Source: Octopus sinensis (lineage: Eukaryota). Taken from it: a stretch of DNA of 64,000 nucleotides. Below the pieces are notes generated by a model. That model worked only from the letters and a program-made list of their open reading frames with translations, had not been told where the DNA came from and searched no databases. A program made the translations under genes and the position numbers. Shown here piece after piece: positions 1 through 64,000 of this stretch; positions within the stretch are counted from its first letter, which is position 1; each line of letters opens with the position of its first letter. The stretch lies in contig NW_021832840.1 of the NCBI RefSeq assembly GCF_006345805.1, positions 31,693 through 95,692 on the forward strand. The letters are read 5' to 3'.

Positions 1-1225
1 AGCGTCCATCACGCCTAGTATCAGTGTGGAGATATTAGGCTGCCCATTGACAGATGGTGGAATCAAGGATGCTCTTGAAACTAAGGAAATGCTACTGGAA
101 AAGACTTTTGTTCGTCTTAATTTGTTGGACCCACATACAGCCTTCTTCCTGCTCAAAAATTCCCTTGGCATCCAAAAATTAAATCATGTGCTACGAGGGT
201 CACTCTGCTTCTTAGAAAATGATCAACTTCATTCTATTAACGTCCTTTTCCGGAAAACAACTGAACGCATCATAAACATCAAATTCGACGATCAAGGCTG
301 GAAACAAGCTTCCCTTCCTGTCTCCTTTGGAGGTCTTGGCATCCGAAATCCTACCGATGTGTCCCGCCCTGCATTCCTGTCTTCACTGTACAGCAGTCAA
401 ACTCTGGTTCAGAAGATTCTCCATCTCCTCCCCGAATCTTCAATACCTAAGATGACTGCCTACTTTGACAGTTGGAGCGCAAACGAATCGAAGCTGCCGC
501 CGGACTTCTCCTTACAGAAGAGTTATGACAAGATTGTGTGCGAAGGTCGGTTCGAGAGTCTCCTAAAGACATCGAATCAACACCGTAGAGCATGCTTGCT
601 TGCCGGGAGGTCCACGGGGAGTGGAGAATGGTTGGAAGCCTTCCCAATCGGAAGCTTGGGGACTCTCTTGGATTCTGACACACTGCGAGTTGGTATCTGT
701 CTACGTATCGGTCTCAAAGTTTGTTGGACACCACCCTCTTTCCTGTCGAAAAAGCGCTGGTAGATTCCCGAGGCATTCAGCTCTCAACGACGTTATAAGA
801 AGAGCTCTCGATTCAATCGGATTCCCATCAGTGCTGGAACCACCTGGATTGGACCGAGGAGATGGAAAACGCCCAGACGGGATGACTATCTTTCCGTTTT
901 TGGAAGGAAAGCCTCTCGTATGGGATTCAACATGTTCCGACTCCTTGTCCAAGACAAACATGTTGGAAAGTGCCTGCAATGCTGGCACAGCTGCGGATAA
1001 AGCAGAGGACATCAAGAAGAAGAAATATGATGGGCTCACCGATCGTTACGTTTTCTAGCCGGTTGCTGTCGAAACCCTGGGATCGATTGGGAACGAGTCG
1101 TTGTGCTTTCTCAAGAGTATTGCACGTCTCAAGACCTTGAAAACACACAATCCTCTGGAGACGAGATGGCTCCTCCAGAACGTGTCCCAAGCAATAGTGA
1201 GGGGAAACAATGATACATATTAATC
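1..1225 (+). mobile_element. CRE-like non-LTR retrotransposon, 3' part (RT thumb plus restriction-like endonuclease), frameshifted
   Basis: Overlapping ORFs 26-763 and 600-1058: QASLPVSFGGLGIR, RHSALNDVIRRAL, LEPPGLDRGDGKRPDG, LVWDSTCSD. These are the RH..ND, RPD and WD motifs of the RLE. Continues upstream of the window. Confidence 0.85.
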
Positions 1226-2969
1226 TTTACTTATCAAATAAAGTTGTCTGAATGTCATTTTTATTTGTTTTTTATCAGTCAAATGTAGACAGATGAATTG
1301 GATTCTAGTACTGCTATTTGTTACTGTTTTTTTCTAAATAACGTTCAATATGTAAAGTTTCTTATAACTTTCAATTTACCTATTTTTATTATAATTTTGA
1401 CACAAAAAATTCTAGAACTCCGGCATTCTCAACTAGATCAAAGCGCTTATCCATTCACAGCATGTAATTACCAAGTATATTGTCAAAAAATAATAATCGT
1501 GTTCATCAAAAAAACAAGATAAAAAGAAAAAACTTTTTAAAACTCTTTCCTGAGGATTTTACTTCCAAGGATTTAGGAAATTTTAGGTCTTTGATATCTT
1601 TAGACTCACATGACCGAGATTTCAATATGTACTATGGAATCATTATTTGCTTTTTGAAATTGTTTTGCTTTTATTTCTTTTACCTAAACATAAATAAAAT
1701 CTAATTATAGATAAATAAAACTTGTCAATTCCAGCTGACTCAATCAATTACAAACCTTTAAATTGGCTAGCCGACTTAAAAACTAATTAAAAATTGATTT
1801 TTACAGTTTAAAACATTGATTGTTTGATTTTTTCTCTGTTATATGATTTCTATCTACACAGCCTGTACTTCGCGTTTAGTTATTTTAATACAAAAAATAT
1901 CTAATCTGAGCACAATCTATTTGTTTTTTTAGATTTTACATTAGGTGCTTTAGATGAATCACATTGCAGTCTAATTGAGTTCGAGATGTATTTTGAAATG
2001 CCAGTACTGACTAGTATTTATTTTAAAAAAGTACCTAATTAATAGTACTTGTGATTATTATCAAAAATGCAATGTATTCCTCACATATGTCGTTAAATCG
2101 ATGACCGTAACCGTAAAAAGACAATAAAATTTAGTTTGCGACGCCTAACAATTCATTCATGCCTTTCTCGGTCACAAATTCTTTTACAAACTCAGCAAAT
2201 TGTGACAATTTAAACTCAAAACTCAAACCTAAGGAATATAAAATTTTGTTTTGCCCAGGTGGGATCTCCTTAAAGGTACTACAATTTTCCTAATTGGCAT
2301 ATTTTAATACAAAATTTGGAAGAAATTAAGTTTTATCTGTAATTTGTACTATAAAGCTCTTTGTTATTAAATGTTCAAATTTATGTTTTTTTAACAATAA
2401 TGCGACTTTTATCTGGGCTATTAATCATATATCAAAGTTAGTCAGACAATAAATAATCGAATTTAATGCTAATTCGTTTTATTATAAAGTATCATAATTG
2501 GTTGGATTTGGGAAATGTGTTATCTGGTGAGAGTATTTCAAATGTGGTTAGTCATCTGAAATCTTCAAAGGTTTGCCGATTGATTTAAATTCTTAGAAAA
2601 GTGAGAATGCCAAAAATGTGACTTTGATATTGTCAGATCAAGCGATCGAAATTTATGATAGATTTTTTAAAGTTAAATAATAAATTTAATTCTGACAGAA
2701 ATGTTATCTTCGACTTTTTTTCCAAAATATTTCTTTTGTCATCTGCGCTACACACGAAAAAAAGGTTGCAATCATTGAAAAAAGCCAATTACAAAAAACA
2801 CATTTTCACAGTTTTGCTCATATTTTATCTACGGAAAAACAAGAAGAGGTTGTGTTCACAGCATGTGCCTGTGTAGTCTGTATTTAATTCTAAAAATTAC
2901 TAATTAGTAACATTTGGTACTTTGTTATAATTAAATTCTAATTATAGACAAATCTAATTATTTTTAGAC

Positions 2970-3848
2970 ACTTTTGCTAAATGATACGCTCCAGGCCATT
3001 ATTGAAAAAAGCGATCAAAGTGCTGGACAAAATAACGTAATTGTTGATAAATATAACAATTAGAGTCTCAAATCCAAAGACACGTGTGGTCCTCGGAGTA
3101 TTGCAAGTGATTTGGCCGAAAATCTAACACCGTAAGATTATAAATAACACATTTGTAGTAGTTCTTCTTATTCACTGAAGAAGTATATGCAAGAACATTC
3201 AACATTTCTCAGAACCAGACAAAAAATTAAATCAGTAGTAAAATCTGACTTGCAAACTGATGCAGAGGCATTTGTTTTTGTTCCTATGGTATACAATCCA
3301 GAATATTTTTCGTAGAAAACGGATGATTGTCGTCCGACTCATTTCTCCCCTTCCGTTCAAAAAATTAAAAATTTCACGAGACATGGTGAAAGTAATTTTC
3401 AAAATTTGTCAATATTTAAGAATATAAAAACGATAGTGGAATTGGTACAAGTTTTTGCAGTTTTAAAAATGAACAAAAAGACGTAACTGCGATCAATCCG
3501 CTGACTGATTTTACTAGTTGGAACCACCCCGAGTTCACTCGGTGTAATTTTTTCATTTTTGATTCCCAGAGAAGACGCCGAAAAACATTTGGTCTTTCGT
3601 CGAGTTGGATGTTTTATCATAAGAAATTCAACTACATGGAAAGGCTGTTTTGTTATGTCTGTGCTACAATGTGAGGAGCATCAGACAGTTGGCCACTACC
3701 TTATCAAAAAAGACCGGCATGGAAGAGTTTATTTTGACGTATAGTTGTTCTGATATTATTTTAGGGACACCAAGAAACATGGGAAAATATAGAAACTCTT
3801 GTAGCGAGCCTACAAATTCCACTTATAAGATTTTTTAGATCAGATTAA
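2970..3848 (+). CDS. Multi-exon gene with C-terminal SH2 domain (5' extent uncertain)
   Basis: Splicing a 28-nt intron (3542-3569) and a 26-nt intron gives WNHPEFTREDAEKHLVFRRVGCFIIRNSTTWKGCFVMSV...GHYLIKKDRHGRVYFDGHQETWENIETLV, which fits SH2 (W-x-H..TREEAE, FxxR-x-S, HYLI). Upstream exons splice in frame with 27-35 nt GT-AG introns. Stop at 3846-3848. Confidence 0.75.
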
Positions 3849-4030
3849 TAATTTTTTATAAATTCATATTCTTTAATAAATATTTCTTTTTTATATTTCT
3901 ATCCTCATTTACACCTTTCTATAATTAGCAACAAATTTATGTTCCTAAATATTAGTTTATAAAAAAAATCATTCAGTTTTTAAAATTTTATTTTTTATAA
4001 ACATTTCTAGTTTCTACAGTAATTGGTTAA

Positions 4031-4789
4031 ATGTCTGATGACGACGCATTCCCAAATATATCTATTCCCACTCCACACTTTCTAGATTCGCCATATTTTG
4101 AAGAATCGTTTGAAAATGAAAGCAGTGATACTCTTCTTGAACTTTCATCAGCTCTCTCTTCAGAAGAAATCCCCATTGAGCATTTACCAAGTCCACAGCC
4201 ACAATTGGAAATGATAAAAGACCATTCCACGATTCTTTCTACAACAAGCTTTGATTCGACTGCAAAAACTGAAATAGATTTACCTCCAGAAGATCTTTTG
4301 ATCAATCCCCAGTCCAACGCAATATCCCTTCTAATAAAAAACGAGATTAATAAACTCGAAAACAACTCAGAATACATCGAAATTACTAAATCAGTTGAAC
4401 AGCTCATAGATCAGAAAGTAATTTTTATTTTTTAAAAATAGGCATCCACATGTCTTAACCTAAGAGGTCCCCGTTACTCTAACCTGACTAAAATTGAAGT
4501 CTCCTCTCTGGAAGTTTTAGACAATGAAAAACAAAATAAATTCAATTTCAAAAACTCAAATTCAGTAAGTTGTTAACTTTTGTAAATAAAATTTATATTT
4601 TGATTATTAAAATTAATTTAGAATCGTGAAAAAATCGCGGAACCAGGTTTAATGGATTTTTTCAGTGAAGATTTTCAATTCCGTGAGTTAGCTGATCCTC
4701 ACGTACAACTAGTTAAGGCTGAACCAAAACAAAAAAATTGCACAATTTCAAATTTGACAATGATTTATAAACACTTCAATAATTTTTAG
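4031..4789 (+). CDS. Hypothetical acidic, low-complexity protein, 3 exons
   Basis: ORF 4031-4435 continues in frame after GT-AG introns (gtaatttttattttttaaaaatag and a longer AT-rich intron). No domain recognised. Confidence 0.5.
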
Positions 4790-4859
4790 TAATTTTTTAA
4801 ATATTTTTGTTCTATTTTTTTAACAAATCAACAATTAGTGGAAGTTATAGATTATCACG

Positions 4860-4990
4860 GAAGATGTAAATGTGAGGATTTTTTTCTATTTAAAGTAATT
4901 TTGATATTTCATGTTTGTGTGTTTTTGTTTAAAATTAACGAATCATCTATTCTAACGGTAAAAGATTTCGATTTTTTTCATAATTTTGTA
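4860..4990 (+). repeat. Dispersed AT-rich repeat family, class unknown
   Basis: Motif attttgatatttcatgtttgtgtgtttttg...aaaattaacgaatc recurs at about 7030-7140 and 7430-7610, and in reverse at about 19990-20230, 22380-22700 and 51830-52030. Confidence 0.6.
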
Positions 4991-4991
4991 A

Positions 4992-6600
4992 CCCTTGCCT
5001 TCTAGTCAAACTGGACCTGATTAACGCCTTTAACAGCGTTCGTCGGGACGTAATATTTGAATCTATTATCCGGAGTTCACCTTTTATTGCCCGCCTGGTC
5101 GCTTTGTCCTACGGTCGCCCCAGCCTCCTTATCGCTGGCGATCATTCAATCTCGTCCTGCAACGGTTTCCAACAAGGCGACCCTCTGGGTCCTCTTCTCT
5201 TTGCCCTGGCAATTGATCCAGTTGCCAGAAGTGTATCCTCCCTTTTCAATGCGTGGTATTTGGACGATGCCACTATCGGAGGTACTCTCGAATCCGTTCT
5301 TGCCGACCTGAGAGTTTTAATCCCTGCATTACACGCAACCCTAACCTCGAAATCAATCCCCCAATCTTTAACATCAGTTATGATGCCCACCGTTTCTCCG
5401 TTGTCCATGGTTCTATAGAGTCATTACTTCCCAACATCCATGTCACCTCGCCCAGCAATCTCAAGATTTTGGGTTCCCCGATTTTTAACACCGATGTCGT
5501 TTCGACATTGTCAGAAAAGACATCAAACCTTGTGTCAATGTCCCGTAATCTTGGTATCATCGACTCCCGTTCGGCCCTGTTTCTATTGAGGAACTGTTTC
5601 GCCATTCCCAAACTATTGTTTACACTTAGAAGGGCTCCATGGTTTGCCAGTCCCGAGAGCCTCTCCAGATTAGACCATGCTCTCAGGACTTGCTTCGAAT
5701 CAATATGTAATGCCCCCTTTGACGATCTTGGCTGGGAACAGCCAACGCTCCCCATCAGTCGCGACAGCATCGGTGTGCGCTCAACCACTGACCTTTCTTT
5801 GCTAGCATTTCTTTCTTCTACACATGCCACGAGCACCCTTGTCCATGAGATTCTCCAACCCGTTACCAAATCTTCTATGGACTCAGAGTCAGTCGCCACA
5901 GAAAGTCGCTGGCTTGGGTTGTCTCTTGAGCTTCCGCAGAATACACACGCACAGGACGAATGAGACAGGATTCTCTGTGATCAGAAGTCGAACAACCTCA
6001 TCAAACCTAAGCTTAACCAACATCGCTTGCCCTGTTTATTGGCTGCCTCGCAACCATATTCGGGGGCTTTGTTGACCGCCATCCCAATGGGATCTATTGG
6101 AAACTTATTGAACGACGATTGCCTGAGGATCGGCGTCTCATTGCGCCTGGGACTAAACGTATGCAGAGAACACCGGTACCGCTGAGGATCGACCGTTGAC
6201 CCATTTGGATTGCACCCATTATCGTGCCAGAGAAGCTCCGGACGCTTTCCCCGACACACTGCCCTGAACGACATAGTTAAGCGGACCCTTGAAACTGCCG
6301 GATTCCCAACACAGTTGGAACCGGTCGGCCTGGTTCGGGAGGATGGTAAACGTCCTGACGGCCTAACGACTTTCTCTTTCGAAAATGGCAAGTCGCTCAT
6401 CTGGGACGCAACTTGCACGGACACCTTCTCCGCAGAAAACATCTTTACGTCAGCCGCAGAGCCGGGCTCCGCAGCTAGCCTGGCCGAAACGCTAAAAATC
6501 AAGAAATACAAAACGCATATCGCTTTTCCAACGCATATCAATAGCCATCTTGCGTGGGAATTGCCATTCAATCTTATCCTCTGCTGTTAATTAAATACTA
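4992..6600 (+). mobile_element. CRE-like non-LTR retrotransposon, 5'-truncated, frameshifts and stops
   Basis: KLDLINAFNSVRRD, GFQQGDPLGPLLFALAI, WYLDDATIGG, then RHTALNDIVKR, GKRPDG, LIWDATCTD. Same family as 28200-29347. Confidence 0.9.
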
Positions 6601-6734
6601 AATAACAGATTCTTTAATAGTAATTTGAACAAAAAATTATTAATGAAAAAAAATTGCAAAACTCTTCTAAAAGGGCAGAATATTTCAATTTATTATAATT
6701 TTTTTTTCATAAAAAAATCAATTATTAATTAGCG

Positions 6735-6970
6735 TTATGTGCCAGCGGCAAGGACGCTTTGTGCTTTGCCGCGAACGATTACCAGACCGATGCGCTGGCG
6801 GAACGAGAGGCCCTCTCTCTGGTCCTTAAGTCTCCTCCCAATGGACTGCCCGACCTCGTTGAGGAACGATTCGGTATCCTTTCCCGCGGGTCCAGCAGTC
6901 TCCAAGGCGATTGGTGTAAAACGGTAGCGGTCCGCGAGAGAAAACTATTTTTGTAGTTTTATCTTTTCGG
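6735..6970 (-). mobile_element. CRE-like RLE 3' fragment
   Basis: Near-identical to 38300-38530. The minus strand encodes the RLE C-terminus (RERASRSASASVW in the alternate frame; WFRQRIGL..VRG..). Confidence 0.7.
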
Positions 6971-7009
6971 CGTAGTTTCATATTATTAAAACCAAAAAGA
7001 ATAAAATTG

Positions 7010-7700
7010 AAATGTGAGAATTTTTTGTTTAAAATAATTTTGATATTTTATGTTTGTGTATTTTTGTTATAAAATTAACGAATCTTCTCTTCTAACGATT
7101 TAATAGTAATTTGAAAAAAAAATTTATTAAGGAAAAAAAATTGTAAGATGATTAGGTATGGACGCGGCCTTGTCGGCACCCACACGTGGCAATTTAACAT
7201 GCTTTGGGATTATAAGTACTACTCTTTCACATTTTCAGGACGGAAACCCAAAACGTTAACTGCATCAACTTCCTCCAAAACCAAAAACTCGACATTTTTA
7301 TGCACAAAAAACACGGAATAGATCCAACGAAATTTGGAACGCTGATAATCAGTTCTGGCCTTGTTCTCAACCAAAGAAACGTTTTTATCGGATTTCACTG
7401 GTACCCATTTTATTGTAAGATATTGATTTTTCCATAAAATTAATGAATCATCTCTTTTAACGATGAAAGATATTGATTTTTCCATAATTTTGATCCCTGA
7501 ATTAATTGTAGGATCTTGAGGGTGGGTAATGTATAGCTGATGTAAATGTAGGAATTTATGTTTAAAGAAATTTTGATATTTTCTGTTTGTCTGTTTTTTG
7601 ATAAAATTATGTATTGAAAAATGAAAATTGTTTTGTTAGAACTATTCTTTTATTTTGGAAATGTTTCAATATTTGATATTTTTATTTTCTGGAAATACAA
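7010..7700 (+). repeat. Further copies of the dispersed AT-rich repeat
   Basis: Repeats of the 4860-4990 motif; internal duplication gatattgatttttccataa. Confidence 0.5.
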
Positions 7701-8238
7701 GTTTCTCAAATCCGTTTATATATATCATCTAAACTAAAAATCGATGAACGCTGTTTTGTCTAAATTAAATTTTTCTTATTACTTCCTTCCTATTTATATA
7801 CAATCTATAAATAACAAATAAACTGCAGTTTAATTAAATTTTAATTAATTCGGACTAAAATGTAAAACTGCATTAATTATGATCCACCATTATTAACTAG
7901 CAATTTTTTTATCAATTATTTATCCAAAACTATTTAAAATAGTGAAACCACTTTACAATAAAAGTTTTAAAAGCTATTTATAGCAATTCTATGGAAGATT
8001 TTCTTTCTATATGGGTGAATAGAGATGATTATGGGAATTTTTTATTACTGTATAAAGATTACTGTATTAACTCAACATTTAAATTTAATGTAAAATTATA
8101 CTTGTTTCCCAAAAAATTTGGGCTGTTCAACAAAAGCATAAAGCCTCTAAAACCGATGTTTATAGTCTGTTTATCCAAATATGAAGGATTGACTAATATA
8201 TACAGTCTGCAAAGAGATAAAACAATTTTTTAAATAAT

Positions 8239-10511
8239 TTAATGCAACAAATCATGGAAGGTGACCCCCACATTCGTGCTCAACTCAATATTCTCAGGGT
8301 ATACAAACAATCCGTGATTGGGTGGGCAATGAAAGTAAACAATTCCATCGACCACCCCGTCGGTATCCCCCTTCTCACTCTCCAACTCAATTCCCACCCG
8401 ACATTGATCCCCCTCATGTGTCCTCCCCACATATCGAACAATTCCACGCAATCCCCCATTCTTCAGTTGGACATATCGACCACTCGTCAACCACCAAGGC
8501 AAAGATGTACACTCCCCCTCCTCTCCCTGATCTGACCATACATCTCCCAATTCATCCAACCCTCCCAAAGCGTCCTCTTCACTCTCTTCAGGAGAAGGAG
8601 GGACAATAGGAGCAACAGTAGGGGGACTGGGTTGTTCTACCGGCTGACTCGGAGTTGTTGGTTGGAATGAGGAAGTAATACTTTTGCAGAATGAACCAAG
8701 ACGGTTGATGAGAGTAGAAGAGAATGTGTGGAGTGGGGAGTTCTGAGGGGTTTCTGCTTGTCTTATCTACAAATAAGAGGACAGGTCAACCTGATATTGT
8801 TTGTCCTGTTGGACTAGGTCGATCACGGATTGTAAAGTTAAACATTCGTGGGGAAGACTTCTCCCTCCATTCAATTGAAGGAAGAAACCCAAGAATGCTT
8901 GTTGGGGAAAGGAGTACTAAAATATCCCCAAAATAATACTCGAGGAATGCTAAATTCAACAATATTTCCCCATTTTTGAAACAGCGGGCACATCAAAGAA
9001 TGGAAGTAAGTCGAATGGATTATTCCCACATCAAGTGTCACGTTTTCTCCATAGAAAGGAGACTCCCACTTGACCGATTTAAGCTGAGATAAAAGAGGAG
9101 TGTTACTGTAAAAATATTGCCGAGGTAGTTGTCCCACCGGTCGAAAGTATGGTCGTCCCGTTTAATTGAGATGTGGCAGTGACCCAAAGGCATTCCACAA
9201 TGGCCAATGACCTGTGCAGAGAGACTGTCCCTCTCGTACAGACAATCGGCGAAAATTAAGCATGTCCCAAACACCTTCTGACACAATTGGGGTATCAATC
9301 CAAGAGGAATGGACTGTCCGGGAGTCCAACCGACATAGGGTGGTGGAATACATTTGGAAAACGAAGAAAGTCTTAATAATAGGCGAGTAAAATATTCAGG
9401 AAGTGACTGGAGAGGAATCGGGAGGTATTCAAGCATATCAGCATAACTGAGGGGCTCATCCACACAGAAAAAATGCTGATCAGCAATAGAAAGGACATCC
9501 CCACGGCGAAGAGGAGTGGGGGAGGAAATAGGCCTCTTATTAATAGTGATATAACTAATGTGCCCAGACAAAACTACCCGAATGACTCCACCATCAGTCC
9601 CTCTTCACAATATATTCGACAATGGGGGGACTCGATCCCCTTCCCTCCCAAAAAAAGAGTGTGTGCTGAGTATGGGACTTGTTCTCCGGTAGGGTAAACC
9701 AACAAATATGTCTGGGAGTAAAAAAGAGACCATACGTCGATTTGAAGAAAAGATTCACTAGAAAATGGGAAGAGACAATGAGGAGTGTGTCTCCTTTCTG
9801 GAAGGACGATGTGTCGATAAGAGTAGTACCGAGTTCTGTCGAGAGAAGGGGAATGGATGATTTGGTTATCTCGCAAAAGAACTGTCCATGACCACTTTCC
9901 CGAAAAACAGCGGACATTTCTCATAAGAATATTCCCAAAAAGAGTCTAGAATATAATTTTAATGATACCCTCCACACTTTTCTCAACTCGACAGTCACCT
10001 GCAAGTGACGAATAGCCCTCCCTACATCGCCCAACATACACTCCTCCTTCCTGATCAAGCCTTCCATCACCTCAATTTCAGACATTCTCAACAATGTCAC
10101 TTTCGGAGAGGACGTGGCCACTGACTGGAGTAGACTAGGAATTATACTTTGTGACTAATTGTCCGATGTAGAGTTATCACTGTGGTTATGTTCACCACTC
10201 CACTCTCCATCAAAAACATTCCTTTCCTCCACTCAATGTGACTCATTATGTCACCCCACGTGTCAGAATCCACAGAGACTGTACCTCGACTGTCATTGCG
10301 AGTGCCGAGCATGTCGATTAGTTTGTGTTCTTGAGAAGTGATTCCACAACAAGACAGTTCAACATGTCCACCCACTGTAGTAAGCAGACGTTTGGCTGTA
10401 TTATCAAATACAGTTCTTTGAGTTGTATCTAGACTGTCAATATGCGCAACCACCGTTTATGAGTAGTATCACGTCCTCCTCCTTCCACAATTTTGCTGAC
10501 AATTGTTCCAT
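8239..10511 (-). CDS. KIF13: KIF13/Khc-73-like kinesin-3 (degenerate motor, FHA, KIF13 stalk, CAP-Gly), about 10 short introns; start uncertain (10511 or 10564)
   Basis: FHA: LGGKGIESPHCRI...YITINKRPISSPTPLRRGDVLSIADQHFFCVDEP. Stalk: VFGTCLIFADCLY...IGHCGMPLGHCHISI, resembling KIF13 LIGVANVFLECLF...IISQQGEVAGRLHVEV. C-terminal CAP-Gly: GIVRYVGRTHEGDQCRVGIELESEKGDTDGVVDGIVYFHCPPNHGLFV. Exons join in frame via 23-24 nt introns (e.g. 9946-9968, 8917-8939). Confidence 0.75.
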
Positions 10512-10879
10512 CACATGAACAGATATTTCAATAACGACTATTTATTGTATATAAATTTTTTCATTAAAATTTTATTGTTCAACAAAAGTTAAGGAAAAAT
10601 CATTTTTGTGCAAAAATATTGGTTTATAGTCGTTGATTTTTGCATGCTCGTCTTAATCGCGGAATGCCGGGTATGCGACCGAAATATTATGTATAAATAA
10701 AAATATTTTTTCAAAAAGAAAGTTTAATAATTAATAAAAACACCCCTAGTTAATTAGATTCGATAAGCATTAATGCATTCTTTTATTCTATTCAAGATAA
10801 TTAAACTGCAATTGTTTTGTTATTTATAAATTGAATATCAGCAGGAAGTCTATAAAAGTAAGAAATCGAATTAATTTAA

Positions 10880-12540
10880 TCAAATGACCTTACATTCCAG
10901 ATACCTTCATTCCGTGGTTTTGTTCAATTACATTCTCTCAGGAGTCTTTTTCAGCACAAATGATTGGATGTGTATCTTTGCTGCTTTTCTAATCAATTGA
11001 ATTATCTGTAATTGAGAGTCGTATAGAAACAAAAGCACACTTTTCATCAAACCATACTTTTGATAGTTTTCAAATTCCACCTACTTGAAGCAATCTTGTA
11101 AAGTACTATGCACTTAACTCCTTGGCTCCTCCTGTCTGAAGAACTATATCTTTCCAAATTTCTTTAAAATGACATGCATCGATAAAGTTATTAAGCACCA
11201 CTCATGGCTGTTAACTCAGTCGGCGGATATAAAAAGAAAACTTTGACAATCTCAAATGGAGTCTAACAATACTGAATGATTCATCGAGAAACACGAGGAC
11301 CCTCTCAGGGTGACGGATAGGCCTACGTCGCCGAATTTAACACTTTGCTCTTTATCACTTTCACTTAATGCTGATTGGTAAGTCTTTTACAAAACAAGAA
11401 GAGACCACAATCCGCTTTTGTTAGGATCAAAAGGATGTTAACACCAAATGAGTTCCTAATTGATAAAATTAAAATGCTGCAAACTAGCTACGGTTCCAAG
11501 AAATCTAAATTAAAGAATTTTTATCTGGATAACTTCAGCTTTCTGGACAAGGTTATCAGCTACTTTGCGAAAATAATTCTGGAGGCAAAATCAAGGGCTA
11601 TACCCAAACTTCAATTAAATTCTGAGAGTGGTTGATAAAGGTCTGTCTTAGTCAAAAAAAATTATCTTAAGACATTTGATATAAAGTTTTATATCAGCAC
11701 ATTAAATACTTATTTTTTTTATTTAACCCAAGGATCAACAACAGTTAATATCACATAAAAAGTATAAAAATCCGATATATTAGCCTCAAAAAGAAGGCTG
11801 AAAATACGCCCAGCACCTCTCCTTTCCTCGGAAAAAGAAGTAGTGGATACCTTACATTCCACAAAACGACTTATTTTCATGGTCCAGACAAAATCTCGAT
11901 TGGTTTCAAAAACCTAATAGATTCTGTTTCGAGAACTCTGGCCTTATGTGTTCAGCATCAGTAATTCTTTTTCCAACAACATCATATGATTTAAGCCTCG
12001 CATTTCACTCGCTCCAAGCTTCTTGCCAAAAAGAGGCACGAGGAACACATCAAATTCATATGTCTTCATTTCTTTCATTGTAAAATTGAACATTCTTTTT
12101 TTGATTTAAACCAAATCACCGATTACGAAATTTCTTTTTCAAATTTTTATAGATTAGATATAAACAGGAGAAATCGGTAAAGAATACGAACAACAGAAAA
12201 TCCTGGTAAAACTAATAGAGAGAATGTTACAGAACACGGCACAAGGTAGACTTAATTCACTTTATGTTTTCTCGAAAGTGCTCTTAATAATAAATAATTA
12301 ACAGGAAGTAATTTCTAACTATTTAATTAGAGTCGATTAACTATAGTCAACTAAATTATCTAATTATAAGTCCAGATCTTCAGTGATTTTACTTCTTCCC
12401 TTGGAAGAGGAGTTTGCCGCAAATTTCCTTTGCTTTTCCATTTCTGTGTCAAAATTTTTGTTGAGCTGTGTGTCATCGCAAGATTGCAGCTCTGACTTGA
12501 TTGGCGACAAAGGCGTACTTTACGTCGTCTACTTTCATTA
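10880..12540 (-). other. Possible spliced host gene or remnant, unidentified
   Basis: Exon-like composition with GT-AG segments of about 28 nt, but in-frame stops and no recognisable domain. Confidence 0.2.
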
Positions 12541-13375
12541 TTCGTTTGTGTAAAACTAATTTAATTTAGGCTAACAGCGTTTATCGATTTCTAGTTTGAA
12601 ATTAATATACACCCCTCGACATTAAAATCCGGACAATTTATAAATCGTCATTTTTATTATCAAATTTAGAAAAAAATCTTTGAGCATAATATTTTTTTCT
12701 ATATTTTTATATTTAAAAAAAATATATTTAAAAAAGTTTTATAAAACGATATTTAAAAGCATAAAACGTATTTCAGTGGCGTAAAATTCCGGACACTTTT
12801 GCTATTATAGTTAAAAGAGCTAATTTTTTAAAATATTTTAGAAAAAATTAATGGATTCTTTTTGTAAAGGACAAATTATTTCTTATTACCAGCACAATTT
12901 TTCTTATAGGAGAATTTCTGATATCCTCGGAGTTCCGAAATCGATCGTTTTCGATGTTGTTCGAAAATACATAAACTCAGGAACCATTTATAGAAAAAGT
13001 GGGTCTGAAGGACCAACATTACTCAATACAAACGAAATCAAAATATTAGTGGAACTTTCTGAAGCCAATAGTGAAAAATCTGCAAAAGACCTCGCTCTAG
13101 AAATGGAAACCATCACTCAAGAGTAATTTGCCCGCGAACAATTACCCGCAACTTAAATAAGAATGGATTAGTTGGAAGAGTAGCAAAGAAAAAACCATTG
13201 TTAAGTAAAAAAATACTCAAAAGATATAAAATATCGAAAATATTTGTTGGTATGTACATTAGTCTTAGGACACTTGTTTATTTTTAATAAAATTTTATTT
13301 TCGTTAACATAGCTGTTTTTATTTAATTTTTTCCAATAGTATAATAGTTCTCCTAGTTTTCTTTACATCCTAGAT

Positions 13376-14880
13376 CAGGGGTGCGCAAGCTTTTTGGGTT
13401 TGCGGCCGCATAGCATTTATTTTTCCTTCTCTTCCACGGCCGCACATTTTCTGCATTATTTTTTCGATATTAATATAGTAGTTTTTTTTAATTATTAAAT
13501 TGACCGCATAAGTTGCCCATTGTCATCGAGACCGAATGAGTTCTTGGACAGGAAATGCTCTCGTTTATCAGGGACATCATATTATTAAAATAAATAATTA
13601 TTTCATGGACAAAAGATAAGAAAGAAGGAAAGTTAATTAAAAGAAATGTATTATACAAGTTATTCTAATGACGGCCAGGATCTTTGGTATTTTTTGCGAG
13701 CTTATTGAAATCCACTGGTAGGGTAGATATCATTATGCGCAAACATGACTCTAAGTTTGCATCCGTTATCCGAGATCTATATTGACTTTTTAAATATTTC
13801 ATTTTGAAAAATGTAGACTCACATAAATATGTGCTTCCGAATGGCGCATTCAAATTGAAATTCCAATGTAATTCAATTTGAAATTCCAATAACGCATTCT
13901 CAATCGAAACAGTATGTGGTGCTGCAGTTAATTAAAGTTTGAGTTCAATTTTTTAAATTCGTTAAATCGCTCTTCAAATTGTTTCAAAATATAATCGAAT
14001 ATAGTATTAAATGTATTTGGTGTAAGATCGTCATAATTAATTATTTTGTCATCAATGAGATCAATCAATGATGAGACATGTCATGTCCAATTTGAATTCC
14101 AAACAACATTGTTTAACTATTTCAAATATATCTTGACCCCGTACATTTCCAGGTAGTGACTTCATGGATAGAAAATTCTCATGTATTTCAAAATCGAAGG
14201 ATAGAGTACGAATAAATATGATCAGCTGAGCAGAATCACATATATCATTCGACTCATCAATGGCAAGTGAAAATAACGTAGTTTGAGAATTTAATTTTTG
14301 TAGGAGTGATAGATTAAGATGCTCGGCAATATGAAACTGTCGGCGCTGAATTGTGTCACGTGAAAGTGGAATTGCTTCAAAGTTATGCTCCTTGTCGGGA
14401 TCAATGCATTTAACTGATTCCATGATACATCTTTTCAAAGTTCGCCGTCTGAAAAAGGTTTTCCAGCAGATCCAAGGATATGAGCAACTCGAAAGGATGC
14501 TTCAACTCTTGCATTTGCCACATTTAAAAAAGTTTTTAAACATTTTTTTGTTGTCTTAATTTGTATTTCAAATTTTCGACGGAATCTTCTCTTGAACACT
14601 TGGAGTTGACAACTAGGTGGTCTAAATGTCGTTGAAAATGTTGTTTAGCATTGTCCCGTTTTATAGTTTTCACAATTTCATGACACAAAATCATTGCATA
14701 CTATTGTTGTCTGTTTCGACTACGAAGTATTCACTTTCCCAGTTGATATTAAATTTTCTTTTTTCTTCATTCAAAGAACGTCGTCTTTTAACAGGTAATG
14801 ACATAAATAAATTAAGCCGTTTATGATAATTACTTTTAATAAAGGTTAACCATTATATAAAAATAGAATTTTATTTAATA
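13376..14880 (-). mobile_element. hAT SPIN/Buster (GTF2IRD2-like) transposase remnant
   Basis: PLSRDTIQRR, SLAIDESNDICDSAQLIIFIR, FGSTYLCESTF..MKYLKSQYRSRITD.NLESCLR. Terminal caggggtgcgcaag and GGCCGCA motifs at 13376. Confidence 0.8.
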
Positions 14881-14899
14881 TGAATATTTTTAATTATTA

Positions 14900-15100
14900 T
14901 GTCGCTAGCGCAGCGCGCGACCGAGCGCTAGACGCGACTTTGACACCAAATAAGCCTATCATCAACAAATATATTTATTAAATTATTTAAAATTTTAACA
15001 TGATTTAAAATTAAAATTGAAATAACTTAAGTTTTCCATTGAATCCCATAAAATAATTTATAAGTAGACCTTAATAGAAAAAGTAAAATCAATGAATACT
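14900..15100 (+). mobile_element. Ginger-like terminal fragment (TGTCGC end)
   Basis: Nearly identical to 38001-38285 and to 63300-63584 (reverse); begins TGT. Confidence 0.6.
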
Positions 15101-15244
15101 TAATAGAAAAAGTAAAATCAAAAAGAACGCAAAAACAATCTAAGTCCCTTGGGCAAGGACTAACTTGGAAAACCTAACGGTGTAGTCCCGCTTCTTGGTG
15201 GCCAAGTGACAAAAGAACGCAAAAACAATCTAACGCAAGAACAA

Positions 15245-15490
15245 CTAATTCTAATCGTCCAAAAAATACCATACCAACAGTTAAACATGGAGGTAGCAGT
15301 ATTATGCTATGGGGGTGTTTTTCTTCTTGGGGCGTTGGAGAACTTCATGTGATTGACGGAATATTGAATGCTTCTAAATACTGTGATATTTTGGAAAAAA
15401 ATCTATTTTCGTCAATTGAGAAATGTGGTATTGCAGGAAATTGGACATTTAACAAGACAGTGATCCAAAGCACACCGCAAAAAAAACTCA
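15245..15490 (+). mobile_element. Tc1 DDE core fragment
   Basis: PTVKHGGSSIMLWGCFS..GVGELHVIDGILNASKYCDILEKNL. Confidence 0.8.
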
Positions 15491-15543
15491 AAATTCGTAT
15501 ATTTAAATGATTATTAGCATTATTTGCGATTAATTTTTTGTAC

Positions 15544-15918
15544 ATGCTTAAGCGAAAGGAACATTCAGAAGAAATAAAAAAACTTATACTTCTTGAATAT
15601 AATGCAGGAAACTCAATCCGAAAAATTTCCGAAAGTGTTCATATTCCGAAGAGTACAGTATGGAAAATTATCAATAAATCGAAATTATTTAAAATTACCA
15701 AAAATAAGCCAAGATCAGGACAACCAAAAAAAATATCATCTCGATCAATTTCCATAATTAGACGAAAAGTGCTTGATAATCCGAGATTATCTTGTAAACA
15801 ACTCTCTACTTACTTCGGTGAGATAGGAACACCAGTATGCTCACAGACTGTTACAAATTCTCTAAGAAAAGAAGGGTTCCATAAATGTCGTCCACGTAAA
15901 GTTTTTTTTCTAAATTAA
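15544..15918 (+). mobile_element. Tc1 transposase N-terminal HTH fragment
   Basis: KEHSEEIKKLI...SIRKISESVHIPKSTV...PRSGQPKKIS. Confidence 0.75.
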
Positions 15919-16639
15919 GACTTTTTTTTGTTGATTATAGATCAAGTGTTAATTAAGTGAATTTATGATGCTAATTCTTTGATTGAGAGGACGCGCGAAT
16001 AGATAAGCAGTTTCAGCGCAATATCGCGAGCGAAATGCGCTCCGTGTTTTCACGAACAAAATCTCCTTTCCGATATTGAAAATATTCTGAAGTTCGTGAC
16101 ATAATTATATAATTAAATCATTTATCTCAAAAAAGATATGTAAAAATATAAACGTACACGGGATCCATTTTTAACCCCAAGGGGTACAATTTATCAAAAA
16201 TTTGAAGAGGTCAAAAACCGCTGTACTAGAATAAAATACCACAATAAAAATACTAAAAAAGATCGAGATAAATAAAACAAAAAAACAATCAAATACTAGA
16301 AAGAATTAAATTTAATTTAAGAAATCCATATGAATGAAGATTAATTAATTGATAAAATGAATACAAATTTACTTGCAAAATAAACTTTATAGAAAATATT
16401 TTACTAGTAGTCAATTTAATTAATCTTCAAACAAATAAAAAAACAAAAATATTATAAAAATACAGAATTAATTGGCAGTAAAAATAAAATAGGAATTAAT
16501 AACCAGAAGCACAACAAAGAAAAAGAAAATAGCGTGCATAACACGTGATATGTAATTTAAATTTAGAATATTTAAAAAGTTAAATAAATAACATTTAATA
16601 TTGTCAGTTTGTTTAAATTCAGCTAGTTTACTTTTTATA

Positions 16640-17060
16640 CTTTTTTAATTTTTTTTTTTTTTTTTTTTTTCAGTTAATAAATTCAGAGAAGAGATTGATT
16701 TGAGAAATCAATTGAGGAAGCCCGCTGCCTGTATGGAAAGCGAGTTCCCTCGGAGTATGGCTATTCCGATCCTTTGTCTTAGCCATACTCCTTCACGAGG
16801 ATCATTCTCCTTTGTGGCGAGCATTCTTCCGAGTTCGCGCAAGAACTCGGCAGTCGCTGGGCCAACTGCTCCTGATGACTCAGCCGCAACAGGGGTGAAT
16901 CTGTAGCGGTCCCCGAGGAAGGAATATTTTTTGGTTTTAAGGTTTTCCGCGATTGAGGCAGCTGCTCCAGGTGTCTGAACCGATTTAAGGAGATTCGTGC
17001 TTGAGTAAGTATCGACGCAAGTTGCGTCCCAGACCAAAGATCGTCCGGAGTTGCGTCCTT
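16640..17060 (-). mobile_element. CRE-like RLE 3' fragment with poly(A) tail
   Basis: LVWDATCVD, FTPVAAESSG, WLRQRIGIAILRGNSLSI; long T run at about 16650-16670 (poly-A on the minus strand). Confidence 0.8.
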
Positions 17061-17399
17061 TTTTAAATAGAAAATTTTTTTTAGCTGAATGCATTTATTA
17101 CGAAAAAAGAATTCGGTCAAGTGTTCGAAAGCTTCATAGACGGAAAGCCGACGCGATCGAGAAAGAATTAGAGCGTGCTATCGCAAGGGATATCCGCTCG
17201 AAAAACCATCGCGGGCGTAATAGAAAATTAAATTTTGAATAATTATTTTTAAATTTTGTTAAAAAAACACAAAATATAAATTCAAAATTGAAAAAGTCTA
17301 GATAAAATTAGTTTTTAATTAGTGGGTCTGCTTTCAGTCGATTCTCCTACTCTTCGAGCCTGAGCTTGGCCACATTTATCCATTTTTTTAGGGCTGCTC

Positions 17400-18113
17400 T
17401 AGTGTTTTCCGGATGACCACAGACTTGATGTAAGCTTGATGTAATTGGTAGAATTGATGGATACAATAGAGTCTAAGGTATTAATTGAAAATTAATTTGT
17501 AGGTGATTTTTTGAATGATTCCTTAATATTGTGTAAGGATGCGCATTTTGCCAGAGTTACAACGTAATAACTTTAAAAATTCTAATGAATTTCTGGAAAA
17601 ATTTAAAAAGAGCCATGATTTTAGAATGTTAAAATTACACCGAGAGATGCGAACTGATATAGTAGTTGACATTAATTCTTTTCGTCAAGAACTTAAAGAA
17701 ATTTATAAATTGTATAAGCCTGATCAATTCTATAATCTGCATTATACTACAAGCTTATTCAATCAAAAAGCACCCCTTATCGAAATACCGATTCCAAGGA
17801 TATAAAAATTTTAAACCTGGATTGTATTAAGATTTTAATTTTTTCTAAAAATTCTACTGGATTACTACAACCAATAGATATTTGAATTATGAAAACATTC
17901 AAGGCTAACTTCATAAGAAGAAAGCAAGAATACTTAACTGATTTTCCCGACGATGAAAATGTTTCTGTATACAATTCATACAAAAAATTGACATTAAAAG
18001 ATGCAATTTTGTTTGTTAAAATGGATTGGGATGACGTATCTACTGAAACCATTCAAAATTGTTTTAAGATTTTAAATGAATCTAATCACGAAAATTTAAT
18101 AATTGAACACTAG
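17400..18113 (+). mobile_element. pogo/Tigger (CENP-B-like) transposase fragments
   Basis: FKNSNEFLEKFKKSH (compare SNGWLxxFKxRH) and LKDAILFVKMDWDDVSTETIQNCF. Confidence 0.65.
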
Positions 18114-18129
18114 ATACTGAAATTGAAGG

Positions 18130-18759
18130 AACTTATATTTTCGCGTCCGGCTCGGTAACGCGTCCAGCTCGTGACATATTACCCGCCTGCAAATCTAGAA
18201 GAATTGGAAGAGAGCATCAATCATTATTTTCCGTCTCTTAATATTGAAATATATGATTAGATTAGAAATCCATTCTCCGAATCATGTGAATATCAACTTA
18301 CTCTAACAGAAGAGGAGGAGCTTTGTCAACTTCGATATGACCGCACATTAAAAAATTAAATTTACTAAAATAAAGACAGATAAGTTCTGGATTTTGATAA
18401 AAGATTCTTATCCTTCAATTTTTAAAAAAGCAATCAAAATATTACTTCAGTTCTCACATCATATAAGTGTGAACAAGCTTTCTCTTGTCTCGTCAAAAAA
18501 CAGAAACTGGTTGTTATCAGTTGAAGATGACCTCCGCGTATGTTTGTCGCAAATTCGTCCCCGTCTGAAAATTTTGTGTGCACATAAACAAACACAAGTG
18601 TCTCATTAGTTATTATAATTACAATTTGGTAATTTTTTGTTAAGTTTCTTGAATATATTAATTAAAAAAACATTTCTAATGAATACTGATTTTTTAAATG
18701 CCGGGAGAAAAAAAACCAAGTTTTAGGTACCGCGAGCACAAAAAGGTTGGGAAACGCTG
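18130..18759 (+). mobile_element. hAT Buster/Charlie 3' end with TIR
   Basis: IRNPF...FW..IKDSYPSIFKKAIKILLQF...VEDDLRVCLSQIRPR; right TIR ggttgggaaacgctg ends at 18759. Confidence 0.8.
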
Positions 18760-19344
18760 CCCCATGTCATACTTCGAAAGCAACAAAGGAGTATTTTTCT
18801 GCAAACAAAATTAATTTACTCGATTGACCGGCACAATCCCTCGATATGAATCCCATTGAACATATTTGGTCAAAAACTAAATATGAATTATCGAGGGATG
18901 ATGCAGAAAATCGACCAAAAAATAAACATCAAAAAAATAAAATATTAGAAATTTGGAATAAACTTCCAATTGATTTTATTCGAAAATTAATAAATTCGAT
19001 GAAAACTCGGAGTTTAAAGTTATATAAATCGAGAGGAAAGCATATTCCTTACTGATATTTTATTTTTTGACATTTGTCCGAAATTTTTTGTCTTAAAAAT
19101 CGGTTTTTGCTTTATTCTCAATATTCTAAAAAGATTTATGGATAAATATTATAAAATTAAAAAATATAGATGATATAAGCATGCTTAAGTTTTTAATTTA
19201 ATAAAATTGATAATAAAAATGACGATTTATTAACTGTCCAAATTTTAATGTCGAGGGGTGTATAAACGCATTTTAAAACAACTTGGGATTTTCGTTGATT
19301 AATAATTTTATCAAGAAACAGAAATATAAAATAGCAAATGACGG

Positions 19345-19770
19345 AAAAACTGAAACGAGACGGAAAAAGACCCGACGGTCTATCGACTTTCCCGTTTGAG
19401 TTCGGCAAGTCTCTGATATGGGATGCGACGTGTTCAGACACTTTCTCAAAGCTTAATCTTCTTTCTTCAGCTGTCGAGGCTGGCTCAGTCTCTCGCAAAA
19501 CCGAAAAAATGAAGATCGGAAAGTACAAGGAGCTCTCTGAACGATATCTGTTCACTCCTATCGCCGTCGAGACATCCGGCGTCATCGGCGAAAAGTCTCT
19601 CTCCTTTTTGAAAAAGCTTGGCCGCATGACTTCCCATAAACGGGGAGACCCACGCGAGTCCAAGTGGCTTCTCGAAAGGATTTCCTTGGCTATAGTACGT
19701 GGAAACTGTGTTTCCATCTACGAGGCCGGGAATTTTGTATTCAATTGAATAATAATTTGATATAAAAATC
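19345..19770 (+). mobile_element. CRE-like RLE 3' fragment
   Basis: RDGKRPDGLSTFPFEFGKSLIWDATCSD...PIAVETSG...ERISLAIVRGN. Confidence 0.85.
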
Positions 19771-20324
19771 GTCCTTGTTGTTGTATTACATTATTTGGCC
19801 GATCTTAAAAGATTATTTTCGTTTTTGGATCTAAGTTTGTTTATTGAAAAAAAATATCAAAACATTCATAAAATACAATATTACTTTTAACAAAACAATT
19901 TTCACTTTTCAAAATTCACAATTTTAGTTAATAAATACAGTTAACAAAAATAAAAATGGAACATGCTTTTTCTTATAAATGTCAAAGCTTCATTTCAAAA
20001 ACACAAACATAAAATATCAAAATTACATGAGATATGTTCCAAAATAATTTCCATTTTGAGGCGCGAGATCGTATGACAGGGAAAGGACTGAGAATGCATT
20101 GGTCGATGTTTGAAACAGAAATACAAAATATTTACAAAATACAATATTAATTATAACAAAACAATTTTCAAAATTCATAAATAATTTTATAAAAAACACA
20201 TAAACATAAAATATCAAAATTACCTGAGATATGTTCAAAAATAATTTCCTTTTTGAGGCGCGACATTTTATGGCAGGGAAAGGATGGACAGACTGACAAA
20301 ATATTTACAAAATACAATATTAAT

Positions 20325-21410
20325 TATAACAAAACATTTTCAAAACAACAAAACAATTTTCAAAATAACAAAACAATTTTCAAAATAACAAAACAATTTT
20401 CAAAACAACAAAACAATTTTCAAAATAACAAAACAATTTTCAAAACAACAAAACAATTTTCAAAATAACAAAACAATTTTCAAAACAACAAAACAATTTT
20501 CAAAATAACAAAACAATTTTCAAAATAACAAAACAATTTTCAAAATAACAAAACAATTTTCAAAACGCGGTTGCGCTCGTTGTTGCGCTCGTTGGTTTCT
20601 ATTAGTGTGTTTGGATCTTCTTAATTACACGCGGTTGCGCTCGTTGGTTTCTATTATTGTGATGCGTTGGCCACCAGAATCACCTAATCTAAGGATTTCC
20701 TTCAGATGTATGCATATGTCTGTTGTAACGGAGTCGGTTCTACTCCCCTTCCGAACATAACGGCGACGACTCAGACTTGTGCACATTCCCTGTTGGATCT
20801 TCAATGGAAAGGGTTTTCTGGAGACAATGATCTTCTTAATTAGTTCGGATTCTTGTTCTCTCATTTAAAAAAAAAAAAAAATTTTCAAAACAACAAAACA
20901 ATTTTCAAAATAACAAAACATTTTCAAAACACAAAACAATTTTCAAAATAACAAAACATTTTCAAAACAACAAAACAATTTCAAAATAACAAAACAATTT
21001 TCAAAACAACAAAACAATTTTCAAAATACAAAACAATTTTCAAAATAAAAAACAATTTTCAAAACAAAACAATTTCAAAATAACAAAACAATTTAAATAA
21101 CAAAACAATTTTCAAAATAACAAAACAATTTTCAAAACAACAAAACAATTTTCAAAATAACAAAACAATTTTCAAAACAAAACAATTTTCAAAACACAAA
21201 ACAATTTTCAAAATAACAAAACATTTTCAAAACAACAAAACAATTTTCAAATACAAAACAATTTTCAAAACACAAAACAATTTTCAAAATAACAAAACAA
21301 TTTTCAAAACACCAAAACAATTTTCAAAATAACACACATTTCAAAACAACAAAACAATTTTCAAAAACAAAAATTTTCAAAACAACAAAACAATTTTCAA
21401 AATAACAAAA
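20325..21410 (+). repeat. 20-bp minisatellite (CAAAA[T/C]AACAAAACAATTTT)n, interrupted at 20566-20880
   Basis: About 12 near-perfect units at 20325-20565 and about 26 degenerate units at 20881-21410. Confidence 0.95.
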
Positions 21411-21419
21411 ATATCATAG

Positions 21420-22271
21420 CACAGATCGTAGATGATTCCATTCGAAACCTTATGGTTGAACGGATAATTTTATGCTTCTCATTTCCGATGCTGCACGGTA
21501 TATGACATCCGGTATTGTTTTAATTAATTGATGATTTAGCCGGGAAAATTTTAAAAATTTATATCCCAATCTTTTTCATGTTAATTGCGTCACCCATATT
21601 TTGCATAATTGTTCAATGGAGGTCAGAAAATCTTATCCAAAGTTGATGATGTGATAGCTAGCGTGCAAGCTTCTGTCAGGAAGAACTACAAGCGAAAATT
21701 GTTGTTTTACGAAATTGGAATTCCTCCGAAAGTTGTGTTGACGAGATGGGGCACCTGGTTATAGGCTGCATCTTTTTATTCAAGAATTTAATCTCAGTGA
21801 TTAACATTTTTGATTTGATTGAGGACGAAGGAATACTAGTGACTGCCACCAAAAATGCATTGAAAAGTGAAAAACTAGTAAAAAGCTTATGTGCAATTTC
21901 GCATAACTATTCACATATTCCAGGTTTTTCATATAGTAATTAATCTCATAGAGAAAATATTACAACTTGAAAGTAACGAATGTACAATAGAATTTGCATA
22001 TTCGGCGTTAAGTACACTTGACTTCGGGAAGGATGAAGCAGGGATCAAAAAATATTAAGAGAAGAGAATTTTAGAGAGCGATATGACTAAAATTATTAAT
22101 ATGGATAATAAAAATATCTCTCCGGAAGATTATTCGTTACTTCAAAACTGTCAACCATCCTCGGCATCTATTGAACGATGCTTTTCGCAATTTAGGAGTT
22201 TTATGAGGTTAAACAGAAACTTTGCTACACAAAATTTGGAAAGTTATGTTATGTCCATTTTCAATAAATAG
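21420..22271 (+). mobile_element. hAT-like (CGGBP1-related) transposase remnant
   Basis: ISDAARYM, HVNCVTHILHNC, PPKVVLTRWGTW, PSSASIERCFS. Confidence 0.7.
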
Positions 22272-22780
22272 TCTTTAAAGTATTTTATTGTTTCTTATTT
22301 TTAAGGTTAAATTTTTCAATTTTTAAGGTTAAAAAATTCAAAATTCACAATATAATGCTAATTTGAGCTGATACATAATTTTATACAAAACACACAAACA
22401 TAAAATATCAAAATTACTATGAACTAAAACAATCTTCACAGTGTAATATTGAAAATATAAATTGAATAAAAAAGGATGACAAATAAAATAACAGTTTTGA
22501 GAAATTTTAAAATATGTAAAAAAACAGATTATAGGAATAAACTCTAAATATATCACGAAATGATGAATTTTCAGATAATTTAATCATTAAATGAAATTAC
22601 ATCACAAATTATTCCTTGTGAATCCATTTACATAAAAAATAAAGTGCGACTAAATAATAGGACAATTCCAACAAAAAGCACTGGGCACGTGTAATCAAAT
22701 AATAATTTAAAATATAAAATTATATTAAAATTTATATAAGAATATATTTATAATTTATAAATAAGTTCATTTAATCCTTC

Positions 22781-24147
22781 ATACTCTTTGATACCCAAAT
22801 TTGCGGGTGACGTCTGGTCCATCCGTAGGACATGTCCGAACAGTCTCCATCGGGCTTCCATCACATCCAGAATCACAGGTTGCACTGAGCATTTACGGTA
22901 AAGTGCCCCGTTGTTGATCCGGGTCGACCATTGTACCCCACATAATATACGCAGTTGTCTTTGGTGGAAGGAGTTAAGGTTTTTAATTTCGGAAGCAGAG
23001 ATCCCCCAACAGGAGGAGTTGTATAGCAAGACCGGTTTCACAAATGCATTGTAGAGGCGCAAACGAAGCGCAATCGTTACCGGCCTGTTAGCCACCCAAT
23101 CCTTCACCCGCAAATTTGGCTATGGAAGAATATTTTGCCGCTAGTGGAAAAAAATTTTGGGGACGCCCGCGCATTACTCTACCGGAGGTGCTGGATGCTG
23201 ACCTCAAATCAATCAACCGCAAGCTTAAAAATGGGATGATCTGGACGCAATGAGAAACTTAGCATGCAACAGGGGAGGTTGGACAAGGATTATCAAGAAA
23301 ATCGTTTCAAGTGCCGCACGTGTGGAAATATAACTATTATGTCGCGACCCACGCTGGCGACCATCCCACGCTGGCGACCTGAGCGACCTTCATTGTTGAC
23401 AAGATTGACAGGTGGAATTTATTCACCACTTCTTCAATTAAATTTCAAGTCTTACCAGAAGCAGTTTTATTTTTTAAAGATTTGCAGACAACAAATTTGC
23501 TGTAGATGTCAATAATTGTCAGTATCCAATTAGATCCATCGTTAAAATCTTTATATCTTCTAACAACAATAAGATCCGCCTGAAATCTTTCATTGGGTTT
23601 TCCTGCAGTTACATGGTAATTAGAATCCGACACCTAGGTATTTTTTTTAAATACTTTCAATGGTAGGACAAATTTACAAATTTCGCAGTCTTTTATAATT
23701 TGTTCGATGATTGGACGTTTTACAGTGAAATAGAATTCACTGCACTTTTTCTGAAGCTTTCGTATTCCCCATTGGGATTCTTGTTAATGGCGAATGCTAG
23801 TGTCCTCATCTCCATTTCATTGTCCAGACAAATGACCAATTTGTGTTTTTGGTTATTCTCGTCCTTTAGATAAAGACTATGAGTTAGGAGTCGCAAATAT
23901 ACCGATCATTAATAATGATTAATTGAGTCGCTTTTTTCATGCTAACATCTTTTGAGAGAAACCATTTTTTTTTGTAAAATGACGCTAAACCATTTCTTAA
24001 AATGAATTTTTTCCGGTTTGAATCACCTGTCAAACTGAAGGTCATAACCTGTCAAACTGATGGTCGCCAGCGTGGGATGGTCGCCAGCGTGGGTCGCGAC
24101 ATATTATGTTTCTACGGCAGTTGCCGATAATAATAATACTCTTTGAT
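22781..24147 (+). mobile_element. RTE-like LINE insertion with 5' inversion, TSD and (TAA)n tail; hosts a Ginger element
   Basis: TSD ATACTCTTTGAT at 22781-22792 and 24136-24147. Inverted RT-thumb segment (RLYNAFVKPVLLYNSSCW...RWRLFGHVLRM). Forward 3' segment PANLAMEEYF...GRPRITLPEVLDADL. TAA repeats precede the right TSD. Confidence 0.8.
23340..24101 (-). mobile_element. Ginger-like DNA transposon, internally deleted, both TIRs
   Basis: 40-bp TIR TGTCGCGACCCACGCTGGCGACCATCCCACGCTGGCGACC; 5-bp TSD TATTA; integrase core PNERFQADL...WILTIIDIYSKF. Confidence 0.85.
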
Positions 24148-24177
24148 GCAAATTAGTTATGTTCATTGGGATTTAAG

Positions 24178-24468
24178 TAGGGGTGTCTAACTCATTTCGC
24201 TTCAAAGGCCGCACTGTAAAAGAATTTCCTTTAAGGGGCTGCATTTATAATAATTTTTCACACAGGAAAGATTATTTATTTTATTGGAAAATAAAAAATA
24301 AGGAAATCTAAATTTCTAAAGTTTTTAATTTTTTTAGGAAGATGAGTAAAGAAAGCAGGTATTCTAACCCCCAACAAATTTTGAATCCAATATTCGATTT
24401 GTATCTTGTTTGTGTTTTGGTCTTTCATTTCCACATAAGGCTCGCGGGCCGCATGTTTGATATCCCTG
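24178..24468. mobile_element. hAT MITE (SPIN-like)
   Basis: Imperfect TIRs taggggtgtctaac / gtttgatatccctg with GGCCGCA motifs; flanking 8-mers gatttaag / gattagag match at 6 of 8 positions. Confidence 0.6.
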
Positions 24469-24573
24469 GATTAGAGGATTTTATCATATAAAATATGCAG
24501 TTCTAGTTTCTTCTTTTATTATGGTAGCTTCAGACTTCCCTCTCAGATATAAAAAAATTGCCAAATACGCAAA

Positions 24574-24921
24574 TCTTGGACAACGGTATCGTTTCATCCC
24601 TATCGTTGTGGAGACATCCTGGTGATTCCACTTTCTTTTCCAGCGAAGAACTGGTCTCAAGGTGCCCTCATTGTAAAGCGGCGAAGAAAACAGTGGATCA
24701 TCTGGCCACTAGATGTGAACGTATGCTGTATCTTGACTACACGAGACGTCATAATGAAGTTGTGCGCTGTTTGCATCTCCATTTTTGTCGTCTTTATGGA
24801 TTGAAGAATCAGAAAAGGTTGAAGACACACTCGATGCAGGAGGTAATATCGAATGAAAGAGTTGAGATACGGGTGGACACTCGAATCGAGACTGATTTTA
24901 CCGTTCGGTATAACAAGCCCC
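24574..24921 (+). mobile_element. Fused fragments: short CRE RLE piece, then R4/Dong-like CCHC zinc finger plus RLE
   Basis: RYRFIPIVVETSG; then CPHCKAAKKTVDHLATRC...YTRRHNEVVRCLH...IRVDTRIETD..VRYNKP. Confidence 0.7.
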
Positions 24922-25310
24922 AGTGGCTGAAGACTATGAATTTTGGAATTCAAACGTCGTGGGTTCAAATCCGATGGAACCAAGTTTTCAGCCGGGGTCA
25001 AATCTTGTCAACGTTTCCCACCCGTGAGGCGACGAGTCCATCTGGCACGACACAGATGTCGAAAGGGGACCTCCTACCTTCCCCTGATCACATTACCGAT
25101 GAAGAATCTCCATTATGCGAAAAACCCGTCCGGATTCAAATGAAGTGCGGTGAGCTACGGTAGGAGGCTGACAAATGGGAACTGGGCATACCAGAAATTC
25201 CCCACCTCTCTTTGGAGACGGATGGCTGTAATGAAGATTTGGAGGCTAATGTTGATCGGCACAAGCAATCCCTTCGTTCCTTGCTCCTTCATTTGATTAG
25301 TTAGTTGTGA
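24922..25310 (+). mobile_element. tRNA-derived SINE-like element
   Basis: A-box-like CAGTGGCTGAAG, B box GGTTCAAATCC, 3' ttagttagtt repeats; diverged second copy at 35340-35490. Confidence 0.6.
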
Positions 25311-25339
25311 CTGTTTGTGCTGGGTTTGCCATGTTGTGC

Positions 25340-26480
25340 AAGCATTTCCATAAATACACGAATAATTCAGGAGGGAAATCTCTAAAATTAGCTTCTTGAA
25401 TACTATTCCATGGCATTGAATTTGTTCTTTTTTTAAATATTGTGCAATCTCACATGGATCTTCCCCAAAGTCGATAGAATTAATACTTTGAATAGCATCT
25501 TTAACAGTATAAAAAGTATCTTCACATTTCTTTATTCATTCGCTTAGACAGTTGTAAAATGCTATGTTTGCTAGGTTCCGCTCCAGTGAATCAAAATTTA
25601 TCGCCTTCTTTGCATTCAAAACAATTTTTTCCATTATTCGATAACGAGGAAACTATCTTTCGGATTTTGTTCAAATTTTTTGAATAATATGTTCCAGCAT
25701 TAAGCCAGCTGCCCCATCTTGTGACAACAACATCTGGAGGTAGACCAAATTCAGAAAAAATGCTTTTGACGACTTTTATTTTTAAGCGTCACGATCTTCA
25801 TCGATGATATTAAGAAATCGATGGCTTGATACTGAGAACGCACTTTTAGTGCCCAATTATGAAGTAAATGAGCAAAACAAGTAATGTGAATCATATTCGG
25901 ATAAAATATACGTATGCTAGTTGCGGCTGAGATCATCTACGGTGCAGCATCAGTTAACAACAAAACAAAGTTTTTTCTCTCAACTTGTTAATTTCGTAAG
26001 CAATCATCAATTGTTTGACAAATTGAACTTGCATTACACGTCTCAACACAAATACAGTCAATTAAATAAATATTGGTTGGGTTGTCAATCTTCCCTGCAA
26101 TAATGTTCACATATTTTAGTTTTTCAACCTGTTTCACAGAAATAGTGGAAACAAGATTTTGGAATGTGTCTCACTAGGCAGTTAAAATCCCAAAATTTCA
26201 AAAAAAGTTTGAAAATGGACACCCCTTAATTTGAACATCGGAATATTTGTTTTTGTCATCATTTCGACCAAACTGATTGCGAAAGATTCTTCGGAAACCA
26301 CATCTTTAGAAATCAACTTCATTTAGACATTAAATTTTCCTGATTCTAATCTCTTTTTGTGTATCAACGTTTGGCGATGTGTTCAATGTTGAAACTTTTT
26401 CCACATTTAACAGGAACACAACATTTTAAATAATAAAGTCTCCTGTGATCATCCTATTAGAATTCGCTAGGAAATTTGTT
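25340..26480 (-). mobile_element. hAT-like (CGGBP1-related) transposase remnant
   Basis: LLTDAAP*MISAA...YPNMIHITCFAHLLHN; homologous to 21420-22271. Confidence 0.7.
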
Positions 26481-26529
26481 AATTATAAATGCAGAACTAA
26501 ATGATGAGTCAAATTCAAATTATTTTGAG

Positions 26530-26830
26530 AATGACGATAAAAATACTGAGAAACAAGTACATGAAAACCTTGTTAAAGCTGGAGAGAAAATGAAAAAACG
26601 TTGTAAGTAGAAATATGACGCCGAAGACATTTAAATTGGAGATACAGTGCTGTTGAAAGACGACAGGGATGATAACCTGGTAGCCGTAGATACCCATTAT
26701 ATGACGAACTAAATATAAATAAGTACAGTTTCAGAAAAATTTGAAACTACGTGTACTATTATTAAAGATAATGGAGAAACAGCATCAAACGTGCATCTAA
26801 GTAGATTGAAAAAGATTTGATGAAAATTTT
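26530..26830 (+). mobile_element. Ginger/gypsy-type integrase C-terminal remnant
   Basis: IGDTVLLK... and NVHLSRLKKI*, resembling the tail at 50952-51212. Confidence 0.4.
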
Positions 26831-27094
26831 GATTTTTTTCAAATGAATTAATTCTTATTTTTTGTTGACTCCCATTAAATAAATTAAATTTTATTTATTT
26901 TAAAAATGTAAAGCTTCAAATGAATTATGTGTGATTTATGTAGCACGCAGAAATATAAAAACTAATAAAAAAGAAGAAAATCAAGTTAATTATATTTTTA
27001 GATGATTTTTAGATTATATTTATATTTTTTGTTAATTTTTTCGATGGTGGGTTATCCAACCCGGTGGGCTATAAAACCGGTGACATATTATATA

Positions 27095-28031
27095 CAGTCA
27101 AACCCCGGTTACTCGCCACCCCACTTACTCGCCACCTCAGTTAGTCGCCACTTTTTTGACGAAATATCAATTTTTATAAGAAGAATTCAGTTACTCGCCA
27201 GTTTCAGTTACTCGCCACTATTTTCTAAAAATAAATAAAAGCGAAATAGCCTCTATTAATCTAATTTTTTGGGGAAAAAGTCGTTTATCTTGCGGAAAAT
27301 TCCCTGCACTAGAATCGGAAGTTGTATCTTGGCTCGAGAAAATAGAATTGGCTGGAGGATTTCTTGATGACAATGCAATTTTATTAAAAGCAAAAAGTAT
27401 TACAAGATTACATGAAATAACTGATTTTATGGGAAACAATGGATGGCTTTCCAGATTCAAACAGAGAAACAATTTAAAATTAAGATTATTCCATGGAGAA
27501 TCTGGCTCAATAACTGAAAATCTAAATCAGCAAATTGAAAATTTTCAAATAATTTTATCTACGAAATTACAACAATATGATCTTGAAAATGTTTACAATG
27601 GTGACGAAACTGGTGTTTTTTTATAAAAATGTTCCTTCAAAAAGCATTTGCTCAAAAACTCGACTTGGAAATAAAATCCTTAAAGATCGGTTGAAACTTT
27701 AATAATCATGCTTGAGAAAGATGCTTTAAAAACATTAAAATTGAGAAATATTTAAAATACTGTCATTCCTCAAAAGCATGGATGACTAAAAAAATTCTTA
27801 ATTAATGGCTTTATCATTGGGATATTGAATTAAAAAAAAAAGAAAAATTCTTTTAATTATTGACCTATGCCTGAAATAATGATATTTTTATTATTTACTT
27901 TAATTATTTTTAATTTTGTGAATATAAAATTTAATTAAAATTTGATATTGATTATTCAGTTACAAGCCAAATTCAGTTACTCGCCATTTTTTGCTTGGTC
28001 CCAAATTTGGCGAGTAAACGGGGTTTGACTG
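27095..28031 (+). mobile_element. pogo/Tigger element, internally deleted, both TIRs
   Basis: TIR CAGTCAAACCCCG..TACTCGCCA; TA TSD on both sides; NGWLSRFKQRN...VYNGDETGVF; subterminal ttactcgcca repeats. Confidence 0.9.
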
Positions 28032-28199
28032 TATTTTCTTTTTATTTGATTTTTTAGGTTTAGCCATCACAACAAATATATTTAAGCGTGCGTAATTATT
28101 AATTTATAAATTTAAACATATGACTTTATGAAAAAAACATGACATTAATGACCTATAAGACTACATCGAAAGTAAATAAAAATATAATTTGTTTATGAT

Positions 28200-29347
28200 T
28201 TTTAGTAATAAGGTGAATCAATTTATGATAATTATGTATATTTAATTAGCAGCAGAGGATAGGATGGAATGGCAATTCCCACGCAAGATGGCTATTGATA
28301 TGCGTTGGAAAAGCCATGTCCGTTCCCGATGATCATTTCTTCTTCTGCTTGCCAAATCCCCCAGTTTAATAAGGAATTTTTTAGTTCTGGGGCCGAGGAC
28401 TCCCGATGTCTCCACTGCGATCGGGGCAAAGATGTGGCGGTGAGATAATGCACTGTATTTCTTGATTTTTAGCGTTTCGGCCAGGTTGGCTGCGGAGCCC
28501 GGCTCTGAAGCCGACGACAAGATGTTCCCGGCGGAGAAGGTATCCGTGTAAGTGGCGTCCCAGATGAGAGACTTGCCGTTTTCAAATGGGAAGGTCGTTA
28601 GACCATCAGGACGTTTACCATCCTCCCGAGCCAGCCCGACCGGTTCCAGCTGTGAAGGGAATCCGGCAGTTCCCAGGGTCCGCTTGACTATGTCGTTCAG
28701 AGCCGTATGTCGAGGGAAGCGTCCGGAACTTCTTTGGCACGATAACGGGTGCAATCCGAAGGGGTCAACGGTCGATCCACAGCGACACCGGTGTTCCCGG
28801 CATACGTTCAGACCTAGGCGCAGTGATATGCCGATCCTCAGGCAATCATCGTCCAATAAGGTTCCAATAGAACCCATTGGGATAGCGGTCAACCAAGCCC
28901 CCGAATATGGTTGTGAGGCAGCCAGTAAGCAAGCCAAGCGATGTTGGTTAAGCTTGGGCTTGTTTAGCTTCTGGTCGCAGAGGATCCTGTCCCATTCGGC
29001 CTGTGCGTGCGGATTCTGAGGAAGCTCAAGAGACAACCCAAGCGAGCGGCTTTTTGCGGCGACTGACTCTGTTTCCAAAGAGGATTCGGAAAAGGGTTGG
29101 AGAATCTCTTGGACAAGGGTGCTCGTGGCATGTGTGGAGGAAAGGAATGCTGGCAAAGAAAGGTCAGTGGCTGAGCGCACACCGATGCCGCCATGACTGA
29201 TAGGGAGTATTGCCTGTTCCCAGCCAAGATCGTCGAATGGTGCATTACATATTGATTCGAGGCAAGTCCTAAGGGCATGGTCGAATCTGGAAAGACTCTC
29301 GGGATTGGCAAAGCATGGTGCGCTTCTGAGGGTAAACAGTAGTTGTT
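28200..29347 (-). mobile_element. CRE-like retrotransposon 3' half
   Basis: ORF 28242-29180: CRCGSTVDPFGLHPLSC, RHTALND, KRPDG, PIAVETSG. Close relative of 4992-6600. Confidence 0.9.
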
Positions 29348-29409
29348 TATTAAATTAAAAAAACAATTCTTTTTTGATATGACTTTAATGACTTTTGGTT
29401 GCCCTAGTT

Positions 29410-30290
29410 ATAACGGTAGACAGCATTTTCTAACTTATCAACCCACTTTTTTAATGTTATCCACCATTTTTAACAACTTCCTGGTTATCGTTTAATTAAA
29501 TCTTTAGACAATTCCTTGAGCCCGAGGATTAATAGGCCTTCCGTGGATTTGTTAAAATCAACGCATAGTTGTATTATTTCTTGATTTTTAATTCCGACCC
29601 ATTGTCGATTGAGGAAGTTTGCACGGTCCATTTAGGCGAAACAAAAATCTTAAGTTTTTACACACTTCTTTACCAGACTTATAGAGTGGTCTTGCAAATG
29701 CAAATCTATACAAAAAATTAAAAAACCAACCTACAATAAATGTCAACGACCGTTAAAATTCATTTTAAATTGTCGTTTAGTGTTGAAAATCTTTTCAGAT
29801 CTATTATATATCTATTTAGAAGCGTTCATTTGGACATGAAACGAGCACATAGTGATTTATATCTCAAATCTACAATTGAAAAAAAATCTCAAACTTTTAA
29901 AGAACGCAAAAATTTGCAAACTTCACAATTTCGAATGACTTTTCTGATAATCTCATTCTTGACAGTGGAATATCTTGTCACCTATTCAATTTTATTTACT
30001 CCTCCGTGAGAAATAATGATTTCGCCACAAACTCCATTCCGTTTTCATTGTCGAGGATAAGATAAAGTCTGTAAATTTATTGCAAATTTACAATACTTGC
30101 CATTGATAATGACGAAATTCTCCATCTTCTTAAATTTGTTATGTAAAGCATCTTTTAAAATTTGACATTCAACGGATTCTTTTACAAAACCCTTGTAAGA
30201 AGCCATTGCAACAAAACAATCTTTAAATTAATGTTTGCCTTATAAAAAAATAAAATCTTTATAATCAACATTTATAAATAAAAACTAATC
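29410..30290 (-). mobile_element. Ginger integrase remnant with 25-nt intron
   Basis: VVDIYCR|FAFARPL after splicing 29706-29730; IDNGSE downstream. Confidence 0.6.
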
Positions 30291-30594
30291 TAATAGATCA
30301 CGATAAAAATCAGATATACAAAATTTAATGTCGAATAATCAAGACATTTGCAAGGTCAAAAAATGTAACAGGCTGCCCATGCGTAGCGCGCCGCTCATTT
30401 AGCTAGGCTAGAAAAATTTTCCAGAAATTTATTTTGCAAAGCATCTTTAGAAATTCGATACTCTGAAGAATTTTTTACATACCTATAGACAGCAATTAAA
30501 AGAAAGTAAAAAAAAAAAACTTTATGTTTACCAAAATTAAAAAATAATTTTTTAAGTAATTGAATACATAAATATATTTTTATTTTTTTTAAAA

Positions 30595-31580
30595 TAAAAG
30601 GAGGGATCGGCTTGATCACCCCGGCAGATTCAGCGCACGGCGCATATTTTTCCTCAGTACTCTCGTCCAGAGATATGATCGACACTGTTCTTTCTCAAAT
30701 AAACGAACAGAGGAAATCATTTGCTGTGGATGATTGCGTCGCCGTATGGGAAAAGCTGGGATTGCCATTGCCATCTGATGTGACCTGCCAATCGGAGTGG
30801 ACGTCGAAAGTCCACGCCAATACGTTTTCATGCCTAAAGGAAACCATGGACCAGAGAAGGTTGGCTTGTTTACAAGCGGGCAGCCAGCCCCTAAGCGGCG
30901 CGTGGCTAAACTGTTACCCTTGTAATACAACTGGCTGCCTTCTTAATGATGAAGCCGTAAGAATTGGAGTTTGTCTGCGCCTCGGTCTACGCGTCTATGA
31001 AAAACACCAATGCCGGTGCGGCATGTAAACTGACGAGTTTGGATATCACTCCCTCTCATGTCGAAACGGAATTGGACGTTCCTCACGGCATTCCGAACTG
31101 AACCAGATCATCTGTCGATCTCTTCGAACTGCTGGATTCCACACACATTGGAACCTGCAGGGATTTTCGTAGAGGACGGCAGAAGACCCGATGGGATGAC
31201 CACATTTCCATTCCAGAGGGGAAAGTGTCTGGTTTGGGACGTCACGTGTGTGAACTCCTTTTCCAATCAGAACATCAAATTATGCATCGAGAATCCTGGA
31301 GCCCCGTCTGAACGGGCAGAGAAGAGAAAAGCTGAGAAATACGCTGGAATTGGGAATGGGAGAGTGTTTGTCCCCCTGGCTGTTGAGACGTCAGGAATAC
31401 AGGGGCCTTCTACTCGGACCCTACTCCAGCGCATTGCCTCATTAATCGGAAGGGTTACCGGCGATCCGTGTGAGCACCGGTATTTAATCGAAAGAATATC
31501 TATAGCAATAGTCAGAGGCAATACTCTGGCTATCTGCCAATGACTATTTCTCTTTTGGTTTACATAAATAAAATATCACA
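30595..31580 (+). mobile_element. CRE-like retrotransposon 3' part (distinct subfamily)
   Basis: SGAWLNCYP...RIGVCLRLG...CRCG, EDGRRPDG, LVWDVTCV, PLAVETSG; internal stop at 31028. Confidence 0.85.
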
Positions 31581-31639
31581 AATAAAAGCACTCAATTTGT
31601 CAAAAAAACATTTAAAACTTGCAGACAATAGAGAAGTTA

Positions 31640-34240
31640 ACTAATTTAGATGAGTCGCCGAGCGGATGGACAGGCAATTTCCACGTAATATCGCGAACGA
31701 TATCCGCTGAAAAAGCCAGCTTGTTTCACAACTGTTGTGACTCCTCCTCGAGATGATTAAACCAATCTCTGAGAGGATTTTGAGGGCTTTGGGTCAATTA
31801 TCCCACTGGTCTCGAAAACCAGAGGAATCAAGCAGCAGGTATCGGTAAAAGAGCCATATTTTGCAGTTTTCCTAGATTCGGCAAGGGCAGATGCAGATCC
31901 AGGACGAGAAGCGGAGTAACCAAAGATGATGAGGAAAATGAGTCTACGCAGGTAACATCCCACACGAGTGCCATTCCCTCCCTGAACGGGAATAAAGTCG
32001 ACCCGTCAGGGCGTTTTCCGTCCCCACGGTCTAGTCCTATCGGTTCTAACATCGAGGGGAATCCAGCGGCGTTAAGCGCGCGCTTCACAACGTCGTTCAA
32101 TGAGGCGTGCCTGGGGATCCTGCCGGCCCTGAGGCGACAAGAGAGAGGGTGTAAACCTCTCCTGTCAATGAGTTGTCCACATCTGCAATGGTGCGGCTGG
32201 CAAATCTCTATGCCAAGCCGTAAACAGATTCCGATGCGGACTGATTCGTTGTTTAGGAACATGCCCGCTGACGAGATCGGTAACGCATTCAGCCAATCGC
32301 CCGAATGCGGTTGACAGGCACAATTAATGCTTGCCAACTGAAACTGATCGGCGTGTGACTGGATATCTTCAATTATGTGAGAACAATATGTGTTGTCCCA
32401 GTTCTTTTGAGCTGACCGAATGTCCGGGACTTTAAGCCCCCGAGGGCAAGAGCGAATACCGATGCCCCCATAACGGATGGGCAAATTAGCACGTACCATG
32501 TCATCAAATTTGAGTTTTGTGTTTACCAGTAGCCCAAGGGCTTTGGAAACCAGATTATCCAGGCGAGATAAGTATTCTTGTTCTCGGAAGCACGGCGTAG
32601 AGCGCATGAGAAAAGTAAGTTTCGGAATAAAGAGATAGTTCTTGAGTAGAAAAAGCCCCAGGTGTGATTCGAGTTTACAGATACGCGAAATGAGGATTTC
32701 TATCTCCTCTTCCTTGTTAGCCAGAGCCTTCTTAGTACCCTTACCACTGATTGGTGATCCGAGGATAATAAGTTCGTCAAAAGCGGTGATGCTCAAATGC
32801 TCAATACGATGAGCTAAAGTTGAGAAGATAAATTTAAATTCGAGTGGATTTGCAGACAGGTGGATTAGTTCAGATTTAGATCCGTTGAGAACGAGTCTGA
32901 TAGAAGCAAATCCAGAAATAATTCTTGTGACATCATTTTTCACGACCTCCAAATCTCCACCAAGTGTGACGCCATCAAGATACCAAAGATTGACTTTGGA
33001 AGATAATTGAGACGCAATATGATGTACGCCTAGGGAGAACAGAAGAGGCCACAATGGGTCACCCTGTTGGATCCCCGATTCAGACATAATAACGTTGTCA
33101 GCAAATAGGAGACAACTTGGGGAGGTATATGATAGATGTACGATGGGATATAATGAGGGAAAACGATTACGAACAGATTCTAAAATATGATCTCGACGGA
33201 TAGAATTGAATGTATTCATGACATCCAGTTTAAGGAGAAAAGGGACTCCATTCTTTTCGGAGAAATCCAGCTGCCGTATACCATGGGCGGCTGCTTTACA
33301 AGCACCTTTCACACCTACGCCCAGTTGGATCGGCATTAAAAGTTCACTTGCTTCACAGACTACCGAACGGCAAATAATTTTAGCCGCCAGGCGTCTAAAG
33401 ACATTCCCAACAGCAATGGGTCGTATTCCACCATCACATTTGTTTAGAGCCGTCAGATTTGCGGAGAAAAGTAAATCCCTTGCAAAAGGAGGGATCTCAC
33501 CAGAGATAATTCTTGTGCATAGGCACATGATGGCCAACATTAGGCATCTTCCCGCCTCAGAAGTTACCGGAGAAAGAAGGTCCTTGAGATGGATGGGTTT
33601 CAAACCGTCAATACCACCACTGCTACTGAGGGGGAAAAAATTGCGAGCAGCAGATACTTCTGCTGAAGTGACGGAATATGCGTTAAAAACGAAACCAGTG
33701 ACCAACTCAGGAATTTCGGATAGATCGTCCGGTGCCGCAGGGTGTTTTGAACGTAGTTGACTAAGAACCTTGTCCGAAGGAGGGGCAATAGATGAGTTAG
33801 AGCAGATAACACGGACAGCACTGCGCACATTGCCTTGCATGAGCTTGCCTCGAACCATTCTAGTGATGTCTTGAATGGATACGTTTGGACGACGGTGCTT
33901 TTTTACGGACTGAGGAGAAATGGCGCTGATATCGAATTTAGCGTTGTCGAATATTTCACAATTTGATTTAATATTCTGCGAAAGAGACGTGTGGTCGCCA
34001 CCGTGGTTGTGGCTGGGAGAGCCTCCGAGACAAACGGAGGCAAAAGAGAAGAGCTTGTACCAATCATCTGGCGAGTTTGAGGCCAGAGATCGCTCGATTG
34101 CAAGAGCCAAAGATTTTGTCACTTGAATTTTGGCTGATTTAGGGATCCGAGACGGAATGACTTTATTTTTACGGAAAACAGACAAGCGGGTAAGAAATGC
34201 CTGCGCCTCATAACAAGGCCGGTCAGTTGAGGATTTTTCA
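31640..34240 (-). mobile_element. CRE-like retrotransposon, near-complete RT and RLE, inactivated
   Basis: 785-aa ORF: GIRPIAVGNVFRRLAAK, QQGDPLWPLLF, WYLDGVTLGG (YLDD changed to YLDG), CRCG...HPLSC, RHASLND, KRPDG; frameshift near 31830. Confidence 0.92.
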
Positions 34241-34275
34241 GATAAATATATTAGCTATGGATGTTGGATCTAGAC

Positions 34276-35165
34276 CAGGGATTTTAAACTCATTTCGCTT
34301 CGAGGGCCGCATTTATAATAATTTCTCATTTAAGGGAAGATTAATTCTGATATTTATCTAAATTATTCAATCATCGCCCTTAAATTTTGGTGAGAGCTGC
34401 TTCAAGAGGATTGACATCTTTTTTTAGATACAATTTTTGATATGTCAGGCTGAGCTATGTTCTTTGAGCAGTTTTTGTCAATTTCATAAATGAAAAAAGC
34501 TGTTCACACACATATAGCAATGATTTTTGTCGCAAACTTTTTAAAATTTTTAAACTTTCCAGAAAGATATGAAAAAAGCAGGTATTCCGACTTCCAAATA
34601 TTTAGCTTTAAGTATAGAATCTGATTGGATTTCCAATAATTCCATTTGTAAACTTTCATCTGCATTGGAAACCTTGAAAGAGAATGGTGATGCGTATAAT
34701 GAAAATTGTTATTCAAAAGACAAAAAATCATTAAATCTTTCTTAAAATTCATTTAACAACGATTCTAGTTGTCTTTCATACTGAGAAAAATTTATTACAT
34801 TATGTGCATCAACAGTACTCCTGAGCTCTTTGCACGTAGGAAAATGAGATAAATCTTCATTTAATAGCTGAAACTTCCATAATTTTATTTTCGAAATAAA
34901 AAACTTGATATGATCTGACAACTGAGTTATAAGCTTGTCTGCTCTGCGATTCTAAATTAAGGTCGTTCATATATGGGGTAATATCCACTGCAGATGCCAA
35001 ATCTTTGATCCAAGATTGACTATTCATTTCGTCTGTGTTTTGCCCTTTCATCTCCATAAATAAAATTATTTCCGATCTCAACAAATAAAATTTTTTAACA
35101 ACTTTGTGAAGTGATGGAGTATAAAAAGGAATGTCGCTGAATTGATTATTAATATCTGTCAACAG
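34276..35165 (-). mobile_element. hAT SPIN-like transposase remnant with one TIR
   Basis: cagggattttaaactcatttcgcttcgagggccgca end, similar to 24178; FYLLRSEIILFMEMKG...DLASAVDIT..MNDLNL. Confidence 0.75.
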
Positions 35166-35339
35166 TTTACTAAACTGCCGGTGGTTGAGGGGATGACCTC
35201 TGATACTGTTTTCGTGACCAAACTAATGGAATTTTCTATTGTTAATATCTTTGAACACAAATATTGCTGATGAATAATACAATGAAAATGAGCAAATGAT
35301 GACCCGGGATTTATCTTTTCTATTTCAGCTTATCTAGAT

Positions 35340-35490
35340 TCTAGACAATCGTGGGTTCGAATCCGAAGGAGACTAGTTTCCAGCTCGGGGTCAATTCTTG
35401 TCATCGTTCCTTTGCCCGCGAGACGACGAGTAGTTCTGCCAAGACACAGTTGCAAATGGGGATTTCTTACCTTCCGGTCTTAGCGTGGCG
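35340..35490 (+). mobile_element. Diverged partial copy of the tRNA-derived SINE
   Basis: gtgggttcgaatccg...ggggtcaattcttgtcatcg...gacgag...gacacag...taccttcc aligns to 24960-25082. Confidence 0.6.
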
Positions 35491-35579
35491 TTATGTGGTC
35501 CACCATGTCAGTTGGAACTTCCAATCGGATATAGCAACGCTCAGGAGGCACATAATGTCTACCAAAAAAAGGACTTCTA

Positions 35580-36638
35580 CACCTTTTTGGTATCGAATAT
35601 CCAAACTAGGATGTCAAATATTCAAACGTCATTATTGTGGTTTCTAATATCCGGACGGTGATGTCAAAAGTCCGTTCCTATATTTTTTGCGATATCAAAT
35701 ATCCGAATTGTGATCTCAACAGTCCACAATATAAACATCCTTTAATTTTTTCTGCACATTAGTGAAAAAATGATATTTATTAATGAAATCAATGTTAAGT
35801 TGCTAAATATTGTCATCGGAAGTTAAATTGTTCATCTCGATCAACATTAATAAATTATACTTGAGTTCTTCTTAAAAATAAGTTTACATTGGTTTCGTCC
35901 ATATAAATTATATTTTTGTCTCGACTTTTTCTATTTATTATTTTTTCGACATATTCTTTCTTTTTCATTTTGTTTGCTTCTGAATTCATTAAATTGGTTT
36001 CAGTTATAACCTTGCTTTTACAAATATAAAAATACTTTCTTAACTGTAAATAATTTTCCATGTAAATATTTAGCTGCTGTCGAATAATGGATAGAAATTC
36101 CAGTTTCATTAAGTAGTCTCGCACAAATTTCGCTTAGAGTGATGATAGGATTTTCCTCAACATAGTTTATCATTCTCGATATTTCAGTGTCTGTGATTTT
36201 TGACCATCTGAATCCTCTACGTTTTTTATTAAGTTGTGAAGCATTTCGTATCCATTTATAAGCTGTATTTCGCTTAACTCTATTCGATTCCGCCACAATA
36301 TGCCGATCTGCATCTTAAATTTTATAAGCAGATATAATTCTTATTTTGGCTTCCAAATTTGTTTTATTATATGTTTTACTAACACGAGAAGAAGTATTCA
36401 TAGTTTTAACTAAAGTATTCATTTCGAACGAACAAAAATCCATTTATATTTTTTAGATACGTAATTTTGACATTAACATATTTGACATCACAGTTCGAAC
36501 ATTATAAAACACAATAATGACATCTCAGTTCGGATATTAGAAACCACAGTAATGACGTTTGACATCTCTGTTCGGATATTAGAAACCACAATAATTACGT
36601 TTGACATCACAGTTCGGATATTTGATACCAAAAAGGTG
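35580..36638 (-). mobile_element. IS630/Tc1/mariner-type element, internally deleted
   Basis: TIR CACCTTTTTGGTATC.AATATCC; TA flanks; roughly 40-bp subterminal repeats; HTH (EENPIITLSEI) and IYMDET. Confidence 0.85.
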
Positions 36639-36651
36639 TAGAACTCTGACC

Positions 36652-37240
36652 CTATGACATCGTCGTGCCAGACCGATCACCGTGGGCAGGATCAAACTTT
36701 TCAGATGCATCTCCGTTTCTTGTGAAATGAATTCCGGGATTATAATTAACTGACTTAAGTAGTTTCTTGAACGGTGGAGTTATAATCTGAGACAATGTCT
36801 TAGAGAATGTTATGAAAACTACCTGAAAAAATGAACATTTTGAAAAAATCTGAGCAACCTCAGTTCGGGTAACATCGTAATAACAATAACGAAGGCTATC
36901 AAATAAACGATCTCGTATAAGGTGATCCATATTATGCTCGGACTGACCATGCTTAACAATAGGTAATTTCAATGTGTTTGAGCTTTAGCTCATATTCCTC
37001 GAGCGCCAAAAAACGAAGTTCAGTATCTTCCTGCAAATGTAAGTTTTTCCGTCTTTAAACCTGATCAGATTCGAAAATTTTTTCAATCTGTATCTTTTTT
37101 TCTTATCAACATCTTTAAAAGATGACGGATCGAAATCAAAATTAAAATAATCCTGAGTGAGTCTAGCTGGCTTTTTCAGCGCATTTCGCTCGTGATATTG
37201 CGCGGAAACTGCCTGTCTATTCGCTCGTCCTCTCAATCAA
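36652..37240 (-). mobile_element. Ginger integrase N-terminus (H2C2 zinc domain) with 24-nt intron
   Basis: H...H...DSLRYCYYDVTRTEVAQIFSKCSFFQ fits integrase H2C2; intron 36799-36822; the 5' 65 bp recur at about 15978-16045. Confidence 0.55.
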
Positions 37241-38000
37241 ATGCCCCAATGCTTAATAATTATTTTTTATTGGAAATAATATTATCTATTAACTTAAAAT
37301 AATTCGACCGTCGTCTAATTCATAAAAATTCTATTTTATTTTAATAAAAACTAGTCGGTCCATTCAACGGCGTGGTCCATTGAATTTTATGTCCGATGAG
37401 GAAATAGTGTTTCAAATGTCTTGCTTAACCACATAACTTATTTTTCGTTTTCTTAGTTTCACGTAAAAATAAAACATTCAATTCAATTTATTTTTATAGG
37501 TTTTTTTATTTATTGAACCAGAAAACAACCTTCATAGCCAAAAAAAAAGATTCAGGTGATCTCAGCCTCCCTCAGCAGTTCTTGCAACCTTTCCCAATGT
37601 TCCGACGTCATTGCAACGCATTTTCGGTACAAAGTGGAATTTTTATAACGAAACTTGCGTAGATAAATTACATCAGATTACTTTATGATGTTCCAGCCTT
37701 TTGGAATAATCTCTATCGAAATATTTATTTAGCAGGTTTGCTACCTTCAACTGAATTTTGTTGATTTTTGATTGATTTTTCCAATTGAGTTTTTTCGTCC
37801 GATTCCACACGCATAGCTAATCGTATGTTCCACGTATTGATTGTACAGTCTGTACCAAAACATTATAATATTGGCAAATTTATCAATAAATCATTTGTAT
37901 CTCTACTTATATCAATTTTTAAGTGTTAATTTTTAGCATGTAATTTCTAAATTGACTTATCTAACTATTCTTAAATAAATTAATTCTTAAAAATATATTA

Positions 38001-38285
38001 TGTCGCGAGCGCAGCGCGCGACCGAGCGCTAGACGCAACTTTGACACCTAACAAGCCTATCATCAACAATATATTTATTAAATTATTTAAAATTTTAACA
38101 TGATTTAAAATTAAAATTGAAATAACTTAAGTTTTCCATTGAATCCCATAAAATAATTTATAAGTAGACCTTAATAGAAAAAGTAAAATCAATGAATACT
38201 GAACGCTAATTGGTTTAGGTTGTGAGGGGGGTAATAATTGACAGATCTCATTGCTATTTTTTCGTTTTAATCTCTAAAATTAGGT
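38001..38285 (+). mobile_element. Ginger-like terminal fragment
   Basis: Near-identical to 14900-15100 and 63300-63584. Confidence 0.65.
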
Positions 38286-38289
38286 CTTC

Positions 38290-38790
38290 TAATCAAAAAT
38301 GAACTGTGCAGACAGGCTTGCTCCTTCAGAAGTCCAGCGGCGAGGACGCAGTGTGCGTTGCCCCGAACAATGGCCAGGCCGATGCGCTGGCGGAACCAGA
38401 GGCTCTCTCTCGAGTCCTTGAGCCTTCTCCCGATGGACTGCCCGACCTCTTTGAGGAACGAGTCAGTCTCCTTTCCTGCAACTCCAGCGGTCTCCAGAGC
38501 GATTGCCGTAACGCGGTAGCGGTCCGCGAGCGAAGAATATTTATGTATTTTGATCTTTTCGGCGTGGTTGCAGCCGAACAAGGGTTTGCCGCAGAAGAAT
38601 GGATCCTCGATTTCGAAAAGGTATCCACAACGGTGACATCCCATACAAGGGCCTTCCCCGACGAGTACGGGAATATTGTCATCCCGTCAGGCCTTTTGCC
38701 ATCTCCCCGATCGAGTCTGACCGGTTCGAGGAGGCACGAATGGCCCGCCATTTCGAGACCGGCCTTCACGATTTCATTGAGGGCCTTGTT
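38290..38790 (-). mobile_element. CRE-like RLE 3' fragment
   Basis: LEPVRLDRGDGKRPDG...LVWDVTVVD...ALETAG...RIGLAIVRGNA. Confidence 0.85.
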
Positions 38791-39631
38791 GAAAAATGTA
38801 AGGATGAATTGTTTCATTTCTTTTACGCCAAACATACGCACCTTTTTCACCAATTAACAGCAGAAACTTAGATTCGTCAGAAAAAATAACTTTGGACCAC
38901 TGTTCTATAGTCCAGTTTATTTTCCCTTTAGCCAAAGCTAATCTTTGCTTCTGTTGTTTTAATGTTAGGAAGGGCTTGCAAACAGGGGTTATGGAAAAAA
39001 ATCCCAATTGGTTTAGACGTCTGCTTATTGTCATTCGGCTCAAATTAATTCCGTGAGGAATAAGTTTTTCGGAAATTTCCTTAATAGAGATGAATATATT
39101 TTCCATCAAAACTCTTTGAATAACTCTTTCTTCTCGTGAAGACGTTAATTTCGGCCTTCCCTTTCCGACACGATTGTTTTTCTCGTTATTTTGCTTCCGC
39201 AACACGTTGGAAACTGATCCTTGTGAGCAATTTGTGATTTCCGCGATTTTGTTTTGACTAAGTCCAAAGGTATGGAGATTTAAAATAATTTTTTTGTATC
39301 AAATGACAAGTCGCTTTGTCCTTCCATGTAAATTAAATAATAACGTGTTAAGTTTAAATAAATTTGTTTTTGTATGAAAAATATAAAAATTATTATAATG
39401 TTATGGTACATGACAAAAATTATTATAATGTTATGGTACATGACAATTTGTATCACCCCAACCAGTGATCTCGTAAAATCAAATAATTTTTTAATAGTTA
39501 AAGAAAGTAAATTTGAATTTGGATGTAAAAAATTAAGTCATAAAAATGGATATTTGTGAAATAGAGTTATATTTTAACTAAATTTACGAGTATTATAATG
39601 TTTTGGTACAGACTGTATATGTTATTTAGAC

Positions 39632-40171
39632 CAGCGGTTCTCAAATGCGGCCCCCGGGGCCGCATGTGGCCCCCAGGATTTTTTTTGCGGCCCCTCTAGA
39701 GTAACTAACTTTTTTAATTTTTTAATAATGTTTAAATTTAATTATTCATTCTTAAGGTTAAACAAAAAAAAACATATCCATAATTGGTGATTTAATTAAT
39801 CAATTTGAAACACGTTTTGGGGTACATTTATATAAATTTAATTTTTAGAATTTTAAAGAATTCCTTCCTTTAATGAAAATATTCGCAACTCCATTCAGCG
39901 TGGAAATTAAGGATGCGCCTGCAAAGTTTCAACTAGAACTCATTAATTTACAACATGATATAGAACTGGCGGCATTGTTCAAATTAATTTTTACAAATTA
40001 ATTCCTCAAGACAAATTCAAAAATATAACACATAATGCATATATGAATCTACATATTTATGCGAATCAATATTTAGTAAAATGGAAAATATATAAAATAT
40101 TTTTTGTGCGGCCCGCGAAGCTAATCTTAATTATCGATTTGGCCCTTGACTAAAAAAGTTGAGAACCCCTG
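39632..40171 (+). mobile_element. hAT Buster/SPIN MITE, intact ends
   Basis: TIR CAGCGGTTCTCAA / TTGAGAACCCCTG; perfect TSD ATTTAGAC at 39624-39631 and 40172-40179; residual transposase (FATPFSV...QLELINLQ). Confidence 0.92.
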
Positions 40172-40186
40172 ATTTAGACCATATAG

Positions 40187-40939
40187 CAGAGGTGTCAAAC
40201 ACGCGGCCTCTTGCATGTATAGGTGCGGCACGCGAGCCTTTAAAATATAAAATAGTTTTCATTATTTTGTGACATTTTGAGTTGATTTCTATAATCTGTT
40301 CTGCTTGCATATTCTGAACTTATTCGTCATTATTTTGTGTCCATCTTTATTTATTCAATTTTTTCGAGAGCTTGTTTCAAGTGGGGTGTTTCAAATATCT
40401 GTGCATATTTTTAAATCCATTTTTTATAATTAGTATATTGTAAATCTTGTTTGACAATGTTACTTGTTTCTTCTGTTACTAAAAACTGTGTTTGAAAGAT
40501 GAAGTGTTTCAAAAAATAGGAACTTCTATATTTTTCTACAACGATAGATGCAAAAATGCATTGTCTGATATATAACCAGTTAATCAGTTACTACAAGTTA
40601 TGAAATCAGCAGAATGCTTGCAATAAATGGGAAATCATATTGTGATAGTGATTTCATCAAAGTCCTGTGAAAACAGCCAAAATTATTTGTCCTGATAATG
40701 TGTATTTGTTTAAAGAGATTTCTTTGACAAAAATACAGTTGCCGAACATAACAAAGAAATGGCACATTTTCATGAAATAAAAAAACTGTTCATAGAACAC
40801 GACTTACAAATGAAAATTTGTCAGTGGTTAAGTAGTTGCCATAGTAACACGTAAAGGACAGGTTGCCCATAGGGGCCTGATTAGCCATGTCACATATTAT
40901 ACATGCAGCCCCCAAAGCAAAATGAGTTTGACACCCCTG
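40187..40939. mobile_element. hAT Buster/SPIN MITE, intact ends
   Basis: TIR CAGAGGTGTCAAAC / GTTTGACACCCCTG; perfect TSD CCATATAG at 40179-40186 and 40940-40947. Confidence 0.92.
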
Positions 40940-40947
40940 CCATATAG

Positions 40948-41112
40948 GCTTTAGTATTTTCTTTCGTTCTCCAGAAAAAATTCTGGAAATTAACGTTTAT
41001 TGTACACGCCATAACTATATTTTTGACATGGGTTGAAAAAGTTTGGAAGATGTCAAAGGTAACTCCTACAATCTTCTGGGTTTTTTTCTGAGGTATAATT
41101 GTCCCGTCCAAC
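40948..41112 (-). mobile_element. LINE RT-thumb fragment
   Basis: IPQKKTQKIVGVTFD matches the 46083-47060 family (IPQKKTQKILGVTLD). Confidence 0.7.
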
Positions 41113-41676
41113 TTTGCTTCAATTGAAGCTTTTTAAAGCATTCTGTTTTTCGTGAACAAAATCAAAATAGATTTTTCCGGACTTGCTTCCAATTCTTTTT
41201 TATATACTATGAACTCAATTTATTAGGTTTATCTTGTGTTCTTCGCGTTTCTGCTATTATACTCCTATTTCTTAATGTAATAAAAGATTATTGTCATCTT
41301 CTGGCCGTGATAGATCCTCATCATGAGATTAAATAGGATTGGAGATAATTGAGAACCCTGAGAAACCTCATTTGATAATAGTCTTAATATGAAAGATCTA
41401 TTTTCATCCCAAGCTTGTCTTATACGACCACTACTGAAATTCTCAAGTCAGCTTTAAATTTGCGTCAATATTTGAGGAATCGCACTTTCACACTTTTTTT
41501 ATTTTTGATAAAAGTTATTTTAGATAATATTAAAGAAATATTATTACAAAGCAGCATTCTTTTAATGGATGAAGAAGTTGATGTGGTGTTATCATATAAT
41601 ACTTTTGTCAATGAATATACAAAATATTAATTATAATTAACATAAAAACATCATTTTTATAATATTAAACTAGGAA

Positions 41677-43132
<1,456 letters not shown>

Positions 43133-43264
43133 TTCATTGATTTCTCGTTATTATTGGCTCATTTATTGAGTTTTTTTCCTTTTAAATTTTAATTCTGATT
43201 TAATTGATTTTAAATAGCTAGATTTTTTTGGCGATTTCTCTTTTTAGTTAATTAAATTTACTTC

Positions 43265-43570
43265 AGGGGATCACACCACGGTTTTTATTATATACCCAGA
43301 AAGAATAATTTCCACCAATACGAGTGTTTACACAAATCATTGCGGATTTGTCAAAGAATATGCCATCTTCATACTTAGAGTTTTCCTTTGAAAATAAAGA
43401 CAGTGGAGAGCCTCGCCACTCGCCAAACCGTCTATAAGCAGTACATGGAACCCACAATTAGTTACGCCTGCACAGCGTGGGGAAATTCGGGAAAAATTTC
43501 AGAAATTTAATCAATAATCTACAAAACTCTCCCACTTTTGAGGAGATCTTGCGAAGAAACTGGGGGACAA
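43265..43570 (+). mobile_element. LINE RT-thumb fragment
   Basis: YKQYMEPTISYACTAWG, similar to YNQYIEPTIGYACAAWG at 46330-46390. Confidence 0.55.
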
Positions 43571-43909
43571 CATACCTAATGACTAGGGCAACCAAAAGTC
43601 AATAATGTCTCTCTAATTCGAATTTGTCTGATTTTTGTTAAAAATAAAAATTAAATTATAGGGGTATTACTTATGATTTTGTAAAATTAATGTGTCATTT
43701 AGGTCAAATAAATATTCATTCTTTCAATGATTAATAAGTTGAGTTAGTTGAAAACATTCAGTTAGTAGTGTAGCGATTTTTTCACAAAGGGAGAAAGGGC
43801 CATATTTTAAATTCTGGATTTATTGTATCTAGTCCAGGGCTTTTGTTATTTTTTAGTTTTTAACATGCTGTTTTTATTTCCAAAATTGTAATTAGTTAGG
43901 GGTCTTTAA

Positions 43910-44945
43910 TCACATTGAAAAATTTCTCAAAATGTGTTGCAATTATCTCCACCTGCTCCTCAGCATTCAGTAAAGTTTTGCCATTTTTATCCTTGATGAT
44001 TATTCGTTATTTCCGGTTTACGTGTCGTAATAAACGAGTGCCCACATACATTTGTGAATTATCTTTTAGTTTAAATAACCCTTTAATTTTGCGGAGCAGA
44101 TCTTTTGCTCAGTCCTCTGATTTTTCTACGGATCTGGTCCCTCTGCCCCTGAAGGGCTTTTCTTTTGTTATAGTCTTTTTCGTTTAGTTCCTGTGTATGG
44201 ATTTCTTTTAACTCCTTTGCTAGTTCTGTATGTACCGTCCGATCCGTATTGGCCGTCTCCCGCGTGAATAGCTTTCTACTTTTTTTATTATGTGCTAATC
44301 CCATCCCACGAAATTCCTACTGTTTGTTTCTTCAAATGGGAGCAAATATTTTTTGTAATTTCTGTTGCATATCCACTTTATGTTTTTTTTTTCCACTTTA
44401 TGTGTTCTCAATAACATTGTTTGTAATGTTGTTATGTTTCTTATGTTTGGCCATGCTGGAGGTGACAATAACCACTCCGTGATCACTGACTAAATCTTCA
44501 TATGAGAGGGCGTTTGTCATTAATCCGGCATATAATATAATCAATTTGGTTGTATGTAGAGACTAGCTTTCCATCTTTATTTCTTCGTTCGCCCATCCAA
44601 GTGGTTATGTGGTATGAATGATGGAAGAATGCGGCACAAGAACAGTTTATTTACTGTCCAGAAATGGCCAAGTATGGGCCAAAGCATGTATCTTTGCACT
44701 GTCTTCCCATGAAGGTATCTTCTGAGTTCTTTTTTGTATATAAGTGAGAAAGGCTCATATTCGTTATACGTTTTTGATAATGCTGAGTAAAATTCATCCA
44801 GTTCGGTCGGGTTTTTTACCATTTTTCCACGTTTATACATCCAATAAAAACTATATATCTTTCTAGGTCGTGAAAGAAAATATTTCTCGAGGGGGCTTAG
44901 ATATTCCTCTTGCATTGAACGTAAGAATCTTTAGGGCAAGCATAT
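43910..44945 (-). mobile_element. RTE-like LINE AP-endonuclease region, degraded
   Basis: Across frames: ILTFNARG, DEFYSAL, TTWMG...YNQIDYII...SDH; homologous to 57700-58320. Confidence 0.7.
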
Positions 44946-45719
44946 TTACCTATATCTTCTGCTATCTAAACATTTTTCTTAATTGTTGAACGGAAAAAAG
45001 AGGCATCTCACACACTCACTAAAAGGGTGACATTTTTTGTTATTTATTATACTTTATAATTAATTAGAATTAAAAAATAATTGATACATAAACAATCAAT
45101 TATACCGGTGTATTTTCACGCTTATTATTAGTTTTTCTTGTGATGCACTATGAAATTTTGTATTTACAAAAATTAAATTTGTACACAGTATTCTTATTAT
45201 TACTAACTTATTTACAATTTTTTTTATTTTTTGTTTATTTTTGTCTATTCATTATTGTTATGTTTATTGGTTCTTTTAATCTTCTCTTATACGAAGGGAG
45301 TCGATTTGAAGGCATCTATAAATGCTGATAAACATTATTAACAGTGATTAGTGCATTTTTTGATTTAGTTTGTATATAAAGACAGTATTGTTGAATACAA
45401 TCTGTTGATTTTTTTCTTTAATTTAATCTTTATTTTATATACCGTCCAAACTAAATTATATAATAACTTTGCGTACAAAAAGAGGATTCGCCTGTAACTG
45501 GATTTTAACCCAGAGAATAAAATACCGAATGTATACTTTTGTGAATGTTGAATCACATATTGCGCATCTAACAATCACATCCGTCACCGTCCATTTGCCA
45601 GACCACATCTACAATTTCAAATTTTTCTAAAAAACTGCATTTTTCCAAGTCCAAAGTTATTCAATATATTCAATTGTTTTCAATATTACTAAGAATATTG
45701 ATGTTGAAATCCGTTTTGT

Positions 45720-45990
45720 TGTTTAATCTTTTGAAATCCGTTTTGGCCAAAAGATTCCTAGGATGTATTTCAGCTGCATTCTGTGGAAGGAATTGAGATT
45801 TTCCATTTCATGCACTGTGAGTGCCCAAGAGGAGGAGTTGTACAGTAGGACTGGTTTTACGAACATATTGTAAAGTTTGATTTTTAAAAACGCAGAAATT
45901 TTTTTGCCTCTCAACCATATGTTGTTTAATCTTTTGAGCGCGAAAGTTGCAAGTGATTTTCTTCGTATCATGTCTTCTGTATCTCCTAAG
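45720..45990 (-). mobile_element. RTE-like LINE C-terminal fragment
   Basis: KIKLYNMFVKPVLLYNSSSW...LNSFHRMQL. Confidence 0.8.
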
Positions 45991-46079
45991 AGAGTTATAT
46001 GATTATTTGATATATTTTGATAGTTACATTATTATTATTTAAGCCAAACAGAATCACCGTCTTAACCAATTAACTAACA

Positions 46080-48230
46080 CGTTCAGGTGATTCCGACACT
46101 TCTCAACAGTCGAGGCATCTTTTCACGATGTTCCGACCGTGACCCCACACACTTTCTGTATGTACGGTGAATGGTTTGTGGTCCATTTCCACGATCCCCC
46201 CCATTCGCCTCTACGAGAGACTCCAGTGTTCTATGGACAATTTCCCTATCGGTGTGGTCCTTCAGTAGGTTGATAGATCTTTCTTGAATTTTTTCGATTT
46301 TTAGCCGGTTCGTTGCCGCCAGGTTACTGCCCCAAGCAGCACATGCATAGCCTATTGTTGGCTCGATATACTGATTGTAAAGGGTCTCTACCCCTGGCGG
46401 ATAAGTTCTCCCACAGTTCCAAAGGAAGGCTTTTACAAAATTGATCTTCTTTATACAGGTTGATACGATCGATTCTACGTGAGGTGAAAAACAGAGGAAA
46501 GTATCAAGCGTTACTCCCAATATCTTCTGTGTTTTCTTTTGTGGTATTGGAATTCCGTTCAACGTGACATCAATAGTTTTCGTCCCCATCTTCCTCTTTT
46601 TCGTGAATAGAGTGACTGCTGACTTTTCGGAACATGCATGTAGTCTGTTTTCATATAGCCATCTATATAAGTAGTTCAGTATTCTTTGTAGTCTTTTCTT
46701 CGCGTATTCGACATTTACATCCCTAGATGCGACAACTATGTCATCGGCATAGGAGAGTAGTATGTCATTATTATCCATAGGAGCCGGGAGATCATTCAGA
46801 AACAAGTTTAAGAGGGTCGGGGATAAAAAGGAACCCTGGGGTACACCATTGGGCAATAAGCGTGATCTTGAACTCTCGTTCCCGACGCACACTTTCCCAC
46901 GACGTCCGCTCAAAAAATTCGCAATCCATAGCTTCATAGGTGTAGAAATATTTGTACCAAATATCTTTTGAATTAGGATCTTCCTCGGGACGGAGTCAAA
47001 CGCTTTTTCAATGTCGATAGTGCATACAATCGATTTTTCCTGCATTTTTGTGTCCTTCATTTATGAAATCTGTTAGTGTGGTAAGGAAGGAGGTCGTTGA
47101 CAATCCTTCCTTGAATCCATGTTGGAATGTAGATTGTGGGAGGAAAGGTCGAATATGTTTTAGGACCAGTTTTTCCAAGATTCTTGACAACACACATATA
47201 AGGATACTGGTCTATAGGAGCCGGGGTCGTTCTTCGGTCTTCCAGGTTTTAATATTGGCCGGATTTTTGATAGTTTCTATAAGTTCGGTATAGCGTTCGT
47301 GATTAATGACGTGTTATAGATCGTGGTTAAAGCATTTATTGAAACAGGGCCCAAGTGTTTTAGTAGATTAAGTGGAATTCCATCCGGTCCACATGAGTTT
47401 GTTTTCTTCTGATTCGAGATTGTTTCAGACACCTCTTCAGGAAGAAAATAAGTCGTCGGGGGCCCTTTGGATGGCTTTGATTTTAATCTTGGCTGTGAGT
47501 TCATTTTTTTATAAGGAATATGACTAATCTTGACACAGTGTTTCATAAAATTGTTTAGATTGAGCTGGTATGTTTCTGTTTTACGCTCGTCAGGATTCTT
47601 CAAGCGTCTCAACATCGTCCACATGGTCGAAATAGAGGCTTGTTTATTCATAGCTCTAGAGATTCGGCTGAGCTTCTTCCTTTGGACTTGGTTGGTATTA
47701 TTCGTAATAAGCATGTTTAGAGCCCTGATTCGATCGATGATTCCTTTGGGTCGATACTTTCTTTTCTTGAGGCTGATTCTTTCTCTGATTAGTTTTTTTG
47801 TTCTTGAATCATATTTTGAGCTCCCACTTCTTATACATGCTCTTCTGATAATCAAATTCCTTGCATCTATGATAGTTTTGTTGAAGCTTTCCACTGCTCT
47901 GTCCAAGGAAAAAAAATTCTCAGGGTGGAAGTTCTGGAGTCTTGAATCGACGTAGTTTGCGAAAGCATTCCAATCTGCGTTTTCGTAATCATAGAAATAA
48001 GTTGGTTTCAGTATGGGATGTGGAGAACAGTTCATTCTCATTATCATTGAGTGGTGGTCACTTCGGAGATAAGCTTACGAATTTCAAGAAACGACATTTT
48101 CAAAATAATGGAGTTATCTAAGCTACCAATTATTCCATTTCACCACGCATTATTATTGGATTGTCCGGCAACATCGTGTGAAGTAGAAAATTTTCTATTC
48201 TTCACCAAATTTTAACCAAAGATAGAAATT
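46080..48230 (-). mobile_element. LINE (jockey/I-like) endonuclease end plus RT
   Basis: SDHH, GPDGIP, DIEKAFDSV, GVPQGSFLSPTLLN, YADDI; frameshifts. Confidence 0.9.
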
Positions 48231-48414
48231 TCCTACCTGAAAATGTTAAATATTATTTAATGTTATGCTTTAATAAATAAATTTCTGTTTCTTAGGGCAA
48301 CTTTTTATGCATATTATGTCAACTTTTTTTATTTTTTAAAGCAATTTAGTTGACTTTTAAGGTCAATTTTTTACATTATTATAAGCAACTTTCCGGTTAC
48401 CCTAGTCATCATAT

Positions 48415-49600
48415 ATGAGAAACTTCGCAGATTTTGTAAAAGATTCAATTGGAGAAAGTGAATATCAACAGATAGAAAAGGTACACGGTCTGAGAGAAGG
48501 AGATGAAATAAAACCTCGCAAATTCCTCTCGGGGAATTTTTACAACCCAAAGACAAAGACTGGGATAACCCTAGTTATCAGAAAGTGTACATGAGTGGAG
48601 GGCCGATCATGAATGTTAAGATGGAGGTTGGCACCTTCGCTCGCGAATATAGACCATTTATGATAGAGCTAAAATACAAATATACGAAGAACGATCGAGC
48701 GATAATAAATACTTTGAGTCGAATGACTGACTTTAACCAGGATTTAGTGACATCCAGTCTAGCTATCTTCTTAATAAACTATACATTTGATGCTCCCGCG
48801 AATTTTGGAGACATTGAAATCACTGAAGAGTATCAGGATATCACAGAATATTCCTTAGTTGAAAAAGGTTTCAAAGTCAGAACAGCAAAGATGGCCATGA
48901 ATTTGGGAGTCTGGTGCAGAAGGAGGAAGAGCAACACTTGAAGAGTGGAGAGTTGCCTTAATGAAAGCGCTCTCGCCTGTAAGATTTGCTCATGCAGCCG
49001 AAAGAAACCCGGATGCAGTAGATCCTCTCATGGACAGATACCACACCGTGATGCGCAATTTGGACCCAGCATACCAGCCTGAGAGGTCTTTGGTCTTGAA
49101 AATGTACCAAAAGTATCTACCAGACAGAGGATTAGATAAGCTTTGCTGTCTCTTGGACAAAATGTTGTACACATGTCCTGAAGATCCGATGTCTGCACTA
49201 CGATTCTGTACTATCCCTTTCTACAATGCAGGGAATGCAGTATTGTCACGTGTAGTATCACTATGTGCAGCGTTCCCAAGGGAGCTGGAAAGAGCTGTAA
49301 TGGTAGAATCTCTATTTGCATCTGCTCATGTAAATGAAGTGAGTAGGTTCATAGGGCATTGTTTTGAAGTCCTAAATCCGGATCACTTATGCATTTATTA
49401 GAAGGGATTAGGCCTTGTTAAAGCCTCTGCTTTTAGCTCTATGTCGCTGCCTGGATACTTTATGTGTACGAGTGCAATAGCGGCAATGATAAAGCACCCT
49501 AAATTCATGTTCTCTAGGTCAATCACGCCTAATCCTCAGGCTATGGTTAATGGCTTTTTGAACGTGACCTCCATCAGGAGGGAACGAGATGAAAGGCGAT
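48415..49600 (+). pseudogene. Endogenous viral element: rhabdovirus-like (Mononegavirales) nucleoprotein
   Basis: Reconstructed across 2 frameshifts and a stop at 49399-49401: KLCCLLDKML...SALRFCTI...EVSRFI...DHLCIY*KGLGLVKASAFSSMSLP. This parallels VSV N (KIVAAVDMFF...ASFRYGTI...SYMPYLIDFGLSSKSPYSSVKNP) and rabies N (IHFRSLGLSGKSPYSS). ITEYSLVE resembles rabies ITPGSLVE. Confidence 0.75.
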
Positions 49601-50446
49601 ATGATCAAGGCACAACGAAAGAGTTACGAAGTAAATCTCACCCCTTTCATATTGTTGGCCGATTCAAAATCTTTTTGTTCACCGACGTCGACCATAACAT
49701 GGATAGACTATACTCCAGATACATTCTTTTTCGGACCACTCATTTCTCGAATTTATTCCGTAGTGATGAGCATTGTTCCACAGCAGCGTCTATCTGATTG
49801 TACCCTCGCGGGATGCCAGCTTTACATAGCACACTGTGTGATGTACCTGATTCTGGAAGCCTACCAAAGCCATGCATTCGACCCGGAAATCCAGCAAGTA
49901 CTTGATAGTTATCGAGGTCTCAATATCCGAGATCTTCATTTTCCTGATTACTTCTTGGAATGGAAGAACGCCATCGGCGATTTTTCAATTCAGAAGCAGG
50001 ATCTCCGCCTCCGTCTTTTCCTCCCCCTAATTGACCGTTCGCAGTCGGCTCACAGAAACTATTTCTGGGACCCATCTACGGCGAATCTTCTACCAAACTT
50101 CGGAAGCATTTACCTCAAGATGTACTTAGCGTCAGATCTACATTCAATTCAAAGGAATGATAGAACCATTGAGCGCTACCGAGACCTACAACGGCTTACG
50201 GAGAACGTTTTATTTGATAACTCGATCGCTCGTTCACATGATGCGCTTCTTCCTTTCAGTTCTGAGACTTTTCAGGCCGGTTCGCGAAGTCAGCTTGCAA
50301 CTCTCGTTCAAGGTTTCTTATCCAAACCAGATTCCTTAAATGTGTACATGCGCTTTCTTAAATTTGACGAAGCAATTCTGAACAACATTTTCCAGTCCTC
50401 CCCTTGCTCCCAACCTGAGGGGCAACGTCTTCTCGATCATCAGTAG
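49601..50446 (+). CDS. Endogenous viral element: partitivirus-like capsid protein ORF
   Basis: Uninterrupted intronless ORF (49589-50446, 285 aa) with ordered motifs YTPD, QLYIAHCVMYLILEA, LHFPDYFLEWKNAIG, LFLP, LLPNFGSI. These recall partiti-like capsid motifs (YVPD, xLYxxxL.yxxiLR, LpIPGPL..ff.al, LPN); judged by eye. Confidence 0.5.
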   Translation: MIKAQRKSYEVNLTPFILLADSKSFCSPTSTITWIDYTPDTFFFGPLISRIYSVVMSIVPQQRLSDCTLAGCQLYIAHCVMYLILEAYQSHAFDPEIQQVLDSYRGLNIRDLHFPDYFLEWKNAIGDFSIQKQDLRLRLFLPLIDRSQSAHRNYFWDPSTANLLPNFGSIYLKMYLASDLHSIQRNDRTIERYRDLQRLTENVLFDNSIARSHDALLPFSSETFQAGSRSQLATLVQGFLSKPDSLNVYMRFLKFDEAILNNIFQSSPCSQPEGQRLLDHQ

Positions 50447-50494
50447 CTTTAGATTGCGATAATTATTTTCGTTCTCTAATTGTAAATCTTATCA

Positions 50495-51212
50495 GGAAAA
50501 TCTTTTATACGAATGGTCCTCCCCTCATACTGCATACAGATAATGGAAAAGAGTTTAAAAACTCAAAAATGGTTAAGTTTTGTGAGGAGTTTGGGACCAA
50601 ACATGTTTTTGGGCGTCCTCGTGGACCATGGGTTCAGGGACAAGTTGAAAGGTATAATTTTAGTATTCATTCAATAGATTTAATCAGTCGATTAAAAGAT
50701 GGTTGTCTTCAACAAGTGCGTCAGAAGGAACATTTGGGAATTATATGCCATTTCTTGGAAGGATCGTATTCAGATACAATACGACCGTCCACGAGACAAC
50801 ACAAAAAACTCCATTCTTACTTTTTACTGGCTGCCAGTATCCTCCAAAAATTAATTGCGATGATTTAAATAATCTCATTGCGTTTGAACCCAAGGTGGAA
50901 GTAGTTCAGGTAATTTATTTTAATGCATGTTGATAGGCATGTCATGGTGCATTGAGGAACACAATCAGGGCAGGGGAAAAAATGCAAAAAAGAAGGAGAT
51001 GGAAGGATGATGAAACGTGTATAGGAAGTGGTGATTCTGTCCTCATAAGAGGAGATTTTAACACAAATCCGGCACATCGAACGATGCCGCTTTACGACCA
51101 GGTGGATACGACTATATATAAAGTTGTGAAACAGAATGGCGACAACTATGAAGTTGAGAATGATGAGGGGATTTTGGTAAAAAAACATTTTTCACAATTA
51201 AAAAAATTATAA
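50495..51212 (+). mobile_element. Ginger integrase core and C-terminus with two introns
   Basis: PLILHTDNGKEFKN...RPRGPWVQGQVER|FNQSIKRWL...YNTTVHETTQKTPF; introns 50652-50677 (26 nt) and 50910-50936 (27 nt) restore the frame. Confidence 0.85.
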
Positions 51213-51759
51213 AAACATTCTTTTGTAATTTTAAATGATTAGGTTTTAGAGTTAATGCACCCTTAGGGTTAGAGTTAGGGTCAATCCATCCTTATAGATT
51301 TTTTTTAATTAAAAAATTTTTTACTCAATTTTTTTATATATATTAGTTATTAAAAACATATTTTATAAAATCAGGAAATATATAAATATTTAAATTGTGA
51401 TACTTTCAGTATTTTTATTGTTGCTGTAATCACCGACATTGGAATATTTCCAATAAGTAACAAAAAACTAAATAAATAATGATTTAGGACTAATCGATAA
51501 TAGATGCACCGATTTACAAAAAAACGGAAAAAAATTGCGATGGAGGCACACCTACGGCATAGGCACACTCGTGGACCGTGACATAATATAACAATAATTA
51601 AATTCGTGTTCAGTTTACAAAAAAAGTCTAGAAAAAAATATAACAATAATGATTAAAATTTGGTAGAAATTGATCATTTTAGATTTTAGGGCGCTACAAT
51701 ACAAGATCGCCAAATCCGGGAACAAATAAATAAAAGTTTGCCATAAGAATATAAAGAAT

Positions 51760-52040
51760 AGAACTTTCTATCAAAAAATAAGGTAAAATTCAATGAATAA
51801 AGATAAATGAGAAGATTTCAAATAAACGATATAAACAGATTGAAAGAATAAACTCGCAAATATTAAAAATGATGAAATTTCAGATAATTTATTAATTAAA
51901 AGAAACTACATCGCAAAATATTCCTTCTAATCCAATTAAATAAAAAATAAAGATTGACCAAATAATGTAACAGGACAACAAGGTATGTCAAAAGAATCCT
52001 CACACGTGCCACAATTTATTAGGTTTTCAATTAATAATTG
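51760..52040 (-). repeat. Copy of the dispersed AT-rich repeat
   Basis: Aligns to 22540-22700 (gatgaa.tttcagataattt...acatc.caaa.tattcctt...cacgtg). Confidence 0.55.
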
Positions 52041-52309
52041 GGTAACTAAAAATTAAGATAATTTTAATTAAAACACAATTCTACCTAGTAGCTTATAAAC
52101 AGTGTAAATACCAGAGGGGATATCTCAATGATGGCAAATTGTGAAACAGACTTGCGAGCAGATTTTGCAGATTCGAGAAGATTGTTTCCTTGAAACTTTC
52201 GCTCCAGTAGATTTTCGAGCAGTTTGTTCAGTTCTGGCCATGTTTTTTTTTATTTCAGACAGAACCGATTCAGACGAGTTATTTTTGTTTTATATAGTTA
52301 AACAACATT

Positions 52310-54130
52310 GTGAATGAATGAATGAATTTAGTTTATTGTAATTAACAGAGAAAGAGAAAGTGACAGGAATTGAGGACGGTGATAGGACGAGACTGATGCC
52401 AAGGCAACTGAACTCTTCTGAGCTTGCGTCCAATTCATCTGTCGTAAGCCAGAGTTAATAAAGTAGGTTCATTAATTTTTGACGAGTGCAGAGAGTTTCC
52501 GATCGATAAACAGGTCGGTCACCTGAGTTCTTTTCCGGAAGATCGGATAGATTTCTCAATGACCTGTCGTATCTCCGAGGATCTGGTCTCCGCCCAGCTT
52601 GGGACGGGACCTCGCGGGTCAAGCCTGTAACGTTGAGCGACAACTCGTCTACAGGCGAGTTGTCGCCTAACTCGCCTAAATTTATTTGGCGACAACTCGT
52701 CTACGAAGAAAAATATTTTAAGGGTAAATAAAATAAAATTTTAAAACAAGTACTTTTTATTCTGAACTTTTAAAGCAAATCAACCATCAATTAGCTTAAA
52801 ATAGCAATCTACTTCAAATTCATGAAAATTTTCACATGCTATTCTCAGTTCAAGTTCCTTTTTGCAGTCTATCGCAGACACTCCATTCCTGTCGCATCAA
52901 GAAAAAATTTTTCAAATTTCAATAAAACATTTTCCACAGTGATGAAAGCTAAATGGTAGCATTTCCTCAATAATTTTCGTTCCCACGATGAAACGTCTTT
53001 GTAGGCTCCCACAAGACCAAGACATTGTATTTTCCGCCATATCATTTGGCCGAAATGGAAATTGCAGCCAAATACATTAGACGACGAAAAAACTGATTTT
53101 GTGGAGTTAATTAACCCCTTTTCAAAATCAATTAAAATAATTGCTGGTGAAGTAACAACAAGTGTCTTTATTTCTTCAAATAATGCACAGTAGGCATTTT
53201 CTGTATCGCAAACTTTCAGGAATTTTAGGAATGGTCGGAACAAAATTTGGTATCAGTGTTTCTCTTTCCCGTTGAACGAGACGAGTCAATGAACGTTCCT
53301 TTGGCAATATTTTAATGACGTCAACATTGGCTCCAATGAGGCTTCTTGACACCACATTCATAGTTCTGTCTTCTGACGCCTTTGCGGCATCTTTCAGGTC
53401 AGAAAATAGTTTCATGCTTTTTATCTCATGATCCTCAAAGGGGCCATGGTTATGAGCATTTTTTGTGCTCAACTTGTTTTGAGCATCCACCGTGCACCTC
53501 GCCCTGCATTCTCGATTTCTGCACCTCCAATAGGTAAGACCGTCTTTTTTTCTATTTGTATTATACAAATAGTTCCGGTGTAGTAAAAGTTTGCCATTTC
53601 TTTGGCTTTTAAGCAGTTCAAAGTCAGTCATAATAAAGATTAAAGTAAAAAAATTGTTGAAATTTTAATTAATTAGATTTAATCTGGTAAAAATAAAATT
53701 TTTTATTTATTTTAAGTAGGCGAGTTGTCGCCAAATAAATTTAGGCGAGTTAGGCGACAACTCGTCTATAGGCGAGTTGTCGCATAGCCATTTTCTCGCA
53801 TTTCCCGCAAATTTTCTCGAGATCTTTCGAGTAGTACCATGCTTCCATTCCGTACAGCAAGCTGGGTAGGATGGTTGCATGGAACACGAAGAGGAATGTC
53901 TTAGGATCCAGATGCATGCTTCTTAAGAGGCGGAGAGCCGCAATGGCTTTCGCTCTCTTTTTCTTGACATGCAGACGGTAGCCCGAGTTAGCGTCGATTG
54001 TAAGCCCCAGGTAGCGTATGCAACTGGGGCGCATAATTTCGGTTAGGGGCCCAGAGCTCTGATCTGATGATTTTTCGAGTTGATTTGTAGGAAAGCGGAT
54101 TTATCCATTGCTAACGAGAGCTGTTTGCTG
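52310..54130 (-). mobile_element. L2/CR1-like LINE 3' end interrupted by a MULE
   Basis: IRYLGLTID...FHATILPSLLYGMEAW at 53790-54034; (ATTC)n tail at about 52312-52328. Confidence 0.65.
52637..53789 (-). mobile_element. Mutator-like (MULE) element with FLYWCH domain and long TIRs
   Basis: FLYWCH: YLYNTNRKKDGLTYWRCRNRECRAR...HNH. MULE domain: ILIDFEKGLINS...GCNFHFGQMIWRK. TIRs of about 70 bp. Confidence 0.88.
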
Positions 54131-54149
54131 GCGCATTACTCCTTTATTA

Positions 54150-54686
54150 CCTCAATGTAGGTGAAAAGCCTCTTTTCTGAGGTCAAGGGAGAGGATGATA
54201 CATATGAGTTATCTGAGGAGGAGGAAAAAGAGCTCAAATTTCTACCAGATATATTAATAGATGAAGAAATGATGAGCGAATGTGAGCAAGAAACCAGTTT
54301 TATTACCAAGCAATTGAATGAAATAAACGTGGATGAAGAAACACCTATTATATCCACCCGCTCTCTATCACATTCAACCAAAAGAAAATACTTAGAAACA
54401 GAAGATAACTGTTTGCTAAAGACGAAATATAATGCAGTTACTGAAAGTTCATAAGAAGTGAGAGAAGAAAAATCGACAATGAAGATGATAAAAAACATCA
54501 TCTTTGATGAAATTGAAAACTGGATAAAGCTTTTGCAAGTTCAATCAATCAATTAAGTTTATTGTAATAATGAGTAAAAATAACCAAACAAACACAGAAG
54601 GTAAGCAGACCGGTAAATTTTTATACGATTTTTGGAACAACCTTTGTTTTGGAACAATTAATGTTCCAAACGAAGGTTAGACTGTA
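54150..54686 (+). mobile_element. Probable pogo/Tigger 3' end (acidic tail plus right TIR)
   Basis: Acidic ORF followed by gttccaaacgaaggttagactg-TA, a CAGT-type TIR. Confidence 0.4.
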
Positions 54687-55149
54687 ACAATAAATTACCA
54701 CAATAATGTCTTGCAATTCATGTCTGGCATTCCCTCTAGTCAAACAAAATTGGAAATAACTGTTGATGGCAGTAACGCTCTCCTCAATCAATTCTATCCA
54801 TTACTATGTACGTCCAGTCGTACTCCCGCACTTGTTTCAGTTTGTTGCAGACATGATTCAGGAGAGCCTTTCTATACTGCACATAACAAAGTTTCTTATA
54901 TTCCAGAAAGTCGTGTAAATTCATTATTTTCGAATCACCCTATATGTAAGTCAGTTTATAGAATTAATTTATAAAAGTGAAATTGCCACAACCATGAACT
55001 GAAAGATAAAATATTTAATCATTCAGTTAAGATATAATCAATAAAATCCAAAGTATCCGTCAACACGGAAAAGATTCTCATGGAATCATTATGGTAGGAT
55101 TTTCAACAGTCATGTCGGTCTCTGAATATTAGTATTACCAGCAAATACA

Positions 55150-55570
55150 GGTTTCGAAGTCCTCAAAGTAGAAAGTAAAGATTAAAAATCGGCAGTTCTG
55201 GATTAGGCTGATCGATTCTGCACACACCCAAATCCACCAACAACTGGGCAACCCAGGGCGAGGGAGGGACGTCGAAGTTGTTCAGAGACACGCAGGAAAA
55301 TATTCTGAAAAGACCGAGAAGAGTCTTGAAATAGCAATAAATAAATAGTTGGATTGTGTCAGAACACGACATTGTTCCCTCGTGCTCAGTGCCTTTCTCA
55401 TTTATTAAATTGGTCTATCGGTTGAAAAGAAGGGATACTATCGACAATATCAACGTGGAATATAGTTCTTCCTGATCGGCCAACTCTTTCTTAGCAATTT
55501 CTATTTTGCTGTCGAAGGATGATTCATTGAGGGAGTTGTAGAGTGACTCAAACCTCAAATGGTCGTCGGC
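55150..55570 (-). pseudogene. Spliced host-gene fragment, weakly INTS3-like
   Basis: 24-nt intron gtatcccttcttttcaaccgatag. QEELYSTLILSI and FLRVSEQLRR..WVAQLLVDLGV resemble INTS3 QHEEICLGLFTLIL and YLKLQDTCRTQLVWLVRELVKSGV; a frameshift is needed. Confidence 0.3.
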
Positions 55571-55789
55571 ATGTCAAAATTAATATTAAAATATTATTAC
55601 ATTTTATATTCAGAATTTGAAATATTTATGAAATCCAGTTTTTGTTTAATGTGAAAATTCAGTTGATTGTTCGTATGTGTATCATCATCTACATCCGACA
55701 TAACCCGATCTTATTAACAAATTTAAATACTTTAAAAAATATACCATTATTTTATTACTGTTAAAGCATTTAACAGTGCTTGCACGGTG

Positions 55790-56045
55790 TTAGTCGCACG
55801 GTGTTAGTCGGTATAATGAATAACCGAAAATCAAAACAACGATACCTCCCAAACGGGGTCCCACAAGGATTCTCCTTATAACCAATCCTGTTCAATTTAT
55901 TTACAAGAGATCTCCCAAATCCAAACGACGAAGATACAATCCTTTTATCATACGCTGACAATCTAATTATTGCAGCAAAACATCAAGATTACAAAGAAGC
56001 CACGTGGAAAGTTCAGGAGACGATTAACCGTATGAAGCCATGGTT
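55790..56045 (+). mobile_element. LINE RT fragment
   Basis: LPNGVPQGFSLXPILFNLF...SYADNL. Confidence 0.8.
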
Positions 56046-56190
56046 TCCCTCCTCTTCCGTGTAATCTCATATCTGATAACATTTTTGAATTCAGCGTCCA
56101 AAAATAATATAAAATTTGAAAAAATGGCCAAAATCCCAGAATAAATTTCGACTTTTTTTGACTACATAGGGGGAGGTTAAATTTGAAAAG
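56046..56190 (+). repeat. Near-identical duplicate of 59821-59962
   Basis: Starts tccctcctcttccgtgt, then about 125 bp nearly identical. Confidence 0.9.
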
Positions 56191-56524
56191 CTTTTTGAGC
56201 GTTTTTGGTTGCAAGCGGGATCTGAACTTTACATATTTCTGACTAAAAATGAGTCTTTATTTCCCGACAAAACACCCCCGAGATCCCCACGTGTGTAGAT
56301 CCAATCGACCTGATTTTTTCAGACATAAGTTTAAATATGATAGTAAATTGTATTAGCCTGTTCAACCTTTTTTGGACCTTTGTCCATGCCAAATCAAAGC
56401 CTTTTTGATAAACACGTGTTTCAATAAATATAAAGGAAATTGTTCGAATATGTATTTAAAATTGACTATTTAATGTCAGGACATGAAAATAGCACGATAA
56501 AAAAGCTCGTATTTATTGAAAATT

Positions 56525-57355
56525 TCATAGATCATGTGAAGAAAAAGTTTGACGTTTTTTCTGTCTTCTGTTTCCAAACCACCTTCCGGACTACAGATTC
56601 TGGCAAGTCAGTTTTTGCTACAATCTTCCCGATTCTTCTTTGTTTGGCTGAACGATGACTGAAAAAATATTTTCGAGGTATTCTATGGTTTTGTTATCAA
56701 AACATGTTCGTTTCTTTCTGGCTTTCGGGAGCGAATTCAATTGGGACTTGGAAATTGGGTTTTTCTTCAGAGATTCTAGAACAATCAAAAAAGAATCTTT
56801 TAGATTTTCCATTGCAGTAGTTGGGAGTTTACCCAACTCAAATCTGCATATAGTCGTTTGACACACGGGGAACCCGCCTCTCTTCATTATAATGGCCATC
56901 TCGGACTGTGAGTAACCAAAGTTCATTCTTTTAGCCTTGAAATAGTTTCCTAATTCTACCAAAGACTTTCTTTGAAGCATGTCGTCATTTACTGTTGCCT
57001 GTTCAGTAAATAGATGAGGCACATTGTCTTCCTTGTAATTATTGGAAATGGCAAGACTCAAATCGTTGACATCAGGCTGGTACAAAGTCACAGGAATTTG
57101 CTGACGAGCAATTTCATATTGGATGAAAGGCTGATTGTAATCTGAATAAGGGTTATCGAAAATTCGATAATCCTGTATGAAATCATATGAATTCATCTGG
57201 TAATGGTTTAAAAACAAATCATTGTCGGGAATCTGGTACATAGGTTGAAATGTCATGTTATCTGGAAATCTCCTTAAATTTTGGTGGTCAAAAGAATTTA
57301 AAAAAAAATCTTCATAAGGATTGCAGGCAAAAAATGTGTTATTGTAATCATTCAT
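56525..57355 (-). CDS. Divergent POU-domain homeobox gene; homeodomain needs two frameshifts
   Basis: POU-specific: ELGNYFKAKRMNFGYSQSEM...QTTICRFE...MENLK. Homeodomain: RKKRTCF...LENIF..., then in shifted frames IGKIVAKTDLPESVVR and WFGNRRQKKR. Confidence 0.8.
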
Positions 57356-57699
57356 GTTATAATTCCGATTGAAATAAAAAATGACGTCGTTTGTATTAAG
57401 TATGATAACCCCGCCGATCAGGTCAACGTGATATAAGAATTGCGTGGAATGAAATTAAATATAACCTGTACCTTTGAATAACCCAGAAAAAATTTTATGA
57501 TCGGTTTTAATAGAACTGACTAGACAAAAATTTAATCTAGTTTAGGATTGATAATTTTTTATTATAAATTATCATAATCATAATTTTTGATTCTAATGAA
57601 TATTTTAATTAAAGCAAAACAGCGTTCATCGATTTTTTAAGATAATGTTTATGATATATATGTGACCCTCAATTGCACAATGTCTGATATAACACAAGC

Positions 57700-58320
57700 A
57701 ATCATACGAACTATCTATTATGTCTTTCAATGTAAGAGGCCTTAAATCGACTTGGAAAAAACATGCACTATGTGAGGACATGAAGAAATACAGGATCTCG
57801 GTTGGATGTCTACAAGAAACCAAAGTGAAACTCGGGGATGACCAAGTCTATGGGGACTATCGCCTTATTCTGCTGCCCTCTATGGCCAAGGCTTTGTGAC
57901 ACACAAACACTTATCTACTTGTATTCATGAGGGTTATCGATATGGCCGTGGGTACAGGAACCTTCCGGGCACTCTTCTGGCTCATCTCTGTGAGACCTTT
58001 TCACTATTTTTGTGTAACAAGGCTTTCTGCCACGCTGCACGACATCGGACCACATGGACTGGAAGTAGAACAAATGGGATCGGTGAAACTACATCAATTT
58101 ACAACCAAATCGATTATATTCTTTGTCGACAGGCCGATAAGGCTGCCTTATTCGACTCCCGATCATATGGAGGATCTCGGGTTGACAGTGATCATAAAAT
58201 GGTCGTTGGATGTTTCAACATCAACATACACCATGCGCCCCTCGACGCGCAAAGACTCCCATCTGCTACAAGGAAAGATATCTCACGGAAAAACTGTTGC
58301 ACTCCTCCCTCACTCGGGAA
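57700..58320 (+). mobile_element. RTE-like AP-endonuclease remnant
   Basis: NVRGL, VGCLQETK, TTWTG...YNQIDYILCR...SYGG..VDSDHKMVV. Confidence 0.85.
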
Positions 58321-58484
58321 AACTAACAAAAATCATTGGAGAGCTATATCTCTTGTATAGGACCGGGTCTTCCTCGAAGAACACATGGGAGTCCATTATG
58401 AATGGTATCCATACGGCTGCTGACGAGTACATCGGGAAGCAACCAAATAACAATCACTCCTTTCCCGATATCTCGAGTCAGCCA

Positions 58485-59070
58485 CCTCAATACCTCATGT
58501 CGGGATACGTCCACGTATATTTTCTGTGTCAGGAGGGACGCCGCGGCCAACACGGGTGACGACACTGAGGACACTGTGGCTGCCACCAGGGCTCCGATTC
58601 CGAAGAACTTCACGGCCGGGGGAGTCAGGTAGGCTATCGTCAGGGGGAGGACGAAAAAATCAAAAATCATGATTATTAACTGCATCACATCAGTGTAGGC
58701 GACCGCGTAGATGCCCCCAAAAATAGTATAAAAAACAGTCGAAAACGCAGCAATCACCACAGAAACCACTTGGTTCATCCCAGTGATAATTTTTAGTGAC
58801 GATGCTGTATTCCTGAGGTCAAAAACAATCAACCGAGGAGGACCGCCGAACTCCACAGTAACTCGCCCAACAAAGCTGGCAGAGTCAGAAGAGCACTTAA
58901 AAGACTTAGCCGATGGGTGCCTGTACCCAGACGAGTTCTCGGTCACTTCGGAATATTTGCTCGGCCGTCCCACTGAGGTAGGCACCCAAGTTGCTAATGT
59001 GAGGAAAGAGACATGCCTGTCATTGTAAATGTCCCGACGAAGAATCAGATGTGTCGTGTATGGGATGATC
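58485..59070 (-). pseudogene. SLC5A7: High-affinity choline transporter pseudogene
   Basis: FFVGTFTMT|ATWV, SGTAEQ...WVQAPIG*, FYTIFGGIYAVAYTDVMQL, FGIGALVAATVSSVSSPVLAAASLLTQKIY. Stops, a frameshift, a large internal deletion and a 23-nt GC-AG intron. Confidence 0.8.
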
Positions 59071-59748
59071 GGTTCTTTGTTACTGCAGGATATGGCAAAC
59101 TGTGTGGGATGCCCATGATGCAGTGTGTATCCGTGTCCTTGATTTGGACCTCGAGGAATAAGATTTTGTGCGGAATGTTGTCCATTGTGATGAAACTTTA
59201 AGTAAACTCGTCGTTTCCTGTGCGGACAAACTTTTTATGTTTCGATTTGAGACGAAAAAAAATATTTGAGTTGTTTGTAAAAGCCGGAGACACCGTGAGA
59301 GTCCGTGGATTTGGTGGGGATTGCACCCCAGTACTCCTCTTGGTCGAGATGGGGGAGGGGATATTCTCTCAGGGATTAAGTTAGTCAGTTCTATTTATTC
59401 TAATGATGCACAAAATCATTTCTTTCTTTACTGTCTCTCTCTATTGGCAAAACATATGAATGGGAGTGCTGAGGGTGTTTAATAATAAGCATGCATGTGT
59501 TAATGATATCGACACAGAGCATTGATATGAATAGGGTCGTTATAATTGGCTAGTATTGATTGTCGTACTGTCAGTAATAAGGGTGACCAGAGTGTGTGTC
59601 ACTGGGCGGGGACACTACTGTGGGCGACAGATTGCCAAGACTGCCTGGAATATCTCAAATGATGTGAATTAATGAGATAAATCTAATTAGAGAAATCAAT
59701 TATAATTAATTGGCCCACTATACAACCATCAACTCCCACAACACAGGA

Positions 59749-59835
59749 ATGGCAAGAGAAGACTCGTATGACAACATGTTCAAAATACTGATTGTGGGGA
59801 ATAGCAACACAGGCAAGACCTCCCTCCTCTTCCGT
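59749..59835 (+). CDS. Rab GTPase (Rab3-like) first exon only
   Basis: MAREDSYDNMFKILIVGNSNTGKTSLLFR followed by GT; compare Rab3 [23 protein letters not shown]. No WDTAGQE exon seen downstream in the window. Confidence 0.75.
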
Positions 59836-60339
59836 GTGTTTCATATCTGATAACATTTTTGAATTCAGCGTCCAAAAATAATATAAAATTTGAAAAAATG
59901 GCCAAAATCCCAGAATAAATTTCGACTTTTTTTGACTACATAGGGGGAGGTTAATTTGAAAGGTTACTAAACCAGGTAGTTTTATACATCTACATAAACT
60001 TATAGTTGTTTGATGAACAGGCCCTCCGCAGGAGCTAGGTCGCGGTGAGCGAAGCGAGCTGCCGAGAGTCTCTTCTATAAATGAAACACCATTTAAAAAA
60101 CTAAGAGGAGTTTCTGGTATAAACACCGTCATTCATGATGATAAAAGTTTTTTTAATTTTTTTAATGTCAAAGAAAGTGAGTGTTCGGATGATTTTTATC
60201 ATGTATCATCAGAGGATATGGATGTAGAAAATATTTTAGATGTTTCAGGTAAATTTTGAATAACATATGCTAGACAACTTGGATGCTAGTGATTTTATAT
60301 TGAATTTTTCCACCTAATTTAAATTCACCATATTTAAAC

Positions 60340-60540
60340 GCATGAATAAAAAAATGAATGTTCATCAATAGAAATACGATTTTTCAATTGGGAGCGGAGT
60401 ATTTTTAGTGAATAATTGTTAGGTTAGAATTCTAAAGGATTTTGGGACAAATCCTTCCCTAAGGTTAAACCGATTTGAATCCCCATATGGAGAACCTGCT
60501 GAAGTTGTTCAAATTTTGTCAAACAATCGACTAGAGGTCT
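60340..60540 (+). mobile_element. Ginger integrase C-terminal fragment with 24-nt intron
   Basis: FSIGSG|VRILKDFGTNP after splicing 60399-60422; resembles IGSGDSVLIRGDFNTNP at about 51020. Confidence 0.55.
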
Positions 60541-60549
60541 ATTTTATTA

Positions 60550-61030
60550 TGTCGCGTCCCATGGTGGTTACGCATCCCATGCTGGCTACATGTCACCTGT
60601 CAATCAATCATTTTTACGAGGTCATTGGCTGTCAGATGTCATAATTAATGTGGTTTAATCATTCGTTACTCGTGTGGGCATATTTAATATTTTTAGCGTA
60701 TTATTCAATTTTCAACATGTCCTCTTTAAAATGTATTCCCCTGTATATGTAATAATAGGTTTTGTAAAAAATATCTCAGAATATCATACTATAGTCAATA
60801 TTTTAAATGGCCAACCTGTACAGACATCTTCAAGACAAATAAAATATAAATTAACTAAAAAATCCACTAAATTTATTGTCATTGATGACTGCTTATACCT
60901 CAAAGACGAAAGATTTCAAAAGCACAAATTTGCATGGATAATGAGAGTGAGATGCAAACTATTGCAGATTCTATTCACCGGAATAGGCATTCTGGAATTC
61001 GGCCTTTTTCCTTTTCTGAGTGACGTGCAG
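60550..61030 (+). mobile_element. Ginger-like 5' end
   Basis: TGTCGCGTCCCATG...ATCCCATGCTGGC end related to the 23340 TIR; EYHTIVNIL...KYKLTKKSTKFIVIDDCLY N-terminus. Confidence 0.6.
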
Positions 61031-61056
61031 TAAGTACTCCGAGTTAGCGTCTACCG

Positions 61057-63110
61057 TCAAGCCCAGATAGCGAATATGGCTTGTGCGGGAAGTCCTCTGA
61101 GAATCTTAGGTTCTTGCCTCGGTTTGCGCCGTGAGTTAATTTCAAGGTACGCCGACTTGTCCATAGCAATGGACAGTTGTTTACCCTGACACCAGGTCTC
61201 TATCATTCCGATGTAGCTGGAGAGACGGTGCTCGGAGAGTGCAGGGCTTTTTGAAATATCCATAATGAGGACGTCATCTGCATACAAGAGAAAAGTTGTC
61301 CGCGGATTGGGAAAGGAAGGAAAGCTGCTCATCACAAGGTTGAACAGCAGCGGGCTGAGACTGGATCCCTGCGGGACACCCCTTCGGAGATGAATATCTC
61401 TGGAGTGGAAGCCCGATTGGGACACAAAGGAGATACGGTTTGAAAGAAAGCAGTTCAGCCAGAGAAATGCCTCTCTCGTTGGCTCACATCCGCGGACCAC
61501 GTCCAATAGGTCAGAGTGGGATACGCTGTCGAATGCCTTAGAAATGTCAAGGCAGATGCAGGATAAAGTTTCGTTGAACTCGATTGCTTTCAAAGCCATC
61601 GATTGGAGAATCAGAAAACAATCGCCGCAGCTGCCCCTGAGCGGAAACCCCACTGCTGGGGCAGAAGCACGCTTTTCTGCTCTGCGAAGGAGTCGAGGCG
61701 TTTGGTCATAATTTTCCATAAGCCTCGAGATCGTTGGTATTAGACTTATGGGTCGGTAGCTGCTGGCCAGGTTAGCTGGTTTTGCAGGTTTCTTGATCAT
61801 CCGGATTTCGGCGACTTTCCAGGCACTTGGAACGTGGCTCCAGCGAAGACTAGCCGAGAAGAGGCGTGCCAAAAACTCAGACAGTTCCGGAGGGCCTTCT
61901 TTGAACATTTTCATTGGTAGCATGTCATGCCCCGGTGCGTTGTCCCTCGCCGAGAGGATGGCCCAGGTCACCTCAGCGGCGGTGATTGGGTGATGGTCAA
62001 CAGATAGGGAGTCTGCTTGGTCTATAGGACTGGCATGTGAGTTTCCCCAGCGATCCTCATGGTCCGGCAGAGGACGGTCCAGGTGATCAGCAAATATGTT
62101 GGGGATTTCCTCCACCGACGCAGGCATTCCAGCTGAGTTCGATAGTTCTGGTGCCGGAGAGTTCACGAGATGATTAGAGAGTCTGTGTGAGGCTATCCAG
62201 AAGTTTGGGTTCCTGTGATTAAGACCAGAGCAGGCCTTCTTCCACATCCTCTCAAGATCTTTCTTTCTTGTGAGTTCAATTTTGTGGTTGAGCAGAGAGA
62301 TTTCCGACCTTAGGGTACCTTGGTCCGTTGGGTCGGCACAGCGTTTGAGCTTGTTTCGCAGGCGTTTCTTTTCGCCCAGAAGTTGGAGAGAGTTGGGGTT
62401 TGATGTGTAATGCCCTTGCTAGTTGGGCGCACCCTCCTAGCGTGGGCTTCCAAGTAGAGTCGCATGAAGTCCGTCAATTCGGCGCCCGAGTTGTCGATGT
62501 CCGAGGTAGATTGATAGCTGCCTGGGCGTACGTTGTTGCGAAAGAACAAGTTCAGAGCATAACGGTAGTGCGCCCAGTTGATGTTCGAAAGGGTGTATCG
62601 TGGTGGGCAACGGATTTGGGTGTCTACCGAGACGTGGACACAGACCTGCATTGGCAGGTGGTCGCTCCCAATATCGTCGAGTACTATTGGTTCTCCCATA
62701 AGATTCGCGACTGATTGAGAACTCAGTGCTACGCAAAGGTTGTCCCAGCCGAATGGGGAGCGGTGGTTCCGGGCTTTCGAGGTGCGGACACAGACGTCTA
62801 GCCTACCTGCCGCTCTTTCAAGTAACCGGCCGTCCCGATTGGTCACGCGACAACCAAATGCCGTGTGTTTGGAGTTTAGATCACCGATGAGGAGGCAATG
62901 ATTTGAGCTGACAAAGAAGTCTTCGATAAGACCGATGCATGGAGCAAGGTTTTTGCAATATATTCCGCCAACTTTTAACCAAAAGCGCTGGGTTTTAATC
63001 TCTAGCGAGATAAATTCGCATAGGTTCCGTTCGATAGTCTTGAGGTTACGTGTCTTGAGATTTTGTAAATACCCAGGCTTGTATTTGGGATTAAATATAT
63101 TCGATAACAA
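61057..63110 (-). mobile_element. LINE ORF2: AP endonuclease plus RT
   Basis: LIGDLNSKH, GSDHLP, APGHD, YRPISL, DISKAFDSV, GVPQGSSLSPLLFN, YADDV; frameshifts. Confidence 0.92.
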
Positions 63111-63299
63111 AAATTAAAATCGATGCCAAAGCAGAATGAGCTTTAAAACCGATTTCATAAATAAAAATAATATTTTAAAATTTATAATTGATATTTTAGA
63201 ATAATGAGAAAAAATCTAAATGCTTCATAATTTATAAAAATGTCAAAACAAAAATCTTCTGAAGGAGCAAGCCTGTCTGCACAGTTCATTTTTGATTAG

Positions 63300-63584
63300 A
63301 AAACCTAATTTTAGAGATTAAAACGAAAAAATAGCAATGAGATCTGTCAAATTATTACCCCCCTCACAACCTAAACCAAATTAGCGTTCAGTATTCATTG
63401 ATTTTACTTTTTCTATTAAGGTCTACTTATAAATTATTTTATGGGATTCAATGGAAAACTTAAGTTATTTCAATTTTAAATCATGTTAAAATTTTAAATA
63501 ATTTAATAAATATATTTGTTGATGATAGGCTTGTTAGGTGTCAAAGTCGCGTCTAGCGCTCGGTCGCGCGCTGCGCTCGCGACA
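63300..63584 (-). mobile_element. Ginger-like terminal fragment
   Basis: Reverse complement of 38001-38285; ends ...CGCGACA. Confidence 0.65.
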
Positions 63585-63585
63585 T

Positions 63586-63960
63586 ATTCCATCCAAGTTA
63601 ATAGTTCGGTGTCAATAACAGAATAAGTTAAGTTAGATAATCTCTTCTTATTGGAGAAAATAGGATCAGTAGACATTATTTTCTCTTTTCCAAGTCTTAA
63701 ATCGTTCACAGCCCTTCGAGATATTTTTTTCTTCAAAACAGAAGAAAAAAAGTAAGCTATACGGTCCATCGTGAGACTTTTGTTCTCCTCCATGTACGCA
63801 ATAATCCGACGTTTTTCAGTAAAAGACAATCTTGTGCACTTACGCATGTTAAATTTAGCGTGGTTGAAATATTTTATATAAAAAATAGTTTAACAAAAAA
63901 AATATTTTTAAAAATTAATGGCGAGATTTAGAAAATGGCGAGCAATAGAATATTTATCAA
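63586..63960 (-). mobile_element. pogo/Tigger (CENP-B HTH) N-terminus
   Basis: RLSFTEKRRIIAY...IDTELLTWME; tggcgag subterminal repeats as in the 27095 element. Confidence 0.75.
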
Positions 63961-64000
63961 AATTTACTAGAAATTTTTAATTTTTTGAAAAATATGTGGC

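Follow-up and report, generated by a model that had tools for sequence, protein, structure and literature searches.

Background

Antisense viral RNA in small-RNA loci is usually explained by random trapping followed by selection. Site-specific non-LTR retrotransposons (R2, CRE/SLACS, Utopia and Tx1) target multicopy genes, and in U6/LINE-1 chimeras and twin priming a second primer at the staggered cut gives an inverted piece. In the mosquito Aedes aegypti, according to PMC8048955, non-retroviral endogenous viral elements (EVEs) sit in uni-strand piRNA clusters from which piRNAs have been shown. R2-type enzymes jump between templates with 1-2 complementary bases in vitro, as described in PMC8857657.

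The locus analysed here resembles the A. aegypti EVEs, as PMC8048955 presents them, in gathering several virus families together with transposon pieces in antisense orientation, in the frequency of rhabdovirus N and G, and in containing composites. The mosquito composites set out in that source join non-adjacent parts of one virus, whereas here two virus families are directly joined; the mosquito partners are LTR elements in a few large clusters, whereas here they are non-LTR elements in many small dispersed cassettes (PMC8048955). These cassettes also have one fixed boundary in common, at a histone start, unlike the mosquito clusters as portrayed there. Viral and transposon pieces are antisense-biased relative to the predicted direction of transcription, as in a uni-strand cluster. 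The mosquito analogy drawn in the initial annotation holds only in part, given a likely dicyemid organism and partner elements of the non-LTR class. As in R2-type template jumping, a retroelement 3' end is joined to unrelated sense RNA with 0-2 shared bases; unlike the cases described in PMC8857657, four templates follow in a row, two of them viral. The reading favoured here, with a probability of roughly 55%, is that the two viral genes were copied in one run into a CRE-type cDNA that lies inside a histone cassette with predicted antisense-reading promoters.

Structure of the chimeric locus

The window is the whole 64,000-nucleotide stretch of DNA analysed. It contains a 5'-truncated APE-endonuclease-type LINE (46028..48070, minus strand; Pfam RVT_1, 45 genome matches) followed by the 3' end and terminal inverted repeat of a DNA transposon, presumably hAT on its motifs (48069..48404, plus strand), which was delimited by flanking frames and by a terminus shared with other copies. 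This 336-nt end has at least 40 genome matches and separates the LINE from the viral DNA. Next is a fragment of a rhabdovirus-like nucleoprotein (N) gene (48415..49560, plus strand; tblastn to the intact copy on contig C6088), which at 49560 meets a fragment of a partitivirus-like capsid gene (49560..50395, plus strand; profile matches, contig sizes of relatives and the 5' UTR of a sister lineage). The capsid is followed by an 18-nt internal piece of a CRE-type retrotransposon (50396..50413, plus strand; 13-nt exact word, chance about 1e-4), by the natural 3' end of a CRE-type non-LTR retrotransposon (50414..50477, plus strand; 91-99% identity to six copies) and by the right part of a Ginger-type DNA transposon (50478..51583, plus strand; Pfam rve), other copies of which continue across 50478. 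The order on one strand is thus N, capsid, CRE piece, CRE end, Ginger. Beyond lie an AT-rich cassette core common to at least 40 places (51584..52134), a 5' stub of about 35 codons of a histone H3 gene (52136..52241, minus strand; tblastn with the natural H3 frame and side-by-side comparison with the native gene) and a putative H3 promoter remnant that faces the chimera (52244..52310, minus strand; position and shared motifs).

That N-like and capsid-like coding adjoin on the same strand with no spacer had been noted initially and is borne out by the sequence. The junction had been placed at 49590-49630, where the frames overlap; it lies at 49560, and the overlap is read-through only. N homology to seven other copies stops at 49556-49560, and capsid homology to four other copies begins at 49560, at about codon 11. 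The junction, which the initial annotation proposed to inspect for microhomology, has no inserted bases, and the overlap between the two sides is one base at most. N and capsid are in different frames, and an in-frame N-capsid fusion protein is rejected on this ground. The junction is also present in three other places in the assembly, and a 1,740-nt contig of run X1 spans it, covering 48608-50333; runs X2 and X3 leave the viral part uncovered and are uninformative on the junction. The N-capsid fusion is real, and the four places, which are 98.3-99.8% identical over 7-22 kb, represent one event that was later duplicated. An empty allele of the window locus did not turn up in the assembly. Neither a target duplication nor an intact left flank of the chimeric insertion survives: the left part of Ginger is absent from the window, and the hAT end adjoins N.

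Histone-derived cassettes

The locus belongs with many other cassettes that stem from histone gene clusters; their core gave 44 matches from 40 of the 402 candidates scored. H3, H4 and H2A were named by characteristic sequence features of their full frames; Pfam recognised none of the short pieces of H2A and H4 or of H3 in the wrong frame, and no Rfam family was found in 44000-56000. A look for other EVE clusters genome-wide, proposed in the initial annotation, yielded many cassettes with captured viral pieces and 44 viral events. In 11 of 24 junction groups (at least 40 promoter copies), H2B gives way at the predicted transcription start to a piece of rhabdovirus N, G or L. The same H2B start carries a LINE flanked by a target duplication as well as LINE tails of five different kinds. 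In being hit repeatedly at a single position, this multicopy gene family resembles the targets of R2, CRE/SLACS, Utopia and Tx1; in contrast to those elements, several LINE families share the H2B site, and what is inserted is predominantly viral RNA, lying on the other strand from the LINE insertions there. In the sister cassettes, the primer for copying viral RNA was likely the promoter-side end that a LINE-type cut leaves at the H2B start, a geometry that would always leave the virus antisense to the promoter. In twin priming the second primer copies the element's own RNA, whereas in these loci it would copy foreign RNA.

In front of promoters, among the matches listed, viral places are antisense in a ratio of 27:0, DNA transposon places 19:5 and retroelement places 35:21, counts that include haplotype and duplicate copies and refer to the predicted direction of transcription. 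Behind promoters there is no orientation bias (DNA transposons 4:7). Viral pieces up to 3.7 kb from a promoter keep the antisense bias; a single virus-linked ORF that has a promoter facing it is in sense orientation. Of 44 events, 8 have a cassette piece in antisense-reading orientation no more than 1.25 kb from the viral 3' end, compared with none of 60 control loci (p 0.0007); in the other 36 events no such piece occurs over that distance. In the window copy the H2B promoter is absent, while the H3 promoter has kept a TATA-like box, with its upstream motif displaced by a LINE tail. The window chimera would be read antisense from this H3 remnant, a predicted promoter 1.8-3.8 kb from the viral pieces.

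The cassette may be a physical hot spot without a defensive role, in which histone promoters are opened by LINE endonucleases, plentiful viral mRNA is copied from the resulting free end, antisense orientation is a by-product and copies decay neutrally; this explanation falls only somewhat short of even odds. LINEs repeatedly insert at the H2B start, and priming geometry alone yields antisense cargo; the decay of duplicate copies is close to neutral (dN/dS 0.5-0.7, from a small number of changes), and many cassettes, including that of the window, have lost promoter parts. DNA transposons, however, can insert either way and are nonetheless biased in front of promoters and not behind them, and distant viral pieces share the bias. 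Both observations suggest selection, though duplicates inflate the counts.

In the favoured reading, the cassette loci would supply a Piwi-type small-RNA pathway, and selection would maintain them. Piwi domains are encoded on the small contigs C9497, C8702, C12468 and C7758, their clade being presumed from motifs only. The initial suggestion of a locus that traps viral sequence has gained unexpected support from the histone-promoter cassette. A further and rather doubtful step is that retrotransposon cuts at histone transcription starts prime the copying of any abundant viral mRNA, and that transcripts of the stacked captures, antisense under a strong histone promoter, guide Piwi proteins against the virus. 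This would amount to a CRISPR-like heritable antiviral memory, made of histone genes and LINE enzymes, in a highly reduced animal parasite; the window chimera would then be one multi-entry record. The likeness to CRISPR arrays is that new foreign sequence enters beside a promoter, always at one boundary, and could act as a memory that is inherited; the differences are that the cassettes have no repeats, no fixed spacer length and no Cas genes, and would use a reverse transcriptase instead of an integrase. No direct repeat units were found at cassette junctions, and membership among CRISPR arrays is rejected for lack of a repeat unit there. No description of a histone-promoter arrangement for virus capture was found in the literature searched.

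Neighbouring mobile elements and origin of the chimera

The LINE described initially as intact-looking and about 200 bp upstream is 5'-truncated at 48070, beyond which other copies continue; it has a stop and frameshifts, lies on the minus strand and is 345 nt from N. As the copying enzyme it was rejected, being on the opposite strand with its tail at the far end and the hAT end in between. APE-type LINEs at viral ends show no strand bias (2:1 and 0:3). In 7 of 44 events the viral 3' end has a CRE piece no more than 200 nt away on its own strand, and in no event on the opposite strand (control 0.4-2.0%); three of the seven are the cassette's own CRE piece, leaving four. The CRE label is assumed from a restriction-like endonuclease motif. 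The segment at 50414-50477 comprises the last codons, the stop and a short UTR of the element, and six copies end at about the same point; the 18-nt piece matches the element interior about 600 nt upstream of its end. The natural 3' end of the element is therefore at the 3' junction, on the same strand as the viral cargo. Since the capsid runs directly into this end, the cDNA was likely produced by a CRE-type enzyme that jumped between templates. The initial proposal of template switching by a retroelement fits the sharp junction, but the evidence indicates the CRE-type element and not the LINE or Ginger.

Ginger elements have a retroviral-type integrase, TGT-type terminal repeats and a 4-5 nt target duplication. 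The element in the window carries an integrase with a short intron and a TGT-type terminal repeat, and four two-ended copies have 5-nt target duplications; it fits the Ginger features, which do not separate Ginger1 from Ginger2. Ginger had been correctly placed downstream, but the distance is 82 nt after the capsid homology instead of about 50 bp, two CRE-type pieces intervene and its left part is missing. It appears to have been the target of the chimeric insertion after itself inserting into the cassette. A replacement of the left part of the cassette by Ginger through microhomology was considered and dropped in favour of a normal insertion with a 5-nt target.

In the favoured one-run scenario, a CRE-type element would have nicked the Ginger transposon lying in the cassette and started reverse transcription on its own 3' end (64 nt). 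The enzyme would then have jumped to an internal piece of the same element (18 nt), next to the capsid RNA and, near the 5' end of the latter, to the N mRNA of a second, co-infecting virus. Loss of the left junction and of the H2B promoter would have come later, followed by duplication of the region.

Two separate captures at one hot spot, with N first and a capsid-CRE cDNA later at or inside it, or with a deletion joining them, are possible but clearly less probable; they would need neither co-infection nor a virus-to-virus jump. Repeated insertion at one boundary is shown, and sister cassettes stack pieces in an order unlike a virus genome, as in C12637 and C12598, where another ORF precedes N. 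The nearly complete capsid 5' end, however, is as expected of an enzyme running off its template, all pieces are on one strand, neither a target duplication nor a leftover 3' part of N is found downstream, and all four places share the junction. Improbable is a ligation of retrotransposon, capsid and N RNAs by an RNA ligase followed by ordinary target-primed reverse transcription: the clean join at 49560 would suit it, and pre-ligation is stated for LINE-1 chimeras in PMC8857657, but three ligations would be required, one of them between parts of the same element 600 nt apart.

Identity of the viral genes

The N fragment corresponds to residues 1-386 of about 582 and is 3'-truncated; one premature stop is common to all four places, and the window copy has frame breaks. 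A word-based homolog search with the intact N gave no match, and only profile searches succeeded. Pfam Rhabdo_ncap (PF00945) matches 6 of 17 N copies (best E 6.7e-4, below the curated cut-off), and the N profile matches VSV N at E 0.008 over 167 positions. The assembly also has 33 rhabdovirus L matches, and the single L copy tested matches 6ueb and 5a22 (VSV L) at E of at most 1e-82, other families reaching 1e-7; a G gene matches Rhabdo_glycop_FD (E 9e-9). The AlphaFold model of N has a pLDDT of 36.5, at which its fold search is uninformative. At the level of sequence profiles, homology to rhabdovirus N is weak but consistent. Between N copies of different events, pS is 0.70-1.0 and pN 0.004-0.12. 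The saturated synonymous sites mark separate captures of replicating viruses.

The capsid fragment is without about its first 10 codons and its 3' third. Nineteen capsid profile matches were obtained, mostly of 405-464 aa. All 10 relatives checked (271-444 aa) lie on contigs of 1,265-1,546 nt and, on contig sizes alone, fit a single gene on a 1.3-1.6 kb segment. Of two capsid lineages tested, one has a 5' UTR in common with an RdRp (score 38, 0 of 5,000 shuffles), whereas neither the second lineage nor any of three N controls matches. The matching lineage is a sister of the window capsid, which has lost its own UTR, and the RdRp carries PF00680 and is taken to be partiti-like from its motifs. 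For one capsid relative, the top three Atlas clusters are Pisuviricota coat clusters (0.93-0.94, 167-177 shared features), a lead only; with the window fragment, Atlas gave nothing above 0.89. Pfam and PDB have no match to the capsid family, a word-based search with the capsid-like ORF gave none either, only profile searches worked, and a search of viral and metagenome contigs for related loci gave no confirmed relatives. The AlphaFold model (pLDDT 36.3) is too poor for a meaningful fold search and returned no fold match. Both viral assignments made initially hold, that of N well and that of the capsid moderately. An assembly artefact or a non-viral capsid-like ORF is very improbable, for although the frame breaks in the window copy are typical of long-read error and the capsid-like protein is without a match in any curated family, the junction occurs in four places and in the run X1 contig, the relatives fill contigs of 1.3-1.5 kb, a capsid lineage has its 5' UTR in common with a partiti-like RdRp, and synonymous sites between capsid-like copies are saturated.

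Host of the window DNA

The window DNA likely comes from a dicyemid parasite co-assembled with a larger genome. Two types of 18S are present, one of 1,667 nt and 45% GC on a small contig and one of about 2.6 kb and 63% GC on large scaffolds, presumably dicyemid and cephalopod, respectively. A myxozoan host was dropped because primer words for myxozoan 18S fitted none of the 18S copies well. Introns read from proteasome gene frames are about 24-29 nt long, and GC per kilobase is 26-52%. Dicyema has introns of about 26 nt, about 37% GC and a repeat-rich genome, according to PMC2222250 and PMC6736024. The DNA analysed here agrees with these values in introns, GC and repeats.

Significance

The fixed junction at the histone start, hit independently by many viruses, offers a direct mechanism for antisense orientation. 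The window locus also preserves, to the exact base, a join between two unrelated virus families. In a search of this assembly for host EVEs, most of the copies would be assigned wrongly. Should the host call be correct, they give a first look at the rhabdo- and partiti-like viruses of dicyemids.

Two virus-like genes fused at a single base

On the plus strand of the window, a rhabdovirus-like N fragment (48415-49560) is joined to a partitivirus-like capsid fragment (49560-50395). The N-like frames span 48507-49797, and a capsid-like frame of 292 aa runs from 49568 to 50446. Searches of the same genome yielded at least 22 matches to the capsid-like protein and at least 43 to the N-like protein, and these natural copies served as rulers. 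DNA identity of seven N-only copies to the window stops at 49556-49560, and the alignment of four capsid-only copies begins at 49560, at about their codon 11; the junction therefore lies at 49560; no bases were inserted there, and the N and capsid genes are out of frame. The initial annotation was right that the two coding regions share a strand without a spacer, but it had placed their junction at about 49590-49630; the microhomology check that it proposed, made with the natural copies, found at most one shared base. The junction is covered by a 1,740-nt contig of short-read run X1 and occurs in four places (C9311, C10060 and twice on C11370), which are 98.3-99.8% identical over 7-22 kb and therefore represent one event. 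The two-virus fusion is real. About 19 kb of the window including the chimera (44830-64000) stand twice in tandem on C11370, by true duplication or haplotype assembly.

Identity of the viral genes

The window's N corresponds to residues 1-386 of an intact 582-aa N frame on C6088, with 77-90% identity over two main frames. Pfam Rhabdo_ncap matched 6 of 17 N copies, under the cut-off (best E 6.7e-4), and a profile of the N copies matches vesicular stomatitis virus N (E 0.008). The genome also holds rhabdovirus G pieces and 33 L matches, of which the single one examined is far nearer rhabdovirus L than other families. Thus, the N-like gene is very probably a rhabdovirus N. On C6088 (L061:1257-3932), a 265-aa ORF about 130 nt after the intact N may be the next viral gene, and no histone-derived cassette (see below) lies near. 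Scaffold C23, 32.9 Mb long, carries a further Mononegavirales L fragment (23139756-23141653, L152) that is probably an EVE of the large-genome host.

The capsid-like protein has no Pfam or PDB match. Its profile retrieved 19 proteins from 1.84 billion, of which one, a repetitive outlier, was set aside; 14 of the 19 are 405-464 aa long, and each of the ten relatives looked up sits on a contig of 1,265-1,546 nt. Partitivirus-type coat clusters of the Atlas rank first for one relative, which is a lead only. The genome contains three matches to a partiti-like RdRp, one of which has a 5' UTR matching the one in a sister capsid lineage (0/5,000 shuffles); no such match was found for the second capsid lineage tested or for three N controls. 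These observations make a partiti-like capsid the probable identity. Elsewhere, partiti-like RdRp pieces, pieces of R4-type retroelements and the 5' end of a capsid gene stand in a row on one strand (C12471:140153-141881, L149; C12462:283680-285155, L150), which is another multi-template array. C12603 (183100-188750, L148) carries three tandem copies, 2.25 kb apart, of a unit in which a CRE-type piece follows a capsid-like one.

Origin of the chimera

The upstream LINE, described initially as intact-looking and about 200 bp upstream, is truncated at its 5' end and interrupted by a stop and frameshifts; it runs on the minus strand, and a hAT end separates it from N. Capsid homology ends at 50395 and is followed by 18 nt matching an internal part of a CRE-type retrotransposon, then by 64 nt constituting the natural 3' end of that family, which abuts the interior of a Ginger-type transposon lacking its left part. 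Target-primed reverse transcription with template jumps would place the 3' end of an element at the target and foreign RNAs upstream of it in sense. The template switching first proposed fits this layout, but the element end at the junction is CRE-type rather than that of the LINE or Ginger. The chimera likely arose as one cDNA (probability about 0.6).

Genome-wide, 71 viral places group into 45 events; setting aside one that lies on a large scaffold leaves 44. Of these, 7 have a CRE piece on the same strand no more than 200 nt from the viral 3' end, three of them accounted for by the cassette, and none has one on the opposite strand (random points 0.4-2.0%). N copies of different events are saturated at synonymous sites (pS 0.70-1.0) with pN of 0.004-0.12, so their divergence took place in replicating viruses and each event was a separate capture, three of these captures lying at the H2B boundary; duplicates within one event differ by 1-3%.

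A histone-derived cassette with captured viral pieces

The sequence right of Ginger (51584-52300) occurs in at least 40 genome places, downstream of many viral places, and leads to tandem histone clusters on C2235, C13428, C10250 and C1083. Its dispersed derivatives, here called cassettes, consist of a captured piece, H2B promoter, core, H3 stub and H3 promoter; the two promoters are both directed at the captured piece. H2B is Pfam-confirmed; the promoters are predicted from position and from a motif/TATA-like box common to the upstream regions of H2B, H2A, H3 and in part H4.

The best-scored 40 of 53 candidate H2B-promoter copies form 24 junction groups, a denominator biased, unlike orientation, by the use of a virus-fused copy as query. 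Native H2B is one group (9 copies). N, G or L stands at the H2B boundary in 11 groups (nine of them 14 nt before the start codon, at the main boundary, and two at a second). In two groups the scored match stops short by 105 and 572 nt, and the frame of the virus was judged to continue. One further group has N behind a short LINE end, four have ORFs also found beside viral genes elsewhere, and the remainder are LINE (3), satellite (2) and unclassified (2). In each of the 16 groups that are viral or virus-linked, the piece points into the promoter. In the nine groups complete to the boundary, the native first T is kept in 9/9, three bases in 5/9 and the fourth base in 0/9. In 8/44 events a cassette piece in this orientation stands no more than 1.25 kb from the viral 3' end, versus 0/60 control loci (p 0.0007). 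With duplicates included, orientation counts within 4 kb in front of cores are 27:0 for viral (two of the 27 being the window), 19:5 for DNA transposon and 35:21 for retroelement sequences, and behind cores 1:2, 4:7 and 26:33. Cassettes of this family repeatedly acquired viral RNA at one fixed position, in antisense orientation.

ORF families of 491 aa (C12637, L064:3304-4776) and 131 aa (C12600, L183:689-1081) recur by viral genes and the H2B boundary; they have no Pfam match and may be further viral genes. A short-period satellite lies directly behind or before several cassettes (L069:6253-10000 on C12598; L188, L226, L228).

The H2B start also receives LINEs of several families. On C12441, one is inserted there, flanked by a duplicated target of about 15-19 nt. 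Five LINE tails, all different, adjoin H2B 20-25 nt before the start codon. Such tails also adjoin H3 and H4 starts, a shared histone-promoter hot spot (L280, C12441:30600-32200; L195, L227, L246, L281). The viral junctions fall within the span of such a staggered cut, on the promoter side, and two filled loci retain the H2B 3' part 0.9-1.1 kb further on. By analogy with twin priming, the promoter-side end might prime on viral mRNA, which would leave the promoter followed by antisense virus.

In the window, the H2B promoter is absent, and an H3 stub with promoter remnant (52136-52310) faces the chimera. Ginger entered the cassette here, and the chimera entered Ginger. The window is a modified cassette member, and its own predicted transcription is on less firm ground than transcription of the direct fusions. 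Two genes are duplicated along with the locus: a proteasome ATPase gene (introns about 24-29 nt; 42050-43132) and a divergent POU-homeobox gene (56618-57454).

Host and significance

The assembly includes scaffolds >200 Mb, where the window's proteasome gene (Rpt5-type) has a second copy, and two 18S rRNA types (C1618:6101-7767, L165, versus L166-L176). The small contigs seem to come from a different animal, one with very short introns, whose genome was assembled together with the large one. Introns in the window are about 24-29 nt; for Dicyema, two reports give averages of 26 nt (PMC2222250) and of 38 nt, with 36.7% GC and 49% repeats (PMC6736024). Read from introns, 18S types and scaffold split, the host is likely a dicyemid co-assembled with a cephalopod.

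A literature search, thin for subscription journals, found no paper on dicyemid EVEs, direct two-family joins or viral capture at histone promoters, and PMC12953835 and bioRxiv 10.1101/2023.11.03.565523 offered nothing decisive. Related studies describe template jumping, with a caveat (PMC8857657), molluscan piRNAs derived from an endogenous RNA virus (PMC6085071) and, in Aedes, antisense nrEVE piRNAs and composites drawn from one virus (PMC8048955), whereas here two virus families are joined directly. Transcription of the cassettes, as predicted, is somewhat favored, and a putative antiviral role is a more tentative suggestion. The chimera and the cassettes extend the known kind of nrEVE and piRNA trap.

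What the first reader, a model, noticed from the sequence alone, without database searches (positions are those of the whole stretch)
48415..49600. Endogenised rhabdovirus-like nucleoprotein gene in a highly reduced animal genome
Seen: three short ORFs join into one protein of about 390 aa across two frameshifts (near 48570 and 48900) and an in-frame TAG (49399-49401), with no introns. Known: rhabdovirus N has D-x..R[YF]xTI followed by the RNA-binding Y/H..GL..S.[YF]SS motif; both appear here in order and with similar spacing. Inference: this is a fossil of a Mononegavirales infection of the germ line. Such viruses are little documented from animals with this genome style, such as dicyemid-like parasites.
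Basis: partly seen in the sequence, partly recalled or inferred. Interest (0 to 1): 0.85.

Follow-up and report, generated by a model that had tools for sequence, protein, structure and literature searches.

The report
Rhabdovirus fossil in likely dicyemid genome
This is a broken, cut-short copy of a rhabdovirus nucleoprotein gene, fused to a piece of a second gene that likely comes from a partitivirus, and it is one of many such viral fossils on contigs that likely belong to a dicyemid kidney parasite co-assembled with its mollusc host, which would make it a record of an undescribed virus lineage in a barely studied animal phylum.

Summary
Window 48415-49560 is an endogenous rhabdovirus N fragment. 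A profile of its in-genome relatives found 26 proteins; 24 pass Pfam Rhabdo_ncap, and the named viral ones are rhabdovirus proteins.

Corrections: the first frameshift is near 48520, not 48570. The gene covers only residues 1-386 of about 582. It abuts an unrelated intronless ORF (49560-50413), likely a partitivirus second segment. Transposon remnants flank both ends.

The assembly is a 2.7-Gb haemocyanin-bearing mollusc, but this contig belongs to a second animal: 23-25-nt introns, a separate repeat set, and a separate short 18S in the same contig class. That animal is likely a dicyemid.

Its contigs carry up to 22 N sequence clusters in four deep lineages with saturated silent sites, which points to repeated independent captures. 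They also carry G, L and partitivirus RdRp pieces, and PIWI-clade genes. The closest tree neighbours are flatworm-associated rhabdoviruses (weak placement). Expression is untested.

Verdict: a known kind of element, in a likely new host phylum, from a new virus clade.

The parts
46083..48070 (-). Non-LTR retrotransposon remnant (reverse transcriptase), 5'-truncated, upstream flank
   Evidence: RVT_1 E 4e-26 on 46086-47060; multi-copy up to 48070
48069..48404 (+). End of a multi-copy DNA transposon, likely hAT type, abutting the viral 5' UTR
   Evidence: 93-96% identical copies on many small contigs; a fuller copy scores Dimer_Tnp_hAT E 5e-4, just under the cut-off
48415..49560 (+). Rhabdovirus nucleoprotein (N) fragment, residues 1-386 of about 582, broken near 48520, near 48905 and by a stop at 49399-49401, cut at its 3' end
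   Evidence: 90% aa identity to the unbroken C6088 relative over 48907-49560
49156..49215 (+). DKML...RFCTI motif of the N core
   Evidence: aligned to the VSV N motif
49405..49440 (+). GLGLVKASAFSS motif of the N core, just behind the in-frame stop
   Evidence: aligned to the VSV N motif
49560..50413 (+). Second intronless viral-type ORF (open frame 49568-50446), lacking its first ~10 codons and probably its end; likely capsid gene (segment 2) of a partiti-like dsRNA virus
   Evidence: 22 in-genome matches; abuts N with no host DNA between; no similarity to N; a homologue shares its 5' leader with a partiti-type RdRp insert; no database homologue
50414..50485 (.). Short dispersed host repeat marking the 3' junction
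   Evidence: many copies at 87-99% identity begin at this position
50478..51212 (+). Integrase-type mobile element remnant, downstream flank
   Evidence: rve E 1e-9; 95-98% copies elsewhere; fuller copy rve E 2e-15
8767..8790 (-). Predicted 24-nt intron in a host gene (CAP-Gly-like by recalled motif); marker of the contig's organism
   Evidence: inferred from the reading frame, no transcript
56618..57454 (-). Divergent POU homeobox gene; marks the contig as animal
   Evidence: Pfam Pou E 6e-08

Best explanation
The feature is a broken, 3'-truncated DNA copy of a rhabdovirus nucleoprotein gene joined to a fragment of a second gene of likely partitivirus origin, likely made by a host retrotransposon's reverse transcriptase copying viral RNAs in a co-infected cell, and it lies on a contig that likely belongs to a dicyemid parasite co-assembled with a mollusc host. 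SHOWN: N homology; lesions; truncation; the abutting second ORF; transposon flanks; many other N, G, L and RdRp pieces confined almost wholly to the same class of small contigs; saturated silent sites between N copies. INFERRED: reverse transcription by a host element. The N/ORF2 join arose either by a template switch between two viral RNAs or by a later deletion between two neighbouring inserts. Fixation happened in a heritable cell line, followed by transposon insertions and segmental duplication. The family came from repeated captures of different circulating strains of one undescribed rhabdovirus clade. This copy likely makes no functional N; if it does anything, it would be as a small-RNA template.
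For: N identity: 26 hits among 1.84 billion proteins, 24 of 26 over the Rhabdo_ncap cut-off. Named hits include nucleoproteins of OKIAV8, sigmavirus, Muir Springs, Kamese, Rochambeau, Kwatta, Apis rhabdovirus 3 and Beihai dimarhabdovirus 1, and a protein of Triaenorhabdovirus 2. All 4 PDB sequences at E<=10 are nucleocapsid proteins (weak, E 0.7). An HMM of the 26 hits finds the window frame at iE 4e-27 (partly circular). Integration: three contigs carry four copies with about 7.5-22 kb of collinear flank, and a short-read contig bridges the N/ORF2 junction (48608-50333). Independent captures: 34 N-like stretches form 22 clusters at >=90% nt; of 251 overlapping pairs 18 are >=95%, 1 is 85-95% and 232 are below 85%. 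pN is 0.04-0.16 against pS 0.58-0.95 in 16 of 16 non-identical pairs. Other genes: 33 L matches, 3 G matches, G followed by L on C9340 behind two further ORFs, and a second ORF directly behind N on C6088. Second organism: 121 of 125 viral-type matches lie off the 30 chromosomes that hold 86% of the bases. Window repeats are shared with 23 of 25 stretches from virus-bearing small contigs and both stretches of the short-18S contig, but with 0 of 57 chromosome stretches. Introns are 23-25 nt on this contig, there are two 18S types, and haemocyanin lies on the chromosomes. PMC13644364 (passages) finds such short introns only in dicyemids and myxobolids.
Against: The window alone scores under the Pfam cut-off, and pairwise identity to known N is only 19-24%. 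The single-sequence searches found nothing. Both structure models failed (pLDDT 35 and 32), so no fold test was possible. ORF2 has no database homologue. The leader match holds for 2 of 6 pairs tested after the fact (1 and 7 of 20,000 background 60-mers). It does not hold for the C12601 homologue, which is 61% identical to the window's ORF2, and the window's own leader is lost. No poly(A) tail or target-site duplication was seen at the insert's ends, so the mobilising element is unknown. No listed short-read piece spans either host junction, and the only holding run is probably the source sample. The dicyemid call rests on features and recall, not on a sequence match. The 22 clusters are an upper bound, because short non-overlapping pieces may share an origin and a kidney population may mix individuals or species.
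Confidence: 0.8

Rival explanations
1. The N-like family is an old domesticated host gene family under purifying selection, and the window holds a recently broken paralogue.
For: pN is far below pS in all pairs. One 582-aa frame and its neighbour ORF on C6088 are unbroken. The window's frameshifts are not in all copies.
Against: Most copies are cut at different points and sit among different transposon pieces. They have no introns, in a genome with frequent tiny introns. G, L and RdRp pieces show the same scatter. Selection acting in the free viruses explains low pN equally well.
Confidence: 0.07
2. The contig belongs to another parasite with ultrashort introns (for example a myxozoan) or is unplaced host DNA, so the dicyemid assignment is wrong while the viral reading stands.
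For: Myxobolid myxozoans also have 22-27-nt introns (PMC13644364, passages). No reference 18S could be aligned; the paper's fasta supplement was unreadable and a piece of the short 18S was not found in the two readable supplements. The small contigs total up to 378 Mb, far above the 67.5 Mb of D. japonicum (PMC6736024), though they also include host pieces.
Against: The host is a haemocyanin-bearing mollusc, and dicyemids were found in 172 of 227 cephalopod samples (PMC12953835, passages). Divergent POU genes are typical of dicyemids (PMC6543705, passages). There is zero repeat sharing with 57 chromosome stretches, which excludes host DNA.
Confidence: 0.1
3. ORF2 is not from a partitivirus but is an orphan gene of a rhabdovirus lineage or of a host transposon, so the insert is not a two-virus chimera.
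For: No hit to any capsid family. The leader match fails for 4 of 6 pairs.
Against: The gene behind N in the close C6088 relative is a different protein, and ORF2 matches nothing in the multi-gene insert on C9340. ORF2 homologues lie about 1 kb behind RdRp pieces on C12471 and C12462 (probably one event duplicated). Saturated silent sites with low pN are unlike a transposon burst.
Confidence: 0.25
4. The locus is an assembly chimera of contaminating viral cDNA and host repeats.
For: The flanks are high-copy repeats, and no listed short-read piece spans them.
Against: Four copies on three contigs share both junctions and long flanks, and all carry a stop codon. Dozens of other inserts lie in different flanks. 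RNA viruses are not expected in a DNA library (established knowledge).
Confidence: 0.03

Closest known systems
Non-retroviral endogenous viral elements from rhabdovirus N genes (e.g. the Aedes aegypti, Euphydryas and Gnathostoma host-genome proteins among the hits; the dog whelk N contig called a likely EVE in PMC6085071, passages)
   Same: Intronless N fragment in host DNA among transposons, with lesions and several copies.
   Different: The host is likely a dicyemid; N is about 582 aa and under 25% identical to known N; up to 22 clusters in four deep lineages; here fused directly to a gene of likely dsRNA-virus origin.
Flatworm-associated rhabdoviruses: Triaenorhabdovirus 2 (Betaplatrhavirus) and Beihai dimarhabdovirus 1 (unclassified; from a fish-gill sample with monogenean reads per PMC9241645, passages)
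   Same: Nearest neighbours of the in-genome N group in the tree (SH-aLRT 90); hosts are likewise parasitic spiralian worms; N similarly long (493 and 538 aa).
   Different: Only 19% identity over 154 aa; quick tree with a long-branch warning; those are exogenous viruses, not found in host genomes according to PMC9241645.
Partitivirus CP and RdRp genes integrated in cellular genomes (PMC12027680, passages)
   Same: An RdRp insert on the same contig class is 53-62% identical to 8 IMG/VR contigs of 1.1-1.9 kb, the longer ones with a single ~540-550-aa ORF; a leader shared between segments is a partitivirus trait (PMC7332551, passages).
   Different: ORF2 has no detectable homology to any catalogued capsid; the reported hosts are mainly plants and insects.

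Membership tests
Rhabdoviridae (source virus) | N homologous to Rhabdo_ncap (PF00945) | tested here: met
   Met through the family profile: 24 of 26 hits over the cut-off. Direct scores stay under the cut-off (window 14.3 bits, best in-genome stretch 19.1, cut-off 26).
Rhabdoviridae (source virus) | Two-lobed helical N fold as in VSV and rabies virus | tested here: inconclusive
   Model pLDDT 35, Foldseek meaningless.
Rhabdoviridae (source virus) | L polymerase grouping with rhabdoviruses | tested here: inconclusive
   L pieces on the same contig class hit 6ueb (E 5e-70) and VSV L 5a22 (E 1e-62) far above other Mononegavirales (E 6e-19 at best). They are not physically linked to this N, and no L tree was built.
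Rhabdoviridae (source virus) | Gene order N-P-M-G-L | tested here: inconclusive
   N followed by an unnamed 266-aa ORF on C6088; two unnamed ORFs, then G, then L on C9340; never all on one insert.
Rhabdoviridae (source virus) | Rhabdovirus-type glycoprotein | tested here: met
   Rhabdo_glycop_FD over the cut-off on C9340 and C8699, with Rhabdo_glycop_CD in two of three; elsewhere in the genome, not at this locus.
Rhabdoviridae (source virus) | Conserved gene-end/gene-start signals | tested here: inconclusive
   One intergenic region was read by eye; no signal was established.
Rhabdoviridae (source virus) | Enveloped virion with negative-sense RNA genome | not testable with these tools
   No RNA holder listed.
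Endogenous viral element | Viral sequence inside cellular DNA with host flanks | tested here: met
   Four assembled copies with long collinear flanks. Read-level support covers only the internal junction.
Endogenous viral element | Inherited through the germ line or fixed in the population | not testable with these tools
   One sample only.
Partitiviridae capsid gene (ORF2) | Sequence or fold homology to known partitivirus capsids | tested here: inconclusive
   No hit in Pfam, PDB, the protein databases or IMG/VR, and the model failed. A resemblance of motifs is recalled only.
Partitiviridae capsid gene (ORF2) | 5' terminal sequence shared with the RdRp segment | tested here: inconclusive
   Strong for the C12471 and C12462 homologues against the C12814 RdRp insert (1 and 7 of 20,000), absent in the other 4 of 6 pairs. 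The window's own leader is lost.
Partitiviridae capsid gene (ORF2) | A cognate monocistronic partitivirus-type RdRp | tested here: met
   RdRP_1 E 2e-22; relatives on 1.1-1.9-kb contigs; present in the genome, not at this locus.
Dicyemida (organism of the contig) | Introns mostly under 30 nt | tested here: met
   5 of 5 introns picked on this contig are 23-25 nt, and 5 of 5 on C6088 are 24-33 nt. Picked by eye in three genes, not a genome-wide sample.
Dicyemida (organism of the contig) | Lives in a cephalopod | tested here: inconclusive
   The chromosomes carry multi-unit molluscan haemocyanin and a 2.5-2.65-kb GC-rich 18S. That this points to a cephalopod is recalled.
Dicyemida (organism of the contig) | 18S or protein phylogeny with Dicyema | not testable with these tools
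   No reference sequences were available.

The most novel reading that the evidence does not exclude
Dicyemids host their own deep clade of rhabdoviruses, related to those of parasitic flatworms, plus partitiviruses. They archive fragments of both, even fused into single inserts, in transposon-dense clusters that feed a PIWI small-RNA defence like that of mosquitoes. Rhabdoviruses reported from cephalopod transcriptomes would then be largely viruses of the kidney parasite.
Probability: 0.3. Interest if true: 0.82.

Novelty: new member of a known kind. Interest (0 to 1): 0.62.

Why it matters
Rhabdovirus N fossils are common in animal genomes, so the kind of element is ordinary. Three things lift this one.

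1. It would be a first viral record for Dicyemida as far as my searches reach. The two dicyemid genome papers contain no occurrence of the word 'virus'.
2. The fossils show at least four N lineages and three L lineages with no close relative in the databases searched. This bears on the proposal in PMC9241645 that parasitic worms sit deep in rhabdovirus evolution, and on which organism really hosts 'cephalopod' rhabdoviruses.
3. A genome of a roughly 30-cell animal with repeated captures, co-located fragments of unrelated viruses and PIWI-clade genes makes EVE-derived small-RNA immunity outside arthropods directly testable.

It also flags that part of this assembly is parasite DNA.

Tried and rejected
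NO HITS
- Single-sequence homology searches: N and ORF2.
- ESM Atlas: only low scores with unrelated names.
- AlphaFold models of both proteins were unusable and their Foldseek results meaningless.
- PDB hits of the ORF2 profile were designed repeat proteins, taken as chance.
- Rfam: nothing in 44000-56000.
- Earlier scan notes: nothing.

EXPRESSION
No RNA holder was listed; this is no evidence either way. Runs X2 and X3 had next to no cover over the insert, which is not proof of absence.

REJECTED READINGS
- ORF2 as the C-terminal part of N, or as the P gene: no similarity to N or to the gene behind N on C6088.
- The N family as a post-insertion duplication burst: silent sites are saturated.
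- The contig as host DNA.

ROWS DROPPED
- the C381 stretch was cut out of frame and gave no rows; pairs under 80 codons were not printed.
- loci L035 and L040 were left out as duplicates, and some weak matches were not fetched.
- the tree is the quick method, because the careful run did not finish. It used 9 in-genome rows chosen as lineage representatives.

NOT SEEN
- Rey-Campos et al. 2023, on rhabdoviruses in cephalopods, is not held; I saw only its title in a reference list.
- The fasta supplement of PMC12953835 was unreadable and could settle the 18S identity.

Full report
OBSERVATION. The sequence from ATG 48415 to about 49560 encodes an N-like protein in pieces. Against an unbroken 582-aa relative on contig C6088 it aligns as residues 1-48, 32-168 and 169-386, at 50, 77 and 90% identity. 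The frame breaks lie near 48520 and 48905, and a TAG stands at 49399-49401. The gene stops at residue 386, where a second ORF takes over with no host DNA between. The assembly holds four near-identical copies: the window, C10060 and two on C11370, with about 7.5-22 kb of collinear flank. The first frameshift is in 2 of 4 copies, the second in 3 of 4, and the stop and the junction in 4 of 4. A short-read contig over 48608-50333 bridges the N/ORF2 junction. It differs from the window by three gap letters, the same number as the frameshift-free copy over that span (positions not displayed). The second frameshift may therefore be an assembly error or a minority variant (inference).

IDENTITY OF THE FIRST ORF. 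Pfam Rhabdo_ncap matches the window weakly (E 0.019, under the cut-off), and single-sequence searches find nothing. A profile of 14 natural in-genome stretches searched against 1.84 billion proteins gives 26 hits at E<=1e-3, best 9e-14. Of the 26, 24 pass the Rhabdo_ncap cut-off. The two that do not are a protein of Triaenorhabdovirus 2 and the nucleoprotein of Beihai dimarhabdovirus 1. The same profile returns only nucleocapsid proteins from PDB (4 of 4 at E<=10; weak). Pairwise identity to known N is 19-24%. In a quick tree of 35 rows the 9 in-genome rows form one side of a branch (support 90), in four deep lineages, next to those two viruses, with a long-branch warning. The grouping is also biased by how the rows were found. 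Structure prediction failed.

A FAMILY OF CAPTURES. The own genome gives 41 N matches on 27 contigs (48 candidates scored). Thirty-four stretches fall into 22 clusters at 90% nucleotide identity, with almost nothing between 86 and 95%; this is an upper bound. Between clusters, pN is 0.04-0.16 and pS 0.58-0.95 in 16 of 16 pairs, and pS is saturated in 14. Neutral decay after duplication cannot give this pattern. Divergence under selection as free viruses, followed by separate captures, does. L gives 33 matches (a floor), in at least three lineages at about 43-58% aa identity on small contigs. Its best PDB hits are 6ueb and VSV L; that 6ueb is rabies L is recalled. G gives 3 matches. On C9340 two unnamed ORFs, G and a broken L lie in rhabdovirus order over about 6 kb. 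On C6088 N is followed by a 266-aa ORF that has 18 in-genome matches. Some inserts therefore span gene junctions. Seventeen of 55 contigs with viral-type matches carry two or more kinds of gene.

THE SECOND ORF. 49560-50413 has 22 in-genome matches on 15 contigs and the same low-pN, saturated-pS pattern (3 of 3 pairs). It has no introns, no similarity to N, and no hit in any library tried. It lacks about ten N-terminal codons relative to homologues, and a host repeat begins at 50414. The genome also holds partiti-type RdRp inserts (8 matches). Their relatives are 8 IMG/VR contigs of 1.1-1.9 kb at 53-62% identity. RdRp pieces lie about 1 kb upstream of ORF2 homologues on C12471 and C12462, with transposon pieces between. 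The leaders of those two homologues resemble the leader of the C12814 RdRp insert: 1 and 7 of 20,000 background 60-mers score as high, and the background includes these loci. The other 4 of 6 pairs do not match. PMC7332551 (passages) states that the 5' 20-30 nt are conserved between partitivirus segments. I put a partitivirus segment-2 origin at about 0.7.

WHOSE GENOME. G000 is 2,719 Mb, of which 30 chromosome-scale contigs hold 2,341 Mb (86%). Those chromosomes carry multi-unit molluscan haemocyanin (35 of 37 matches) and a 2.5-2.65-kb 18S of 64% GC. Small contig C1618 carries a different 18S of 1,667 nt and 45% GC. Of 125 viral-type matches, 121 are off the chromosomes; the other 4 are one L locus on C23. 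With the insert masked, window repeats match 23 of 25 stretches of virus-bearing small contigs and both C1618 stretches. They match 0 of 57 chromosome stretches and 0 of 9 other small stretches, five of them short PIWI-domain loci. Host genes on this contig have predicted introns of 23-25 nt (5 picked), and those on C6088 24-33 nt (5 picked). A POU gene marks the contig as animal. Dicyemid introns have a median of 27 nt (PMC6543705, passages). D. japonicum is 49% repeats (PMC6736024, passages). Only myxobolids match such introns among animals (PMC13644364, passages). Dicyemids were found in 172 of 227 cephalopod samples (PMC12953835, passages). A dicyemid is the best reading (about 0.85); it is not shown by phylogeny.

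MECHANISM. Rhabdoviruses and partitiviruses have no DNA stage (established knowledge), so a host reverse transcriptase must have made the copy. Non-LTR elements are abundant here, one lies 350 nt upstream, and another abuts the C6088 copy. The join of two cut viral genes without host DNA fits a template switch between two RNAs in a co-infected cell; a later deletion between adjacent inserts fits as well. Both outer ends meet transposon or repeat ends, with no poly(A) or target duplication visible, so the carrier is unknown. Dicyemids multiply from germinal cells inside the axial cell (recalled), which would make such insertions heritable. With a stop and a missing third, this copy is unlikely to give a working N. 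PIWI-domain genes occur on small contigs. The one tested, on C9497, which also carries an N piece, is closest to PIWI-clade structures. A small-RNA role is therefore possible but untested; no RNA run was listed.

COMPARISON AND NOVELTY. It works like, and by the tested features is, a non-retroviral EVE of rhabdovirus N. The source virus is best called rhabdovirus-like and unclassified, since L and G are not linked to this N. Such EVEs are known from insects, a nematode (host-genome hits) and likely a snail (PMC6085071, passages). Partitivirus EVEs are known too (PMC12027680, passages). My searches (listings and abstract starts) showed no report of viruses or EVEs in dicyemids. One survey includes the phylum in a read-level classification without detail in the passages seen (10.1101/2023.11.03.565523). 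PMC10101049 has no occurrence of 'dicyem'. The library lacks most subscription journals and the cephalopod virome paper. PMC9241645 (passages and section 9) shows that rhabdoviruses first assigned to fish, amphibians or molluscs can belong to their worm parasites; the same may hold here.

VERDICT. Real feature; interpretation supported and extended. New member of a known kind, interest 0.62, owing to the likely new host phylum, the divergent virus clade, the number of captures and the two-virus fusion.

Noticed in passing
G000 C1-C30 versus small contigs such as C9311, C6088, C1618: The assembly mixes a mollusc with a second animal that has ultrashort introns and its own 18S and repeats. Annotations of the unplaced contigs may be parasite genes.
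   Followed up: yes
L113 = G000:C23:23140149-23141653: A broken Mononegavirales L fragment on a host chromosome, only 34-44% identical to the small-contig L pieces; likely the mollusc's own EVE.
   Followed up: partly
L223 = G000:C9340:11657-17764 (-): A 6-kb multi-gene insert: two unnamed ORFs, rhabdovirus G and a broken L; further G and L pieces lie nearby on the other strand.
   Followed up: partly
L093-L094 = G000:C6088:8256-10928: An unbroken 582-aa N-like frame followed by a 266-aa ORF, between a retrotransposon and host genes with tiny introns; a recent capture or a maintained copy.
   Followed up: partly
L115/L167 (C12418), L168 (C12814), L169 (C12598): Partiti-type RdRp inserts, 95-100% alike. 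C12418 (37 kb) carries two N pieces, two gene-2 pieces and RdRp, like a cluster of viral fragments.
   Followed up: partly
L199 (C9497), L200 (C8702), L204/L209 (C12468), L211 (C7758): PIWI-domain genes on small contigs; the one tested is PIWI-clade and has short introns.
   Followed up: partly
L108 = G000:C12637:27303-28775: A 491-aa frame of no known family directly upstream of an N piece; related pieces lie near N or L fragments on C6250, C12598, C12603 and C8999.
   Followed up: no
window 56618-57454 (-): A highly divergent POU homeobox gene inside a block that is duplicated on other contigs.
   Followed up: partly
window 567-38857 and 53176-53664: Many remnants of one retrotransposon family (CRE/NeSL-like by recall), plus Tc1/mariner-, hAT- and MULE/FLYWCH-type pieces; the window is mostly mobile DNA.
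   Followed up: no
G000:C11370:1-29324: The window's 44.8-64 kb block occurs twice in tandem on this contig; a segmental duplication or uncollapsed haplotypes.
   Followed up: partly
window 51263-51282: A few TTAGGG-like units inside the contig, behind the integrase remnant.
   Followed up: no
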